Below, piece by piece: positions 1 through 64,000 of a DNA stretch of 64,000 nt. The notes under the pieces are model-generated. The model ran no database searches. It had not been told where the DNA came from and worked only from the letters and a program-made list of their open reading frames with translations. Source of the DNA: Candidatus Aldehydirespirator sp. (GTDB lineage: Bacteria > Actinomycetota > Acidimicrobiia > Acidimicrobiales > Aldehydirespiratoraceae); NCBI GenBank assembly GCA_965221215.1, contig OZ244872.1, forward strand, positions 3,030,340 to 3,094,339, given 5' to 3'. The translations under genes and the position numbers were made by a program. Position 1 is the first letter of the stretch. The number at the start of each line of letters is the position of its first letter.

Positions 1-3000
1 TGCCCGAGCTGAGCTTTGCGATGGCGTCTAACAGCGTGGGCGAGGGTGACGGCACGGTGAGTGTGACAGTGGAAGCTGACGCGGCCCCGTCGTCGGCGTT
101 GACGGTCAACCTGTCACACACGCCGGGCTCCGCGGCGGCGGGGACTGATTACACGGCACCAGCGGCGACGTTCACGTTCCCCGTCAATGCGGCCTCGCAC
201 ACGTTCACTGTGGCGATCAACAATGACAGCGTCGACGAGCCCGACGAGGACTTCACGCTGACGCTCGCCTCGGGCAGCGGCTACACCGTCGACTCCGCGA
301 AGGCCACTACCACGGTGACGATCACCGATGACGACGACCCGACAGTGAGTTTCACCCAGGCCACGTACACCGGCAGCGAGGCGACCGGCACGGGTTCGTT
401 CATGGTGACGCTGTCTCGCGAGCAGGCCAGTGCGGTGACGGTGAGCTACAGCGTCGGCGGGTCTGCGATATCGGGCACGGATTACACGGCGCTCAGCGGC
501 AGCGTCAGCATCGCCGCGGGATCCACCACGGCGAGCATTGCGGTGGCGGTCACCGACGACATGATCGACGACGACGACGAGACCATCATCTTGACGCTCA
601 CCACCGGCACCGGTTACCGGCTCCCCTCACCGGCCACAGCGACGATGACGATCATCGATGACGATGCGACGGTGGTGAGGTTGGACCGTGTCGACAGCGG
701 TTCGATCGCGGAGGGCGGTTCGGGGACGGAGGCCGACGCGGAGTTCACGGTGATGCTGGGCCGGCAGCTGGTTGCGGGTGAGGTCGTGGAGGTGCCGCTG
801 GTGTTGGCGGGTACGAACGTGGCCGCGGGCGATGTGAGCGTCGCGAAGAAGCCGGGCGGGTCGCTCAACCGCGGGGTGGGCGTCGCCTCGTCGGCCACGT
901 TGACGCCGACGGTGACCTTCACCGGGGACGGCACCAACGTGGTGCAGACCGCGACGCTGCTGTTGACTGCGGTGCCGGACTCGACGACGGAGGCCGCGGA
1001 GACGGTGACCGTGGCGCTTGGCCCCGACGGCACCGGCACCAACGGGTTCGACGCCGCGGGCAGGGCGACGAACGTCGGCGGCGGCGCCGACCCGCACTCG
1101 TCCAACAACTCGTTCACCGTGGACATCGACGCCGACCCCGTGACACCCCCGCCGGCGGTGCCCAAGCTGAGCTTCGCGCAGGCGACTGACAGCGTGGGCG
1201 AGGGTGACGGCACGGTGAGCGTGACCGTGGAAGCTGACGCGGCGCCGTCGTCGGCGTTGACGGTGAACCTCACTTCCGCCGACGGCTCCGCGACCGGCAG
1301 CGGCACCGATTACACAGCCCCGGCGTCGTTCCCGTTCACGGCGGGTCAGATGTCGCAGACGTTCAGTGTGACGATCACCGGTGACAGCGTCGACGAGCCG
1401 GACGAGGACTTCACGCTGACGCTCGCGTCGGGCAGCGGCTACACCGTCGACTCCGCGAAGGCCACTGCCACGGTGACGATCATCGATGACGATGCGACGG
1501 TGGTGAGCTTGGCGCGCACGGATTCGGGTTCGATAGCGGAGGGCGGTTCGGGGACGGAGGCCGACGCGGAGTTCACGGTGTCGCTGGTGGGCCGGCAGCT
1601 GGTTGCGGGTGAGGTCGTGGAGGTGCCGCTGGTGTTGTCGGGCACGAACGTGGCCGCGGGCGATGTGGGCGTCGCGAAGAAGCCGGGCGTGTCGCTCAAC
1701 CGCGGGGTGGGCGTCGCCTCGTCGGCCACGTTGACGCCGACGGTGACCTTCACCGGGGACGGCACCAACGTGGTGCAGACCGCGACGCTGCTGTTGACTG
1801 CGGTGCCGGACTCGACGACGGAGACCGCGGAGACGGTGACCGTGGAGCTTGGCCCCGACGGCACCGGCACCAACGGGTTCGACGCCGCGGGCAGGGCGAC
1901 GAACGTCGGCGGCGGCGCCGACCCGCACTCGTCCAACAACTCGTTCAACGTGGACATCGACGCCGACCCAGTGACACCCCCGCCGGCGGGGTTGGCGGTG
2001 TCGTTTGAGCGTGGGGCCTACAACGTGGCCGAGCGCGACGGCACGGTGAGCGTGACGGTGAACGCGAAGCCGGCGCCGACGGCGGATCTGGTGGTGTCGT
2101 TCACTCTGGGAGGCACTGCCGGCTGCGGGAGGGACTATGCATTCGGGACCTCGAACTGTCCGGCGGGGACCGGCACAGTGACAATCAAGGGGGGCCAGGA
2201 ATCGGCGACGGTGAGCTTGACGCTGGTCCAGGACGATGATGACGATGATTCTGAGCGTGCGGAGACGGTGGTGCTGACTTTGACCGACGGCGCCGATTAC
2301 GACTTGGGGTCGGTGCAGAAGGCGACGGTGACCATCGCCGGCGCTGATGGGATGCTGTTGTTGGAGTTGTCGAAGTCCGAGCCTGCGTCGCTGTCATTGT
2401 CGATATCTGAGGGTCGCCACGACCCGCATTCGGGTTTGGAGCCTGGATTTGGCAGGGAGGCGGCGTATTCGGTGAGCTTGGCGTCGAAGCCGTCTGATGT
2501 GGTGTGGGTGGACATAACGGTGCCCGCGGGGGTGGAGGTGTCAGCCGCGGGGGGCCTGTTCTTCGACTCGGACGACGCCATGCAGCCGAGGCTGTTCTTC
2601 TTGCCGACGGACTGGAACGAGCCGCAGCGGGTAGCGGTGCGGGTCGTGGAGGACGATGACACCAAGACCATCGCTTCTGCCACGTTGACACACACTGCGT
2701 CGGGCGGCGGTTACGCGTCGGTGACCGGTGAGGTGACGTTGACCGTGGACGACACGGTGTGGCCTGAGAGCTGGACCGACTTCTTGTCCCTGCTGCATTA
2801 TCGGGGCGGCCGGGTGCTGTCTGAGGGCGGCCATGGGGCGCACTTCGCAGTGACCCGGTCGCGCACCTACACCGGCGACCCGGACATGTTCGATGCTGAC
2901 GCGTGGGTGCCGATTCCCGATGCGTGGGGGTTCCAGGTGTGCTTTGAGGGAACAGCAGCGCTCGGGCGTGACTACCTGGTGCGCAACCGGTTCAACCTGC

Positions 3001-4682
3001 CGCTGCCGATGGACCCGAACCAGTCGAACTGCTCGCTGCGCAACAGCGCCGCCGCGGGCACGGGCCTGGCCGCGGGCCAAGACCGTGCCCACTTCTACAT
3101 CCGCATCATCGACGACGCCCATGAGGACTCCGGCGAGACGATCAGGGTGGTCGTCAAGGATCCCATCGGCACCAGCCGCCATCGCAGCGGCATGCACACG
3201 TTCACCTACACGATCACCAACCACGACGCGGTGGAGCTGCCCGCGGCGTCGGCGTCGGTGATCGCGCGCTCTAAGAGCGCGGTCGAGGGCGACGCGGCGG
3301 AGTTCGCGGTGGTGGTGAGCCCGCCGCCTGCCCAGGGCGAGACGCTCGATGTGGCTGTCGACGTGTCCGGCGCGGCCGGGCACCTTGCCGCCGGGCAGGC
3401 CGGCCGGCGCAGCGTGACCGTCGGTGACACCGGCATCGCCGTGCTGCGGGTCGCCACGGTCGACAACGACGCCCGCGAGCTCGACGCGGCGGCAACCGCC
3501 AGAGTGGTCGCAGGCGACGGCTACGGGCTGGGCTCGAGTAGCGGCGCGTCGGTGATGATCACCGACAACGACCCCGACGGCACGGCCCCCACCGTCAGCG
3601 TCGCCGCGGGGGCCGCCACCGTCGTCGAGGGCGACGAAGCGGTGTTCACCCTCACCGCCGACCCCGCGCCCGCGCTGCCGCTGACAGTGGCGGTCACAGT
3701 CACCACCGACGGCGACTACGGCATCGACGCCGAGCCGCGCCCGGTGACCATCCCCGCATCAGGCACATTCACCATGCGGCTGGGCACCTTCAACGACGAC
3801 AACGACGAACCCGACGGAACGGTCACCGTCACCATCGACAGCGCCTACCACTACGACGTCTCCGCCACCGCCAACACCGCGACCGTGGCGGTCCAAGACA
3901 ACGACGAGCCCATGGCTCTCGTGTCGATCAGCGATGCTGTCGCCGCGGAGACCGACGGGGTGATCCACTTCACCGTCACCTTGGACCGGGCGTTGCCCCA
4001 CAACGTGACCGTCTCCTACTTCACCTCCGAAACCAGCCCCGTCTCAGCGGAAACCAACCGCGACTACGTCTCCGCGAGCTGGTACGCCCACATCGCCGCG
4101 GGCGAAACCACCCAAGACATCCCCGTCTACATACTGCAGGACCGCCTCGACGAAGGCCCCGAAACCTTCCAAATCCGCATCAGACGCGTCACCGCAGGCC
4201 GAGCCCGACCCCACCCCACCCAGCACACCGCCACCGGCACCATCACCGACAACCGCCAGCCCGACACCGCCACCGACGGCACCAACCCCGACGATCCTGA
4301 CGACGGCGAGGATCCCCAGCCCGATACCGACACCGGCAGCGGCGAGGATCCCCAGCCCGATACCGACACCGGCATCGGCGAGAACCCCCAACCCGACACT
4401 GGCGGCAGCGCCACCGACGGCACGGGCCTGACAGCCGAACAGATCGCGGCCTGCGTCACCGACGAACTGCTAGAAACCGTGCGCGGCTACTACAAGGCCA
4501 ACCGCGACAAGCCGCCCAACTACGGGCAGAACTGGAAGCGGGTCCTGATCGCCTTCGGCGACATCCAAGATCCCGAACTCACCGCCTACACCGCCACCGA
4601 AGCCTCACAGAGTGAGCAAGTCTGGGCAGGCTGGAAACCCGTCCGTATCGCCCTCCAGTGCCTCAAAGACCTGAGACACTGA
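1..4682 (+). CDS. Giant Calx-beta repeat surface/secreted protein, 5' end outside the window
   Basis: ORF 21..4682 stays open back to nt 3. The residues PELSFA there match the start of the internal PKLSFAQ repeat, so the gene begins upstream. It has about nine modules with the Calx-beta signature (G.DY...F..G....F.V.I..D...E.DE.F.L.L), an acidic DPQPDTDTG linker and a non-repeat C-terminal ~90 aa. Confidence 0.8.
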   Translation, partial: PELSFAMASNSVGEGDGTVSVTVEADAAPSSALTVNLSHTPGSAAAGTDYTAPAATFTFPVNAASHTFTVAINNDSVDEPDEDFTLTLASGSGYTVDSAKATTTVTITDDDDPTVSFTQATYTGSEATGTGSFMVTLSREQASAVTVSYSVGGSAISGTDYTALSGSVSIAAGSTTASIAVAVTDDMIDDDDETIILTLTTGTGYRLPSPATATMTIIDDDATVVRLDRVDSGSIAEGGSGTEADAEFTVMLGRQLVAGEVVEVPLVLAGTNVAAGDVSVAKKPGGSLNRGVGVASSATLTPTVTFTGDGTNVVQTATLLLTAVPDSTTEAAETVTVALGPDGTGTNGFDAAGRATNVGGGADPHSSNNSFTVDIDADPVTPPPAVPKLSFAQATDSVGEGDGTVSVTVEADAAPSSALTVNLTSADGSATGSGTDYTAPASFPFTAGQMSQTFSVTITGDSVDEPDEDFTLTLASGSGYTVDSAKATATVTIIDDDATVVSLARTDSGSIAEGGSGTEADAEFTVSLVGRQLVAGEVVEVPLVLSGTNVAAGDVGVAKKPGVSLNRGVGVASSATLTPTVTFTGDGTNVVQTATLLLTAVPDSTTETAETVTVELGPDGTGTNGFDAAGRATNVGGGADPHSSNNSFNVDIDADPVTPPPAGLAVSFERGAYNVAERDGTVSVTVNAKPAPTADLVVSFTLGGTAGCGRDYAFGTSNCPAGTGTVTIKGGQESATVSLTLVQDDDDDDSERAETVVLTLTDGADYDLGSVQKATVTIAGADGMLLLELSKSEPASLSLSISEGRHDPHSGLEPGFGREAAYSVSLASKPSDVVWVDITVPAGVEVSAAGGLFFDSDDAMQPRLFFLPTDWNEPQRVAVRVVEDDDTKTIASATLTHTASGGGYASVTGEVTLTVDDTVWPESWTDFLSLLHYRGGRVLSEGGHGAHFAVTRSRTYTGDPDMFDADAWVPIPDAWGFQVCFEGTAALGRDYLVRNRFNLPLPMDPNQSNCSLRNSAAAGTGLAAGQDRAHFYIRIIDDAHEDSGETIRVVVKDPIGTSRHRSGMHTFTYTITNHDAVELPAASASVIARSKSAVEGDAAEFAVVVSPPPAQGETLDVAVDVSGAAGHLAAGQAGRRSVTVGDTGIAVLRVATVDNDARELDAAATARVVAGDGYGLGSSSGASVMITDNDPDGTAPTVSVAAGAATVVEGDEAVFTLTADPAPALPLTVAVTVTTDGDYGIDAEPRPVTIPASGTFTMRLGTFNDDNDEPDGTVTVTIDSAYHYDVSATANTATVAVQDNDEPMALVSISDAVAAETDGVIHFTVTLDRALPHNVTVSYFTSETSPVSAETNRDYVSASWYAHIAAGETTQDIPVYILQDRLDEGPETFQIRIRRVTAGRARPHPTQHTATGTITDNRQPDTATDGTNPDDPDDGEDPQPDTDTGSGEDPQPDTDTGIGENPQPDTGGSATDGTGLTAEQIAACVTDELLETVRGYYKANRDKPPNYGQNWKRVLIAFGDIQDPELTAYTATEASQSEQVWAGWKPVRIALQCLKDLRH
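651..1158 (+). repeat. Copy 1 of a near-identical ~510-bp intragenic direct repeat
   Basis: Read directly. The run from atcatcgatgacgatgcgacggtggtgag to gtgacacccccgccggcgg recurs 828 bp downstream with only scattered substitutions and one 3-nt indel (MLGRQ versus SLVGRQ). Confidence 0.9.
1479..1989 (+). repeat. Copy 2 of the ~510-bp intragenic direct repeat
   Basis: Partner of 651..1158. The flanking Calx-beta module (1180..1478 versus 21..335) is also duplicated, at lower identity. Confidence 0.9.
4305..4409 (+). repeat. 36-bp tandem repeat (about 2.9 units) encoding GEDPQPDTDTGS
   Basis: The unit ggcgaggatccccagcccgataccgacaccggcagc occurs at 4305 and 4341, with a diverged third unit at 4377. 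Confidence 0.85.
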
Positions 4683-4709
4683 CCGCACCTGCCTACACCT
4701 GCAACGCGC

Positions 4710-4858
4710 TTAGAGGCAGAGCACAGTCCGCAGCGTCTCGTCGATAGTGTGGCGGGCGAGCATGGTGGCCGCTGGAATGCCTGTTCGGGATCCAGAGGAT
4801 CGACGCCGAAGTCGACGAGCCACACATCGCCGCGCTGTTGCTGGCCTTCAGTGTTCAT
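4710..4858 (-). pseudogene. MazF/PemK-like toxin remnant with an internal deletion and frameshift
   Basis: The N-terminus MNTEGQQQRGDVWLVDFGVDPLDPEQAFQRP matches the MazF/PemK start (GD.W.VDF....G.EQ...RP). The conserved C-terminal-like tail ARHTIDETLRTVLCL* lies in another frame and ends at TAA 4710..4712. Only ~49 codons remain in total. The start overlaps the antitoxin stop by 11 nt. Confidence 0.55.
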
Positions 4859-5099
4859 GGAGGCCGTCGGTGCCCGCCTCGCTCAGTTTCTGGCTCTCGG
4901 CCTGATACGAGTCCGCCTCCGAGTCGCTCAGCTCGTCCAGCGCGCCGCGGGTCGCCAGCCACCAGTCGTCGCGGCCAAGCCGATGCACGGCAGCGGTCAC
5001 GACAGCCACCATCGTGGTGCCCCGGTGCTTGGCCAGCCGAGAGATCTCGTCTCTCAGTCCGACGGGGACACGCAAAGTTGTCGTCTCTGAGAGCGCCAT
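4848..5099 (-). CDS. Ribbon-helix-helix (CopG/MazE-like) antitoxin
   Basis: 83 aa. The N-terminus TTLRVPVGLRDEISRLAKHRGTTMVAVVTAAV has a beta-strand/helix/helix pattern and the tail is acidic. It sits directly upstream of, and overlaps, the toxin remnant. Confidence 0.65.
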   Translation of the reverse strand: MALSETTTLRVPVGLRDEISRLAKHRGTTMVAVVTAAVHRLGRDDWWLATRGALDELSDSEADSYQAESQKLSEAGTDGLHEH

Positions 5100-5163
5100 A
5101 ACTATAGATTAGTCCGGCGCCAGTCACGTTCGACGCTGACTGATCCATTTGGAGGCGGTGTCT

Positions 5164-5230
5164 GGGGGTCGCAGGCGTTGACAGCCGCCGGTCGGGCGGG
5201 GGCTCTGGGCGGGTGTAGCGTCTAGGCGGC
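5164..5230 (+). repeat. 66-bp intergenic repeat (R66), copy 1
   Basis: Sequence ggggtcgcaggcgttgacagccgccggtcgggcgggggctctgggcgggtgtagcgtctaggcgg. It contains the small hairpin CCGCC-ggtcg-GGCGG, a TTGACA motif and a TAGCGT (TAnnnT) motif. Confidence 0.9.
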
Positions 5231-5271
5231 GAGGCCGCTACCGTCGGTCCCCATGGACTGGACGACGGCAA

Positions 5272-5571
5272 GTGACCATGTCATCTGACCAGCTGCGTCC
5301 GGTCGCGGTCGAGGCGCGAAGCGGCTATCGGCTTTGGGTCCGTTTCGATGACGGGGTCGAGGGCGAGATCGATCTGTCGCAGCGAGCCGGCCGCGGTGTC
5401 TTCAGCATCTGGGACGACCAGGGCGTGTTCGAGTCCGCAGTCATCACGCCGCATCGGACCATCGCCTGGTCTGGAGATGCCGAACTCTGTGCTGATGCCT
5501 TGTACCTGCAGATCACTGGTCGCGCCCCTGAGGAGATCATGCCGGGCCTGCAAGCTCTGGCAGATGCCTGA
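5272..5571 (+). CDS. DUF2442 family protein
   Basis: 99 aa. The pattern Y.L.V.F.DG..G..DL....G.F....D...F....I.....I.W.....L..D.LY is typical of DUF2442. The start could be GTG 5272 or ATG 5278. Confidence 0.7.
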   Translation: MTMSSDQLRPVAVEARSGYRLWVRFDDGVEGEIDLSQRAGRGVFSIWDDQGVFESAVITPHRTIAWSGDAELCADALYLQITGRAPEEIMPGLQALADA

Positions 5572-5752
5572 ACTCTGCCGATTCGCCGGCATCGTCATCA
5601 GGATGCACATCGGCGATCACGCACCGCCGCACTTCCACACCGACGGACGGCCCGAGCGACTTCCCCGGATCTTGAGGGCTTATTCTAGTGATAAGCCATA
5701 TGCTGGAATAAGGGTTGATGTGTTGCTGATGCTATTGCTGTTCCTGGAATAG
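5564..5752 (+). pseudogene. DUF4160 family gene, degraded after ~27 codons
   Basis: MPELCRFAGIVIRMHIGDHAPPHFHT is the canonical DUF4160 N-terminus. The remainder diverges and runs into an AT-rich patch (5676..5760). The start overlaps the DUF2442 stop by 8 nt. Confidence 0.55.
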
Positions 5753-5803
5753 GCGCACCATGAGCTGCACCGATTTAGGGGGATCCCGGCGAGGGGTTTG
5801 CCC

Positions 5804-5870
5804 GGGGTCGTAGGCGTTGACAGTCGCCGGTCGGGCGGGGGCTCTGGGCGGGTGTAGCGTCTTGGCGGAC
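5804..5870 (+). repeat. 66-bp intergenic repeat (R66), copy 2
   Basis: Sequence ggggtcgtaggcgttgacagtcgccggtcgggcgggggctctgggcgggtgtagcgtcttggcgg. It differs from copy 1 at about 3 positions. Confidence 0.9.
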
Positions 5871-5876
5871 GCTGGG

Positions 5877-7196
5877 TCAGGGGCCGAGGGCGAATAGTGG
5901 TACTACTGTCACGCCGTCGGGGCGCTCGTATGAGTAGCCGTCGGCTGCGGTTATCACAATGAGCTTTGTTGCTTTGCCCATCTGGGTCGTGTCGACCTTG
6001 CTGTGGACGGCCAGCAGCGAGCGGGCAGCCTGCTCGATCTGCTCGCTGCCGCCCAGTTTGACCTCGACTGCGACCCAGCGGCCGTCTCCGGCGTCGACGA
6101 TGGCGTCGGCTTCGCTGCCGGCTGCGTCGCGGAATGCGAATACCTCAGCATCGACGGCTTGGGCGTAGATGCGCAGGTCCCGGATGACGAGCGATTCGAA
6201 CAGCAGGCCGAGCGTCTCGGGGTCGGACAGCAGACGCTCGGGCCCGGTTCGCAGAGCGGCGACGGCCAGTGACGGATCGGTGAAGTGATGCCGCGGACTC
6301 GATAGCAGCGGCGATCGGGAGCGCAGGTGGGTGGGCCACGCGGTCAGCGGTTCCAGCACATGGAGCCGTTCGAGTGCGTCGAGATAGGCGCGAACCGAAT
6401 GACGGCCGAGGGGAGCGGCTGCGCTGGCTTCGGTGGACAGTTTCTTGAGGCTTGCCGCCGTCCCGACGTTGCGGGCCAGCGAGCGCAGCAGCGCCTGCAC
6501 TCGCACCGGGTCTCGAGCGATGCCGTCGACTTGGCGGATGTCGGTGCGCGCCACATCGTCGAGGTAGCTGCGCAACGCGGCGATCACATCTCGCACCGGC
6601 ACGCTCTCGTCGAGGCCGGGCCAGCCGCCGCGGCACAGCGCATCGACCGCTTCGGGCACACCGCTTCCCGTCGGGCCCGCTTCGGCTGCTTCTCCCCGCA
6701 TGAGCCCGGCGAGCGACACCGCCTGGGTGGACAATCCACGTTCGGCGAGCGACATGGTCCGCAGTGCGAGGCGCTGGACGCGCAGCGCTCCCGAGTGCCG
6801 GGTGAGGTCATCAGACGGTGTGGCCGAGCCGGTCAGGATGAACTGACCTGCTGCGGCTCGGGCGTCGCACACGCCTCGGACGGCGCCCCACAGCGCCGGG
6901 ACTCGCTGCCACTCGTCGATCAATCTCGGTGTGGCGCCGTCCAGCGCCCGGTGGGGTTCGGCCTGGGCCAGCGCGAATGCCGCTGGATCTTGTTCCAGCA
7001 ACGCCTCGCTGCGAGCGAAGCGCTTCGCCAGCCATGTCTTGCCGCAGCCCTTGGGGCCTTCGACGAGCAGCGCCCGGGCGGTTCGTAGTATCCGTGCCGC
7101 ATTCGTCTCAGCGATGCGGACTCGGTAGCCCTCCGGTGTCAGAGTCGCTGCTGGCTCACCCGCCCCGCTGAGATCCATGAGCATGGAATCTACCAT
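5877..7196 (-). CDS. AAA-type ATPase with a DUF4143 C-terminal region (COG1373-like), paralogue 1
   Basis: Walker A GPKGCGKT, LIDEWQ (Walker B-like), FILTGSA, and C-terminal LFESLVIRDL...AVEVK. Roughly half of the residues match ORF 34103..35395. Confidence 0.75.
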   Translation of the reverse strand: MVDSMLMDLSGAGEPAATLTPEGYRVRIAETNAARILRTARALLVEGPKGCGKTWLAKRFARSEALLEQDPAAFALAQAEPHRALDGATPRLIDEWQRVPALWGAVRGVCDARAAAGQFILTGSATPSDDLTRHSGALRVQRLALRTMSLAERGLSTQAVSLAGLMRGEAAEAGPTGSGVPEAVDALCRGGWPGLDESVPVRDVIAALRSYLDDVARTDIRQVDGIARDPVRVQALLRSLARNVGTAASLKKLSTEASAAAPLGRHSVRAYLDALERLHVLEPLTAWPTHLRSRSPLLSSPRHHFTDPSLAVAALRTGPERLLSDPETLGLLFESLVIRDLRIYAQAVDAEVFAFRDAAGSEADAIVDAGDGRWVAVEVKLGGSEQIEQAARSLLAVHSKVDTTQMGKATKLIVITAADGYSYERPDGVTVVPLFALGP

Positions 7197-7255
7197 TTTC
7201 GACGAGATTGATCTACCAAAATCGAGTCCACCGATCTACCAAAATCAGATCAGTG
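7187..7255. repeat. Three 23-bp-period tandem units (core ATCTACCAWWWTC) at the ATPase-1 start
   Basis: Units start at 7187, 7210 and 7233: aatctaccattttcgacgagatt, gatctaccaaaatcgagtccacc, gatctaccaaaatcagatcagtg. Unit 1 overlaps the ATG at 7196. Confidence 0.8.
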
Positions 7256-7368
7256 CAGTGTTGAGCGCATCACGAAGGCACCGATATTCCAAGCTTTCGG
7301 CCAACTGCTGGGATAACAGCCTGAATCTGGGTTCATTGTTTCAGCGAATGGAACGGCGGCTCTCTCCC

Positions 7369-7438
7369 CGGGGTCGCAGGCGTTGACGGGTCGCCGGGCG
7401 GGCGGTGGGCTTTGGGCGGGTGTAGCGTTTTGGGCGGT
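7369..7438 (+). repeat. 66-bp intergenic repeat (R66), copy 3 (more diverged)
   Basis: Sequence ggggtcgcaggcgttgacgggtcgccgggcgggcggtgggctttgggcgggtgtagcgttttgggcgg. Confidence 0.85.
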
Positions 7439-7474
7439 CGGTGCCCATAGCTGAGCGGATCGGTTGGAGGGCTT

Positions 7475-9364
7475 GTGGATATGCAGGTAGAAGCGTCGGG
7501 CTCCACGGTTGCGCTTGACAGTCGGGTGGTGGAGCCTTCGGTTGCCAATGCCTTGCCGCACTTTGCACCGCTGTTGATCTTTCCGCTGGTGGTGTGCGCC
7601 GTTGTCTACGGCGGGTGGTGGCTGGCGGGGCCCTTCGCCCTGTTCGGGCTCACCGGCCAGTTCGACAAGCTCTCCGGCGTCGGCGAGCGCAACATGGATC
7701 CGGCCACCACCGAGGAGAGCCAGCTCTTCCTCTACAAGCTCTCGATGTGGCTGTGGGGCTTCGCATGGCCGGCGGCGCTCATATTCTCGCTTTGGCAGAT
7801 GCTGATCAGGGGACATCTGGCGCGGTGGGAGGTCGCGCTGATGGCCGTGATCCTGGCGCTGGTGGGCCAGTCGGTGTTCATCGTGGGCCACGAGCTGGTC
7901 CACCGGCGGGTCCGCTGGGAGCGCCGCCTCGGCGAGTTCCTGCTGGCCTCCTCGTCCTACCCGCACTACGCCACCGAGCACGTCTACATCCACCATCCCC
8001 ATGTGGGTACCCCCCTCGACCCCGGCTCGGCCCCCAAGGGCGTGTCGCTGTGGCGCTACCTGCCCCCCGAGCTGAAACACAACCTGCTGGGCGCCTGGGA
8101 GTTCGAGCAGCGCCGCCTGGCCCGCCGCAAGCTGCCGCCGTGGCACTACACCAACGCCTTCTGGCGCTACGGCGCGGCCATCGTCTTCTGGTACGGGCTG
8201 GTGCTGTGGCTGGGCGGCCCGTGGGCGCTGCTGATCTACGTCGCGCTGTGCAGCACGGTGATCTTGTCGATGAAGACCAGCAACTACGTGCAGCACTACG
8301 GCCTGCGACGGGTGCGCATGCCCAGCGGCCGGTTCGAGTCGGTGAAGCCACGGCACGCCTGGAGCGCCGACTACAAGTTCACCAACTGGATGTATTACAA
8401 CATGCAGCGCCACGCCGACCACCACACCTCGAGCCTGCGCTACCCGCTGCTGCAGTACTGCGACGAGTCGGCGTCGCCGCAGCTTCCCGGCAGCTACGTG
8501 CAGATGAACACTCTGGCGTTCTTCCCCAAGCAGTGGTTCGCCACCATCGATCCCCTGCTCGACCGCCAGCGGACCCAGTTCTATCCAGAGATCGACGACT
8601 GGAGCGCCTACGACAGCCGGGCCTTCGCGGCCCGCCCCGACGCCTTCGACGCCATCGCCGAGATCCATGCGGAGGACCGGTATCTGGCCGAGTGGATCAA
8701 CGCCTCGCCGGAGCTGCTCGATCGGCTGCGCGACCGGGAGTTCACCGACTTGGAACTGCCCGACGGCATCGGGCTTGACCCGGAGTCCGAGGCGATCGCC
8801 CGCCAAGGGCTGGCTCGCCTGTATTGGACACGCGAGCTGAGCCTGGCCGAGATGAGGGCCCAGCTCGACGAGATGCCGGTGCAGGACAGCCGCGAGGCGG
8901 TGGCGGCGGCGCTGGAATGGTCCAACGGCAAGGTCTTCCAGATCGCGGTGCATGTGATGCGCGGCAGCCTGTCGGCCGACGAGGCAGCTACGGCGCGATC
9001 GCGGGTGGCCGAGGCCTCCATCGCCTTCGTGCTGGCCGCGGTGCAGCAGGACCTCGCCGACCGGGGCCGCGGCCGGGGCCAGGGCCAGGTGGCGGTGGCC
9101 GTGCTGGCGCCTCCGGCCGGCGACGGGGAGATGCCGCACGAGCCGCACGAGCCGCTCAAGGTCTGGTTCGCGTGCGAGGGCGGCGCGGCGCTGTGCCGCC
9201 GTACTGGCAAGGCACTCGACGCCCTGTCGAGCGACAACCTGCTGCTCGCCCCGGCCCAGCGCGTCAGCCCGGTCGAAGGTCAGACGCCCGCCGAGTTCGC
9301 GGCACAGCTCCAAGCCCCCGGCTCGGAGCACGAGGTGGCAACGGTGGTGATAACCGAAGCCTGA
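7475..9364 (+). CDS. alkB: AlkB-family integral-membrane non-heme di-iron hydroxylase with a ~235-aa C-terminal extension
   Basis: All four signature boxes are present: HELVHRR, EHVYIHH, NYVQHYGL and QRHADHH. The canonical fold ends near aa ~395 (nt ~8657); another ~235 aa follow with no Cys pairs, so this is not a rubredoxin fusion. Confidence 0.75.
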   Translation: MDMQVEASGSTVALDSRVVEPSVANALPHFAPLLIFPLVVCAVVYGGWWLAGPFALFGLTGQFDKLSGVGERNMDPATTEESQLFLYKLSMWLWGFAWPAALIFSLWQMLIRGHLARWEVALMAVILALVGQSVFIVGHELVHRRVRWERRLGEFLLASSSYPHYATEHVYIHHPHVGTPLDPGSAPKGVSLWRYLPPELKHNLLGAWEFEQRRLARRKLPPWHYTNAFWRYGAAIVFWYGLVLWLGGPWALLIYVALCSTVILSMKTSNYVQHYGLRRVRMPSGRFESVKPRHAWSADYKFTNWMYYNMQRHADHHTSSLRYPLLQYCDESASPQLPGSYVQMNTLAFFPKQWFATIDPLLDRQRTQFYPEIDDWSAYDSRAFAARPDAFDAIAEIHAEDRYLAEWINASPELLDRLRDREFTDLELPDGIGLDPESEAIARQGLARLYWTRELSLAEMRAQLDEMPVQDSREAVAAALEWSNGKVFQIAVHVMRGSLSADEAATARSRVAEASIAFVLAAVQQDLADRGRGRGQGQVAVAVLAPPAGDGEMPHEPHEPLKVWFACEGGAALCRRTGKALDALSSDNLLLAPAQRVSPVEGQTPAEFAAQLQAPGSEHEVATVVITEA

Positions 9365-9462
9365 CCTAGCGGGGATGTCCAGGCGCCGATCTGTTACATG
9401 GCAGAGCGCCAAAGTGTTAGATGAAACGGTGCCAGATGGTCATGTGGAGCGTTTGCGCGCGC

Positions 9463-12435
9463 TCAGGCCAGCTGTCGGCTCATTAGGTTCTGGAAAGCGC
9501 CCGGCTCGGCGGACAGCGCTGCGAACGTGCCCTCCTGAACGACTCGGCCTTCTTTCATCACGTATATCCGGTCGGCTTGGCGCAGAGTGGACAGGCGGTG
9601 CGCCACCACGATCCGCGTGGAGGTCAGGCCCGACAGATTGTCGAGGATTGTGGACTGGGTCTCGGCGTCGAGCCAACTGGTGGCCTCGTCCAGCATCAGG
9701 ATGCGGGGCCGGCGGATCAGGGCGTGGGCGATCTGGATTCGCTGGCTCTCGCCGCCGGAGGTGAGGGTGGCGCCCGCGCCCACCGGCGTCAGCAATCCCA
9801 TCGGCATCGCCGCGATCTCGCGGTCGACCGCGGCCAGCTCCGCCGCCCGCCAAGCATCGGCAGCGGTGGCGCCCTCGTGGTCGCCCACGATGTTGTCCCA
9901 CAGATCCTGGGGATGCAGTCGCACCATCTGCGGCACCACACCGATCTGGCGGCGCACCTGCTTGAGGTCGAGCTGCTGCAGGTCGCGGCCGTCGAAGTAG
10001 ATCGATCCGCCCGACGGCTGCTCCAGTCCGAGGGCGAGCCGCAGCAGGGTGCTCTTGCCCGCGCCGGACTCGCCCGCGATGGCTATGAACTCGCCCTTGC
10101 CGGCCCGGATCGACACCTCGTCGAGGATCAGCGGCCCGCTGGGATCGTGGCGGAAGGAGACCTGATCGAACACGACTTCGCCCCGCAGCTCCTCCACGAA
10201 CTCCCCCTCGGCCCTGATCTCGGTGGACTCGGCCAGCAGCGGTCGGAGCTGGCTTGCCGCGGGCAACACTGCGGCCAGGGCGCCGAACGATTCGCCCAGC
10301 CGCACGACGGTCCTCTGGTAGAGCAGGAACAGCACGAAGACCACGATGAAGTCGCCAGCCGCCAGAGAGTCCGGGTCGAGCAGCGTGGTCGCCAGGACCA
10401 CCGCCGCCCCGGCCAGCGACGGCAGCGCCGTGCCGAGGGCCCGCAGGTGCGCCTCGTGGCTGCCCGCATCGAGTTCGGCGCGCTTCTGCTTGCGGTAGCC
10501 CCGGGCCCAGAGCGCGAACCCAGAGCCCTCGGCACCGGCCACCCGCAGCCGCGGAATGCCGTTGATGAGCTGGAACAGCCGGCCCGACAGGCGCCGGACC
10601 GCTTTCAGGCGGCGGTCGTGGGGGCCGATCAGCCGCAGTCCGAGCGCTGCCGTCACCAGCAGTGACGCCAGGCTGAAGCCGGCCAACAGCGCGGCGAGCC
10701 GGGCGTCGCGCCCCGCGATGAGCACGAACACGGGCGCTAGGAACAGGATCGAGAGCACCCCGTTGCCGATCACGCCGTGGGCGGCGTCGCGTGCGTTCTG
10801 GAACGCCATGCCCCGCAGAGCCAGGTCGTTGGCCGGGTAGCGCCGCAGCACCCCGGTGGGCAGCCGCAGCAGCCGGTCCCAGAAGGCGGCCTCCATGCGG
10901 GAGGCGGCCCGGCCCTCGATGCGCATCAGCGACATGCGGTGCAGCAGGTGCAGCAGGGCTCGTACCACCCCGAAGGCCACCAGCGCCAGGCTGAGCCCGT
11001 ACAGCATCCCGGTGTCGCCCGCCGGGATCGCCTCGTCGGCGGCGACGCCTAGCGCCACCGCGGGCAGCAGCATGATCAGCCCGCCCGCCAGCCCGGTCGC
11101 GGCGAAGCGGGCCAGCTCCGGGCCCAGGCCGGCTCGGGCCACGCGCCACAGATCGCGTAGGCCGGCGCCGGTGGCGGGCAGCGACGGGTAGAAGGTCCAG
11201 GCCTGCGGCTTCAGCGATCCGGCGTTGGCGTCGGTGATCCGTCGCTTGTGGCCGCGGGCGGGATCGACCTCCCGGTAGTTCCCCAGCGCGCTGGGCAGCA
11301 GCGCCACGGGCCGGTCGTCGGTGGCCCGGAACGCCAGCATGGCGCCGCTGTCGCCGACCCACCAGCGGTCTTCGGGGACCAGCCGCACCTTGCGGCCGCG
11401 CCCCCCGGAGGCGGCGAGCATTCTGGCCACGGCGGCATCGGTGGTGGCGGCATTGCTGTCGGGGGTTTCCGGCGGACGCTGGAACTCGATGCGCTCGCGC
11501 CGGCCGATCAACTCCAACACACGGTGCAGCCCCGAGGGTTCGGTCTCGTCGTCGCGGCCGCGGTCGTGGACGTCGAGCAGGCGGTGTCGGGCCTCGGATT
11601 CGACGGTGCGGCGGCTGCTGACCAGCGCCCGGGCCAGGTTCGCCTGATCGACGACGGCCAGCCGCCGGTTGAGCCGCTCAAGCGACAACGCCACCCGATT
11701 GAAGGCGCCCACCGCCTCCAACAGCAGCCCCCGCTCGGCCAGGGCGGCCGAGGAGGTCGCACCGATGTGCGTCGGCTGGGTGAGCGTGAGCCAGGTGGCG
11801 GGCGTCAGCGGCAATGCGCCGCCTTCGCCGGGGTCGGGCTGGGCCGGGTCGGTTTCGGATGGGTCGGTTTCGGACGGGTCGATCAGGTCCATGAACAGCC
11901 CCGTGGAGGCCGGCAATTCGGTGACCCACACCGTGCCGCGGCGGGCCGCGACCCGGCCGCTGCGCGCCGCCGGCGCCTCGCCGGATTTCAGGAGTGCATC
12001 CATGGGCGGATGGGCGGTGCCGCGGGCCAGCATGGCCGAGATATCCGCGATCCAGGCGTCCATCTGCTGAGCCAGCTCGGCGCGGTCGACCGCTTCCAGT
12101 TCCGAGAGCCGCATGTGCCGCAGCTTCGTGCCGGGCAGCCCCTTGGCGATCAGCTCCAGGGCCGAGGTCTCGTCGTAGTGGGGCTGGACTCCGATCAGCA
12201 GGCGACCGGTACCGGCCCTCAGCACATGCTGCGGCGCGGCCTGCTGGACTCCCTGCTGCTTCTCGACCAGGAACAGGTCGACCGCGCCGGATTCGACGAA
12301 CCACACAAATCCGGGGTCGTCCAACTCGACGGGCCGGTTGGCCGCGCTCGCCACCGCCACGCCCCGCCTGGCCGCGACCCGGCCAAGCCGCTCAGTCATC
12401 CGGCCGTCTCCGGTTGGCTCGGCCAGCTCAGTCAT
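9463..12435 (-). CDS. NHLM/NHLP-system ABC exporter, permease/ATPase with an N-terminal cNMP-binding-like domain
   Basis: 990 aa counted from the ATG in the ATGA overlap at 12432..12435. It has an N-terminal beta-barrel-like region (FVWFVESGAVDLFLV), a TM domain, Walker A GESGAGKST, signature SGGESQR and Walker B ILMLDEATS. Confidence 0.8.
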   Translation of the reverse strand: MTELAEPTGDGRMTERLGRVAARRGVAVASAANRPVELDDPGFVWFVESGAVDLFLVEKQQGVQQAAPQHVLRAGTGRLLIGVQPHYDETSALELIAKGLPGTKLRHMRLSELEAVDRAELAQQMDAWIADISAMLARGTAHPPMDALLKSGEAPAARSGRVAARRGTVWVTELPASTGLFMDLIDPSETDPSETDPAQPDPGEGGALPLTPATWLTLTQPTHIGATSSAALAERGLLLEAVGAFNRVALSLERLNRRLAVVDQANLARALVSSRRTVESEARHRLLDVHDRGRDDETEPSGLHRVLELIGRRERIEFQRPPETPDSNAATTDAAVARMLAASGGRGRKVRLVPEDRWWVGDSGAMLAFRATDDRPVALLPSALGNYREVDPARGHKRRITDANAGSLKPQAWTFYPSLPATGAGLRDLWRVARAGLGPELARFAATGLAGGLIMLLPAVALGVAADEAIPAGDTGMLYGLSLALVAFGVVRALLHLLHRMSLMRIEGRAASRMEAAFWDRLLRLPTGVLRRYPANDLALRGMAFQNARDAAHGVIGNGVLSILFLAPVFVLIAGRDARLAALLAGFSLASLLVTAALGLRLIGPHDRRLKAVRRLSGRLFQLINGIPRLRVAGAEGSGFALWARGYRKQKRAELDAGSHEAHLRALGTALPSLAGAAVVLATTLLDPDSLAAGDFIVVFVLFLLYQRTVVRLGESFGALAAVLPAASQLRPLLAESTEIRAEGEFVEELRGEVVFDQVSFRHDPSGPLILDEVSIRAGKGEFIAIAGESGAGKSTLLRLALGLEQPSGGSIYFDGRDLQQLDLKQVRRQIGVVPQMVRLHPQDLWDNIVGDHEGATAADAWRAAELAAVDREIAAMPMGLLTPVGAGATLTSGGESQRIQIAHALIRRPRILMLDEATSWLDAETQSTILDNLSGLTSTRIVVAHRLSTLRQADRIYVMKEGRVVQEGTFAALSAEPGAFQNLMSRQLA

Positions 12436-14615
12436 CCGGCCAGCTCCGTGTGAACCAGGCGGTGGTAGATGCCGTCGGTGTCGGCCATCAGCTCGTCGTG
12501 GGTGCCTCGCTGCACCGCCGTGCCCGCATCGAGCACGATGATCTGGTCGCAGTCGCGCACCGTGCTCAGCCGGTGGGCGATGATCAGGCAGCTCACGCCC
12601 CGGCGGCGCAGCGCGTCGTCGACGGAGACCTCGGTAGTGGCGTCGAGCGCGCTGGTGGCCTCGTCGAGGATCAGCACCGTCGGATTCGGAACCAGGGCCC
12701 GGGCGATCTCCAGGCGCTGGCGCTGGCCGCCGCTGAAGTTGACCCCGTCCTCGGCCACCTCGGCGCCGTAGCCGCCGGGCCGTTTGAGGATGTCGTCGTG
12801 GATGGCGGCGTCGCGGGCCGCGGCGACCAAGTCGTCGTCGAGAACGGCCGGGTTCCACAACGCCAGGTTGTCTCGCACGGTGGCCGAGAACAGGACGGTG
12901 CGCTGGTCCACCATCGACACGGAGCGGGCCAGCACCTCGTCGGGAATCTCGTCGCGGGACCGGCCGTCGAAGCGGATCTCACCCGACCAGGGGTGCAGCA
13001 GGCCCGCCACCAGGCGCGACAGCGTCGACTTTCCCGATCCGCTCGGACCCACCACCGCCACCCGCTGGCCCGGCTCGAAGGCCAGGCTGAAGCCCTTGAT
13101 CAGCGGGGGTCGGTTGCGGTTGTAGCCGAAGGTCACGTCGCGCAGGTCGACGTGGCCGGCCAGGCGCAGCCGCCCGTCGACGGTGGCGATCGACTGCGAC
13201 GGCTCGGTGCGGCGGGCCGCGCCCGGATCCACCGGCGTCTCGATGATGTCGTCGAGGCGCTGCATGTCGGTCAGCAGGGTCTGGCGCTCGTGGGCGAACT
13301 CGGCGAAGCGCCCCACCGGCTCCAGGAACATGATCGCCACGAGGTAGACGGCCACCAGCCCGCCCAGCGTCAAGTCGCTGTCGGCCACCCTGGCGGCGCC
13401 CAGCGCCAGCACCGCCGCGCTCCCCAGGAACATGAACATGTCGGGGGCGACGGCCATGAGGTTGCTCAGCTCGAAGAAGCGCTGGCGGGTCTGCAGCTCG
13501 CGGGCCTGATGGCCGCTCCAGCGGCCGAACATGTGATCCTCGGCGGCCGCCATGCGCAGGTTGTCGGCCTGGCTCAGCATGATCGTGCTGATGCCGGCCA
13601 GCAGGCCCTGCTCGCGGCGCAGGGCGGAGGCTGCGTCGGCACGGATCCTCGCCACCGGGCGCAGCAGCAGCACCCCCAACGCCGCCAGGAGCAGCACCGC
13701 CGCGGCCAGCAGGGGGTCGTAGGCCGCCATCGCCACCAGGAACACCGCGCTCATGGCGACATCGACCAGCATGCCTCCGAAGCGTTCCGACAGGCCCTGG
13801 GCAACCTTGTCGACCGACAGGATGCGGGCGGTGAGGTCGCCGACCAGCCGGTGGCTGAAGTAGTCGATCGGCAGGCGCAGCAGATGCGACACGCAGCGGT
13901 TGCCGAGGGCTATCGAGACGCGGGTCGCCAGCCGTCCCAGCAAGCGCTGCTTCAGCCAAGAGACGCCGTACACGGCCAGTCCCGCCGCGGCCAGCGCCCC
14001 GGCCAGGCCGTATCCCCACGATTCGCCCTCGGCGAGCACGCGGTCGATGAACAGGCCGGCGGCCAGGGGCGCGGCCAGGGCGATCACGGCCAGGACCAGC
14101 CCACAGACGATGGTCCACACCAGCGGGCTCCAGGCGGCGCTCAGCCAGGCGGGCAGGCGCGGCAGCAGCCCTGTGGGTGCCCCTGCGGGCTCGAACTCCG
14201 GGCTCGGCTGAAAGGTCAGAGCCACCCCGGTGAACCCCTCGTCGAACTCTTGGGGGGTGAGCCGGCGGTGTCCCGAGGCCGGGTCGTTCAGGTAGATCCA
14301 CTTGCTGTCGAATCCCTCCAGCACCACGAAGTGGTTGAACTCCCAGAAGAGGATCATCGGCAGCGCCATCTGCTTGAGTCGGTCCACCGGCGCGCTCCAG
14401 CCCGAGCCCTCGAGACCGTAGTGCCGGGCCGCCCGCATAAGTCCGCCGGCCGTGGATCCGTCCCGTCCGACCTCGCAGGTGTCGCGCAGTTCGGTCAGCG
14501 GCTCCCAGCGCCCGAAGTGGGCCAGCACGCTGCCGAGGCAGGCCGCGCCGCACTCGGTTGCGTGGGTTTGCAGGAACAGCGGAGTGACGACCCTGCTGCC
14601 CTGAGTGTTCGCCAT
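12432..14615 (-). CDS. NHLP-system ABC exporter with an N-terminal C39 peptidase domain (peptidase/permease/ATPase)
   Basis: C39 catalytic Cys context (QTHATECGAACLGSVLAHFG), TM domain, Walker A GPSGSGKST, signature FSGGQRQR, Walker B LILDEATSALD. The start is taken at MANTQGS (14615). Confidence 0.85.
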   Translation of the reverse strand: MANTQGSRVVTPLFLQTHATECGAACLGSVLAHFGRWEPLTELRDTCEVGRDGSTAGGLMRAARHYGLEGSGWSAPVDRLKQMALPMILFWEFNHFVVLEGFDSKWIYLNDPASGHRRLTPQEFDEGFTGVALTFQPSPEFEPAGAPTGLLPRLPAWLSAAWSPLVWTIVCGLVLAVIALAAPLAAGLFIDRVLAEGESWGYGLAGALAAAGLAVYGVSWLKQRLLGRLATRVSIALGNRCVSHLLRLPIDYFSHRLVGDLTARILSVDKVAQGLSERFGGMLVDVAMSAVFLVAMAAYDPLLAAAVLLLAALGVLLLRPVARIRADAASALRREQGLLAGISTIMLSQADNLRMAAAEDHMFGRWSGHQARELQTRQRFFELSNLMAVAPDMFMFLGSAAVLALGAARVADSDLTLGGLVAVYLVAIMFLEPVGRFAEFAHERQTLLTDMQRLDDIIETPVDPGAARRTEPSQSIATVDGRLRLAGHVDLRDVTFGYNRNRPPLIKGFSLAFEPGQRVAVVGPSGSGKSTLSRLVAGLLHPWSGEIRFDGRSRDEIPDEVLARSVSMVDQRTVLFSATVRDNLALWNPAVLDDDLVAAARDAAIHDDILKRPGGYGAEVAEDGVNFSGGQRQRLEIARALVPNPTVLILDEATSALDATTEVSVDDALRRRGVSCLIIAHRLSTVRDCDQIIVLDAGTAVQRGTHDELMADTDGIYHRLVHTELAG

Positions 14616-14620
14616 CGGAT

Positions 14621-14809
14621 CTATCCGAGCAGGGCGGCGGGAGAGTATTGCCCGCCGAGGGCAACCCACAGCGCGGCGCCGAGAAGAATCAGTCCAACGG
14701 CAACCAGAACAATGCGTTGATGGGCCGCGGTGACACGGAGCAGACGGTCAAGTTGTTGGCGGCTGGACCTCGCCGCGATGGCTTGCTCCCGGAACGGGTT
14801 GTTGAACAT
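14621..14809 (-). CDS. 62-aa membrane-anchored stub resembling the N-terminus of HlyD-family NHLM secretion proteins
   Basis: NPFREQAIAARSSRQQLDRLLRVTAAHQRIVLVAVGLILLGAALWVALGG matches the FR.eAl....s.eqLD.ll.v + TM start of HlyD-type adaptors. The ORF stops 5 nt before the ABC start, and no coiled-coil or beta-barrel part is present. Confidence 0.5.
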   Translation of the reverse strand: MFNNPFREQAIAARSSRQQLDRLLRVTAAHQRIVLVAVGLILLGAALWVALGGQYSPAALLG

Positions 14810-14905
14810 GGAGTGAGTCTGTTTCCGTGAGTCTGTTGCGGACGGTGGCGCAATGACGTAGCGTTGCCCCGTTCAGTGTGCCCAATTGTCCACGGAGGTA
14901 ACAAT

Positions 14906-15190
14906 ATGAACACCATGGTGCAGTCGGCGGTACAGACGGCCGACGAGATGCAGCGCCAGCTGGTTGCCCGGGCGGCAGAGGATGCTGGCTTCCGCGCTCA
15001 GCTCGTTGCCGATCCCAAGGCGACCGTCAAGCAGGAGTTCGGCATCGACGTGCCCGACTCCGTCAACATTTCGGTGCATGAGAGCAACCTGAACGATCTG
15101 CACCTTGTCCTGCCCCCCGACGGCTCGGCCATCGAGCTCGACGAGGAGCGGCTGGAAGCGATAGCCGCGGGACTCTCCTGCTGCACCTGA
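14906..15190 (+). CDS. NHLP (nitrile-hydratase-like leader peptide) RiPP precursor, 89-aa leader plus 5-aa core LSCCT
   Basis: GGAGG lies 7 nt upstream of ATG 14906. The leader (QLVARAAEDAGFRAQLVADPKATVKQEFGIDVPDSVNISVHESNLNDLHLVLPP...LDEERLEAIAAG) aligns with the NHLP consensus, including the VLPP motif and the EL..V.GG-type cleavage motif. The C-terminus is LSCCT*. Confidence 0.85.
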   Translation: MNTMVQSAVQTADEMQRQLVARAAEDAGFRAQLVADPKATVKQEFGIDVPDSVNISVHESNLNDLHLVLPPDGSAIELDEERLEAIAAGLSCCT

Positions 15191-15248
15191 GCGGTCGCCT
15201 TCGAGCTCGCGGCCAGCCCGGAGCTTGAAGCGTCCACACCATCTGAAT

Positions 15249-15274
15249 CGGTGACCGCGGGGGCGCGGCCACCG
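15249..15274. terminator. Candidate bidirectional hairpin between convergent genes
   Basis: cggtgaccgcg-gggg-cgcggccaccg forms an 11-bp stem with 1 mismatch. It lies between the precursor stop (15190) and the stop of ORF 15288..16385. Confidence 0.35.
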
Positions 15275-15287
15275 ATTCGTGCTGTTC

Positions 15288-16385
15288 TCAGGGGGTGAAT
15301 CCCCCCGACAGCCAACAGAACACGTAGGCCTTGACCGCGTCGACTCGTTCATCGGTCAGTGTTGTCTTGAAGTGGTGTATCCCCCTCACTGCGAACAGCA
15401 TTCCTCGGCGTCCGAACACCGCTTCTGTGCCCGCCCATGACTCTGCAAGGGTGGACAGTTTCTCCGGCACTACCAGTTCCGAGGCGCTCAGGCCGCTTAT
15501 GAGCCGCTCCCAGGGTTCGACGTCCTTCAGCCATTGGGCGCTCGGGGGGTAGTAGCTCACCCCCAACTCGGGCCGGATGCCGTCGGAATCGACGTCAACG
15601 TGCGCTGCCAAGTAGCCGAAGGCGTTCTGCGACTCGAGGTTTCCGACGAACGAGGCGATGCCCTCGGGTTGTCCCGGCCAGCCGGCCCGCCGTAGGAACG
15701 TTGTGAGTTCTTCGGTGTTGGCAATACCGGTCACGGCCACTCGCAAGGCCCTGGCTCGATCAGGGAAGCCGCCCACGGTGCCGACATGGGCGCTCGGCGG
15801 CTTGGCCTCGAACAGTCGCTCGGCGTGTCGCCGCTCTTGCGTGTCGGGCGCCCAACCGCAAGCGCTGACGACCGCGTCGGTGATGGCGCTGAGATCCTCG
15901 GTGGCCTGGACCTCGCCGGCCGAGTCGGCGCTGGGGTAGAGGAAGATCCCCGGGGTGGGGAAGGGTGCCTGATCGATGTCGAACTCGAGCAGCAGCTTGG
16001 CGTGGGCGATGCCATGCAGCGAGGTCCGGTCGCGTTCCATGTCGCGCAATATGCCTACGACCGCCTGTGCGTACGAGTCTTCGGGCTGTGACTGTGCCCA
16101 CTGCTTGAAGTGCGCTGCCGACAGGGTGCCATGGAACAACGCCACGCCCAGATCGGCGTTGGGCTCGGATTCGTGGAGCCGCAGCTCGAACCCGAAACCG
16201 GAGGTGGCCAGGCTGACAGGCAGTGCGTTGGCCCGCTCCACCAGCCGGTTCCATCCGGCGCCGTCGATGAGCGCTGAGGGAATCCGGTCCTTGAACTGCT
16301 CCAGCAGCTCGCCGACGGAGTCCGCCTGGGCCAGCATGTGCTCTTCGATCGCGGCTCGAGCCTGCTCGACCTCCGTCGCTGCCAT
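15288..16385 (-). CDS. Hypothetical protein (365 aa), last gene of the cyclodehydratase operon; no family recognised
   Basis: Clean ORF with ordinary amino-acid composition, 43 nt downstream of the YcaO gene stop. It shows recurring short beta-strand-like segments (GFELRL, LLLEFDI, LRVAVTG, AAHVDVD, GVSYY, VKAYVF). Confidence 0.6.
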   Translation of the reverse strand: MAATEVEQARAAIEEHMLAQADSVGELLEQFKDRIPSALIDGAGWNRLVERANALPVSLATSGFGFELRLHESEPNADLGVALFHGTLSAAHFKQWAQSQPEDSYAQAVVGILRDMERDRTSLHGIAHAKLLLEFDIDQAPFPTPGIFLYPSADSAGEVQATEDLSAITDAVVSACGWAPDTQERRHAERLFEAKPPSAHVGTVGGFPDRARALRVAVTGIANTEELTTFLRRAGWPGQPEGIASFVGNLESQNAFGYLAAHVDVDSDGIRPELGVSYYPPSAQWLKDVEPWERLISGLSASELVVPEKLSTLAESWAGTEAVFGRRGMLFAVRGIHHFKTTLTDERVDAVKAYVFCWLSGGFTP

Positions 16386-16428
16386 CGTGTCCCCCCTTTG
16401 TTCCCCCTATGCGTCCTGTAGGCGCGGC

Positions 16429-18891
16429 TCAGGCTATAACCGGCACGGGGTTGAGCTGATCCTCTGACCGCGGGCTGTCGAGCCAGCTCATATTCACCGG
16501 CACGTCGAACAGCCGTCCGGGGGCGAAGCGGGCCCAGAAGTGGCGCATGCCCGGCACCACGACCCGGGCCACCGGCAGGCCGATGTCGGGCCGGGTCTGG
16601 TCGAGCACCAGGAACTCCATGCCGCGGGCTTCGACGAGCGCTTGGCAGCGTTGCACGTCCTCGCGGGTGTCGGCGGCGTCGGGAACCGGGTAGTCCGATT
16701 GGCCCCGCGTCGCCCGGTCGCTGGCCGGCGCCAGCCACTGGTGGTCCGCCAGCCTCCCGGTTTGCCACCACCGCAGGGTGGCGGGGTCGTTGAGGGCGCC
16801 CCGCACCGGTCCGGTCACCCATTGCAGGCACTGGTTCAGCTCGCAAACCGCCCGCAGGGCTGCGATGTGGGGATCGGAGTGGGCGCCGGCCCCGTAGAGG
16901 ATGTCCTCGGTGTCTGCGCCGGTGCGGCGGGAGACGGCCACGAAGACGGGGATGCCGAAGTCGCTGGTGGCGTCGAGCACCCACATCTCGCGGTCGCGGC
17001 GGCCGTAGTGGGCGGCCGCCGCGGCCAGGTACTCGTCGTCGAAGCTCGACAGGTCCACTTCGGGCAGCCGCAGCCGGTTGTACCACCAGAGGGCGAAGGC
17101 GTCGCGCTCGACGAGTTCGAGGAACCCCTGCAGGATCGCCTCGGAGAGGGTGTTGCCGGCGGCGCAGCCGTTGGAGTCGGCCTTGAGTCCGGAGCGGTCG
17201 GCCTCGCCCGCCATGCCGTAGAGGATCGCGGTGGGCACATGGCGGTGCCTTTGCTGGGTGAGCGACCACACCGGCGACCAGTCGATTTCGGCTTCGGGAT
17301 CGAGCCGGGGCGGAACGAAGTTGTAGGGGTGGCCCTCGGCGTTGATCTGGGCGGCTTCGTCGAGTTGGCGGTCGCTGAAGAGCTGGACGTCGTTGGGGTG
17401 GATCGCTTCGGACTCGGCGGCTTTCTCGAAGTCGGCCAGGCTGCGACGGGTGCGGATCTCGTCGCCGTGGAAGGCGCCGCTGTAACGCTCGATCGCCTCG
17501 CAGAGGGCGCTCGCCTCTGACTGCTGCGGGGTGCTGCCCTTGCCCGCGCTCTTGCTTCGCAGGCTGCGCCGCAGCGTGGGTAGGTTGCGGCTGCCGAGCG
17601 CGTAGTTGTTGCCGGCCCAGTAGACGTGCAGCCACGGGTCGGCCGCGTCGGTGGTGCGGGTGAGCCAGGTCACCACGCCGGTGATCGGGCTCACCAGGTG
17701 CCGGTACTTGGCCAGCGTCGCCTCGGGTGCCACGGCGCGGCGGCCGCCGCTGTTGTGTACCGGTGTGGGGCTCGCCTGCAGCCGTACCGGCTGTGCCGGC
17801 CGGTCGGGGCGGTACAGAGCCTCGTCGCCGCAGGCCCGGCACTGCGGCCGGCGCATGGCCCGATGCTGTCGGCTCTCGAGAGTGGCCGCATCCAGTGAGA
17901 CCGCGTGGTTGTGGATGGGGGCCAACTCGTCGAGCACCAGCCACTTGGCGATCTCGGTTGCGGCCAGCCCGCACACCGCCTCCGACACGGTCGGTTCCAG
18001 GGCGCGGGGCTGCACCGCTTGGGACTCGGCTGGTCCCCGCCCTCCGGGGGCTGCCCCGCTTGCCCCACACCCCCCCCCGTCGAGGTTGCGCAGGAAGTTG
18101 TGGATCTCCTGATGGGCGCCGAGGCGATAGGCGATGCATTTCCAGCATGGGCCGCCGTCGGCCGGCCGGAACACCGGCCCGAACAGCGGCTGCATTCCCC
18201 CGGGCCGCACCAGCATCCAGGGCGTGCCCGACTCGAGATGGCGGCGGTTGACGGTGGCGTGGCGCTCGTCGAGATAGTCGGCGCACACGACCACCGATAT
18301 CGAGGGGCGGCCGGTCGGCGAGGGGCGTTCGAGCGTTTCGGGGGTTTGGGCATCGCCGCCCGCGAGGATCGCCTGCCGGTGCTCGGTCACCGTGGTGCCG
18401 ATGTCGAGCGCGCCGGAGGGTGGGGCATCGCCGCCTGCGGGGATCGCCTGCCGGTGGTCGGCTGCTGTGGAGATGCCCAGCGCTTCGAGGTGGCGTGCCA
18501 GCGGTGGGCCCTCGACGGTGGCCGTCGCCTCTCGTAGCCGCTGCTCGGCCCAGCGAGGCGAGGCACCCAGCGACGACCAGTACGCGGCCCGTCCCGACGC
18601 CATGCTGTGATCGCCCGACACCAGATAGCCCCGCGACGCCAGCGCCGTGATCGCGGCCCGGACCTCGGCCGCCGAGTGTGTTGGGGCGAGTGCGGCGGCG
18701 ATCTCTGCGCTCGTGCGGCGTCCGTCGCACAGGGGCAGCAGATCGCAGTGGATCCGGCCTCTGAGCAAAGTGTTGAAAGTCTCCGAGACGAGCAGCAGTT
18801 GCTCGTCGCCAATCGGCCGAGAGTCGAGACAGGGAGTGAGCAGCGGTAGGTCGATGTGGCCGCGGTCAGCGGGGGTGGTCCGCTTCAGCAT
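16429..18891 (-). CDS. Fused TOMM cyclodehydratase: leader-binding/E1-like (ThiF-like) domain plus YcaO domain
   Basis: 820 aa. N-terminal wHTH-like region, E1-like part with two CxxC pairs (GPCWKC, PQCRAC), YcaO core (GKGSTPQQSEASALCEAIERYSG ... SNGCAAGNTLSEAILQGFLELVERDA) and a Pro-rich C-terminus NPVPVIA. Confidence 0.85.
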   Translation of the reverse strand: MLKRTTPADRGHIDLPLLTPCLDSRPIGDEQLLLVSETFNTLLRGRIHCDLLPLCDGRRTSAEIAAALAPTHSAAEVRAAITALASRGYLVSGDHSMASGRAAYWSSLGASPRWAEQRLREATATVEGPPLARHLEALGISTAADHRQAIPAGGDAPPSGALDIGTTVTEHRQAILAGGDAQTPETLERPSPTGRPSISVVVCADYLDERHATVNRRHLESGTPWMLVRPGGMQPLFGPVFRPADGGPCWKCIAYRLGAHQEIHNFLRNLDGGGCGASGAAPGGRGPAESQAVQPRALEPTVSEAVCGLAATEIAKWLVLDELAPIHNHAVSLDAATLESRQHRAMRRPQCRACGDEALYRPDRPAQPVRLQASPTPVHNSGGRRAVAPEATLAKYRHLVSPITGVVTWLTRTTDAADPWLHVYWAGNNYALGSRNLPTLRRSLRSKSAGKGSTPQQSEASALCEAIERYSGAFHGDEIRTRRSLADFEKAAESEAIHPNDVQLFSDRQLDEAAQINAEGHPYNFVPPRLDPEAEIDWSPVWSLTQQRHRHVPTAILYGMAGEADRSGLKADSNGCAAGNTLSEAILQGFLELVERDAFALWWYNRLRLPEVDLSSFDDEYLAAAAAHYGRRDREMWVLDATSDFGIPVFVAVSRRTGADTEDILYGAGAHSDPHIAALRAVCELNQCLQWVTGPVRGALNDPATLRWWQTGRLADHQWLAPASDRATRGQSDYPVPDAADTREDVQRCQALVEARGMEFLVLDQTRPDIGLPVARVVVPGMRHFWARFAPGRLFDVPVNMSWLDSPRSEDQLNPVPVIA

Positions 18892-18954
18892 GGCGGGTCG
18901 GGCTGCGCCAAGATCACCGGTTGGGTCTGCTTCAGCATCGCCGTCCGGGCTGCA

Positions 18955-20265
18955 TCAGGTTCCGAAGGGCATGCCGGCGGGGCTGAACACGCCGTCGGGA
19001 TCGAACTGTTGCTTCCATCGGATGCCCTGTTCGAGCATCTCGCCGTAGTGCTGCTCCCACTGGGTCGGGCTGTAGTCGACTTGGCCCGACAGGTAGCTCT
19101 TGGCGCCGAGTGCGACGAGATCCCGGTCGACCTCGGAGAGTTTGTTGGCGAACTCGACGGTCTTGTCGTGCTGGAATTCGCCCAGCCTCGCCAGGATGGA
19201 GTAGTTGAGGAGCCGCTCCTGGTGCGGGCGCATGAACAGCGGCGCCTCGAGGTCGCCCCTGACGATCGGGTAGAACCCGGTGAAGCTCCAGCCGGGGTTC
19301 GGCATTGACTCCGGACTCAGTGGCGGCTCCGCCAGCAGCGTCGGCAGGGCCTCCCAGGGCAGTAGCCAGTCCCGCCACGGATGGTGGTGCAGCCAGCTGA
19401 AGGCCCACGAGGGATACATCCCGGCTCGGCCGACGCTGGCGGTGTCGCGGGTGTGCACGAGTTCGTCGTGCCCGAGCGCGGCAAGGTCGCGTTCCTCATC
19501 GGGTGCCTCGTCGTACTCGTGGCCGGCCAGCAGCACGCCCAGGTTTTGGTGGTGGCGAACCTCCCCCCGCAGGTGGTCGAAGCGACCCGTCACCACCAGC
19601 AGATCGAGGTCGCCCGCGAACCGCTCGAAGTCGCGGTAGTGGAGTTCGTACTGCCGGAACCGCGCCCCGGCCGGGCGCAACCGGATCCAGGCCTCGGTGA
19701 TGATCCCGAACTGTCCCTGACCGCTTCGGACCGCGTCGAATAGCTCGGCGTTCTCGGTGGGCGAGCACAGGACTCGCTCACCGGTGCCGGTCACCACCTC
19801 GAGCCGCTCGACATTCTCGACCTGCGTGCCGTAGCGATGCGAGGTGGTGCCGATGCCGCCCGCGGCGAGCGTTCCGCCCACGGTGGCCTCACCGATGTCC
19901 ACCAGCACCGGCGGCAGCCGCCGAGCGCCCTTCAGCGCGTCCACCACGTCGCCCCAGCCGGCCCCGCCCTGGGCCCGCACCACTTCCGGTCCGGCGGGCT
20001 GGACCCGGTTCAGGCCGGTCATGTCGAGTACCGCGCCGCGGTCGGTGAGGGTCCGCCCACTCTGGGAGTGCCCGCCGCCCCGGATCGCCAGCCGGATCCC
20101 GGCTTTGGCCGCGTCGCGCACGAGTTTGGACACTTCGGTCACGGTCTGCGGCACAGCCACCGCGTCGGGCACCCGTCGGACGATCCGGCCGAAGTCGAAG
20201 GCCCGAGCCTCGCGCGCTTGCAGGTCGCGGGTCGCGCCCGAAAGGAGCTGCTCGCCGCCGGTCAT
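18955..20265 (-). CDS. FAD-linked oxidase of the PCMH/VAO superfamily, cytokinin-dehydrogenase-like
   Basis: Contains GGGHSQSG, TVGGTLAAGGIG, HHPWRDWLLP (compare the CKX HPWLN motif) and C-terminal KQQFDPDGVFSPAGMPF. The start is taken at MTGGEQ (20265). Confidence 0.75.
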   Translation of the reverse strand: MTGGEQLLSGATRDLQAREARAFDFGRIVRRVPDAVAVPQTVTEVSKLVRDAAKAGIRLAIRGGGHSQSGRTLTDRGAVLDMTGLNRVQPAGPEVVRAQGGAGWGDVVDALKGARRLPPVLVDIGEATVGGTLAAGGIGTTSHRYGTQVENVERLEVVTGTGERVLCSPTENAELFDAVRSGQGQFGIITEAWIRLRPAGARFRQYELHYRDFERFAGDLDLLVVTGRFDHLRGEVRHHQNLGVLLAGHEYDEAPDEERDLAALGHDELVHTRDTASVGRAGMYPSWAFSWLHHHPWRDWLLPWEALPTLLAEPPLSPESMPNPGWSFTGFYPIVRGDLEAPLFMRPHQERLLNYSILARLGEFQHDKTVEFANKLSEVDRDLVALGAKSYLSGQVDYSPTQWEQHYGEMLEQGIRWKQQFDPDGVFSPAGMPFGT

Positions 20266-20438
20266 TGTCGGGAGTCGCCCACCTCGGTCGTCATAATCGC
20301 CAGCGAACACTACCCGGCCTCCCCCACCCGGTACGCCGCACCGCGCGAGCGGCCGAGCAAATTCGGACCGTCAACCGGTGTCGTCGGGACCCAGAAGCGG
20401 TGTTGCCCGTGGCGGCCCGAGCGACCCCGAGCAGACCG

Positions 20439-21218
20439 TCAACCGGTGTCGTCGGGGATCAGCCAGGAGCGGGCGTGGCCGACCAGCGCGGCGACCACGC
20501 CGTCGATGGTGTGCTCGCTTGCCTCGACGGTGACCTCCAGGCCGTGGCCGGCGGCGGTGGCCGAGGTGGCCGGACCGATGGAGGCCACCAGCGGCGGCAC
20601 CGCCTCGGCGCCGACTTCGGCCACAAGCCGGTCGACCGTCGACGACGACGTGAACACCACCCCGTCGGAGGCGGCCACCGCCCGGCGCTGGTCGTCGTTC
20701 AGCGGAGCGGCCACATTGCGGTAGGCGGCCACGTCGAGCACCTGCCATCCGGCGGCTCGCAGGCTGTCGGGCAGCACGGGCCGGGCCACCGCCGCTCGGG
20801 CCAGCACCACCAGGCTGCCTCGGCCCGGCTCGGGCGACGGGAAGGCCCGCACCAGGCCCTCGGCGATCGAGCGGTCCGGCACCAGCCGCACGGCCAACCC
20901 CGCCGCCGAGGCCCGGGCCGCGGTGCCCGGACCGATGGCGGCCACGTTGACCCCGGTCGGCAGCGGCCCCCCGGCCGCATCGGCGGCCCGCTGCGCGCCG
21001 TTGGGGCTGGTGACCACCAGCCAGTCGCCGGGGCCGAGGCGCTCCAGCGCGGTCCGCAGACCCTCCCCGCCGTCGGCAGGATCACAGATGGTGATCACCG
21101 GAGCGGCAACCACCTCAGCCCCAGCCGCAGCCAATCCGTCAACCAGCGGCTGAGCCTGCTCAGCAGGCCGACAAACCACAATCCGCAACCCCCCAAGCGG
21201 CTCAGGCTCCGCACTCAT
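20439..21218 (-). CDS. hemD: Uroporphyrinogen-III synthase
   Basis: 259 aa two-lobed HemD-like sequence (LRIVVCRP..., VTSPNGA, FTSSSTV). There is an ATGA overlap with hemC at 21215..21218. Confidence 0.75.
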   Translation of the reverse strand: MSAEPEPLGGLRIVVCRPAEQAQPLVDGLAAAGAEVVAAPVITICDPADGGEGLRTALERLGPGDWLVVTSPNGAQRAADAAGGPLPTGVNVAAIGPGTAARASAAGLAVRLVPDRSIAEGLVRAFPSPEPGRGSLVVLARAAVARPVLPDSLRAAGWQVLDVAAYRNVAAPLNDDQRRAVAASDGVVFTSSSTVDRLVAEVGAEAVPPLVASIGPATSATAAGHGLEVTVEASEHTIDGVVAALVGHARSWLIPDDTG

Positions 21219-22117
21219 GGGGCAGCGTCCAGCAGGTTGTGTCCGCCGCAGTGGTCGAGCAGGTGCCGGGCCACGGCTCGGCCCAGTGTGTCGGGATCGT
21301 GGCCCCGACGGGTGTCGCGGATCAGCGTCCGGCCGTCGGCTGACGCCAGCAGGCCGGTCAACTCCAGTTCTCCGTCGGTGCCCGCGGCGTGAGCGCCTGC
21401 GGGCAGGGTGCAGTCGCCTCCCAGCTCGGCCAGGAAGGCCCGCTCGGCGTCGACGGCCCGCCGGGTCGGCTCGTGCTCGATGGCTTGGAGCGCCTCCAGA
21501 GCGGCTCGGTCGCCGGCACGGCATTCAACCGCGATGGCGCCCTGGCCGACCTGGGGCACGAAGGCGTCCGGTTCCAGCACGTCGAGCACCTCCGGTTCGA
21601 GTTTGAGGCGCTGCAAGGCGGCGGCGGCCATCACGATGGCGTCGAAGGCGCCAGCCTTGCTCAGCCGGGTGGCGATGTTGCCCCGAAGCTCGGCGAAGGC
21701 GAGGTCGGGGCGAGTCCAGGCCAACTGCGCCTTGCGCCGCACCGAGCCGCTGGCCACCGTCGCGCCCTCCGGCAGCTCGGCCAGCCGGCAGCCCACCAGG
21801 GCGTCGCGCGGGTCGCCCCGCCGGGGCACCGCAGCCAGAACCAGGCCGTCGGGCGCAGACGAGGGCAGATCCTTGGCTGAGTGAACGGCGATGTCGGCCC
21901 GTCCGTCGAGGACCGCGGCCTGCACCTCCTTCACGAACACTCCCTTGCCCCCCATGGCATGGATCGGCTCGTCGGCCTGCCGGTCGCCGACAGTGGACAC
22001 CACCACCGGCTCGATGGCCGCGCCGCCGGCTTCGGCCAGCAGCCCGGCCACGATGTCGGTCTGCCGGCGGGCCAAAGCACTGCCACGGGTGGCCGCCCCC
22101 AGCCGCCGAGCCGCCAT
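21215..22117 (-). CDS. hemC: Hydroxymethylbilane synthase (porphobilinogen deaminase)
   Basis: RLGAATRGSALARRQT, GGKGVFVKE, HSAKDLP, RGNIATRL, QGAIAVE and the cofactor Cys context GGDCTLP. Confidence 0.9.
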   Translation of the reverse strand: MAARRLGAATRGSALARRQTDIVAGLLAEAGGAAIEPVVVSTVGDRQADEPIHAMGGKGVFVKEVQAAVLDGRADIAVHSAKDLPSSAPDGLVLAAVPRRGDPRDALVGCRLAELPEGATVASGSVRRKAQLAWTRPDLAFAELRGNIATRLSKAGAFDAIVMAAAALQRLKLEPEVLDVLEPDAFVPQVGQGAIAVECRAGDRAALEALQAIEHEPTRRAVDAERAFLAELGGDCTLPAGAHAAGTDGELELTGLLASADGRTLIRDTRRGHDPDTLGRAVARHLLDHCGGHNLLDAAP

Positions 22118-22129
22118 GGGTAGCGCCCT

Positions 22130-23389
22130 CTACAGGTCGAACAGGTCGCGCAGCGCTTCGGCGAGCCGGTCGCCACGGGCGTGGCCGGCCGCGTCCTTGA
22201 GCCTCACTGTCGGCTCGTGGAGCAGCTTGTTCACCACGCCGTGCAGCAGCGATTCCACCGCGGCGCGCTGTGCGGGCGACAGGTCGGCGAGGCGCGACGA
22301 GTGGCGCTCCATCTCGCCGGAACTCACGGTGTCGGCCCGAGCCCGCAGCGCGGCGATCAGCGGCGCCACCTCGCGGGCCGACGCCTCGGCCATGTAGCGG
22401 TTCACCTCGTCGTCGACGATGGCCCGCACCGTGTCGGCTTCCTCACCGCGGCCGGTCCGCTGGCGCTCGACGAACTCGCCGAGGTCGTCCATGTCGAGCA
22501 GCGTCACGCCGGGCAGCTCCCCCGCGGCGGGGTCGACGTCTCGTGGCACGGCCACGTCGACGATCAACAGCTCTGCCCCGCCGCGCCGGGCCATCACGTC
22601 GTCGATGTTGCTGTGCTCGACCACGATGTCGGTGGCGCCGGTGGTGGTGATGGCCACATCGGCGGCGGCGAGGGCGGCGTCGAGGTCGGCCAGGGCCACC
22701 GACCGGCCACCGCAGAGTTGCGCTGCCACCGCCACCCGCTCCGGGGTGCGGCCGGCCACCGCTATGTCGGCAGGCCCGGCATCGGCCAGCGACTTGAGCG
22801 TGCCCGCGGCCACGTCGCCGGAGCCCAGCACCAGCACCCGCCGTCCGGCCAGGCCCTCGAGCCGCTCGGCGGCCAGCGCCACCGCGGCGTGGGAGAGCGA
22901 GGCGATGCCTCGGGCGATGCCGGTGTCGGTGCGGGCCCGCTTGCCCGTCTCCACCGCCCGGCGGAACAGCGGATCGAGGGCGGCGCCGACGGTGCCCTCG
23001 GCTCGGGCGGCCTGCCATGCGTCGCGGATCTGGCCCAGCACCTCGTGCTCGCCCAGCACCACCGAGTCGAGTCCGGCGGCCACGGTGAACAGATGCCGCA
23101 CGGCGTGGTCGTCGTGGTGGGCGTACAGCTCGTCGGCCACCGTCTCGGGCGGCAGGCCGGAGTGCCGGGCCAGCAGCTCCCGGATGTCGGCGTAGCCGCC
23201 GTGGAAGCGCTCGGCGTAGGCGTATACCTCGATGCGGTTGCAGGTGGACAGCAGCACCGACTCGCTGAGATTGGCGGCCGCGTTCAGATCGTGGAGGGCC
23301 TTGGGCAGGTCGTCGGGCGCGACCGTCATCCGCTCGAGCAGGCCGAGCGGCGTGGAGCGGTGATTGCAACCGACCACCACAAGCGACAT
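22130..23389 (-). CDS. hemA: Glutamyl-tRNA reductase
   Basis: MSLVVVGCNHRSTPLGLLER, catalytic LSTCNRIEVY, NAD-binding VLVLGSGDVA. The start is taken at M42 of the ORF; the upstream extension lies in repeat DR copy A. Confidence 0.9.
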   Translation of the reverse strand: MSLVVVGCNHRSTPLGLLERMTVAPDDLPKALHDLNAAANLSESVLLSTCNRIEVYAYAERFHGGYADIRELLARHSGLPPETVADELYAHHDDHAVRHLFTVAAGLDSVVLGEHEVLGQIRDAWQAARAEGTVGAALDPLFRRAVETGKRARTDTGIARGIASLSHAAVALAAERLEGLAGRRVLVLGSGDVAAGTLKSLADAGPADIAVAGRTPERVAVAAQLCGGRSVALADLDAALAAADVAITTTGATDIVVEHSNIDDVMARRGGAELLIVDVAVPRDVDPAAGELPGVTLLDMDDLGEFVERQRTGRGEEADTVRAIVDDEVNRYMAEASAREVAPLIAALRARADTVSSGEMERHSSRLADLSPAQRAAVESLLHGVVNKLLHEPTVRLKDAAGHARGDRLAEALRDLFDL

Positions 23390-23445
23390 CGGCAGCGATG
23401 CTATCGCCCCGAACGGAAGCCGGGCCGAGTTGAAGCGAAGTGCGA

Positions 23446-23590
23446 GCGCAAATTTGGTGAGAGCCGGTCGCGTCGCAGCGGGGTCATTCCCGCTCTTGTT
23501 CGCTGTGCTCACGGGCCGCTCGGGCCACGGCCTCGCGGCGCGCGCTGCGGGAACCCCAAGGGGGACGGGTCTAGTCGCTCGGCCTCTAGG
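23446..23590 (-). repeat. Dispersed repeat family DR, copy A (full length, ~145 bp)
   Basis: Read in the element's own orientation: cctagaggccgagcg...gaggccgtggcccgagcggcccgtgagcacagcgaacaagagcgggaatgaccccgctgcgacgcgaccggctc...tttgcgc. It contains the hairpin AGCGGG-aatgac-CCCGCT. Confidence 0.85.
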
Positions 23591-23680
23591 TCAGCGGGCC
23601 AGGAAGAAGAGTTGCAGCACCCCGGCCACCACGATGATGGCGAGCAGCGCCACAATGGCGATGGTGGTTCCCGGTCTCAT
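23591..23680 (-). CDS. Candidate 29-aa single-TM micropeptide (MRPGTTIAIVALLAIIVVAGVLQLFFLAR)
   Basis: It falls below the ORF-track cutoff. Its ATG forms an ATGA overlap with the stop of the upstream DUF62 gene (23677..23680). The sequence is a uniformly hydrophobic helix flanked by Arg. Confidence 0.4.
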   Translation of the reverse strand: MRPGTTIAIVALLAIIVVAGVLQLFFLAR

Positions 23681-24693
23681 GGCTGGCCTCCTTGGTCGGC
23701 TCGGCCTCCGTGCTCCTGCGGCTCGGGTCGGGGGCTGAGCCCGACCGGTGTCACCACCGGGCTGCTCGTGGGACGGTCGTCGGCCGCTGCGGCACCGAGG
23801 CGCACCTCGGCGCCCTCGTGCAGCCCGAGTTCGTCGGCCGCGGACCGGCGGGGCAGGGCCAGCGACACCAGCCCGCTGGAGTCGGTGACGAGGCCGATTC
23901 GGCCCGCCGGCACGTCGGCATAGGCCCGAACCCGCTCAGCGGTGCGAAGGTCTTCGCCGACCGCCACCTGCAGTGATCCGCCAGCGGCGGCCTGCAGCGA
24001 TCCGCTGGCGGCGACCAGTTCGTCCACTTCGGCCGGGTCGACGTTGAGCTGACAGTTGCCGAAGCGGTCCACCCACAGCACCTCGGCCACCAGGTCGTCG
24101 CCGTCGCGCCGGCTCACCGGCAGCATGCCGGGGGTGAGGCCGGCCGGGTCGATGGCCGGACCCAGAGCATCCAGCGGCACCCCGCAGCAGAGATGAGCGG
24201 CGGCAGGGGCGAACACGTCGCGGCCGTCGAACGTTGCCCCCACCTCGGCCCCGGAGTCGAGGCGGTACTCGGCGGCGGCCAACTCCACGGCACGGCTGGC
24301 CCCGCCCACGAGGGCCACCGCCGGGGCCAACAGCCCGTTGTCGGGTCCGACCAGCACCGAAGCGCCGCCGCCGACCTCCACCGCCACCGGCCGCCGGTCG
24401 GTACCCACTCCCGGATCTACCACCGCCAGGACCACGCCCGGCAGCAGATACTGGGCCGCCCGGGCCAAGGCCAGCCCCCCGGCCCGCACATCGCAGGCAG
24501 CGATGCCATGGGTCACGTCCACCACCCGAGCCTGGGGGGCAATGGCCGCAATCACCGAATGGACCACCCCAACAAACTCGTCGTTAAGGCCATAGTCCGA
24601 CAGAAACGAGATGGTCTCGTAACCACCCCCCGCAGAGCCGCCCGGAGTCACTGGCCCCTGATCGCCTGCGCAGGTCGCCGGGACCGACGTCAC
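23677..24693 (-). CDS. SAM hydrolase / SAM-dependent halogenase family protein (DUF62)
   Basis: ISFLSDYGLNDEFVGVVHSVI, VVDPGVGTDRRPVAV and GPDNGLL motifs. The GTG start overlaps the proC stop. Confidence 0.75.
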   Translation of the reverse strand: MTSVPATCAGDQGPVTPGGSAGGGYETISFLSDYGLNDEFVGVVHSVIAAIAPQARVVDVTHGIAACDVRAGGLALARAAQYLLPGVVLAVVDPGVGTDRRPVAVEVGGGASVLVGPDNGLLAPAVALVGGASRAVELAAAEYRLDSGAEVGATFDGRDVFAPAAAHLCCGVPLDALGPAIDPAGLTPGMLPVSRRDGDDLVAEVLWVDRFGNCQLNVDPAEVDELVAASGSLQAAAGGSLQVAVGEDLRTAERVRAYADVPAGRIGLVTDSSGLVSLALPRRSAADELGLHEGAEVRLGAAAADDRPTSSPVVTPVGLSPRPEPQEHGGRADQGGQP

Positions 24694-25487
24694 TGGCCCA
24701 GCTCGTGGGAGCGGCGGGTGGCTGCGGCGACCGTCCGATCGACGAGATCCATGAGGTCGGCCTCGTCGAGCACGGCCAATCCGGCTGCGGTGGTGCCGCC
24801 GGGGGAGGTGACGTTCTCGCGCAGGCGGCCTGGATCCTCTCCCGACTCGACCAGCAGGGTGGCCGCCCCGAGCAGGGTCTGGCGCACCAGCCCGTCGGCT
24901 ACCGCCGGGTCGAGACCCTGGGCGACGCCTGCGGCCCGCAGCGCCTCAGCCAGTCGGAACACGTAGGCGGGACCGCTGCCCGACAGGCCGGTCACCGCGT
25001 CGAGGTCGGCCTCGTCCACCACCGCCACCGTCCCCACCGCCTCGAGGATGCTTCGGGCCCATGCCAGGTCGTCGCCCCCGGCCGCCGACCCGCCCGCGAT
25101 GGCGGCTGCGCCCACCCCAACCAGCGCGGGCGTATTGGGCATGGCCCGCACCACCGGAGTCTTCGCCGGCAACCCGGCCTCGATGGCCCCAGTGCGCACC
25201 CCCGCCGCGATCGAAAGCACCCGGGGCGCGGCAGCCGCCGCCAGGGCGGGCAGCACCGCGGCCACCACATCGGGCTTCACCGCGATTACCGCGTCGATCC
25301 CAAGGACCGGTTCGTCCGCGACCGACACGCCGCTGACGGTGTTGGCCAAGGCCGTCCGCCGGGCCGGGTCGGGCTCCACCACATGAAGCTCGCCGGCCGC
25401 AGCCCAGCCGCTCGACACCAGTCCCCCCAGCAGGGCCTCGCCCATTTTGCCGCCGCCGATCACCTGCAACCGGGCCATGAGCGCCAT
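24690..25487 (-). CDS. proC: Pyrroline-5-carboxylate reductase
   Basis: IGGGKMGEAL, RAMPNTPALVG, SGSGPAYVF, VTSPGGTT. The start is uncertain (25487 or 25478). Confidence 0.9.
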   Translation of the reverse strand: MALMARLQVIGGGKMGEALLGGLVSSGWAAAGELHVVEPDPARRTALANTVSGVSVADEPVLGIDAVIAVKPDVVAAVLPALAAAAAPRVLSIAAGVRTGAIEAGLPAKTPVVRAMPNTPALVGVGAAAIAGGSAAGGDDLAWARSILEAVGTVAVVDEADLDAVTGLSGSGPAYVFRLAEALRAAGVAQGLDPAVADGLVRQTLLGAATLLVESGEDPGRLRENVTSPGGTTAAGLAVLDEADLMDLVDRTVAAATRRSHELGQ

Positions 25488-25489
25488 GC

Positions 25490-25520
25490 TAAAGGGCTGA
25501 GCGAGTAGGCGAGACGCACG
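25490..25520 (+). repeat. DR family, copy G (short left-end fragment, weak)
   Basis: taaagggctgagcgagtaggcgagacgcacg, compared with the DR left end gaggccgagcgggtaggcgagcgattcc. Confidence 0.4.
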
Positions 25521-25660
25521 TCCTTGCTGAGCCACTGTCATAGGGCTGTACAAACATCCGTATAGCAGCGCCTTCGGAGTCGAGGGAGTGTGCAAGTCCG
25601 GAGAGCCGAAGGTCAACGGCGTTGGAGCCGTTCACGGCGTCCCCTCTCGGGAGTCAGAGA

Positions 25661-27325
25661 ATGCAATACTCCACCCAGATGACACTGACCGAAGTCGAGG
25701 CGTCGTTCCAGGCCCCACAGTCTGGGGATCTTGGCGACGAGCGATCCCTCGCCGCAGCCGCTTGGGCGATGGCCAAGCACGGTGCCCTGGCCACGCTCTC
25801 CCAACCCGAGTCGAGTCTGCTTGCAGTGTCAGGGCTCGTGGAGCGGCCGTCCAGGGTCGCCGGGTTGGCCGAGTTGGTTCGCGGGGGAGATGACCCTTTG
25901 GGAGAGGCTTTCGCGCGCGTGCGCCCGGCTCCGCAGCGGCGACTGCTCGGAGCGACCTACACGCCTCCTGAGATCGTGTCTGCAATGGTGGCGTGGATCG
26001 CCGCACACCATCGCCCCTCTCGTGTCGTCGACCCGGGGACCGGTTCAGCCCGGTTCTTGTTGGCGGCAGGCCGTGCCTTTCCGGACGCGGCGTTGGTGGG
26101 GGTTGAGATCGACCCGCTAGCGGCTCTCATCGCGCGAGCGAATTTGACCGCCGCCGGTCTTGACCACCGGTCGCGCATCGTCGTGGCCGACTACCGGACC
26201 GCCGACATCGGCGATTGCGGTGGCTCGACCGCCTTTGTGGGCAATCCGCCCTACGTCCGGCACCATCAGATCGGACCTGAGGGCAAGCAGTGGCTCGCCG
26301 ACGGAGCGGCGCGCCTTGGCTTGAGAGCGAACGGCCTCGCAGGTCTGCACGCACATTTTCTGGTGGCCACCGCTCTGCGTGTCCGCCGGGGCGATGTGGG
26401 ATCGTTCGTGACTTCAGCGGAGTGGCTCGACGTGAACTACGGGCAGCTGCTGCGAGAGTTGATAGCGAAACAACTCGGCGGGGTGTCGATCCACCTGGTC
26501 GCCCCCGAGGCAAACCCCTTCAGCGACGCTGCCACGACCGCGGCTGTGACCTGCTTCGAAGTCGGGACCTCGAGGTCCTCGATCCGCCTCAAGCGCGTCC
26601 CAGACACAGTCGGATTGAGAGCCCTCGACGACGGAGTGCGGCTTAGCCGCAAACGGCTCTGCAAGGAACCCCGCTGGACTCCCCTGCTCGACGGCACTCC
26701 GAAGCCTCCCGACGGCTACGTCGAGCTCGGCGAGCTGTGTCGAGTGCATCGCGGCGCGGTGACCGGCGCGAACAAGACCTGGATCACCGACCCCTCCAAT
26801 CCTGCGCTCCCCCCGGCCGTGCTGTTCCCCGCCATCACCCGTGCCCGCGAGCTGTTCGATGCGCCCAACGGAGTGCTGGGCACCGCACGCAATCTCCAGG
26901 CAGTTATCGACCTGCCCGCGGACCTCGACCTGCTCGACAAGGCCGACAGAGCCCGCATCGAGAGCTTCTTGCGGGCGGCGCGGCGCGGAGGCATCCAAAC
27001 CGGATACGTCGCCCGGCACCGCAACCCGTGGTGGCGGGTGCGGCTCAAGGAGCCAGCGCCGATCCTCGCGACCTACATGGCTCGACGCCCGCCGGCCTTC
27101 GTGCGCAACACAGCCGCGGTGCGCCATGTGAACGTGGCGCACGGCATCTACCCGCGCGAGGACATGTCCACGTCCACGCTGGATGCGCTCGCGTCTGCAT
27201 TGCGCGCTGCGGCACCCGCCGCGGTTGGGCGCACATACGCAGGCGGGCTCGTCAAGTTCGAGCCCTCGGAGATGGCGCGCATCTACGTGCCGGACCCTGA
27301 GACGCTCGAAGCAATGGCAGCGTGA
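25661..27325 (+). CDS. N6-adenine DNA methyltransferase (gamma class, Eco57I-like methylase domain)
   Basis: TYTPPEIV, motif I VVDPGTGSARFLL, motif IV FVGNPPYV. GGGAG lies 8 nt upstream of ATG 25661; the listed TTG at 25622 is less likely. Confidence 0.8.
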   Translation: MQYSTQMTLTEVEASFQAPQSGDLGDERSLAAAAWAMAKHGALATLSQPESSLLAVSGLVERPSRVAGLAELVRGGDDPLGEAFARVRPAPQRRLLGATYTPPEIVSAMVAWIAAHHRPSRVVDPGTGSARFLLAAGRAFPDAALVGVEIDPLAALIARANLTAAGLDHRSRIVVADYRTADIGDCGGSTAFVGNPPYVRHHQIGPEGKQWLADGAARLGLRANGLAGLHAHFLVATALRVRRGDVGSFVTSAEWLDVNYGQLLRELIAKQLGGVSIHLVAPEANPFSDAATTAAVTCFEVGTSRSSIRLKRVPDTVGLRALDDGVRLSRKRLCKEPRWTPLLDGTPKPPDGYVELGELCRVHRGAVTGANKTWITDPSNPALPPAVLFPAITRARELFDAPNGVLGTARNLQAVIDLPADLDLLDKADRARIESFLRAARRGGIQTGYVARHRNPWWRVRLKEPAPILATYMARRPPAFVRNTAAVRHVNVAHGIYPREDMSTSTLDALASALRAAAPAAVGRTYAGGLVKFEPSEMARIYVPDPETLEAMAA

Positions 27326-28242
27326 ACCGGCCAGAACCACCGCGTTGGAGTCTGAACGAGTTCCAGCGGGACCTAGACCGTGCGGTCGAGATCTTCCGGG
27401 CTCGCAGACTCAGGGAGCCCGTCGAGCAATACCGCGAAGACTTCGACCGTGCAGTAGGCCGCATCAAGGACCTCATGGCCAAGACCGGCAACCTTGCCGA
27501 GGCGCCGACTGGCGAGTCGCCTGAGGCACTGGAACTCTTGACAGACCCGGAGATGCGAGCCGCCCTGCGGTACCTTGCCGGCCCGCCAATCTCCGAGGAC
27601 GACCTGAAGACCCTGGCGGACATCCCATCTCTCGCGCCGAGCCGGCTGGCCAGCGACGCTACGGCGGCAACGCGGATCATGGAAGTGATTCACGAGAGTC
27701 TCGACACGAGGCGCTTCCCGTGGATGCAAGATCGGAGTTCGCCCGGCGAGAAGGAGATGTACGCCGCGGTGGTGGCGTCTGCGAGCCTCATGGCCGCGCA
27801 GCGCGTGCAGACATTCCGCCGACACGCGGACAAGGGCTACCAGGAAGGGCGCATCCAGCGATATCTGCGCCTGATTGGACTCAAGCAGGTGAACCCGCGG
27901 CCGATCCCCACGATTCGCGAAGCTCCCAATCCCGGCGAGTTCTGCGGCGAGTGCCAGCTAGGCCAAAGGAAGGCCGACATCGTGATCGGCCTCGCAGACG
28001 GTCGCATCATGCCGGTTGAGTGCAAGGTCTCCAACTCAGCGCTCAATTCGGTCAAGCGCCTCAACAACGATGCGGCCGCAAAGGCAGACCAGTGGATCGT
28101 CGCCTTCGGCAAGGACCAAGTCGTGCCCAGCGCCCTGCTCGCCGGAGTCTTCAAGCTCCACAACCTGGAGGCCGCACAGAAAGCCGGGCTAACGATCTTC
28201 TGGTCGCACAGGCTCAAGCCGCTCGGACAGTTCGTCCACTGA
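27322..28242 (+). CDS. Type II restriction endonuclease, XamI-like (PD-(D/E)XK)
   Basis: Translationally coupled to the methylase (the GTG overlaps the TGA). Candidate catalytic core KADIVIGLADGRIMPVECKVSNSALNSVKRLNN (D...ExK). The XamI-family call is from memory of the family signature and has not been searched. Confidence 0.6.
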   Translation: MNRPEPPRWSLNEFQRDLDRAVEIFRARRLREPVEQYREDFDRAVGRIKDLMAKTGNLAEAPTGESPEALELLTDPEMRAALRYLAGPPISEDDLKTLADIPSLAPSRLASDATAATRIMEVIHESLDTRRFPWMQDRSSPGEKEMYAAVVASASLMAAQRVQTFRRHADKGYQEGRIQRYLRLIGLKQVNPRPIPTIREAPNPGEFCGECQLGQRKADIVIGLADGRIMPVECKVSNSALNSVKRLNNDAAAKADQWIVAFGKDQVVPSALLAGVFKLHNLEAAQKAGLTIFWSHRLKPLGQFVH

Positions 28243-28272
28243 CGGGCCTCGCACCCGCTCGTGCTTGCTCTT

Positions 28273-28406
28273 GGAGGCCGAGCGGGTAGGCGAGCGATTC
28301 CGGCCCATACGGGTGAGGCCGTGGCTATGGGCGACCCGTGAGCGCAGCGAACAAGAGCGGGAATGACCCCGCTGCGACGCGACCGGCTCGCACCTATTTT
28401 GCGCGC
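28273..28406 (+). repeat. DR family, copy B (full length)
   Basis: ggaggccgagcgggtaggcgagcgattccggcccatacgggtgaggccgtggctatgggcgacccgtgagcgcagcgaacaagagcgggaatgaccccgctgcgacgcgaccggctcgcacctattttgcgcgc. Confidence 0.9.
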
Positions 28407-28420
28407 CCCATAACGGAGTT

Positions 28421-29311
28421 CTAACGGTGGGCGGTGGTGATTTGGACGTCGCGGCGTATCACTCCGGCCAGTGCCGCTATCACGATCACCCCGCCCGCGA
28501 CCTGCGCCACCTTGATCGGCTCGTCCAGGAAGAAGACAGCCAGAACCATGGTGATCGGGGGAGCGCCGAGCAGGGCCACCGACGAGACGGTGATCCGCAC
28601 ATGGTTGTGGGCCCAGTTCATCAGCAGGTGTCCCGTGCCCGGCACGGCGATGAGCGATGCCACCCACAGCCAAGCGGTCGTGTCGGGCAGGGCCAGGCCG
28701 CCGCCGGTGAGCACCGCGGGCGGGGTCACCACGATCAGGGCGACGATCCAGGTGACCGCTTGGAACTCCAGGGTGCCGATCTGCGGGCGGGCCTCCTTGG
28801 CGAAGGCCAGCTGCCCCGAGAACAGCAGCAGGGCCACCACGGCCAGCCCGTCGCCGCGCAGGCTCCAAGTGGGCACCGAGGCCGAGCCGAACAGCACCAG
28901 CGCGGTGCCGCCGAGGGCGGCCGCCACCAGCGCCAGCAGCTTGAGCGAGACCGGCTCCGCGAACCGGCGCATCGCCGGCCAGATCAACACCACCGGCACC
29001 AGTGACACGATCATGGCCACATTGGTGACGGTGGTGGACTTGATGGCCTCGTAGAAGGCGATGTACCATAGCCCGAGCATCAAGGCCGACGGCAGGCAGG
29101 CCCGGAACTGGGCGACCGTCACCCGGCGGCGCCGGGCCGCCACCACCGTCGTGTAGATCAGCGCGCTGAGCGCCAGCCGCCAGAAGGCCAGCTGCGCGGA
29201 GTCCAGGTCCACCTGCCGCACCAGGATGTTGCCGGTCCCCCAGCACGCCACCGCGCCGATGACCGCGGCCAGTCCCGCAAGATGCCGGTCGGCGGGAGCG
29301 GACGCGGTCAC
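28421..29311 (-). CDS. EamA/DMT-superfamily transporter
   Basis: 296 aa with ten predicted hydrophobic segments and a duplicated EamA-type architecture. Confidence 0.8.
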   Translation of the reverse strand: MTASAPADRHLAGLAAVIGAVACWGTGNILVRQVDLDSAQLAFWRLALSALIYTTVVAARRRRVTVAQFRACLPSALMLGLWYIAFYEAIKSTTVTNVAMIVSLVPVVLIWPAMRRFAEPVSLKLLALVAAALGGTALVLFGSASVPTWSLRGDGLAVVALLLFSGQLAFAKEARPQIGTLEFQAVTWIVALIVVTPPAVLTGGGLALPDTTAWLWVASLIAVPGTGHLLMNWAHNHVRITVSSVALLGAPPITMVLAVFFLDEPIKVAQVAGGVIVIAALAGVIRRDVQITTAHR

Positions 29312-29346
29312 AGGAGGTACCCTCGCCCGCTCGGGCCGGTGCTCGG

Positions 29347-29437
29347 GCTCTTGTTCGCTGCGCTCACGGGCCGCTCGGGCCGCGGCAGGGCCTCGCCCGC
29401 GTGAACCGGATTCGCTCGCCTATCCGCTCAGCTCGGC
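29347..29437 (-). repeat. DR family, copy C (left two-thirds, inverted relative to copy B)
   Basis: The reverse complement reads gagccgagctgagcggataggcgagcgaatccggttcacgcgggcgaggccctgccgcggcccgagcggcccgtgagcgcagcgaacaagagc. It abuts the stop of the GmaS-like gene. Confidence 0.8.
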
Positions 29438-30805
29438 TCAGAACAGGGTCAGGTACTGGTCGACCTCGCCTGCGGTGACCACATGGTGGTGGGCCAGGAA
29501 CTCGTCGCGCTTCACCTTCACGTAGTAGTCGCGGTAGGGGCCCTCGGCCGTGTCGCCCAGCCCGGCGCCGATCACATCGTTGGCAGCGAGCCGGTCGGCG
29601 GCGTGCAGCAGCGTGGGCGGCAGGGTCTCGATGCCCTTGGCCGCCACCTGCTCGGCCGACAGCGTGAACAGGTTGTCGGTGTTGGGCTCGCCCGGATCGA
29701 GGCCGCGGTCGAGTCCGTCGAGTCCGCAGGCCAGCATGGCCGCGAACATCAGGTACGGGTTGGCCGCGCCGTCGCCGAGGCGGACCTCGATGCGGTCCGG
29801 CTCGGGCACCCGGATCATCTGGGTGCGGTTGTTGCCGCCGTAGGCCGCGTAGGCCGGCGCCCAGGTGGCCCCCGAGGTGGGCGCGCCCACCCCCATGCGC
29901 TTGTAGGAGTTGACGATGGGGCAGGCCACCGCCACCAGCGACGAGGCGTGCTCGAGGAGGCCGCCCACGAACTTGTAGGCGGTGTCGCTGAGGCCCAGCC
30001 CCTGGGTGTCTTCGCCGCCGGGACCGCCGCCGATGAACAGCGGCTCGTCGGCGTCGCCCGACCACAGGCTGAGATGGACGTGCAGGCCGTTGCCGGTCTT
30101 GTCGGCGAACGGCTTGGGCATGAACGTGGCGTAGCGGCCGTCGCGCTGGGCCAGGGTGTGGACCATCAGCCGGAACAGGATCAGCCGGTCGGCGGTGGTG
30201 AGCGCGTCGGAGTACTGCCAGTTCTGCTCGTACTGGCCGTTGGCGTCCTCGTGGTCGTTGGCGTAATTGCCCCAGCCCATAGCGTCGAGGTTCTTGGACA
30301 CCGCGGTGAGGTGGGGCAGCATCCTGGTGAGGCCCTTGGCGTCGTAGCAGGGCAGCGCCATGGTGTCGCGGTCGTCGGCCACCGAGATGGCGCCGTCGTC
30401 GTTGCGCACCACCAGCGAGTACTCGGCCTCGACGCCGCACTTGAGCACCAGGTTGCGCTCGGCGGCGGCATCGAGGGCCCGGCGCAGGATCACCCTCGGC
30501 GCGTAGGGCCAGAGCTCGCCCTCCACGGTGGGGTCGCACTGCATGGCGGCCACGTTGGGCTGCCACGGAAGCTGCGTGTACGACGCCGGGTCGGGCAGGG
30601 CGAGGATGTCGGGGCTGGACGGGTCCTGGCCCATGGGGCCGGCCGCGAACCCGGCGAACCCGGCCCCGTCGCTCATCAGCGCCTCGAGGGCGCCGACGGG
30701 CACCAGCTTGGCGCACGGCTTGCCGTGCATCTCCACGAACATGGCGTAGATGAACTCCACGCCGTCGGCCTCCACCCGGCCCCGGATCTCATCGAGCGCG
30801 CTCAT
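29438..30805 (-). CDS. Glutamine synthetase family protein, candidate gamma-glutamylmethylamide synthetase (GmaS-like)
   Basis: 455 aa counted from ATG 30805, with GGGGGAA upstream. It has the GS beta-grasp and catalytic domains (KCGVEAEYSLV, GNGLHVHLSLW, NRTQMIRVP) and lies divergent from the three glutamate-synthase-like subunit genes. Confidence 0.7.
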   Translation of the reverse strand: MSALDEIRGRVEADGVEFIYAMFVEMHGKPCAKLVPVGALEALMSDGAGFAGFAAGPMGQDPSSPDILALPDPASYTQLPWQPNVAAMQCDPTVEGELWPYAPRVILRRALDAAAERNLVLKCGVEAEYSLVVRNDDGAISVADDRDTMALPCYDAKGLTRMLPHLTAVSKNLDAMGWGNYANDHEDANGQYEQNWQYSDALTTADRLILFRLMVHTLAQRDGRYATFMPKPFADKTGNGLHVHLSLWSGDADEPLFIGGGPGGEDTQGLGLSDTAYKFVGGLLEHASSLVAVACPIVNSYKRMGVGAPTSGATWAPAYAAYGGNNRTQMIRVPEPDRIEVRLGDGAANPYLMFAAMLACGLDGLDRGLDPGEPNTDNLFTLSAEQVAAKGIETLPPTLLHAADRLAANDVIGAGLGDTAEGPYRDYYVKVKRDEFLAHHHVVTAGEVDQYLTLF

Positions 30806-30957
30806 GGTTCCCCCTGTGTCTCGGCTGGGTCGCGGCAGCCGAGAGTAGTCAAGCATCCCCACCCATGGGAATCGAGCCGGTCTGCGGTCGGTGGTGCGCC
30901 GGGCGCTACGGTGCGGGCCGAACTTCGCCGGACAGGGGGTTTCGGGGGACAAGCGGC

Positions 30958-31857
30958 ATGTGCGGCATCGTTGGACTGTTCTGCAAGACCGAGACCCACC
31001 GCCACGAACTGGGCCGGCTGACCGCGGTGATGCTGCGGGAGATGCGCGACCGCGGCCCCGACAGCGCCGGCTTCGCGTCGTATGACCCCGGTGAGCCCGG
31101 CCGCACCCGCATCACCGTGCTGGCCGAGGGCGTCGAGGTGGACTGGGGCGCGGTGGCGGCTGCGCTGGAGGACGTGCTGGACGCGGCGTTGACGGTGCGG
31201 GCGGTGCACGACCACGCCGTGCTCTCCACTGACGGCGACGGCCGGGCCGCCCGCCAATGGATCATCGACAACGTGGTCGGGGCGACGGTGCTGAGCTACG
31301 GCGTCCAGATCGAGCTGTACAAGGCGGTGGGCGATCCCGACCTGGTGGCCGAGCGCTACGACCTAGCCTCCCGCACCGGCACCCACGCCCTGGCCCACAC
31401 CCGCATGGCCACCGAGTCGGCCGTCACCACCCGGGGATCGCATCCGTTCGCCACCGGCGCCGACACCTGTCTGGTGCACAACGGGTCGCTGTCCAACCAC
31501 AATCGGCTGCGGCGCCACCTGGAGGGCCACGGCGAGTCGTTCCAAACCGAGAACGACTCCGAGGTGGCCGCCGGGTACCTGTCGTGGCGGATCCGCTCCG
31601 GCGACTCCATCTCGCAGGCGCTGGAGGGTGCGCTGAGCGACCTCGACGGGTTCTACACCTTCGCCATCGGGGTGGCCGACGGCTTCGCCATCCTGCGCGA
31701 TCCCATTGCCTGCAAGCCGGCTGTGGTGGCCGAGACCGACGACTGGGTGGCCATGTCGTCAGAGTACCGGGCCATCGCCCGACTGCCGGGCGCCGCCGAT
31801 GCCGAGGTGTGGGAGCCCGAGCCGGCCCGCATCTACACCTGGAGCCTGGCCGCATGA
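30958..31857 (+). CDS. Class II glutamine amidotransferase subunit (GlxB/MgsA-like)
   Basis: N-terminal nucleophile MCGIVG, HTRMATES, HNGSLSNH. Confidence 0.8.
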   Translation: MCGIVGLFCKTETHRHELGRLTAVMLREMRDRGPDSAGFASYDPGEPGRTRITVLAEGVEVDWGAVAAALEDVLDAALTVRAVHDHAVLSTDGDGRAARQWIIDNVVGATVLSYGVQIELYKAVGDPDLVAERYDLASRTGTHALAHTRMATESAVTTRGSHPFATGADTCLVHNGSLSNHNRLRRHLEGHGESFQTENDSEVAAGYLSWRIRSGDSISQALEGALSDLDGFYTFAIGVADGFAILRDPIACKPAVVAETDDWVAMSSEYRAIARLPGAADAEVWEPEPARIYTWSLAA

Positions 31858-32693
31858 GCGGCGTGCGGACCTTCGATCTGTCGGTCGTCACCCGACGCGA
31901 GCTCAACGGCGCCCTGCACGCCGCTGGCGACGACGAGCGCTTCGAGGTGCTCAATCCCCGGGGCGCCCATGCGGTGGCCTGCGGCATCACCACCGACATC
32001 GAGGTGGTGGTGCGGGGCTCGGTGGGTTACTACTGCGGGGGGATGCACCAGCGGGGCCGGGTGCTGGTCGAGGGCAACGCCAGCACCGGCCTGGCCGAGA
32101 ACATCATGTCGGGGACGGTGCGCATCACCGGCAACGCCACCATGTCGGCCGCGGCTACCGGCTGCGGCGGTCTGGTGGTGGTGGGCGGCAACGCCGGCGC
32201 CCGCTGCGGCATCTCCATGAAGGGCGTCGACATCGTGGTGGGCGGCGACGCGGGCCACATGAGCGCATTCATGGCTCAGGCCGGGAACCTGGTGGTGTGC
32301 GGCGACGCGGCCGCCGATCTGGGCGACTCGATCTACGAGGCCCGCATCTTCGTGCGGGGCGACGTGGAGTCGCTCGGAGCCGACTGCGTCGAGAAGGAGA
32401 TGCGCCCCGAGCACCTCCAGACGCTGGCCCGGCTGCTGGCCGCGGCCGCTCCCACCGTCGAGGGGGCCGACCCGGCCGAGTTTCGCCGCTACGGCTCGGC
32501 TCGCCGCCTCTACAACTTCACCATCGACGATGTGGACGCCCTAGCCCGAGCGGCCCGTGAGCGCAGCGAACATGAGCGGGAAAACACGGCCCGAGCGGCC
32601 CGTGAGCGCAGCGAACATGAGCGGGAATACCCGGCCCGAGCGGCCGGTGAGCGCAGCGAAGGTGAGCGGGAAATCCACGAGGCGGCCCGCTGA
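31854..32693 (+). CDS. GXGXG-motif subunit (glutamate synthase alpha C-terminal domain-like, GlxC/MgsB-like) with a repeat-encoded tail
   Basis: ATGA overlap with the upstream gene. Beta-helix repeats (GSVGYYCGGMHQRGRVLVEGNASTGLAENIMSGTVRITGNA...). The last 45+ aa are encoded by three 45-bp DR core units. Confidence 0.8.
   Translation: MSGVRTFDLSVVTRRELNGALHAAGDDERFEVLNPRGAHAVACGITTDIEVVVRGSVGYYCGGMHQRGRVLVEGNASTGLAENIMSGTVRITGNATMSAAATGCGGLVVVGGNAGARCGISMKGVDIVVGGDAGHMSAFMAQAGNLVVCGDAAADLGDSIYEARIFVRGDVESLGADCVEKEMRPEHLQTLARLLAAAAPTVEGADPAEFRRYGSARRLYNFTIDDVDALARAARERSEHERENTARAARERSEHEREYPARAAGERSEGEREIHEAAR
32544..32678 (+). repeat. DR family, copy D: three tandem 45-bp core units inside a CDS
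   Basis: gcccgagcggcccgtgagcgcagcgaacatgagcgggaa... starts at 32544, 32589 and 32634. Each unit translates to ARAARERSEHERENT or a close variant. Confidence 0.9.
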
Positions 32694-34039
32694 TGGCCGA
32701 GCAGTCCGACGGCGGAACCTCCGGCCCCGACTTCTGGCATCTGCGGGAGTCGTACACCTTCGACCGCAACGTGATTGCCGAGATCCGCCGGGCCGCCAAC
32801 ACCGGCATCTACCGGATCCGGGGCTGGGGGGCCAAGCGCCGCCTGCCCACCCTCGACGACCTGGTGTTTTTGGGGGCGTCGATGTCGCGCTATCCGCTGG
32901 AGGGCTACCGGGAGGCCTGCGGCACCGACGTGGTGATCGGCGAGGACCGGGCCGAGCGGCCGGTGCACCTGAAGATCCCGGTCACCATCGCGGGGATGAG
33001 CTTCGGCTCGCTGTCGGCTCAGGCCAAAGAGGCGCTGGGGCGGGGCGCGTCGGCGGCGGGCACGTCCACCACCACCGGCGACGGCGGGATGACCGACGAG
33101 GAGCGCCAGCACTCGGCGACGCTGGTGTACCAGTATCTGCCGTCGCGCTACGGCATGAACCCCGACCATCTGCGGGCCGCCGACGCCATCGAGGTGGTGG
33201 TGGGCCAGGGAGCCAAGCCCGGCGGCGGCGGAATGCTGCTGGGCCAGAAGATCACCGAGCGGGTGGCCGAGATGCGCACCCTGCCCGAGGGGATCGATCA
33301 GCGCTCGGCCTGCCGCCATCCCGACTGGACCGGTCCCGACGATCTGGAGATCAAGATCGGCGAGCTGCGAGAGATCACCGACTGGCAGATTCCGGTCTAT
33401 GTGAAGGTGGGCGCGGCCCGCCCCTACTACGACACTGCGCTGGCGGTGAAGGCCGGCGCCGACGCGGTGGTGGTGGACGGCATGCAGGGCGGCACAGCCG
33501 CCACTCAGGACGTGTTCATCGAGCATGTCGGCATCCCCACGGTGGCCGCTATCGGCGAGTCGGTGCGGGCCCTGCGCGAGCTCGGGGTGCATCGCCGCGA
33601 GGTGAAGCTCATCGTGGCAGGCGGCATCCGCTCGGGCGCCGACGTGGCCAAGGCGCTGGCGCTGGGGGCCGACGCGGCCTCGATCGGCACCGCCGCGCTG
33701 ATCGCCATCGGCGACAACGACCCGGCCCACGAGTCCGAGTACCGGGCGCTGGGCGCCTCGGCCGGATTCTGGGAGGACTTCCAGGCCGGCAACGACCCGG
33801 CCGGGATCACCACCCAGGATCCCGAGCTGTCGGCCCGCCTCGACCCGGTGCTGGCCGGCCGCCGCCTGACCAACTACCTCCAGGTGCTCACCATCGAGAC
33901 CCAGATACTGGCCCGAGCCAACGGCAAGTCCCACGTCTTGAACCTGGAGCCCGAAGACCTGGCCGCGCTCACGGTGGAGGCCGCAGCCATGGCCAAAGTC
34001 CCCCTAGCAGGCACCAACTGGACCCCCGGCACCCCCTAA
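32693..34039 (+). CDS. FMN-dependent glutamate-synthase-domain subunit (GlxD/MgsC-like)
   Basis: Its start overlaps the upstream TGA. TIM-barrel GltS FMN-domain motifs are present (ISAMSFGSL-type IAGMSFGSLS, GQGAKPGGGG, VVVDGMQGGTAA, IVAGGIRSGADV). Confidence 0.8.
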   Translation: MAEQSDGGTSGPDFWHLRESYTFDRNVIAEIRRAANTGIYRIRGWGAKRRLPTLDDLVFLGASMSRYPLEGYREACGTDVVIGEDRAERPVHLKIPVTIAGMSFGSLSAQAKEALGRGASAAGTSTTTGDGGMTDEERQHSATLVYQYLPSRYGMNPDHLRAADAIEVVVGQGAKPGGGGMLLGQKITERVAEMRTLPEGIDQRSACRHPDWTGPDDLEIKIGELREITDWQIPVYVKVGAARPYYDTALAVKAGADAVVVDGMQGGTAATQDVFIEHVGIPTVAAIGESVRALRELGVHRREVKLIVAGGIRSGADVAKALALGADAASIGTAALIAIGDNDPAHESEYRALGASAGFWEDFQAGNDPAGITTQDPELSARLDPVLAGRRLTNYLQVLTIETQILARANGKSHVLNLEPEDLAALTVEAAAMAKVPLAGTNWTPGTP

Positions 34040-34102
34040 TCCCCGCAAACCCAGCCGAAAACGCCCACCGCCACAGTTCGATGTGCAGTTCGGATCCCTT
34101 CC

Positions 34103-35395
34103 TCATGGGCCCAGGGCGATGATAGGCACCACCTGAACTCCGTCGGGGCGGCGATAAGCGGCACCGGTGGAGGTGACCACCACCATCGCGGCTAGGTCGT
34201 CGACCCGAGAGGGGCGTACCTTGCTGCGGAGTCGCAGCAGCGCCCTGGCGGCGGCGTCGACAGCGTCAGGGCCGGGGCTCACCTTCACTTCAGCGGCGAT
34301 CCACGCACCATCGTCGCGCTCGATGACGGCGTCCACCTCCAGACCGGTGTCGTCGCGGTAGTGGTACACCTCCCCGCGCTCCGGCTGGCTGTAGACGCGC
34401 AGGTCGCGGACGGCCAGCGACTCGAACAGCAGGCCGAGAGTGGCAGGATCGGCCAGCAGCCGGCGGGGGGACACCCGCAGCAGATGTGCTGACAGCGACG
34501 GGTCGATGAAGTGGCGTTTGGCCGCTCGACGCAGCGTCGCCCTAGAGCGCAATTGCACCGACCAGGCCGGCTGGTCCTCGATCACGAAGACCCGCTCTAG
34601 CGCGTCGAGATAGGCGGCGACGGTGTTGCGGCCTGCTGGCCCCTCTGCGTCCGTGTCCGCGGCCAGTGTCGATGTTTTGGCCTCGGTGGCGGTGTGGCGG
34701 GCGATCGAGCGCATCAGCCTGCGGACCGCGGCAGGGTTGTGGGTGACGCCGTTGGCGGCAGGAAGTTCGAGGTGGACGATCTCGTTGAGGTAGTCGCCCG
34801 CGGCGAGGAGGGCCTGTTCGGTGTCGAGTCCCAGGCTGGCAGGCCAGCCGCCGATACAGATAGATGCCGCGATCTCGGCCAGGCCCCGCCCGGACTGTGG
34901 CATGGCCGAGAAGGCTTCGCCGTTGAAGAGGCCCTGCATCGAGACCGAGCCGTCGGAGAGACCGCTCTCGTGCAACGACATTGGCCGCATCAGAACCCGG
35001 GCGATGCGGCCCACCCCGGTGTGGCGGGTGATGTCGTCTTGCGGGGCAGCCGAGCCCGTCAGCAGGAATTGGCCCGGCACAGCGCGGTCGTCGCATTCCC
35101 GCCGCACCCGATTCCACAGTCCTGGAGCGTTCTGCCACTCGTCCAACAATCGTGGCGCGGCACCGACCATCACTGCTCCGGGGTCGGCCTCGGCGAGCAG
35201 GAGGGTGGCCTCGTCGTCGAGCCGCGCCTCGCTGCGAGCGAAGCTTCGCGCCGTCCAAGTTTTGCCGCAGCCCCGGCAGCCTTCGATCAAGACAGCCCCT
35301 CGACGCTGCAATGAGCCTTCCACGATGGCATCCACGCTCCGGGGCCGGTAACCCGGCATCACCAGCGGTCTCAGCGCTTCATGGTCACGACCCAT
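34103..35395 (-). CDS. AAA-type ATPase with DUF4143 C-terminal region, paralogue 2
   Basis: Walker A GCRGCGKT, LLDEWQ, FLLTGSA, LFESLAVRDL...AAEVK. The start is taken at MGRDHEAL (35395). Confidence 0.75.
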   Translation of the reverse strand: MGRDHEALRPLVMPGYRPRSVDAIVEGSLQRRGAVLIEGCRGCGKTWTARSFARSEARLDDEATLLLAEADPGAVMVGAAPRLLDEWQNAPGLWNRVRRECDDRAVPGQFLLTGSAAPQDDITRHTGVGRIARVLMRPMSLHESGLSDGSVSMQGLFNGEAFSAMPQSGRGLAEIAASICIGGWPASLGLDTEQALLAAGDYLNEIVHLELPAANGVTHNPAAVRRLMRSIARHTATEAKTSTLAADTDAEGPAGRNTVAAYLDALERVFVIEDQPAWSVQLRSRATLRRAAKRHFIDPSLSAHLLRVSPRRLLADPATLGLLFESLAVRDLRVYSQPERGEVYHYRDDTGLEVDAVIERDDGAWIAAEVKVSPGPDAVDAAARALLRLRSKVRPSRVDDLAAMVVVTSTGAAYRRPDGVQVVPIIALGP

Positions 35396-35451
35396 AGCAG
35401 CCTGTCCTCGTCCTACGACAGGCCAACGCGGAGTGTTCCGTGAACCCGTCA

Positions 35452-35566
35452 AAGTGCGTTCTGGGAATGCTACGCAGTGCACTTTGGGAATGAAACGCAG
35501 TGCACGTTGGGAATGCTACACAGTGCACTTTGGGAATGAAGCGCAGCGCGTTTTGGGAATGTAGCG
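35452..35566. repeat. Five exact-period 23-bp tandem repeats (consensus CAGTGCACTTTGGGAATGMWACG)
   Basis: Units start at 35452, 35475, 35498, 35521 and 35544. Each contains a GTGCAC-like palindrome and TTGGGAATG. The array lies 57 bp upstream of the ATPase-2 start and 95 bp upstream of the DMGDH-like gene. Confidence 0.9.
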
Positions 35567-35660
35567 TGGGGTTTGCTGGCGGTGGGTTGGGGACTGGCGT
35601 AGATTGGCTCCGACTTGGGGCCGGACGGGCCGGACCTGCGAATCGACGGATGGGAGTTCA

Positions 35661-38120
35661 ATGGTCCAGGCGCCGCCCGACCGAGCGCAGATCGTGGTGG
35701 TGGGCGGCGGCATCGTCGGTTGCAGCGTGGCCTACCACCTGGCCCGGCGGGGCATCAGCGACGTGGTCGTGCTGGAGCAGAACAAGCTCACCGGCGGCAC
35801 CACCTGGCACGCGGCCGGGCTGGTGTCGCAGCTCAAGTCGACCTTCAGCCTCACCAAGCTGGCCACCTACTCGGCCCAGCTCTACGAGGCCCTGGAGGAC
35901 GAGACCGGCCAGGCCACCGGCTGCCGCACCCCCGGATCGATCTCGGTGGCCGCCGACGCCGAGCGCTGGGAGGAGATCCGACGGGCCGCGGCCATGGCCG
36001 TGACCGCCGGGGTCGAGACCCGCCAGATCGACATCGACGAGCTGCGGGAGCGCTGGCCGCTGATCCGCACCGACGACATCGTGGGCGCGCTGTTCGTCCC
36101 CAAAGACGGCCACACCTCCCCGGTGGACACCACCGTGGCGCTGGCCAAGGGGGCCCGCAGCCGGGGAGTGCGCATCATCGAGGACGTCGAGGTAACCGGC
36201 CTGCGCACCCGCGGCGGTGCCGTCGCCGGGGTCGACACCGAGCAGGGCAGCATCGAGACCGAGACCGTGGTGCTGGCCACCGGCATCTGGACTCGCCAGC
36301 TCGCGGCCCAGATCGGGGTGAACGTGCCGCTGCAGGCCTGCGAGCACTTCTATGTGGTCTCCGAGCCGCTCGGGCTCGACGCCGACACCCCGGTGCTGCG
36401 CGACCCCGGCAACTACACTTACTTCAAGGAGGAGACCGGCAAGATCATGGCCGGATTCTTCGAGCCCCGGGGCAAGGTGTGGAACCTCGACGGCGTGCCC
36501 CGCGACTTCACCTTCGGCACGCTGGACGAGGACTGGGACCACATCGGGCCGATCTTCGAGCGGTCCGTGCACCGGGTTCCAGCGCTGGGCGACTGCGGCA
36601 TCCAACTGTTCCTCAACGGCCCCGAGGCCTTCACCCCCGACGGGGTGTACTACCTGGGCGAGGCCCCCGAGGTGGACGGCTGCTTCGTGGCGGCCGGGTT
36701 CAACTCGGTGGGCATCCAGTCGGCGGGAGGGGTGGGCTGGGCCCTGGCCGACTGGATCGCCGACCGGCATCCGCCCATGGATCTGTCGTCGGTGGACATC
36801 CGCCGGGCGTTCGAGTTCCAGTCCGACCCCGCCTACCTGGCCGAGCGCATCCCCGAGAGCCTGGGCCTGCTGTACGCCATGCACTGGCCCTTCTACCAGT
36901 ACGAGAGCGCCCGGGGCAGGCGGATGTCGCCCCTGCACGACCGCCTCGACACCGCCGGGGCCGTCTGGGGCGAGACCGCGGGCTGGGAGCGGCCCAACTG
37001 GTACGCCCGCGACGGCCAGGACCGCACCTACGTCTACAGCTACGGCAGACAGAACTGGTGGCCCAACACCGCCGAGGAGTGCCGGGCGGTGCGGGAGCGG
37101 GCCGCGCTGTTCGACCAGACCTCGTTCGCCAAGTTCACCGTGGACGGCCCCGACTCGCTCAAGGTGCTCGACGAGCTGAGCACGGCCCGCATCGACGTTC
37201 CCGTGGGCAAGGCGGTGTACACCCAGTGGTGCAACAGCCGGGGCGGCATCGAGGCCGACCTCACCGTGACCCGCCTCGGGCTGGACCGGTTCCTGGTGGT
37301 GACCGCGGCCGCGGCCCAGACCAGGGACTGGGCCCGACTGCGCCGGGCCGGCCGCGGCCACGACGTGGAGATCGCCGACATCACCGAGCACTGGGCCATG
37401 ATCGGGCTGATGGGCCCCAAGGCCCGCTTCGTGCTCGGCCCGCTCACCGACGCCTCGCTCACCAACACCGACTTCCCGTTCGGCACCTCGCAGCGCATCG
37501 CGGTGGCCGGCATCGACGTGCTGGCCCTGCGCATGAGCTACGTGGGCGAGCTCGGCTGGGAGCTGTACCTGCCCAACGCCCACGCCACCGAGCTCTACGA
37601 CGCGCTGATGAAGGCGGGCGAGCCCCACGGCCTGGCCCTGGCCGGCTACCACGCCATGAACACCCTGCGGCTCGAGTCGGGATACCGGCACTGGGGCCAC
37701 GACATCACCGACGAGGACACCCCGATTGAGGCCGGGTTGGGGTTCACCGTCGGCTGGGACAAGCCCAACCCCTGGAACGGCCGGGCCGCGCTGGAGCACC
37801 AGCGGGAGCGGCCCCGCAACAAGCGCCTCATCCAGTTCCGCCTCGAGCACCCCGAGCTGCTCTGCTACCACGACGACCCGATTCTGCGCAACGGCGAGCC
37901 GGTGGGCAGCACCACCTCGTCGATGTGGAGCTACACCGAGGACCGCTGCCTGGCCATGGGCTACCTGCGCCGCCCCGGCGACGAGGGCGTGGTCCAGGAC
38001 TGGCTGGACACAGGCGCCTTCGAGATCAACATCGGCGGCGAGCTAGTGGTGGCCACCCCGTCGATCCGCAGCTTCTACGATCCCCGAAACCAAAGAGTCC
38101 GCCTGGAGGACGCCCCATGA
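35661..38120 (+). CDS. FAD-dependent dimethylglycine/sarcosine dehydrogenase-like enzyme with a C-terminal GcvT folate-binding domain (paralogue 1)
   Basis: VVVGGGIVGCSVAYHL, GTTWHAAGL (the covalent-flavin His context of DMGDH/SARDH), and a C-terminal aminomethyltransferase fold (YVGELGWELY). Confidence 0.8.
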   Translation: MVQAPPDRAQIVVVGGGIVGCSVAYHLARRGISDVVVLEQNKLTGGTTWHAAGLVSQLKSTFSLTKLATYSAQLYEALEDETGQATGCRTPGSISVAADAERWEEIRRAAAMAVTAGVETRQIDIDELRERWPLIRTDDIVGALFVPKDGHTSPVDTTVALAKGARSRGVRIIEDVEVTGLRTRGGAVAGVDTEQGSIETETVVLATGIWTRQLAAQIGVNVPLQACEHFYVVSEPLGLDADTPVLRDPGNYTYFKEETGKIMAGFFEPRGKVWNLDGVPRDFTFGTLDEDWDHIGPIFERSVHRVPALGDCGIQLFLNGPEAFTPDGVYYLGEAPEVDGCFVAAGFNSVGIQSAGGVGWALADWIADRHPPMDLSSVDIRRAFEFQSDPAYLAERIPESLGLLYAMHWPFYQYESARGRRMSPLHDRLDTAGAVWGETAGWERPNWYARDGQDRTYVYSYGRQNWWPNTAEECRAVRERAALFDQTSFAKFTVDGPDSLKVLDELSTARIDVPVGKAVYTQWCNSRGGIEADLTVTRLGLDRFLVVTAAAAQTRDWARLRRAGRGHDVEIADITEHWAMIGLMGPKARFVLGPLTDASLTNTDFPFGTSQRIAVAGIDVLALRMSYVGELGWELYLPNAHATELYDALMKAGEPHGLALAGYHAMNTLRLESGYRHWGHDITDEDTPIEAGLGFTVGWDKPNPWNGRAALEHQRERPRNKRLIQFRLEHPELLCYHDDPILRNGEPVGSTTSSMWSYTEDRCLAMGYLRRPGDEGVVQDWLDTGAFEINIGGELVVATPSIRSFYDPRNQRVRLEDAP

Positions 38121-40585
38121 CAACGCAACAGGCGCGGTGTGTGATCATTGGCGGCGGGGCCATGGGGGTGGGGCTGCTGTACTACCTGGCCCATGAGGGA
38201 TGGACCGACACCATCCTGCTGGAGAAGGGCGAGCTCACCTCGGGATCGACCTGGCATGCGGCCGGGCTGATCCCCAACTTCATCGGCGACCTCAACATGG
38301 CCAAGGTCCATGAGGAGGCGGTGGCCCTCTACCCCCGCCTCGAGGAGGAGACCGGTCTGTCGGCGGGCTGGCACGGCTGCGGCGCCATCCGGCTGGCCCG
38401 CACCGACGACGAGGTCGACTGGCACCGCTACGTGCACGCCATGCTCACCCAGATCGGCGTCGAGTCGCACCTGATCGGCCCCGCCGAGATCCGCGAGCGC
38501 CATCCTCTGCTGGAGGACCTCAGCGACGTCAAGGTCGGGTTCTACACCCCCAACGACGGCTGGACCGACCCGTCGGGCTGCACCAACGCCATGGCGCGGG
38601 GCGCCCGCAACCTCGGCTGCGAGATACGCCGCCACACGCTGGTGACCGACATGAGCCGCCTGCCCGACGGGCGCTGGGAGATCACCGCCGTCCCCGGCGG
38701 CATGGGCGGCGCCGGCACCGACGACAGCTACCGGATCGTGTGCGAGCACGTCGTCAACGCGGCCGGCCACTACGCCCCCCAGCTCGGGGCCATGGTCGGG
38801 CTAGACGTGCCCATCGTCTCGGTGATCCACCAGTACCTGGTCACCGAGCCCCTGCAGGCCATGATCGACCTCGGCTTCGAGCCTCCCGTGACCCGCGACC
38901 CCCGGTCTTCGTGCTACTACCGCCGGGAGATCGACGGGCTGCTGGTCGGCCCCTACGAAATGTCGGGCTCCAGGGTTTACGGGACCGACGGCATCGACTG
39001 GGCCCACGACTTCCACCTCACCGGCGAGAACGTCGACGTGCTCGAGGAGTGTCTCGAATACACCGCCATGCGCATCGGTGCCTTCGCCACCGCCGGCATC
39101 AAGCAGATCGTGTCGGGGCCGATCACCCACACCCCCGACTCCGGCTATCTGATGGGCCCCGCGCCGGGGCTGCGCAACTACTGGCACTGCAACGGCGCCT
39201 CCATCGGCATCACCCAGGGTCCGGGCGCCGGCAAGTACCTGGCCCAGTGGATGGTCCACGGCCAGACCGAGATCAACGTGCGGGGCATGGACCCCCGCCG
39301 CTTCGGCGACCACACCGGCCCCCGCTCGAGCTTCGCCATCGCCAAGGCCTGCGACGAGTACCACGAGATGTACCAGGTGCGCCTGCCCGGCGAGTACCGG
39401 GCCGCGGGCCGGCCCCAGAAGACGACCCCCATCCACGACCGCCTCGACCGGCTGGGCGCCCAGTGGCAGGAGGTGTACGGCTGGGAGCGGCCCCAGTACT
39501 ACGCGCCCGACGGTGCCGGCGAGCGGCACTCGTTCCGCCGCTCCAACGCCTTCGACCCGGTGGCGGCCGAGGTGCAGGGGGTGCGCCGGCGGGTCGGGAT
39601 CGCCGACATCTCCGCCTTCGCCTCCTTCGAGGTGACCGGCGCCGACGCGGCCGCCTTGCTCGACCGGCTGTCGGCCAACCGGCTGCCGGCTCGAGACGGC
39701 GGCATCCGGCTGACCCACATGCTCACCGACCTCGGCGGCATCGAGTGCGAGATGACCATCGCCCGCCTGGCGGCCGACCGCTTCTATGCGACCTCGGCCA
39801 TCATGGGCCAGAGCCACGACCTCGACTGGCTGCAACAGCACATCGAGCCGGGGGCCGACGTCAAGGTGGCCGACGTGACCGACTCCACCGGCCTGCTGGC
39901 GGTGACCGGCCCCCGGGCCCGCGACGTGCTGGCGACGCTCACCGACGCCGACCTCGCCAATGAGGCCTTCAGGTGGCTGACCGCGGCCGAGATCGCCGTG
40001 GCCGGGGTGCCGTGTGTGGCGATGCGGGTGTCGTATGTGGGGGAGCTGGGCTGGGAGCTGCACTGCGACATGGACCGCCTGGCCGAGCTGTACGACGCGG
40101 TGGTCGCCGCGGGCGAGCCCCACGGGATGGTTCACTTCGGCAGCTACGCCATGAACGTGATGCGCATCGAGAAGGGCTACAAGGCCTGGGGCTCGGAGCT
40201 CACCACCGAGATCACCCCCATCGAGGCCCGCCTGGAACGCTTCATCGACCTGAGCCGGCCCTTCATCGGCCGCGACGCTGCTGTGGCCCGGCGCGACCAG
40301 CCCGAGCCGCTGTCGATGGTGCTGGTGTACTGCGAGGTGGACGCCACCGACAACGATGTGCGGGGCAACGAGCCCGCCTTCGATGCCGACGGCAACGTCA
40401 TGGGCATCGCCACCAGCGGCGCCTGGGGCCACACCGTGGGCCGCAGCCTGGCCTTCGTGTACGTGGCGCCGGCCTTCGAGGCGCCCGGCTCCACCTTCGA
40501 GCTCGACCTGCTGGGCGAGCGCAGGACCGCCACCGTGCTGGCCGAGCCGGCCTACGACCCGGCCAACACCGCCCCCCGATCATGA
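38117..40585 (+). CDS. FAD-dependent dimethylglycine/sarcosine dehydrogenase-like enzyme with GcvT domain (paralogue 2)
   Basis: ATGA overlap with the upstream gene. IIGGGAMGVGLLYYL, GSTWHAAGL, YVGELGWELH. Confidence 0.8.
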   Translation: MTTQQARCVIIGGGAMGVGLLYYLAHEGWTDTILLEKGELTSGSTWHAAGLIPNFIGDLNMAKVHEEAVALYPRLEEETGLSAGWHGCGAIRLARTDDEVDWHRYVHAMLTQIGVESHLIGPAEIRERHPLLEDLSDVKVGFYTPNDGWTDPSGCTNAMARGARNLGCEIRRHTLVTDMSRLPDGRWEITAVPGGMGGAGTDDSYRIVCEHVVNAAGHYAPQLGAMVGLDVPIVSVIHQYLVTEPLQAMIDLGFEPPVTRDPRSSCYYRREIDGLLVGPYEMSGSRVYGTDGIDWAHDFHLTGENVDVLEECLEYTAMRIGAFATAGIKQIVSGPITHTPDSGYLMGPAPGLRNYWHCNGASIGITQGPGAGKYLAQWMVHGQTEINVRGMDPRRFGDHTGPRSSFAIAKACDEYHEMYQVRLPGEYRAAGRPQKTTPIHDRLDRLGAQWQEVYGWERPQYYAPDGAGERHSFRRSNAFDPVAAEVQGVRRRVGIADISAFASFEVTGADAAALLDRLSANRLPARDGGIRLTHMLTDLGGIECEMTIARLAADRFYATSAIMGQSHDLDWLQQHIEPGADVKVADVTDSTGLLAVTGPRARDVLATLTDADLANEAFRWLTAAEIAVAGVPCVAMRVSYVGELGWELHCDMDRLAELYDAVVAAGEPHGMVHFGSYAMNVMRIEKGYKAWGSELTTEITPIEARLERFIDLSRPFIGRDAAVARRDQPEPLSMVLVYCEVDATDNDVRGNEPAFDADGNVMGIATSGAWGHTVGRSLAFVYVAPAFEAPGSTFELDLLGERRTATVLAEPAYDPANTAPRS

Positions 40586-42117
40586 CGGAGGCAGCAGGAC
40601 GGCGCCGGGGCGGGGGCAGGGCCGGACGCATCGCGGCCCGCCAGGCCCCGCTGGAGGTCGACGCTCGGCCGGTGCGGCCGGGACTGCCGGGAGGCAGGTT
40701 CTCGCCGCTGAGCGAGTCCGACCTGCAGCAGGTGTACGACACCGCGCTGGGGTTGCTCGAAGAAGTCGGCATGGGCTCGCCCATCGACGAGTTCACCGAG
40801 GTGGTCACCGCCGCGGGCGGCCATGTGGACGACGCCGGCCGGTTGCGCTACCCGCGTGGATTGGTGGAGGGCGCCATCGCCACCGCGGCCAAAGAATGGG
40901 TGTGGCACGGCTTCGACGACGACCGCTCCATCACCGTGGGCGGCGACCGGGTCCACTTCGGCACCGCCGGCGCGGCCGTGTTGATGTACGACCACGCCGC
41001 CGGGGAGTTCCGTCCCTCCACCGCAGTCGACGTCTACGACTGCGCCCGCCTGGTCGACACCCTCGACCACATCCACTTCTTCGTGCGCACCGTGGTGGCC
41101 CGCGACATGGAGGACGCCCGCGAGCTCGACATCAACACCGCCTACGCGGCCATGGCGGGCACCACCAAGCCGGTCGGCACGTCGTGGTTCGAGCGCGACC
41201 ACGTCTACGAGACGGTGGACATGTTCGACATGGCCCTCGGCGGGCGGGGCGAGTTCCGCAAGCGGCCCTTCGTGGCGGCCAACAACACGTTCGTGGTGCC
41301 GCCGCTGCGCTTCGCGGAGGAGTCGGCCAAGTGCATGGTGGCCCAGGTCGAGACGGGCATGCCCATCAACCTGCTGTCGGCGGGCCAGGCCGGGGCCACC
41401 TCCCCCGCCGCCCTGGCCGGATCGCTGGCCCAGGCCCTGGCCGAATGCCTGGCCGCGCTCACCGGGGTCAACCTGCTGAGTCCCGGCCACCCGTGCGTGA
41501 TGGGCATGTGGCCGTTCGTGTCGGACCTGCGCACCGGCGCAATGAGCGGAGGCTCCGGCGAGGAGGGCATCCTCAACGCGGCCGCGGCCCAGCTGCTCAA
41601 CTGGATCGGCCTGCCGTCGGGCGTGGCCGCGGGCATGGCCGACTCCAAGATCCCCGACAACCAGGCCGGCTACGAGAAGGGCGTCAACGTGACGCTGGCC
41701 GGACAGGCCGGAGCCAATCTGGTGTACGAGTCGGCGGGGATGGTGGCCAGCATCCTGAGCTGCTCGCTGGAGGCGCTGGTGATCGACAACGACATGCTCG
41801 GCTCGATCAACCGCACCGTGCGGGGCATCGAGGTGAACGAGGAGACGCTGTCGGCTGGACTCATCGCCGAGGTGGTGGCCGGGCCGGGCCATTTCCTGGG
41901 TTCGCCCCAGACGTTGGAGCTCATGCAGCGGGAGTACGTCTATCCCGAGATCGGCGACCGCGACACCCCCGACAACTGGATGGACGCTGGCGGCAAGGAC
42001 GCCCGGACCCGGGCCCACGAGCACGTCCAGCGGGTGCTGGCCGAGCACCGTCCGTCCCACATCAGCGCCGAAGCCGACGCCCGCATGCGGTCCTCCTTCC
42101 CCATCCGCCTGCCGTAG
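40582..42117 (+). CDS. MttB-superfamily (trimethylamine methyltransferase family) protein, non-pyrrolysine type
   Basis: ATGA overlap with the upstream gene. 511 aa, TIM-barrel MttB-like throughout, with no in-frame TAG. Confidence 0.7.
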   Translation: MTEAAGRRRGGGRAGRIAARQAPLEVDARPVRPGLPGGRFSPLSESDLQQVYDTALGLLEEVGMGSPIDEFTEVVTAAGGHVDDAGRLRYPRGLVEGAIATAAKEWVWHGFDDDRSITVGGDRVHFGTAGAAVLMYDHAAGEFRPSTAVDVYDCARLVDTLDHIHFFVRTVVARDMEDARELDINTAYAAMAGTTKPVGTSWFERDHVYETVDMFDMALGGRGEFRKRPFVAANNTFVVPPLRFAEESAKCMVAQVETGMPINLLSAGQAGATSPAALAGSLAQALAECLAALTGVNLLSPGHPCVMGMWPFVSDLRTGAMSGGSGEEGILNAAAAQLLNWIGLPSGVAAGMADSKIPDNQAGYEKGVNVTLAGQAGANLVYESAGMVASILSCSLEALVIDNDMLGSINRTVRGIEVNEETLSAGLIAEVVAGPGHFLGSPQTLELMQREYVYPEIGDRDTPDNWMDAGGKDARTRAHEHVQRVLAEHRPSHISAEADARMRSSFPIRLP

Positions 42118-42154
42118 AGTTGACCCTCGTCTCGCATACAAGGGGGAGCGTGCC

Positions 42155-42352
42155 ATGAGAGTTCGCGTCGATCAGGAGGCCTGCCAGGGTCACAACCGCT
42201 GCTACATGCTGGCGCCGGAGCTGTTCGATGTGGACGACGAGGGAACCGCCTTCGAGATCGGCGACGGCGAGGTGGCCCCCGAGCTTGAGGAGAAGGCCCG
42301 CCTGGCCTTCGACAACTGCCCCGAGTACGCAGTCGAGCTAATCGAAGACTGA
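42155..42352 (+). CDS. Small ferredoxin (single-cluster, CxxHxxC...CP type)
   Basis: 65 aa: VDQEACQGHNRCYMLAPELF...NCPEYAV. Confidence 0.8.
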   Translation: MRVRVDQEACQGHNRCYMLAPELFDVDDEGTAFEIGDGEVAPELEEKARLAFDNCPEYAVELIED

Positions 42353-42458
42353 ACCCACAGAGATCCCGCGGAGTTCCGCACTAGCCGTCGGCGGTGGGCC
42401 GGGTTAGGGTCGGCGTTCCCATGCGTGCGCAGGCCTACCAACGGGAGGGATAGTCAGC

Positions 42459-44504
42459 GTGTCGTCGCCATCCATCAGAAACGTCGTCCTCGTCGGCCAC
42501 AACGGCAACGGCAAGACCACCCTGGCCGAGGCGATGCTGTACCGGGCCGGTGTGGTGAGCCGGATGGGCCGGGTCGACGAGGGCACCGCCCACTGCGACT
42601 ACGACCCCGAGGAGCGCGCCCGCCACCAGAGCCTGACCGTGTCGCTGGCATCGTTCGACTGGCGGGGCCACCGGATCAACCTGATCGACACGCCCGGCTA
42701 CACCGACTTCGCAGGCGACGCCGTCAACGGCATGCACGCCGCCGACCTGGCCGTGTTCGTGGTGGACGCAGTGTCGGGGGTCCAGGCCCAGGACCAGGTG
42801 ATGTGGCGCCACGCCGAGCGGCTGGGCCTGCCCCGGATGGTGTTCGTCAACGGCCTCGACCGGGAGCGCTCCTCCTTCGAGCGCACCCTCGACGACCTGC
42901 AGTCGCATTTCGGCTCGCGGGTCGAGGCGGTGGAGCTGCCGCTGGGGGCGGAGGCGTCGTTCCACGGCATTGCCGATCTGGTGGGCGACGGCGCCCTCGA
43001 CTACAGCAGCGGGCAGTCGGCCGACGCGCCCGTACCCGACGATGTGGCCCCGGCCGCGTCCGACGGCCACACCCAGCTGGTGGAGGATGTGGTGGAGGGC
43101 GACGACGAGCTGCTCGAGCAGTATCTGGAGGGCGTCGAGCCGACCCAGGAGCAGCTGCAGCAGCTGATCCGCGACGCGGTCGCCCAGCGCAGCGTGTTCC
43201 CGGTGCTGTGCGGCTCGGCGGCCAAGCCCATCGGCGTGGACCATCTGCTCGACTTCATCGGCCGGGTCGGTCCCGCCCCCGGCGCCAACGGACCGGTGGC
43301 CGCAGTGCGGGGCGGCGAGTCGGTGGAGCTGGACGGCGACGAGTCCGGCTCGCCGGCCGCGCTGGTGTTCAAGACCCGCATCGACGACTTCCTCGGACAG
43401 ATCTCGTTCCTCAAAGTGCTGTCAGGGACGATCCGCTCCAACGACACCCTGGTCAACAGCCGCACCGGCGACAAGGAGCGGCTCCACAATCTCATGTCGT
43501 TCACCGGCGCCGACCACCAGGGCACAGGTCAGGCCGCAGCCGGCGACATCGTGGCCGTCACCAAGCTCGGCGACGTGCGCACCGGCGACACGCTGTCGAA
43601 CGATGCGGCCCTCTCGGTGCCGATAACGCCGCCGCCGACGCCGGTGTACGGGGTGGCGGTGCACGCCACGGCCCCGGCCCAGGAGGACAAGCTGGCCTCG
43701 GCGCTGCGCCGCTTCGCCACCGAGGATCCCAGCCTGGTGATCCGCCAGGATCCCACCACCCGCCAGACGGTGCTGTCGGGGGCGGGCGAGGCCCACATCC
43801 GGGTGGTGCGGTCGCGCCTCGAGCGCATGGGAATCGACTTCGAGGTGGAGGACATGAAGGTGGCGTACCTCGAGACGCTGGCCCGTCCCGCCGACGTGGA
43901 GGCCAAGCACAAGAAGCAGAGCGGCGGCCACGGGCAGTTCGCGGTGGCGATGGTGCGCTTCGAGCCGCTGGCCAGGGGCGGCGGCTACGAGTTCGACACC
44001 GAGGTGAGCGGCGGCGCCATCCCCCGGAACCTGATCCCCGCAGTGGGGGCGGGCATCGGCGAGGCCATGGCCAACGGCGGCCGGCACGGCTTCCCGATGG
44101 TGGACCTGCGGGCGGTGTGCTACGACGGCAAGCACCACTCGGTGGACTCGTCGGAGATGAGCTTCAAGATCGCGGGGTCGCTGGCCCTCAAGCAGGCAGT
44201 GGAGCAGGCGGGCAGCGCAGTGCTCGAACCGATCAGCGAGATCAGCGTCGAGGTGCCCGACAGCTACCAGGGCGACGTGCTGGGCGATCTGAACTCTCGC
44301 CGGGGCCAGGTGTTCGGCACCGAGCCGGGGTCCGCGGCGGGCACCAGCGTGATCCGGGCCCACGTGCCCACCTCGGAGATCCTCAGCTACGTGATCGACT
44401 TGCGGTCGATGACCGGCGGCACCGGCACCTTCAGCGCCGAGCACCACGACTACCAGCCGCTGCCCCACGCCCTGCTGTCGAAGGTCGTAGTCCAAGACGA
44501 CTGA
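42459..44504 (+). CDS. Elongation factor G paralogue (EF-G-like GTPase)
   Basis: G1 GHNGNGKTT, G3 DTPGYTDF and domains II-V are recognisable. GTG start with GGGAGGGA upstream. Confidence 0.8.
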   Translation: MSSPSIRNVVLVGHNGNGKTTLAEAMLYRAGVVSRMGRVDEGTAHCDYDPEERARHQSLTVSLASFDWRGHRINLIDTPGYTDFAGDAVNGMHAADLAVFVVDAVSGVQAQDQVMWRHAERLGLPRMVFVNGLDRERSSFERTLDDLQSHFGSRVEAVELPLGAEASFHGIADLVGDGALDYSSGQSADAPVPDDVAPAASDGHTQLVEDVVEGDDELLEQYLEGVEPTQEQLQQLIRDAVAQRSVFPVLCGSAAKPIGVDHLLDFIGRVGPAPGANGPVAAVRGGESVELDGDESGSPAALVFKTRIDDFLGQISFLKVLSGTIRSNDTLVNSRTGDKERLHNLMSFTGADHQGTGQAAAGDIVAVTKLGDVRTGDTLSNDAALSVPITPPPTPVYGVAVHATAPAQEDKLASALRRFATEDPSLVIRQDPTTRQTVLSGAGEAHIRVVRSRLERMGIDFEVEDMKVAYLETLARPADVEAKHKKQSGGHGQFAVAMVRFEPLARGGGYEFDTEVSGGAIPRNLIPAVGAGIGEAMANGGRHGFPMVDLRAVCYDGKHHSVDSSEMSFKIAGSLALKQAVEQAGSAVLEPISEISVEVPDSYQGDVLGDLNSRRGQVFGTEPGSAAGTSVIRAHVPTSEILSYVIDLRSMTGGTGTFSAEHHDYQPLPHALLSKVVVQDD

Positions 44505-44538
44505 CCACCGTCCGGCCAGGCAACCGGACTGGATTCAG

Positions 44539-44613
44539 CGCGCTCGGAGGGACTCGAACCCCCAACCTTCTGATCCGTAGTCAGATGCTCTATCCAAATT
44601 GAGCTACGAGCGC
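44539..44613 (-). tRNA. tRNA-Arg (anticodon ACG)
   Basis: Cloverleaf read by hand: GCGCTCG/CGAGCGC acceptor stem, anticodon arm TCTGA-CTACGGA-TCAGA, T-loop TTCGAGT. Confidence 0.85.
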
Positions 44614-44685
44614 TAGGGGAAGCCGCAAGTGTAGCGCCCCCCAAACCCCCACGACCCTTGATATCTCCGCCGCGACAAGAAAGGG

Positions 44686-44774
44686 CGGAGACGGTGGGAT
44701 TCGAACCCACGAACGACTTGCATCGTTACTTCCTTAGCAGGGAAGCGCCTTCAACCAGACTCGGCCACGTCTCC
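44686..44774 (-). tRNA. tRNA-Ser (anticodon GCU)
   Basis: GGAGACG/CGTCTCC acceptor stem, anticodon arm CTTCC-CTGCTAA-GGAAG, long variable arm, T-loop TTCGAAT. Confidence 0.85.
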
Positions 44775-44944
44775 GGAAGCCCTGAGCGTACAGCGTGTGA
44801 CTCTTTCGCAGCCCCGTGCCGGTCGCGTCGGCCACCCCTTGGCCCTGCAGGAGCCGGGTGAAGCAGGGGCGGACGTGTCGGGCATCTCGAGGAAGTAGCC
44901 TTACGCCCGCTTTGCTGGAGGTCAGCTGAAGCCCTATCGGTGCA

Positions 44945-47407
44945 GTGCCGGGATCGAATGTCAAGAAGGGGACTCGTGTGAGCAAGCTCTTTGGTGTGTA
45001 CGGACGCTGGGTCGGGAAGCGTCCCTGGACCGCGCTGCTGGCTGTGGCCGCGGTCACCGTGGTGGCGGTGGTCGGCTTCACCATGACCGAGGAGACGGCC
45101 GACCTGCAGGACGCGTTCCTGCCCGAGAGCAGCGAGCTGGTTGCAGCCATGGACAAGCTCACCGAGAGCTTCCCCGCCTCCGCTGAGCTAGAAGCGGTGC
45201 AGGTGGTGCTGCGCGGTGATGTGCGCAGCCCCGCGGGAGCGGCCGACTCGGTGGCGGCCACCGCGGCGGCGGCCACCCATCCCGGCCTGTCGCAGTACCT
45301 GTTCGCAGCCCGGCCGCCGGTGTCGCCCGGCGGTTTGATCGCCTCGATGGTCGCCGGGCCCGGAGGCGACCCCCGCAGCGTCGACCTGGCGTCGCTGTCG
45401 CAGGCCGACATCGACGCCGCCATCGCCGATGACGCCAACGCCGAGCTGCGGGCCGTGCTCGAGGAGCTCACCGCCCGCGACAGCACCGGCGCGGTGGTGG
45501 GCGGAATCGGCGTGGTGACGGTCAACGCCGGCGGCGACGCCGACGGCCTCGTAGAAGCCCAACTAGCCGTCGATGACGCGGTCAAGGCGGTGCCGCTCGG
45601 CGAGCTCGACTCGGCCCGCACCGCGTCGTCGGGCAAGAACGACAAGGAGTCCGACGACTCCAGCCAATCCTCGATGGCGCTGCTGATGGCCATTGCCTTC
45701 GCGGTGATCGCAGTGCTGCTGGTGCTGTTCTACCGCCAGCTCAGCGACGTGATTCTGAGCATGGGCGGCCTGGTGCTCACCATCGTGTGGGCGCTCGGAT
45801 TCCAGGGGCTGCTCGGCCCCGGCGGGGCGGGAGTCATCGGCGCGCCCAGCGTGCTGGGCCAGATGGTTCCGGTGATGCTGATCGGCCTGTGCGTGGACTA
45901 CGGCATCCAGGGCACGGCCCGCTACCGGGAGATCCGAGCTGAGGGCGACGGGGCGTCGGAGGGGATCTCGAAGTCGGTGGGCAGCGTGATGCTGCCTCTG
46001 GGCCTCGCCGGTGTCACCACCATCGTGAGCTTCCTCACCAACCTGATCGGCGACATCTCTGGGCTGGCCGACTTCGGTGTGGTGGCCGCCATCGGCGTGC
46101 TCAGCGGTCTGATCGTGTTCCTCACCGGAGTGCCCGCGGTGCGGGTGCTGCTCGACCGGCGCGCCGACGCCAAGGGCAAGCAGCCCCAGCTGCGCCCCAT
46201 CGATCAGGCCATCCCCGGTGCAGGCACCCTCGTGGGGAACATCGGCAACGCCACTGTGCGCAAGCCGTCGGTGATCCTGGTGGCCACCGGGGTGGTGACC
46301 CTCTTCTTCGGTGCCCTCACCACGCAACTCGGCACCGAGTTCAACTCGGCCGACTTCCTGCCCGACGGCACCGAGAGCAAGGAAGACGTGCTGTTCCTGA
46401 CCGACAACCTCGGCGGCAACACTGAGCCCGTGACTGTGCTGGTGGAGTCCGAGATCACCAACGACCGCACGCTGCGCAACCTGCTGGACTTCGCGGCGGC
46501 CATCGAGGATCCCTCTCAGAAGCCCGCCGCGGTGAGCAGCGACATCACCAACTCGCTGGGCATCTACTACCAGTCGCTGCCCGCCGACGTGCAGGACCAG
46601 ATCTCCGAGGAGCTCAGACTCGGCTTCGCAAGCCCGCTGCAGATCAACAGCGCCGCCATCGAGCAAGTTCTGCAAACCATGCGGAACCACGATCCGGCCA
46701 CCTTCGACTCGCTCGTGTCTTACGGCGCCGACGGCGAAGACGACCGCACCATCTTGCAGTTCAACGCGCTGACTGGCGACGCCGACGCCACCCGAGACTT
46801 GTTCGCCGATGTGGACGGCCTGTGGTTCGGCGACGACGACGACATCACCCCCATCGCCAACGAGATCACCTCGCTGGAGGTGACCGACAGCCTCACTGCC
46901 AGCCAGGCCACCTCCATCGTGTTGACCATCGTGGCCGCGCTGGTGGTGCTGGTGCTGTTCTTCTGGGTGACCGAGTTCCGGCCGATGCTGGCGGTGCTGT
47001 CGGTGCTGCCGATCCTGCTGGTGCTGGTGTGGGTGCTGGGCACGATGGTGCTGCTCGGTTACAGCTACAACGTGATCACCGCGCTGATCACCGCGCTGTC
47101 CATCGGCATCGGCGTGGACTACACCATCCACGTCACCCACCGGTTCGTGGAGGAGATCGAGCACGGCAAGAAGATCGCCGAGGCCATCAACGTCACCATG
47201 CGCACCACCGGAGGGGCACTGCTCGGATCAGCTCTCACCACTGCCCTGGGCTTCACGGTGCTGGTGTTCAGCCCCATCGCGCCGATGGGCCAGTTCGGGC
47301 TGCTGACCGCCATCACGGTCAGCTACTCGCTGATCGCGGCGGTGGTGGTGCTGCCGCCGATGCTGGTGTCTTGGGCCGCCTACCACGCCTGGAGACAGGC
47401 CAACTGA
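44945..47407 (+). CDS. MMPL/RND-superfamily membrane transporter
   Basis: 820 aa with two 6-TM bundles separated by soluble loops (MMPL architecture). GTG start; the exact start is uncertain. Confidence 0.75.
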   Translation: MPGSNVKKGTRVSKLFGVYGRWVGKRPWTALLAVAAVTVVAVVGFTMTEETADLQDAFLPESSELVAAMDKLTESFPASAELEAVQVVLRGDVRSPAGAADSVAATAAAATHPGLSQYLFAARPPVSPGGLIASMVAGPGGDPRSVDLASLSQADIDAAIADDANAELRAVLEELTARDSTGAVVGGIGVVTVNAGGDADGLVEAQLAVDDAVKAVPLGELDSARTASSGKNDKESDDSSQSSMALLMAIAFAVIAVLLVLFYRQLSDVILSMGGLVLTIVWALGFQGLLGPGGAGVIGAPSVLGQMVPVMLIGLCVDYGIQGTARYREIRAEGDGASEGISKSVGSVMLPLGLAGVTTIVSFLTNLIGDISGLADFGVVAAIGVLSGLIVFLTGVPAVRVLLDRRADAKGKQPQLRPIDQAIPGAGTLVGNIGNATVRKPSVILVATGVVTLFFGALTTQLGTEFNSADFLPDGTESKEDVLFLTDNLGGNTEPVTVLVESEITNDRTLRNLLDFAAAIEDPSQKPAAVSSDITNSLGIYYQSLPADVQDQISEELRLGFASPLQINSAAIEQVLQTMRNHDPATFDSLVSYGADGEDDRTILQFNALTGDADATRDLFADVDGLWFGDDDDITPIANEITSLEVTDSLTASQATSIVLTIVAALVVLVLFFWVTEFRPMLAVLSVLPILLVLVWVLGTMVLLGYSYNVITALITALSIGIGVDYTIHVTHRFVEEIEHGKKIAEAINVTMRTTGGALLGSALTTALGFTVLVFSPIAPMGQFGLLTAITVSYSLIAAVVVLPPMLVSWAAYHAWRQAN

Positions 47408-47514
47408 CCGCGCCCGACAACTGACCGCCGGCGGCGCTCACCCGCTGTCGGCGGGCAGGCTGGCGCGGCGGTCTGATCCACAGCCGCTCAGGGGGCGCGG
47501 GATAGCCTCCCGGA

Positions 47515-48219
47515 ATGTCCAGCCGCCCGCTCGCCGCCGCGGCTCGCGTCCTGCGGGCCGAGCGCTACGACATCATCCTGGGCATCTGCACGGCCACGGT
47601 GGTGCTCACGGTGACGGGCGTGGACGCGCTCACCGCGGTGGCGGGCCTGGTCGGGCTGGTGCTGGTGACCGGCACGCTGATCGAGACATCGGCCCGGGTA
47701 CGATACCGGCTGCGGGCCTGGATCCTGCTGGCGGCGGCGGCCGCGGCGGCCGGCATCGAGCTCGCCGTCGCGGGTCAGTCCGAGGCGCGGCTGAGTCCGG
47801 CCATCATCATGCTGCTCGGCTTCGCGGCTGCGCTGGCCGTCACCCGGCAGGTGCTGTCGCAGCCGTTCCCCAGCACCACGTCGATAGCAGCATCGGCCTG
47901 CGCCTACCTGCTCATCGGGTATTCGTTCGCGAGCCTGTACGTGCTCATCGACCGCTCCATCAGCGGCGCCTTCCTGGCCTCGGGCGAGCCTCTCACGCCC
48001 GAGTCGGCCATCTACTTCAGCTTCGTCACGCTGACAACGCTCGGCTTCGGCGACCTGGCCCCGGCCCCATCGAGCGGCCGGGTGATCGTCACGCTCGAGG
48101 CCATGGTCGGGCAGTTCTACATCGCCATTGCGGTGGCCCGCCTGGTGGCCGCGATGGCAGTGGGCGCCACCCCGCAGCCGGAGCGGAGGGAGGGGGATTC
48201 GAACCCCCGGGACCGGTGA
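47515..48219 (+). CDS. Two-TM-pore potassium channel family protein
   Basis: Pore helix and selectivity filter SAIYFSFVTLTTLGFGDLAP. The last 36 nt overlap tRNA-Ser(UGA) on the opposite strand. Confidence 0.7.
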   Translation: MSSRPLAAAARVLRAERYDIILGICTATVVLTVTGVDALTAVAGLVGLVLVTGTLIETSARVRYRLRAWILLAAAAAAAGIELAVAGQSEARLSPAIIMLLGFAAALAVTRQVLSQPFPSTTSIAASACAYLLIGYSFASLYVLIDRSISGAFLASGEPLTPESAIYFSFVTLTTLGFGDLAPAPSSGRVIVTLEAMVGQFYIAIAVARLVAAMAVGATPQPERREGDSNPRDR

Positions 48220-48270
48220 AGGCCCAACGGTTTTCAAGACCGTCGCAATCGTCCGCTCTGCCATCCCTCC
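48184..48270 (-). tRNA. tRNA-Ser (anticodon UGA)
   Basis: GGAGGGA/TCCCTCC acceptor stem, anticodon arm ACGGT-CTTGAAA-ACCGT, long variable arm, T-loop TTCGAAT. Confidence 0.85.
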
Positions 48271-48281
48271 ACCGCCAAGGA

Positions 48282-48322
48282 TAAGAGGCCGGGCGAATAG
48301 GTGAGCGAACTCGGCCCGTAGC
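48282..48322 (+). repeat. DR family, copy F (left-end fragment)
   Basis: taagaggccgggcgaataggtgagcgaactcggcccgta, compared with gaggccgagcgggtaggcgagcgattccggcccata. Confidence 0.55.
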
Positions 48323-48376
48323 CTCTCGCCGAGCCGCTAGCCTCGTGGACCCGGTCCGCCCGCGGGTCGGAGCCAC

Positions 48377-48461
<85 letters not shown>

Positions 48462-48472
48462 CTCCCCACATC

Positions 48473-49195
48473 TCAGCCTGCGAAGGCGGCGAGCCACTGC
48501 TCGCGACTGGTGGGGCGGAACACATAGTTGCGTTCGCGGGTGGCGCCCATAGTGGCCGCCGACTCCAGCGAGTAGCGGTGGCCCGGATAGAGCACCGCCT
48601 CGTCGGGCACCCGAGCCAGCCGGGTGGTGAGGCTCTCATACATCTGGGCTGGGTCGGAGCCGGGCAGGTCCATCCGACCGCATCCCTCCAGGAAGAGAGT
48701 GTCGCCGGCCACCAGCCGTCCATCCACCAGGAAGCACTGGCTGCCGGGGGTGTGGCCCGGAGTGGCGATCAGCTCGATATCGACTGCGCCCACCCGGACC
48801 ACGTCGGCCGAGGCGTGGCTGGTCAGGCAGTCGGCATCCACCCCGGTCACCTTCCTGACGTACTCGGTCTCGGCAGCCTGCACATGGATCGGAACCGACA
48901 CCCGCTCCAGCAGCCGGCTGATGCCCTCGATGCTGAGGCCCATCATCTCGCCGCCCACATGGTCGGGGTGGTAGTGGGTGGCCAGCACGCCGACGCAGGC
49001 CATGTCGTCGGCTTCCAACAGGTCGAGCAGCTCGCCGGTGTCGTAGGCCGGATCGACGAGCACGGCCTGGCCGGTCTGGCGGTCGCCGACGGCGTAAACG
49101 AAGTTCGCCATCTGGCCGGCCAGCGGATCGCCCGCCGCAAAGTCGTGCCCCGACAGCCACTGGCGAAAGTACAGCCGATCCTCCACGGCGGCCAC
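48473..49195 (-). CDS. MBL-fold metallo-hydrolase
   Basis: THYHPDHVGG metal motif, TPGHTPGS, and a downstream His/Asp ligand pattern. Confidence 0.8.
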   Translation of the reverse strand: MAAVEDRLYFRQWLSGHDFAAGDPLAGQMANFVYAVGDRQTGQAVLVDPAYDTGELLDLLEADDMACVGVLATHYHPDHVGGEMMGLSIEGISRLLERVSVPIHVQAAETEYVRKVTGVDADCLTSHASADVVRVGAVDIELIATPGHTPGSQCFLVDGRLVAGDTLFLEGCGRMDLPGSDPAQMYESLTTRLARVPDEAVLYPGHRYSLESAATMGATRERNYVFRPTSREQWLAAFAG

Positions 49196-49317
49196 CCTAG
49201 AGGTTGAGGCGCTGGACCCAGCCCGCTGCGGCAGCCGAGCCGGCCGGCCTTGTCCGGCCCAGCGCGACGACGTCGCCGCGGCGCTGATCTCGGTGGCGGG
49301 ACCGTACCCTGCCGTGG

Positions 49318-50250
49318 ATGGAGCCGTCCGAGCCGACCGTCGGATACCTGGGTCCGCCGGGGACGTTCACCGAGCAGGCGATCTACTCCCAGCGAGACCT
49401 GGCCCGCATGAACCACCGGCCCATCAACTCGATCGTCGACGTGCTGCGGGCGGTGGGCAGCGGCGAGGTCGACCTGGGCTTGGTTGCCATCGAGAACATG
49501 ATCGAGGGTTCGGTCACCGCCACCCTCGACGCGCTGGCCTTCGACACCGACCTGTTCATCCAGCGCGAGGTGATAATCGACGTCAACCTCAACCTGCTGG
49601 GCGCGCCCGGCACGGCGCTGGAAGGGGTGGAGCGGATCCGCTCCTATCCGGTGGCCCACGCCCAGTGCCGCGAGTATCTGGCCGCCAAGCTCCCCGGAGC
49701 GGTGTTCGAGGCCACCAACTCGACTGCCGATGCGGCCCGCAGCCTGGCCGAGTCGGGCGACCGCACCACCGCGGCCATCGCGCCGCTGCGCTCGGCGGAG
49801 GTGTACGGGCTCGACGTGCTGGCCGCCGACATCGCCGACCGTGCCGACAACCAGACCCGCTTCGTGCTGGTCGGCGCCGATGTGATCGCCCCGCCGACCG
49901 GCCACGACAAGACCAGCATGGTCATCTACCAGCGCTCCGACGTGCCGGGCTCGCTGATCGGCATCCTGGGCGAGTTCGCGGCCCGAGCCATCAACCTCAC
50001 CAGCCTCCAGAGCCGCCCCACCAAGGCCAGCCTGGGCCAGTACTGCTTTCTGCTCGACTGCGAGGGCCACATCGCCGACGAGGTGGTGGCCGATGCCCTG
50101 CGCAACCTGAGCATGAAGACGTCCCGGGTGAAGTTCCTCGGCTCGTACCCGTCGGCGTCGGCCGACCATCACGACCATGCGATGAACCAGGCCGAGATGA
50201 GCAAAGCGTCCGGCTGGATCGAAGACCTGAGGGCCCGGATCCTGCACTGA
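49318..50250 (+). CDS. pheA: Prephenate dehydratase
   Basis: YLGPPGTFTEQA, NQTRFVL, and an ACT domain with the ESRP-type LQSRPTK motif. Confidence 0.85.
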   Translation: MEPSEPTVGYLGPPGTFTEQAIYSQRDLARMNHRPINSIVDVLRAVGSGEVDLGLVAIENMIEGSVTATLDALAFDTDLFIQREVIIDVNLNLLGAPGTALEGVERIRSYPVAHAQCREYLAAKLPGAVFEATNSTADAARSLAESGDRTTAAIAPLRSAEVYGLDVLAADIADRADNQTRFVLVGADVIAPPTGHDKTSMVIYQRSDVPGSLIGILGEFAARAINLTSLQSRPTKASLGQYCFLLDCEGHIADEVVADALRNLSMKTSRVKFLGSYPSASADHHDHAMNQAEMSKASGWIEDLRARILH

Positions 50251-50333
50251 GGCCCGGTGGGCGGCTCTCCCGCAGGGCGGGGCTCGCTCGGCCTTTGGCT
50301 AGCCGAAATCGGGCGGCTACTAGCATCGTTGGG

Positions 50334-51119
50334 GTGCGTCTGGACTACGGGGCGGTCACCCATGTGGGGCTGCACCGCCGCGAGAATCAGGACCGCCATG
50401 TCGCCCGCAGCGACCTCTTCGCGGTGGCCGACGGACTTGGCAGCCACCGGGGCGGGGGCATCGCGGCGGGCATCGCCACCGAGATCCTCGCTGAGGTTGA
50501 GCGCGTCGAATCGGTGGAGCAGCTCATCGCTTTGGTGGGTGCGGTCAACGAGGCGATATTCGAGGCCGCCAAGGACGATCCCCGCCTGTTCGAGATGTCG
50601 ACCACGCTGTGCGTGCTGGCCGATATCGCCGGGTCTCGGCTGGCCGCCTGCAACGTCGGCGACTCGCGGCTGTACGCGCTCAACCAGGACAGCCTGACGG
50701 ACAGCCTGGCCCAGGTGACCGTCGACCACACCATCTCTGAGAATCTGCGGCGCGACGGCATCATCTCGGCCGCCGAGGCAGTCGAGCACGTCGACCGGCA
50801 CACACTCACCCGAGCAGTCGGATTCGAGCCACGGGTGTACGTGGACGGCTGGGAGTTGGCCGCGGTCGGCGGAACCCGCTTCCTGTTGTGCAGCGACGGC
50901 CTGAGCAACGAGTTGCCCGAACCCGAGATCGCCGAGATCCTGCGGTTTGCCGATGACCCCTCGGATGCCGCCAGCCGCCTGGTGCGGCGTGCGGTGCGCC
51001 CCGGCCGTGGCCGTGACAACGCAACCGCGGTCGTCGTCGAGGTCGTAGACGATCCCGAACTCGATTCCGGCCGTCCCGACCAGTTGGTGCTCGGTTTCCA
51101 CCCCGCCGTCGCGACCTGA
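50334..51119 (+). CDS. PP2C-family Ser/Thr protein phosphatase
   Basis: THVGLHRRENQD, VADGLGSH, CSDGLSN, DNATAVVV. GTG start. Confidence 0.8.
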   Translation: MRLDYGAVTHVGLHRRENQDRHVARSDLFAVADGLGSHRGGGIAAGIATEILAEVERVESVEQLIALVGAVNEAIFEAAKDDPRLFEMSTTLCVLADIAGSRLAACNVGDSRLYALNQDSLTDSLAQVTVDHTISENLRRDGIISAAEAVEHVDRHTLTRAVGFEPRVYVDGWELAAVGGTRFLLCSDGLSNELPEPEIAEILRFADDPSDAASRLVRRAVRPGRGRDNATAVVVEVVDDPELDSGRPDQLVLGFHPAVAT

Positions 51120-51197
51120 TCGCCCGAACCGGCTGGCGAAGCGGCGCGAGGACGCCTCAAACTGCCGGTTCGGGGGTGGCCGTTACAATGACTGACG

Positions 51198-53510
51198 GTG
51201 TCAGACGAGGGACTGACCGTGTTCAACGGTCGCTACGAACTGCTCCGGCGCATCGGACGGGGCGGAATGGCCGATGTCTATCTGGCCCGCGACGCGTCGC
51301 TCGACCGCCAGGTGGCGGTGAAGGTTCTGTTCCCCGAGTTCGCCAATGATCCCAGTTTCGTCGAGCGTTTCCGCCGGGAGGCCAAGGCCGCGGCCAACCT
51401 GAATCACCCCAACATCGTCGGTATCTACGACTGGGGCCAGGAGCAGGGCACCTACTACATAGTGATGGAGTACGTGGTGGGCCGCAACATGGCCGACGTG
51501 CTGCGCTCCACCGGCCGGCTCAGCCCCGACCGGGCCGCGGAGATCGCGTCGGACGTGGCCGAGGCGCTCAGCAGCGCCCACAACGCCGGCCTGGTGCACC
51601 GCGACATCAAGCTCGGCAACATCATCGTGAGCGACGACGGCCAGGTGAAGGTGGCCGACTTCGGCATAGCCACCGCGCTGGCCCGAAGGACCGGAGAAAA
51701 CCTCACCCATATCGGCTCGGTCATGGGCACGGCCACGTACTTCTCGCCCGAGCAGGCCCAGGACAAGGCTCTCGACGGCCGCAGCGACCTGTACTCGCTG
51801 GGGGTGGTGCTCTACGAGCTGATCGCGGGCCGACCCCCCTTCACCGCGGAGACTTCGACCGCGGTGGCGGTCAAGCATGTGCAGGAACGTCCGCTGCCGC
51901 CGTCGCTGCTGGGCGTGGGCATCGTGGAGTCGCTCGAGGCCATCATCTTGAAGCTGCTGGCCAAGAATCCGGCCAAGCGCTATCCCAAGGCCGACGATCT
52001 GCGCGCCGACCTCCAGCGCTACCTGGCCGGTGCGCACAGCATCGGCGCCCCTGCCCCCCGTGCCGGGACAGCCGAGCGGCCTGCCACACGATCGCCGGCT
52101 GCTCCGGGCGCGACTCCGGACCTTCGCCCGGGCTCGGTGGCGATGTCGGGGCCGCGTCCCGGACCGGCCGGCGCTTCAGACCCGCGCCCGGGCTCGGTGG
52201 CGATGTCGGGCCGGTCGCACACCGGTCCTGTAGCCGCACCGGGGCGGCCCCGCACCGGTCCGGTGGCGATGTCGGGGCGGCCCCCCACTGGCCCGGTGCC
52301 CGCCGCGCCGCGCCGCGGCGCCGGTCCCCCCACCGGTTCCACCGCCCAGGTGCCGGCCGCGCCCGGCTCGGGGCAAGGTCCTCCCCAGCAGTTCGTTCCG
52401 CCGGCCTACTACTACGAGGAGGTCCACCGCTCCGACGGCTGGAAGCGGGCCCTGCTGATGATGCTGGGCCTCGGCGCCCTGGTAGTGGTCCTGGTCTTGT
52501 TGGGAGTGACCTTCTATGAGTCGCTGGGCCTCGACGATGGCAACGGGACCGACGCGCCGGCCGCCTCCGAGGATGTTTCGCTGGTCGATGTGCCCGATGT
52601 GCTGGGGCTGAACTACGCCGACGCCGACGCCCAGCTGCGCTCGATCGGACTGGTGCCGGAGCCCAGCTACCAGGTCAACACCGGCCAGCCCGAGAACACG
52701 GTGATCGCCCAGAGTCCTCCGGCCGGGCAGCGGATCGACGAGGGCACCACGGTGGCGCTCACCGTGAGCCAGGGCGAGACCCCCACGGTGCCGCCGGTGC
52801 GGGGCCGCAACCGGGTCGATGCCACCGACATTCTTCGCAGCGCGGGCTACGAGGTGATCGTGATCGAGGGCGCCAGCCAGGCCGAGGCGGGCATTGTGGT
52901 GGGCCAGGAACCGTCGTCGAACACCGAGCTCGCGCCGGGCGAGGCGGTGACCATCACCGTCTCCACCGGGCCGGGCCAGATCTTCGTGCCCGACCTGCGG
53001 GGCCAGACCCTGAGCCAGGCCTTCCAGACCTTGATCGAACAGGGATTCCGGGTGGGGGAGCGGCGCGAACCCTCGACCACGGTGGAGGAGGGGCAGATCA
53101 TCGACACCGATCCGCCCCACGGATGGCCGGTGTCGAGCGGCTTGGAGGTGTTCGTCATCATCTCGGACGGTCCGCCGCTGGTGGCCATCCCCGACGTCCA
53201 GGGCCTGCTGTTCGACACCGGCAAGCTGGCCATCGAGCGAGCCGGTCTGCTCGTGGGCATCGTGACGTTCGAGCCGGTGGAGCCGGGATCGACCGACGTG
53301 GGCCGGATCCTGGCCCAGACGCCGCCGCCCAATCTCGAAGTGTCGGCCGAGACCCCGGTAGACGTGGTGGTGGGCGAGGTGTCGGAGACCGAGGGCGATC
53401 AAGTCGAGCCGCCCGAGGGCGAAGACACCGAGACCGGAGGCACCGACCAGACCGGCGCCGGCGAGACGGGCGCCGACCAGACCGAGGCCGACTCCGGCAA
53501 CTCTGGCTAG
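51198..53510 (+). CDS. pknB: Ser/Thr protein kinase with four extracellular PASTA domains
   Basis: GRGGMADVY, VAVK, HRDIKLGN, DFGIA, a Pro-rich linker, a TM segment and four PASTA repeats. GTG start. Confidence 0.85.
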   Translation: MSDEGLTVFNGRYELLRRIGRGGMADVYLARDASLDRQVAVKVLFPEFANDPSFVERFRREAKAAANLNHPNIVGIYDWGQEQGTYYIVMEYVVGRNMADVLRSTGRLSPDRAAEIASDVAEALSSAHNAGLVHRDIKLGNIIVSDDGQVKVADFGIATALARRTGENLTHIGSVMGTATYFSPEQAQDKALDGRSDLYSLGVVLYELIAGRPPFTAETSTAVAVKHVQERPLPPSLLGVGIVESLEAIILKLLAKNPAKRYPKADDLRADLQRYLAGAHSIGAPAPRAGTAERPATRSPAAPGATPDLRPGSVAMSGPRPGPAGASDPRPGSVAMSGRSHTGPVAAPGRPRTGPVAMSGRPPTGPVPAAPRRGAGPPTGSTAQVPAAPGSGQGPPQQFVPPAYYYEEVHRSDGWKRALLMMLGLGALVVVLVLLGVTFYESLGLDDGNGTDAPAASEDVSLVDVPDVLGLNYADADAQLRSIGLVPEPSYQVNTGQPENTVIAQSPPAGQRIDEGTTVALTVSQGETPTVPPVRGRNRVDATDILRSAGYEVIVIEGASQAEAGIVVGQEPSSNTELAPGEAVTITVSTGPGQIFVPDLRGQTLSQAFQTLIEQGFRVGERREPSTTVEEGQIIDTDPPHGWPVSSGLEVFVIISDGPPLVAIPDVQGLLFDTGKLAIERAGLLVGIVTFEPVEPGSTDVGRILAQTPPPNLEVSAETPVDVVVGEVSETEGDQVEPPEGEDTETGGTDQTGAGETGADQTEADSGNSG

Positions 53511-53538
53511 AGGCCGAGCTCGAAGGCGGGAGCGGCGC

Positions 53539-54120
53539 TCAGGGGCCGCAGCGGGTCAGGAAGTTGCCGAGCAACTCTCGGCCCGAGTGGGTGAGCACCG
53601 ACTCCGGGTGGAACTGGACGCCCTCGGTCGGGTGGCTCCGGTGCCGCAGCCCCATCACCAGGCCGTCGTCGCAGGTGGCGGTCACCTCCAGCACCGACGG
53701 GACCGAGGCGCGGTCCACGATCAGGGAGTGGTAGCGGGTGGCGGTGATCGGGTTCGCCAGACCGTCGAACACCCCCGACGAGTCGTGCTCGATGACCGAG
53801 GTTTTGCCGTGCATCACCTCTGGGGCCCGGATCACCGCCGCACCGAAGGTCTGACCGATGCACTGCATCCCCAGGCACACCCCGAAGATGGGCACCGAGC
53901 CGCTCAGCGTTGTCAGCAGGTCGTTGCTGACGCCGGCGTCCTGCGGCGTGCCCGGCCCCGGACTGATCAGGATCCCGTCGGGCGCCAGTGCCCGCACCTC
54001 GTCGGCGGTGACCGCGTCGTGGCGGTAGACCAGCGGCTCGGCCCCCAGCTCGCCCAGATACTGGACCAGGATGTACACGAAAGAGTCATAGTTGTCGACA
54101 ACCGCAATCCGAGGCCCCAC
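53539..54120 (-). CDS. trpG: Glutamine amidotransferase component II of anthranilate/aminodeoxychorismate synthase
   Basis: VVDNYDSFVY, catalytic GVCLGMQ, FHPES. The start is taken at GTG 54120; the ORF extends to TTG 54150. Confidence 0.8.
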   Translation of the reverse strand: MGPRIAVVDNYDSFVYILVQYLGELGAEPLVYRHDAVTADEVRALAPDGILISPGPGTPQDAGVSNDLLTTLSGSVPIFGVCLGMQCIGQTFGAAVIRAPEVMHGKTSVIEHDSSGVFDGLANPITATRYHSLIVDRASVPSVLEVTATCDDGLVMGLRHRSHPTEGVQFHPESVLTHSGRELLGNFLTRCGP

Positions 54121-54198
54121 CCCCAAAACGCTACCGGTCACCAACCGCAAGGCCGTCGGCCGGACGACTTCGACGACAGGATCCGTCGGCCGCGGGGC

Positions 54199-56418
54199 CT
54201 AGCGTCGAGCGCTGTTCTTTGCCGCGTCGCGAGCCTCGACCGCCTCCAAGACGTGCAGGGCGATGTCGGCGACCTGCACCGAGTCCTCCTCGGCCCCGTT
54301 GGCCCGCACTCCGTCGTCCATCATGATGTAGCAGAACGGGCAGGCGGTGGCGATGCGCGACGCGCCGGTGTCGAGCAGTTCCTGGGAGCGCTCGTCGTTC
54401 ACCTTGGTGCCGATGGTTTCCTCCATCCACATGCGGGCCCCGCCCGCGCCGCAGCACATGCCCCTATTGCCGTTGCGGGGCGCCTCCACCAGGTCGATGC
54501 CGCCGAGCGAGCCCAGCACCCGCCGCGGCGCCATGTAGACGTCGTTGTGGCGGCCCAGGTAGCAGCTGTCGTGATAGACGACACGCTCGGCCAGGGTGGC
54601 GCCCTCCAGGTCGAGGCGTCCCTCGGCCACCAGCGACTCCAGAAGCTGGCTGTGGTGGATCACCTCGTAGTGCCCGCCGAGCTGCGGGTACTCGTTGGCC
54701 AGCGTGTTGAAGCAGTGGGGGCACTGGGTGACGATCTTGCGCACCCCCATGGAGTTGAGGGTCTCTATGTTGGCCGAGGCCAGCATCTGGAACAGGTACT
54801 CGTTGCCGGAGCGTCGGGCCGAGTCACCGGTGCAGTTCTCGGCCGGGCCGAGAATGGCGAAGTCCACGCCGGCCCGCTCCATGAGCTGGGCCATGGCCCG
54901 GGCCACCTTCTTGTTCTTGTCGTCGAACGATCCCGCGCACCCGACCCAGAACAGGTACTCGGCTTCGAGCGGGTCGCCGCCAGCCACCACCCGCACCCCG
55001 TCGAGGTCTCGGGCCCAGTCGGCCCGCTCGGTCTGGCTCAGCGACCACGGGTTCGACGAGTTCTCCATGCCCCGGAAGGCCTGGCCCAGTTCGGAGGGGA
55101 AATCGCTTTCCATCAAGGTGAGGTAGCGGCGCATGTCGAGGATCTTGTCGAGGATCTCGATGTTGACCGGACAGATCTCGTCGCAAGCCCGACACGACGT
55201 GCAGGCCCACAGCTCCTCGTTGCTGACGCGCTCGAACATCCAGTTGGCCGGCACCTTCACGATCTCGCCGCCGCCGGCCTCGGTCTCGCCCCGGCCGAGG
55301 GGGGGCGACGTGGGCGGGTTGCCGGTCAGGGCCATGACCTCGCCCGTCTTGAGCACGATCTCCCGAGGATCGAGGGGCTTGCCGGTGGCGTGGGCCGGAC
55401 AGACCGAGGTGCAGCGGCCGCACATGGTGCACGCGTCGGTGTCGAGCAGCTGCTTCCACGAGAAGTCCTCCACCACCGACGCCCCGAACGTCTCCAGTTC
55501 GGTGTCGCCCTCCACCAGGTTGGGCATGGGCCGCATGGCACCCTTGGGCCGGTCGCGGTGACGCAGGTACATGTTCAGCGGCGACGTGAACATGTGGCGC
55601 AGCATGGTGGTGGGCAGGATCACCAGGAAGGCCGCGAAGGCGACGACGTGGGCTGCCCACCACGCCTGGTGCCAGCCGTGGACCGAGCCCGAGCTGTCGA
55701 CCAGGGTGGCCAGCGGGTAGCCGATGAAGCTCCAGCGCTCATGGTCGGGCAGACCGTCGGCCGCGATTCGGAAGGCCTCGGCGCCGAATCCGGTGACGCC
55801 GATGGCCAGCAGGACTGCGCCGATGACCGCGTGCTCGGGCCGGGTCTTGATGCGGATGCGGTACGGTCGCCACCACGGCGGTCCGAAGCGGCGCAGGATG
55901 GCCCACACCATCCCGACGATGAACACCGCCCCGGCCGCGTCGCCGACCGCGGCGTAGGCCCGGTACACATCGCCGTGCAGGAACTTGGCGCCGTCGGGAA
56001 GCTGGTGATCGACCTCCAGGGCCGTGGTCACGCCCAGCAGCACCAGGAAGCTGAAGTAGATGAGCGAGTGCATCACCCCGGCGCCGGGCTCCCGCAACAG
56101 CGTGCGCATATAGACGCCGGCCCGGAAGTCGGCCATGCGATGCTTGACGTTGTGACCGGTGGTGCGGCGGTTGTCGGGGCGGCCCCGCTCCCAGTTCTTC
56201 ACCCGGTTGGCGAACAGTACCGACCCGTAAACCAGCAGTATCGGGATTAACGTGTAGAAGGCGGCCTTCAGCGGGCCGGGAACGTTGCCGAAGACCTCGC
56301 GGGTGATGAGGCTGTCACTGTGGAAGCCGGTGATCCCGGCGACGATGCCGGAGAGGGCCGTGAACAGCGCGATGGCGACACCGAGGGCGACGACGACATG
56401 GTGGGGCTTGATCCGCAT
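54199..56418 (-). CDS. Membrane-anchored (Fe-S)-binding oxidoreductase (NarI/DsrM-like TM domain, 2x[4Fe-4S], two CCG domains)
   Basis: CTMCGRCTSVCP and CTSCRACDEICP ferredoxin motifs. CCG-type motifs are CPHCFNT and CPFCYIMM. The start is taken at MRIKPHH (56418). Confidence 0.75.
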   Translation of the reverse strand: MRIKPHHVVVALGVAIALFTALSGIVAGITGFHSDSLITREVFGNVPGPLKAAFYTLIPILLVYGSVLFANRVKNWERGRPDNRRTTGHNVKHRMADFRAGVYMRTLLREPGAGVMHSLIYFSFLVLLGVTTALEVDHQLPDGAKFLHGDVYRAYAAVGDAAGAVFIVGMVWAILRRFGPPWWRPYRIRIKTRPEHAVIGAVLLAIGVTGFGAEAFRIAADGLPDHERWSFIGYPLATLVDSSGSVHGWHQAWWAAHVVAFAAFLVILPTTMLRHMFTSPLNMYLRHRDRPKGAMRPMPNLVEGDTELETFGASVVEDFSWKQLLDTDACTMCGRCTSVCPAHATGKPLDPREIVLKTGEVMALTGNPPTSPPLGRGETEAGGGEIVKVPANWMFERVSNEELWACTSCRACDEICPVNIEILDKILDMRRYLTLMESDFPSELGQAFRGMENSSNPWSLSQTERADWARDLDGVRVVAGGDPLEAEYLFWVGCAGSFDDKNKKVARAMAQLMERAGVDFAILGPAENCTGDSARRSGNEYLFQMLASANIETLNSMGVRKIVTQCPHCFNTLANEYPQLGGHYEVIHHSQLLESLVAEGRLDLEGATLAERVVYHDSCYLGRHNDVYMAPRRVLGSLGGIDLVEAPRNGNRGMCCGAGGARMWMEETIGTKVNDERSQELLDTGASRIATACPFCYIMMDDGVRANGAEEDSVQVADIALHVLEAVEARDAAKNSARR

Positions 56419-56600
56419 GACGGGCGCGACACTACCCGCCGCGGCCGCCTCAGGTAGCGGAGATGGGCCGCTGACTGGAGTTGACGCCGGGCCGCACGAT
56501 CGAGACCCGCGGCCGGATATGAGCGACGGCGACCAGGTGACCAAGCTTCTCCTGTTGCTTGATTTCTCCACGGCAATAGCACGGTTAGCGTTGGCGTTTC

Positions 56601-57365
56601 GTGGCTGCTGACTACATCGAGATTCACGTTGACGAGACCGGTGACCGCGGCTTCGGTTCCAAGTCGTCGCCCTACTTCTGTCTTGCTGCCTGCGCCTTCC
56701 GGCACTCCAACGCCGGGAACGTCGTCCGAGCGATGGAGGCTCTGAACTTCGCGCTTCGTCGTCCGCCAAGACAACCGATCCACGCAGTCGACCACCTGAA
56801 GACTCACGACAAGCTCATGGAAGCCGTCGAGCACCTCTCGAGGTTGCCGGTGAGGGTGTTCTTCGTCGTATTGCCCAAGGCGAGCACGCCAGCCGACGCA
56901 GCCATGAGAAGCGACGACACCCACGTCTACAACTACCTCGCGCGGATGTTGTTGGAGCGCATGAGTTGGTTCGCCAGAGACATTGGGCTACCCGCGCACC
57001 CCGTCTTCGCTGCTGTCGCGCGGATGCCCCGCCGCAGGCTCGACGACTACATATCGACCCTCCAGCGCAAAGACACAACGATTGATTGGCCATGGCTCAA
57101 ACTGCCGGTGGAGGTCGACCAGGCCAAGAACCGGGTGGGAATGCAATGGGCCGACATCGCCGGACGGGCCATGTTGAAGGCGACCACACCCGGAACGAGC
57201 CCGCCGCACCGGATCGAGCCCGTCTACCTCGAGACTCTCGCCCCGGTGACATGGCGGCGTCGCCGCATCGAGAAATACGGGATCAAGTCGGTCCAGTCCG
57301 ACTGGCATCTGACCCAGCCATGGTGGGACCGGGTCACAGGTGCCGTGCCTGAAGGCGGGACTTGA
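56601..57365 (+). CDS. DUF3800 domain protein
   Basis: N-terminal IHVDETGDRG (the DESG-type motif) and later QWADIAGRA (the lQlAD motif). G+C is visibly lower than in the neighbours. GTG start. Confidence 0.6.
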   Translation: MAADYIEIHVDETGDRGFGSKSSPYFCLAACAFRHSNAGNVVRAMEALNFALRRPPRQPIHAVDHLKTHDKLMEAVEHLSRLPVRVFFVVLPKASTPADAAMRSDDTHVYNYLARMLLERMSWFARDIGLPAHPVFAAVARMPRRRLDDYISTLQRKDTTIDWPWLKLPVEVDQAKNRVGMQWADIAGRAMLKATTPGTSPPHRIEPVYLETLAPVTWRRRRIEKYGIKSVQSDWHLTQPWWDRVTGAVPEGGT

Positions 57366-57417
57366 CGCGAAGGGGCGGGGGGCCGGTCCGCCTGAAGTCG
57401 GCTCGCAGGCCGAGTGC

Positions 57418-57735
57418 TCAGGTTTCCCTACGCAGGCGGTGGACTCCGCGCCCCCCGTCACGGTCAATGTAACCGATGGGGTGTGACAATTCCCGACTTG
57501 CGTCACACACATGCTGGCACCCGAGGTGCTCGCAAGCGATCCTGCAGCACCGGTTACAGGTGACCCTTGGCACTTCGCGGAGCCCACCCTCATTGCTCTT
57601 GTCCCCTCGATCCGCGAGCGAGCAGATCAGATTTCCAATATGAGATTCCGTCCAGAACCGCCTGAGGCGGTAGGGTGGCGCCTCCAAGCGCTTGCAGCAC
57701 GGGCAGGTGCACATCTGCCAGAAGCAGGATGCCAA
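57418..57735 (-). CDS. Candidate Cys-rich small protein (up to 105 aa, 12 Cys)
   Basis: ORF with CTCPCC ... CNRCCRIACEHLGCQHVC clusters in a lower-G+C spacer. The start is TTG, or the internal ATG at codon 8. No family was recognised and it may be non-coding. Confidence 0.3.
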   Translation of the reverse strand: MASCFWQMCTCPCCKRLEAPPYRLRRFWTESHIGNLICSLADRGDKSNEGGLREVPRVTCNRCCRIACEHLGCQHVCDASRELSHPIGYIDRDGGRGVHRLRRET

Positions 57736-58454
57736 CGCCGCGAAAGCGAGGTCCTCAAGCCGTGGAGACAGACGCAGTGTTCACCTCAGCGCCGCCGGTG
57801 CCGCAGCCGTCGGTTCATGAGAACGTGCTGCACTATTTGCGCAAGCTGATCATCACCGGGGAGCTCCCCCCGGGCGAAAAGATCCCGCTCGACGCGGTGG
57901 CCAGAACATGCGGGGTGAGCCCGGTTCCGGTGCGTGAGGCGCTGCGCCAGCTCCAAAACGAAGGGGTCGTCATCAATGAGCCGCGTCGCGGCTATTGGGT
58001 TGCGCGCCACTCGCGTGAGGAGTTCACCGAGTTGCAGCAGATCACGTTGCTACTGGAGTGCGAGGCGATCCGCAGCGGTGCCTCCCAAATCACCGATGAC
58101 GATCTTGAGCGCATGGACGCGTACCGCGTCGAGATGGAGCAGGCGCTCTCCGCGGGCGACCTGTGGACTGCCAGTGTCGCTCACCGTGAGATGCACTTCG
58201 TGCCCTACCGGGCGTCGGGTCGCAAGATCCTCGTCCGCGAGATCGAGCGGCTGTGGGAGCACACCGACCACTACCGGGTGCTGTACCTCTACAAGGACAA
58301 GGACGTCCAGGAGGTGTCCCTTGACCAGCACCTCGGGCTGATCGACGCGTGCCGCGCTCGCGACGCCGAGATGCTGGTGAGGTTGATGACCGCGCACCGG
58401 GAGTTCGCGACAGCAACGATCACGCCGGGCCTTCTCGAGGAGGACAGCCCCTAG
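57729..58454 (+). CDS. GntR-family transcriptional regulator (FadR/FCD subfamily)
   Basis: wHTH segment LPPGEKIPLDAVARTCGVSPVPVREALRQLQNEGVV plus an all-helical FCD-like C-terminal domain. The start is ATG 57729 or GTG 57777. Confidence 0.8.
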   Translation: MPTPRKRGPQAVETDAVFTSAPPVPQPSVHENVLHYLRKLIITGELPPGEKIPLDAVARTCGVSPVPVREALRQLQNEGVVINEPRRGYWVARHSREEFTELQQITLLLECEAIRSGASQITDDDLERMDAYRVEMEQALSAGDLWTASVAHREMHFVPYRASGRKILVREIERLWEHTDHYRVLYLYKDKDVQEVSLDQHLGLIDACRARDAEMLVRLMTAHREFATATITPGLLEEDSP

Positions 58455-58500
58455 CCGGAGGTCGCGAGAGCCACGGCCGATGCCCGACGCTGGCTATGGG

Positions 58501-59487
58501 TCAGTTGTTGACCTGGGGGATAACGAGGCGTCTCAGCAGTTCGAGCTGGGCGGGGTCGTCGCTGGTAGGGCCGAGCACGATGTATTCGCAGCCCCCGTCG
58601 GCGAGGTCGCGAAGACGGGCGACAATCTCGTCTATCGACCCGAAGAAGTAGCTCCTTTCGAGATGCTCGTGGCTGCGGTGCGTGCCCATCGCCTGCTCGA
58701 AGTAGAAGTGCTGCTCAGCGCGGGCCTTCACCGGGTCGCTCGTGTCGACCACGTGGATGAAGTTGCAATGCGCGAACCGGGGACAGGTTGTGCCGCGTGC
58801 AGCCGCCGCGTCCCGTATCAACTGCCAGTCGCGATGCACCCATTGCTGTTGGCCAGAGCATCGAGAAAGCCACCAGTCGGCCCCGAGAATGCGGTCTCGC
58901 ACGGTCCTGGCCAGCACGGGGACGTCGTTGTCGAACTGACCGTCGGGAATGCGCGACCCGCCTGCGACCCACACAGGGGGCATCTTCGGTGGTCGGGGCT
59001 CGATGGTGACATCAGCGAACGAGTAGTACCGGCCCTCGAATGACGCGTTGGGAGTAGTCAACAGCAGCCTGACCGCCTCAACGATCTCGTCGGTGCGCTT
59101 TCCGCGTTCGCTGATGTGGGTGCCAGTTGCTTCGAACTCGGGGCCATACCAGCCCGGGCCGATTCCGAACTGGTAGCGGCCGCCGCTCAGGAAGTCCATG
59201 GTCGCGACCTCCTTGGCGAGAAGCACCGGATCGCGCAGCGGCAGCACCAGGATCCCGGTGCCGACCATCTCGACATCGGGTGCGACCGCGGCGGCGTGGG
59301 TTAGCACGGTCATCGGCTCGAGCCACGCCATGCCATACAGGCCGGGCGCGTGCAGGAGATGATCGATCACCCACAGGTCGATGTCGTGCTCGTTGGCTGT
59401 CTTGGAGAACGCGTCAGTACCTCGGCGGGCTCTGTCGTAGTCGAGCTGCGGGTAGGCGAACGATGGGATCCAGGCTCCGAAGCGCAT
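58501..59487 (-). CDS. LLM-class (luciferase-like) flavin/F420-dependent oxidoreductase
   Basis: 328 aa counted from ATG 59487, with AGAAGGA upstream. TIM-barrel LLM pattern (GTGILVLPLRDPVLLAKEVATMDFLSGGRYQFGIGPGW). Confidence 0.75.
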   Translation of the reverse strand: MRFGAWIPSFAYPQLDYDRARRGTDAFSKTANEHDIDLWVIDHLLHAPGLYGMAWLEPMTVLTHAAAVAPDVEMVGTGILVLPLRDPVLLAKEVATMDFLSGGRYQFGIGPGWYGPEFEATGTHISERGKRTDEIVEAVRLLLTTPNASFEGRYYSFADVTIEPRPPKMPPVWVAGGSRIPDGQFDNDVPVLARTVRDRILGADWWLSRCSGQQQWVHRDWQLIRDAAAARGTTCPRFAHCNFIHVVDTSDPVKARAEQHFYFEQAMGTHRSHEHLERSYFFGSIDEIVARLRDLADGGCEYIVLGPTSDDPAQLELLRRLVIPQVNN

Positions 59488-59537
59488 GGGCGGTCCTTCT
59501 CTTGGGCGGCCAGTGAGTCCGATGGTTTCTACACTCT

Positions 59538-59573
59538 GCAATTTGAAATCGCAAATATTTGATTTTAGATTGC
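59538..59573. promoter_or_regulatory. AT-rich imperfect inverted repeat (candidate operator) in a divergent promoter region
   Basis: GCAATTTGAAATC-n10-GATTTTAGATTGC, arms matching at 11 of 13 positions. It sits in the only AT-rich stretch between the LLM gene and the coxM-like gene. Confidence 0.4.
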
Positions 59574-59672
59574 TCCCATGGTTCACTGTTGGCTATCGGG
59601 CTGTGCGGCCCGCTGGCGCGTGTGCAACGCACCGCAGCGGTCGCCGGGTGAGGGAGGAGGGCAGCGCAGCGC

Positions 59673-60638
59673 ATGAAGCCGCCGAGATTTGCCTACCACG
59701 CCCCCAAGACGCTTCCGGAGGCGCTGGAGATCCTCGCCGAGACCGGTGACGAAGCTGTGGTGTTGGCGGGCGGGCAGAGCCTGTTGCCGATGCTCAACCT
59801 TCGCCTAGCCGCCCCCAGTGATGTGATCGATCTCGGCCGGGTTCCGGGCCTAGACCTGGTGGCCAGAGCAAACGGCGACGTCGAGGTGGGTGCGATGGTC
59901 ACTCACCGCCGCATGGAGACGGACCCGCTGGTAGCAGCGTGCATGCCGCTTGCGAAACACGCCGCGGGCTATGTCGGATATCGCGCCATCCGCAACCGAG
60001 GCACCATCGGCGGCAGCGTTGCACACGCTGACCCCGCAGCGGAATGGCCAATCGTTCTGCTGGCGCTCGACGGCGCTGTCTACCTCGTCTCCGTGCGTGG
60101 CCGGCGCAGCGTCGCGGCAGAGGACTTCTTCGAGTCGGTGTACACCACCGCCAAACGACCCGACGAGGTCGTCACGTCTTTGAGCTTCGGGTCGCGCTTC
60201 GCCCACAGTTGGGGGTTCTCGGAGTTCCAGCGTCGCGTCGGGGACTTCGCCACGGTCGCGGTGGCCGTCGCCTGCGTCATGGAGTCCGGCGAGGTTGCCG
60301 AGGCGCGCGTCGCCATCGCCGGCGTCGCGGACCGGCCGGTGCGGTGCCCCGAAGCTGAAGCCGCGCTGGTTGCCGGGTCACGCTCAGCAGCGAGCGACGC
60401 CGCCGCGGCGGCCTGCGACTCGATCGAACCGATCAGCGACATCCACGGATCGTCGTCGTTCCGCAAGAGGCTGGTCTACGCCGAGACCCAACGCGCAGCC
60501 GTTCAAGCCCTAAGAGGCCGAGCGAGCAGGCGCACCAATCAGCTGCATACGGGCGAGGCCGTGGCCCGAGCGGCCCGTAAGCGCAGCGAACAAGAGCGGG
60601 AGCCAAGGGCCAACGGCGCAGGTGCCGACGATGGCTGA
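59673..60638 (+). CDS. Molybdenum hydroxylase FAD-binding subunit (CoxM/XdhB-like) with a repeat-encoded C-terminal tail
   Basis: AGGQSLLPMLNLRL and RNRGTIGGS motifs. The last ~40 aa (LRGRASRRTNQLHTGEAVARAARKRSEQERE...) are encoded by DR copy E. Confidence 0.8.
   Translation: MKPPRFAYHAPKTLPEALEILAETGDEAVVLAGGQSLLPMLNLRLAAPSDVIDLGRVPGLDLVARANGDVEVGAMVTHRRMETDPLVAACMPLAKHAAGYVGYRAIRNRGTIGGSVAHADPAAEWPIVLLALDGAVYLVSVRGRRSVAAEDFFESVYTTAKRPDEVVTSLSFGSRFAHSWGFSEFQRRVGDFATVAVAVACVMESGEVAEARVAIAGVADRPVRCPEAEAALVAGSRSAASDAAAAACDSIEPISDIHGSSSFRKRLVYAETQRAAVQALRGRASRRTNQLHTGEAVARAARKRSEQEREPRANGAGADDG
60514..60603 (+). repeat. DR family, copy E (left end plus core, inside a CDS 3' end)
   Basis: gaggccgagcgagcaggcg...catacgggcgaggccgtggcccgagcggcccgtaagcgcagcgaacaagagcggga. 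Confidence 0.8.
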
Positions 60639-61113
60639 AGTCTCTGTGAGCGTGAACGGTGAACTCACCGCCGCACAGGTGGACCCGCGCACTCTGCTGT
60701 CGGACTACTTGCGCGACCATCTGGGGCTCACCGGCACCCATGTCGGCTGCGAGCACGGCTACTGCGGAGCCTGCACCGTGCTGGTGGATGGCGCTTCGGT
60801 GCGGTCCTGTCTCACGCTCGCCGCACAGGCTGACGGCCGCAGCGTCGACACCGTCGAGTCGCTCGCCTCCAACGGCGAACTGCATCCCATACAGCAGGCC
60901 TTCAAAGAGTGCCACGGACTGCAGTGCGGATTCTGCACACCGGGGCTGCTCATGAGTGCCGTGGAGCTCGCTGCCACGAACCCCGGTTGCGGCCGCGACG
61001 AAATCCGTGAACACCTCTCGGGAAACGTGTGCCGCTGTACCGGCTACCACCACATCGTCGACGCCGTCGAAGCGGCCCTCAACCGCGTCACGGAGCAAGC
61101 CGATGGCAGCTGA
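60631..61113 (+). CDS. Molybdenum hydroxylase [2Fe-2S] small subunit (CoxS-like)
   Basis: GCEHGYCGACTV and CGFCTPG...CRCTGY cluster motifs. ATG 60631 overlaps the coxM-like stop. Confidence 0.85.
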   Translation: MAEVSVSVNGELTAAQVDPRTLLSDYLRDHLGLTGTHVGCEHGYCGACTVLVDGASVRSCLTLAAQADGRSVDTVESLASNGELHPIQQAFKECHGLQCGFCTPGLLMSAVELAATNPGCGRDEIREHLSGNVCRCTGYHHIVDAVEAALNRVTEQADGS

Positions 61114-63481
61114 CCAGGCGCCCCGCTACTTCGGCGCGAGGGTGGCCCGCCGCCAAGACGACAGGCTGCTGCGCGGCGATGGCCGCTATGTCGCCGACAT
61201 CAGCCCTGCCGGGGTGCTCGCCGCGAAGTTCGTGCGCTCCGACGAAGCCCATGCCGTGGTTGCCGGCATCGACATCGAAGCGGCCAATGCCGCTGAGGGC
61301 GTGAAGGAGGTGTTTGTCGGAGAGGACTTCGCCGACAACGAGATCCGTTGCGTGTCGAGCTATGCCGGGTTCCAGGAGTCGGCTCAGCCGATCCTCGCTC
61401 TGGACCGGGTACGGCATGTGGGCGAGGCGCTCGCGATGGTCGTCGCCGACAACGAATACCTCGCGGAGGACGCAGCTGAGCTGGTGGTGGCCGACCTCGA
61501 ACCGCTGCCCGCAGCGGTGGACATCGACACGGCCCTCGATGTCGGCTGCGCGCCGCTGCATCCCGGTTGGCGAGAGAACGCGTTCGTACGCAGGCGGGCC
61601 ACGACCTATGGGTTCAACGAGGCCAGTTCGTCTGCTCCGCATCAGGTGTCGATCGAGTTGCACAACGGACGTCACAGCGGCGTCCCCATAGAAACGCGGG
61701 CGTGCGTCGCCGAGCACGACCCCGGCACGGGCAGGTTCCGGCTTCACACCACAACCCAGATCCCTCATCTGATCCGTGCGGGGCTGTCCTGGGCGCTGGG
61801 CGTCCCCGAGAGTCTCATCCAGGTGATCGCCCCCGACGTCGGGGGCGGCTTCGGAGTAAAGGCCCAGCTGTATCCGGAGGAGGCGGCTTGCTGCTTGGCG
61901 GCACGTCGGCTCAGCCGGCCCGTCAAATGGGTCGAAGACCGCCGTGAGCACTTCGTGGCGGCGCACCATTCCCGTGAGCACCGCCACAGCGTGACGGGCT
62001 ACTTCGACGACGACGGCACGATCCTGGCGCTAGAAGCTGACATCGCTGTCGACATGGGCGCCTATTCGGTGTTCCCGTGGACCGCGACCATGGACGGCGG
62101 GATGGCCATGGGCATCCTGCCCGGCCCCTACAGGATTCACCAATATTCCGTCTCGTCGACGTCGGTGTGCACCAACAAGACCCCCTACGGCGCCTACAGG
62201 GGAGTCGCCCGCCCCGCGGCGTGCTTCTCGATCGAGCGGCTCATGGACCAGATCGCCCGTTGTCTCGGTGTCGACCGCGTCGAGATCCGCAACCGAAACC
62301 TGCTTGCAGACGGCGACTATCCGTGGCGGTCGCCGTCGGGGCTCATCTATGACAGCGGATCGCTTGTCGAGTCACTCGACGCGGTGCTGGGCCTCGGCGA
62401 CCTCGAAGGCCTTCTAAAGCGCCAAGCCGACGCCCGAACAGCGGGACGGCTTGTGGGAGTGGGGTTGGCTGTGTTCACAGAACAAACCGCTCACACCACC
62501 CAGGAGTTCAAGCAGCGGGGAGTTCCGATCGTGTTCGGCTACGAGACCGCCAAAGTGCGCCTCGATGCATCCGGCACAGCGGTGGTGTCGGCGTCGATCC
62601 ACGACCACGGCCAGGGATTGGAGACGACCCTCGCGCAGGTCGCCGCGGACCGTCTCGGGCTGGACCTCGAACAGATCCGCGTCGAGTACGGCGACACCGA
62701 ACAGGTCGCCTACGGCGCCGGCACATTCGCCAGCCGCTCCGCCGTGCTTGCGGGCGGCGCCGTGACCAAAGCAGCTGACGCGGTCGCGGACACACTGCGA
62801 CAGGTTGCGGCGCACATGCTCGAAGCAGCCCCCGAAGACATGGTTGTCGAGACCGGGCGGGTGTCCGTGGCCGGCAGCCCCAGCCGGTTCATCGAAACCA
62901 CAGAACTGTGTCGGCTCATCTATCAGCGTCCCGAACGGCTCCCAGAAGGCATAGAGCCCCACCTCGAGGCATCGAGGACCTACGACGCGCACCCGGGAAC
63001 CGGTGCGTACACGAACGCCGCGCACCTGGCATCAGTCGAGATCGACCCGCTGACCGGCAAGACCCGAGTCCTGAGCTACGCGGTCGTAGAGGACTGCGGC
63101 CCGATGATCAACCCGACGATCGTCGAGGGCCAGATCTTCGGCGGTGTCGCCCAAGGCGTCGGATCTGCCCTGTTCGAAGAGTTCCTCTACGACGAGGCGG
63201 GCCAGCCGCTGTCAACCACCTTCGCCGATTATCTGGTGCCGGTGATGAGCGACATCCCGGACTTTCAGGTCGCTCACCTTAAAACACCCTCCCCCCACAC
63301 CATCGGCGGACTCAAGGGCATGGGCGAGGGAGGAGCGATCGCCCCCGGAGCGGTGATCGCCTCCGCGGTCGAAGACGCTCTCTCGCATCTAGGGACAGTC
63401 ACCGTCGACCGGTTACCGCTCACCCCCGAGCGGGTCCTGGGCTACATCGACGCCGCCAGCGGCAACGGAACTGGGCCATGA
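61103..63481 (+). CDS. Molybdopterin-binding large subunit of a xanthine-dehydrogenase-family hydroxylase (CoxL-like, not form I CODH)
   Basis: Active-site loop GAYRGVARP, not the VAYRCSFR of true CO dehydrogenases. GGGFG motif (DVGGGFGVK). Its start overlaps the coxS-like stop. Confidence 0.8.
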   Translation: MAADQAPRYFGARVARRQDDRLLRGDGRYVADISPAGVLAAKFVRSDEAHAVVAGIDIEAANAAEGVKEVFVGEDFADNEIRCVSSYAGFQESAQPILALDRVRHVGEALAMVVADNEYLAEDAAELVVADLEPLPAAVDIDTALDVGCAPLHPGWRENAFVRRRATTYGFNEASSSAPHQVSIELHNGRHSGVPIETRACVAEHDPGTGRFRLHTTTQIPHLIRAGLSWALGVPESLIQVIAPDVGGGFGVKAQLYPEEAACCLAARRLSRPVKWVEDRREHFVAAHHSREHRHSVTGYFDDDGTILALEADIAVDMGAYSVFPWTATMDGGMAMGILPGPYRIHQYSVSSTSVCTNKTPYGAYRGVARPAACFSIERLMDQIARCLGVDRVEIRNRNLLADGDYPWRSPSGLIYDSGSLVESLDAVLGLGDLEGLLKRQADARTAGRLVGVGLAVFTEQTAHTTQEFKQRGVPIVFGYETAKVRLDASGTAVVSASIHDHGQGLETTLAQVAADRLGLDLEQIRVEYGDTEQVAYGAGTFASRSAVLAGGAVTKAADAVADTLRQVAAHMLEAAPEDMVVETGRVSVAGSPSRFIETTELCRLIYQRPERLPEGIEPHLEASRTYDAHPGTGAYTNAAHLASVEIDPLTGKTRVLSYAVVEDCGPMINPTIVEGQIFGGVAQGVGSALFEEFLYDEAGQPLSTTFADYLVPVMSDIPDFQVAHLKTPSPHTIGGLKGMGEGGAIAPGAVIASAVEDALSHLGTVTVDRLPLTPERVLGYIDAASGNGTGP

Positions 63482-64000
63482 GGGTCTCGCTGCTGCAGAT
63501 GCCTGCCGACGCGGCCGCCGCGTCGCCGGATCCGGTCCATTTCGTACGCGGATGGGTCACAGCGGCTGCAGGCTCAGACCTGATCGTGCTGCCGGAGATT
63601 TGGCACCCCGGCTACTTCGCGTTCGACCAGTACGCACAAGCCGCCGGCGACACGCCTGCGCTGCTGGCGGCGCTGTCTGAGACAGCCACCGAGGTCGGAG
63701 CGTGCCTGCACGCGGGTTCTCTGGTCGAAGCCGACGACGGGCATCTCTACAACACGTCCGTGCTGTTCGGACCCGACGGCACCGAACTCGCCCGGTACCG
63801 CAAGATACACCTGTTCGGGTTCGACAGCCAAGAGCAACGGCTGCTGAGCCCCGGCGACGAGGTCGTGGTGGCCGACACGCCGCTGGGTCGCCTCGGGATG
63901 GCGGTCTGCTATGACCTGCGCTTCCCGGAGTTGTTCCGACGCATGACCGAACGCGGAGCGGTGGGTTTCGTCGTCGCGTCGGCCTGGCCCCATCCTCGAG
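63478..64000 (+). CDS. Carbon-nitrogen hydrolase (nitrilase superfamily), 3' end outside the window
   Basis: Absent from the ORF track because it has no stop within the window. ATGA overlap with the coxL-like stop. By hand translation the catalytic triad contexts are LPEIW (E), YRKIHLF (K) and AVCYDLRFPE (C). Confidence 0.75.
   Translation, partial: MRVSLLQMPADAAAASPDPVHFVRGWVTAAAGSDLIVLPEIWHPGYFAFDQYAQAAGDTPALLAALSETATEVGACLHAGSLVEADDGHLYNTSVLFGPDGTELARYRKIHLFGFDSQEQRLLSPGDEVVVADTPLGRLGMAVCYDLRFPELFRRMTERGAVGFVVASAWPHPR

Follow-up and report, generated by a model that had tools for sequence, protein, structure and literature searches.

Arrays of 22- to 23-bp direct repeats upstream of AAA_14/DUF4143 ATPase-nuclease genes, a putative iteron-like operator for the product of the adjacent gene

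Results

Two AAA_14/DUF4143 genes in one genome each carry an upstream array of 23-bp repeats

The window, by which we mean the whole 64,000-nucleotide stretch of Candidatus Aldehydirespirator sp. DNA that was analysed, contains a divergent intergenic region of 265 bp, bordered by a minus-strand gene for an AAA_14 + DUF4143 ATPase and by a plus-strand DAO/GCV_T (DMGDH-like) gene, the two neighbours named in the initial annotation (Table 1). Within it lie five direct repeats of 23 bp, arranged head to tail with unit starts at 35452, 35475, 35498, 35521 and 35544. The perfect phasing described at the outset is borne out: the five units read exactly as listed, without gaps or indels, and TRF agrees (period 23, 4.3 copies, 81% matches, 0% indels, score 130). 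TRF also detects a 46-bp super-period with a score of 158, the units alternating in an A-B-A-B manner, and units 2 and 4 differ by a single base. When up to three mismatches to the array unit are allowed, two matches are observed, versus none in the shuffled window. With a G+C content of 0.55, against 0.66-0.74 in its surroundings, the array is indeed poorer in G+C than the flanking DNA.

Table 1. Features of the two AAA_14/DUF4143 loci in the window.
Feature	Position	Strand	Basis and remarks
Second AAA_14/DUF4143 ATPase-nuclease paralogue	5877..7196	-	Pfam, PADLOC; 47% identical to the first
Array of the second paralogue, ~2.6 units of 23 bp	7188..7246	-	TRF
First ATPase-nuclease gene, 430 aa	34103..35395	-	Pfam AAA_14 + DUF4143, PADLOC, AlphaFold
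Spacer between array and ATG, 56 bp	35396..35451	-	Sequence reading; presumed place of the core promoter and 5' leader
Array of the first gene, five 23-bp direct repeats	35452..35566	-	Sequence reading, TRF, shuffle test
Units of this array, gene strand, distal to proximal			CGCTACATTCCCAAAACGCGCTG / CGCTTCATTCCCAAAGTGCACTG / TGTAGCATTCCCAACGTGCACTG / CGTTTCATTCCCAAAGTGCACTG / CGTAGCATTCCCAGAACGCACTT
DAO/GCV_T (DMGDH-like) gene	35661-38120	+	Pfam

On the gene strand, each unit has CATTCCCA plus GC.CT as its invariant core and, after it, a linker of ~6 bp that varies. Two details of the unit as originally described had to be revised. First, TTGGGAATG, which had been taken as invariant, is exact in four of the five units, but unit 1 reads CTGGGAATG, so the truly invariant string is TGGGAATG. 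Second, the GTGCAC-type palindrome attributed to every unit occurs in units 2-4 only, and orthologous units have ACGCGT, ACGCGC, ACGCAC or ACGTAT in this position, i.e., GTGCAC is not conserved.

The array ends 56 bp upstream of the ATG (35395) of the ATPase gene and lies ~95 bp from the ATG (35661) of the DMGDH-like gene. A -35-like TTGACG (35447-35452, gene strand) spans its proximal edge, and a Shine-Dalgarno-like GGACGAGGA precedes the ATG of the ATPase gene. Since a scan of positions 35300-35750 for sigma-70 consensus promoters and terminators returned no match, we can only infer that the promoter lies in the 56-bp spacer. A reading of the array as a series of tandem sigma-70 promoters, in which 23 bp would equal the distance from the start of a -35 to the start of a -10 element, was rejected because the hexamer-like elements are 9 or 32 bp apart, not 17. 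In a syntenic relative (L001, 94.7% nucleotide identity over 7.3 kb), which shares with the window copy its place inside a metabolic gene cluster, the TTGACG is kept and the array is shorter by exactly one 23-bp unit. Gut strains likewise differ by whole units, indicating that arrays gain and lose units as such. No inverted partner array was found downstream of the ATPase gene, the array being present on one side only.

The second paralogue has, as initially reported, a 23-bp-period array of its own, which reads GATTTTGGTAGAT-cggtggactc-GATTTTGGTAGAT-caatctcgtc-GAAAATGGTAGAT on the gene strand. Its unit sequence does differ from that of the first array, yet the two are not unrelated, since they have a TTTGG-type core in common; this core is on the coding strand in the second array, so the two window arrays are mutually inverted relative to their genes. 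An extended -10-like TGGTAGAT is found in every core of the second array. The ATG that was called mechanically (7196) is overlapped by the proximal unit, and the real start of this gene is probably the ATG at 7184 or at 7178. Two relatives (L081 and L096, 77-80% identity) have matching arrays. By contrast, the "degenerate copy" of the first unit that had been placed next to this array, at 7251-7274, is not borne out: it shares with the unit no more than the 7-mer CAGTGCA, of which the window contains 8 copies versus 10 expected by chance.

The adjacent gene encodes a predicted AAA+/STAND-like ATPase fused to a PD-(D/E)XK nuclease

The window gene clearly belongs to the DUF4143/PDC-S01 family. 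Pfam assigns the first ATPase to DUF4143 (6.4e-34) and AAA_14 (1.5e-11), and in PADLOC both window proteins match PDC-S01 (PDLC04790), the first of them over residues 12-428 with an E-value of 3.7e-68. Both copies are flanked by metabolic genes and do not lie in a defence island. The AlphaFold (AF2) model of the first ATPase (pLDDT 87.8, pTM 0.89) predicts four parts: a P-loop AAA+/STAND-like core, a helical lid, a winged helix (residues ~221-297) and a C-terminal alpha/beta nuclease domain. The sequence contains Walker A (G39-GKT46) and Walker B (D85-E86) motifs, together with a PD-(D/E)XK signature (E325, D355 and E369-x-K371) in the C-terminal alpha/beta domain. In two alignments (A1 and A2), G39/G44-K45-T46, D85-E86, E325, D355 and E369-x-K371 are all invariant or nearly so. 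DUF4143 was classed as PD-(D/E)XK earlier (PMC3424549).

These assignments refine the initial proposal that the C-terminal DUF4143 region may bind DNA. Judging from the model, the DNA-binding part is likely to be the winged helix with which the Pfam DUF4143 region starts, while the C-terminal remainder is predicted to adopt a PD-(D/E)XK nuclease fold. The winged helix has a conserved basic wing (LRSRxxLRxxPKRHF); the helix predicted as helix 3 (YLxALERxFVIEDQPAW) is likewise conserved but is not basic. A Pfam search with the winged-helix segments of the window proteins returned no match to a helix-turn-helix (HTH) family at E-values up to 10; the equivalent region of a Thermus homologue matches the HTH_IclR, HTH_5 and HTH_24 models. 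Winged helices of STAND proteins are often non-DNA-binding.

Structural comparison with Foldseek gave the Pyrococcus Walker ATPase PABY2304 as the best solved match, followed by CED-4/Apaf-1, ORC/Cdc6, DnaA, RuvB and RFC. The matches to ORC, Cdc6/Orc1 and DnaA have E-values of ~1e-4 and low TM-scores (0.18-0.27). A sequence search of the PDB with the ATPase gave no informative match, its similarity to initiators being negligible, and the ATPase matched no Rep family.

Arrays accompany the family across phyla and replicons

The survey of upstream regions of DUF4143 ATPase genes that had been suggested at the outset revealed arrays of 22-23 bp in many phyla and in plasmid relatives. For each locus, a 300-bp interval around the gene start (-260 to +40) was scored for matches at all lags between 10 and 40. 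The first set comprised 80 loci (L001-L080) with relatives of the first ATPase (43-94% identity) from species-representative genomes, taking in Acidimicrobiia, Gammaproteobacteria, Gemmatimonadota, Solirubrobacterales, Bacteroidales, Lentisphaeria, Acidobacteria and Cyanobacteria, and 1480 windows of 300 bp from the same loci served as controls. A lag of 23 was the best one at 169 of 190 homologous loci from many phyla, versus 22 of the 1480 control windows. The three sets behaved alike: 72 of the 80 genome relatives of the first ATPase, 69 of 80 metagenome relatives of the second paralogue (35-80% identity) and 28 of 30 contigs from the viral collection IMG/VR. When a lag-23 score of at least 26/46 was demanded, 66/80 loci of the first set qualified, versus 4/1480 controls. 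With TRF, over half of these 80 loci showed an array of period 23 immediately upstream of the gene. After clustering of the first 160 loci and the two window copies at 70% identity, 38 of the 42 clusters were positive, and one further cluster keeps the core with a period of 22 bp.

More distant relatives on plasmids have arrays as well. Arrays of 23 bp are found at plasmid homologues with 43-30% identity from Collinsella, Bacteroides uniformis and Lentilactobacillus, and in the 27-kb Collinsella plasmid the exact 11-mer core is confined to the array. Among nine alphaproteobacterial plasmid homologues (27-32% identity; from Agrobacterium, Novosphingobium, Roseivivax, Shinella, Ensifer, Rhizobium and Microvirga), eight have 22-bp arrays and the one from Microvirga a 23-bp array; in several of the alphaproteobacterial loci (L198, L199, L204 and L205) the last core stands directly before the ATG. 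The homologue from the gammaproteobacterium Azotobacter has a 23-bp array. A distant second family member on the Collinsella plasmid has two 22-bp repeats with an 18-bp palindrome in each, and the Thermus homologue a single palindrome in place of an array. A detectable array is absent at ~10% of the surveyed loci.

No conserved partner gene was found among the flanking ORFs beyond loci of the same species. The ATPase is therefore the only constant neighbour of the arrays, and the divergent DMGDH promoter context that had been noted for the window copy is incidental. The gene family itself shifts between genomic contexts. Together, these findings show that the association of arrays with the AAA_14/DUF4143 family is near-universal and constrained in position.

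Array units are asymmetric, lineage-specific and constrained in their position relative to the gene

Across lineages, the unit consists of an asymmetric conserved core of ~12-17 bp and a variable linker of 6-11 bp. Unit sequences are lineage-specific (the cores of gut lineages, for example, read GAAAATCCGAAT or ATTCGGATTTTGG), with a weak CCAAA/TTTGG-type sub-core in common, an A/T-tract plus GG/CC. In 73 non-redundant arrays, copy number varies from 1.6 to 8.5, with a median of 3.3. The proximal end of the array lies a median of 73 nt before the codon for an invariant arginine, Arg19 (interquartile range 61-91), i.e., ~53 nt before the likely ATG. Several lineages depart from this spacing, the array reaching to 5-20 nt from the start codon, and at three loci (L047, L050 and L070) it abuts the ATG. 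Some units carry an extended -10-like TGGTAnnnT, which in many lineages is within the last unit; at L123 and at the second window locus (W2), the last unit contains TGGTAAACT or TGGTAGATT as extended -10-like motifs.

The orientation of the core relative to the gene is not fixed. Among 74 non-redundant arrays, the CCAAA-type core is on the coding strand in 60 and inverted in 14. The clearest case is that of an 11-mer core, ATTCGGATTTT, which is found in opposite orientations and at similar distances from the gene at two loci whose proteins are 61% identical (L128 and L131). Since arrays occur in either orientation relative to the gene, we argue for a role at the level of DNA rather than RNA.

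Units also differ between paralogues of one genome, even inside one intergenic region. Four more loci, each with a pair of neighbouring paralogues, have another array next to the second gene. Its core is clearly distinct at two of the loci examined (L036 and L008), its period is shorter (~20 bp) at L013, and the cores of the two arrays at L048 share only CCAAAT.

Discussion

The array as a set of sites for the product of the adjacent gene

The reading that we favour, and hold to be probable, is that the repeats act in cis as double-stranded DNA sites for the ATPase-nuclease encoded by the adjacent gene, an arrangement that would template an oligomer of this protein and most likely serve its autorepression. 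The sites are attributed to the gene's own product because the period is constant across phyla and G+C contents, an asymmetric core recurs head to tail, each lineage and paralogue has its own unit sequence, the position is constrained and either orientation is tolerated. Each 23-bp unit, with its core of ~12-17 bp and variable linker, would accommodate one protomer, a stoichiometry suggested by the head-to-tail layout, and fixed-period direct repeats could thus template a head-to-tail oligomer of the ATPase at the gene's own promoter. The expected outcome would be autoregulation, more probably autorepression of a potentially toxic nuclease; repression is favoured because in many relatives the last unit carries a -10-like element or the array approaches or abuts the ATG. 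That the arrays of paralogues differ in unit sequence supports cognate specificity. Of the iteron-like protein-binding array initially proposed, the tie to the ATPase has held firm, with arrays at 169/190 loci; the binding itself, with the ATPase as binder, one protomer per unit and the sign of regulation, we infer.

Co-specificity of protein and DNA was addressed by covariation. When the distance between array units was compared with distances computed for the AAA, lid, winged-helix, helix-3 and nuclease segments, no segment-specific signal was seen at constant overall divergence. This outcome speaks against our reading, as do the non-basic helix 3, the missing HTH matches of the window proteins, the often non-DNA-binding winged helices of STAND proteins and the ~10% of loci at which no array was detected, with the Thermus palindrome as a special case.

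A bolder version of this reading, which strikes us as rather doubtful, would make the array an obligatory second component of PDC-S01. It would be a chromosomal loading platform that carries a DNA-bound oligomer with one protomer per 23 bp, and it is this complex, not the free protein, that a very widespread immune or addiction module would adopt as its resting or sensing state. Were this so, cloning tests restricted to the ORF would miss the activity.

Alternative readings of the array

The main alternative to autorepression is auto-activation, in which the same ATPase would bind with the opposite effect, the array being an upstream activating array of the MalT-box or SARP/AfsR type. Once it has sensed a signal, the ATPase would oligomerise on the repeats beside the -35 region and turn on the gene that encodes it, a positive feedback in the service of defence. 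MalT and SARP activators typically use direct repeats that border the -35 region, and the arrays show some of the expected layout: in most loci they end ~50 nt before the ATG, roughly where a -35 element is expected, and TTGACG straddles the edge of the array in the window copy. The Foldseek resemblance of the ATPase fold to STAND NTPases is consistent with this as well. However, an array that reaches to within 5-20 nt of the start codon, or whose last unit holds a -10-like element, fits occlusion of the promoter better than recruitment of polymerase to it, and the occurrence of arrays in either orientation would be unusual for class II activators. We therefore regard activation as somewhat unlikely.

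It is improbable that the ATPase does not bind the array at all, and that the array is instead read by a host factor or RNA polymerase, or acts through DNA shape (A-tract writhe, or tandem promoter/UP-like elements). Three observations could be accommodated in this way, namely the CCAAA/TTTGG sub-core with an A/T-tract that units have in common across lineages and paralogues, the extended -10-like TGGTAnnnT in some units and the negative covariation test with the protein. Yet a host factor would hardly account for a 22-23-bp period and a gene association that persist across phyla of very different G+C content and transcription machinery, nor for units that differ between paralogues of one genome, even within one intergenic region. 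Moreover, such arrays are rare in control windows (best lag of 23 in 22/1480).

We give little credence to a function of the transcribed array at the RNA level, whether in a repetitive 5' leader or in a small RNA that is bound by the ATPase-nuclease or guides it. At loci whose array abuts the ATG, some of the array must either be transcribed or contain the promoter, and a conserved core with a variable part is superficially like a repeat and its spacer. Against this, one and the same core is found in both orientations relative to the gene among close relatives, the variable parts are only 6-11 nt long, and the folding of the array is unremarkable (z-scores of -1.9 and -0.8 for the two strands). 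Rfam gave no relevant match at arrays, either in the window region (E-values up to 1) or at 20 related loci (gathering threshold).

Finally, it is most unlikely that the array represents replication-origin iterons, the end of a transposon, a recombination site or a degenerate CRISPR-like array of a mobile element. Plasmid iterons, like the contiguous transposase-binding sites in Tn7 and Mu ends, are typically spaced in tandem at 22-23 bp, and the gene family moves between contexts. However, the array has no inverted partner on the other side of the gene, and its neighbourhood lacks a conserved gene for a Rep protein, a transposase, an integrase or a Cas protein. The window copy and its syntenic counterpart L001 both lie inside a metabolic gene cluster, and there are no spacers of CRISPR length.

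Relation to known repeat-based systems

Own-product sites of the kind we favour have partial precedents in several systems. One of these is the plasmid iterons with their Rep proteins. Examples are the seven 22-bp iterons of R6K, the four 22-bp iterons of pPS10 and the 17-mers of RK2, which are spaced ~22-23 bp apart. As in these systems, the arrays described here are tandem direct repeats of fixed period with a conserved core and a variable linker, they lie beside the gene of the presumed binder, their sequence varies between related systems, and autoregulation is likely. In contrast to iterons, however, the presumed binder is an AAA+/STAND-like ATPase-PD-(D/E)XK nuclease rather than a WH1-WH2 Rep protein, and we saw neither an AT-rich unwinding element nor DnaA boxes. 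The lowest G+C in any interval across the array region is 0.55, and no AT-rich block is present. Since the window copies are chromosomal, sit among metabolic genes and are present as two paralogues, no replication role is indicated.

A second parallel is provided by the Orc1/Cdc6-ORB and DnaA-box systems, in which, as suggested here by Foldseek, an AAA+ module is followed by a winged helix or HTH and repeated sites are found beside the protein's own gene. For DnaA, both ATP-dependent oligomerisation on arrayed sites and autorepression are established. The arrays at DUF4143 genes differ in being strictly head-to-tail with a 23-bp period, rather than inverted ORBs flanking a DUE or 9-mers, and their putative binder carries a nuclease domain and has negligible sequence similarity to initiators.

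By analogy, the system may also resemble the MalT boxes and the SARP/AfsR heptamer repeats, where an NTPase and a DNA-binding domain are present in one polypeptide that binds cooperatively to direct repeats abutting the core promoter and uses oligomerisation as a switch. However, those proteins act on other operons and lack a nuclease effector, whereas the sole conserved target here is the protein's own gene. The periods differ as well, being ~10-11 bp for SARP and irregular for MalT, versus 22-23 bp here.

Partition arrays, such as the 11-bp iterons of R1 parC and the 43-bp repeats of F sopC, are likewise tandem direct repeats that act as a platform for nucleoprotein assembly, and parC is also an operator. 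The arrays described here have another period, lack a ParA/ParM or ParB/ParR partner, are chromosomal in the window and accompany multiple paralogues. As for CRISPR, which the initial annotation had already set aside on account of the missing spacers, we concur: the units abut, the variable part is 6-11 nt and the flanks contain no cas-like family. The arrays resemble iteron-like operators but fall outside the iteron class, with no Rep protein and no origin features, and probably also outside the ORB/DnaA-box and STAND-operator classes, given the different site layout and the predicted nuclease effector.

Implications for the DUF4143/PDC-S01 family

PDC-S01 (AAA_14 + DUF4143; COG1373) has been described as a single-gene candidate, in contrast to the combination of gene and upstream repeat array described here. 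It is a very abundant, unvalidated defence candidate (PMC12988326; bioRxiv 10.1101/2024.09.26.614923). With ~39,000 copies, it was the fourth most common prokaryotic "defence" in one survey (PMC12988326), and one representative gave no protection in E. coli (bioRxiv 10.1101/2024.09.26.614923). In the literature that we searched, no description was found of 22-23-bp arrays at DUF4143, COG1373, AAA_14 (PF13173/PF13635) or PDC-S01 genes. What appears to be new here is therefore that a major family of uncharacterised genes is accompanied by a putative iteron-like operator array.

DUF4143/AAA_14 ATPase-nucleases are among the most abundant uncharacterised candidate defence genes, and a conserved cis-element predicts for them a DNA ligand, a stoichiometry and an oligomer geometry. 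The array offers a possible reason for a heterologous test of the ORF alone to fail, and it defines what constructs must include. Its 22-23-bp upstream periodicity also offers a simple signature for annotating PDC-S01 loci. As a cis-element it is of high interest because the function of a very common gene family becomes directly testable. If the predicted binding holds true, an AAA+/STAND-nuclease would join the few proteins for which assembly on iteron-like arrays is known.

Gene context and tandem repeats in the window

The DUF4143 ATPase gene and its main array of 23-bp repeats are placed between a GXGXG/Glu_synthase gene pair and two successive DAO/FAO_M/GCV_T paralogues, which lie downstream of that pair and resemble dimethylglycine or sarcosine dehydrogenases. 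Together, the genes of these two pairs appear to form a cluster for the catabolism of methylated amines. In the GXGXG-domain ORF, the C-terminal end carries 2.9 tandem copies of a 45-bp unit (92% matches). This repeat is in frame and encodes a 15-residue peptide three times, directly ahead of a stop codon that overlaps the start of the following gene. Tandem repeats are also found in two other parts of the window and, since all their unit lengths are multiples of three, these may likewise encode repeated peptides.

Coordinates of the arrays, genes and repeats described here
Feature	Sequence	Coordinates	Description
Main array	window	35452-35566	higher-order period
GXGXG-domain ORF	window	31257-32693	
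45-bp tandem repeat	window	32544-32673	
First DAO/FAO_M/GCV_T paralogue	window	35661-38120	
Second DAO/FAO_M/GCV_T paralogue	window	~37925-40585	
Tandem repeats	window	4227-4396	27-bp and 36-bp units
Tandem repeats	window	52195-52394	33/66-bp and 54-bp units
Palindromic repeats	L203, Collinsella plasmid NZ_OY725718.1	~860-915	two 22-bp repeats, TACTCAGTATACTGAGTA in each
Palindrome	L200, Thermus plasmid	~965-985	one palindrome, CTGAATGATTATCATTCAG
Unrelated short repeats	L038	2760-2850 and 6301-6385	
Unrelated short repeats	L011	2593-2672	

Arrays and repeats at homologous loci

We examined nine alphaproteobacterial plasmid loci encoding homologous ATPases (L198, L199, L202 and L204-L209). In this subfamily, eight loci have arrays that repeat every 22 bp and one, L208, has an array that repeats every 23 bp. 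The core, which is the conserved part of each unit, reads AATTGGnCGG or TTTCAAnnGGTC and is inverted in orientation in L206 and L207. Since the ATG immediately adjoins the last core in L198, L199, L204 and L205, the sequence suggests that the transcripts of these four loci would be leaderless or near-leaderless. Upstream of more distant DUF4143 ATPases (L203 and L200), palindromic elements are found in place of the asymmetric 23-bp array.

DUF4143 ATPase paralogues are frequently encoded side by side. Such neighbors, which share ~36% identity and are arranged divergently or convergently, occur in L008, L013, L036 and L048, and a second array lies next to the second paralogue gene in all four loci, with a period closer to 20 bp in L013. 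Unrelated short tandem repeats, perfect or near-perfect, are present near two ATPase loci: in L038, GTCCGACCY 9-mers adjoin the 23-bp array on its upstream side and a perfect 22-bp repeat (3.9 copies) lies downstream; L011 has a perfect 24-bp repeat (3.3 copies).

In several 23-bp arrays, namely the main array and those of L022, L026, L047, L050, L059 and L060, a period of 46 bp (two units) or 69 bp (three units) outscores that of 23 bp. This suggests either that arrays expand by duplication of multi-unit blocks or that units are functionally paired.
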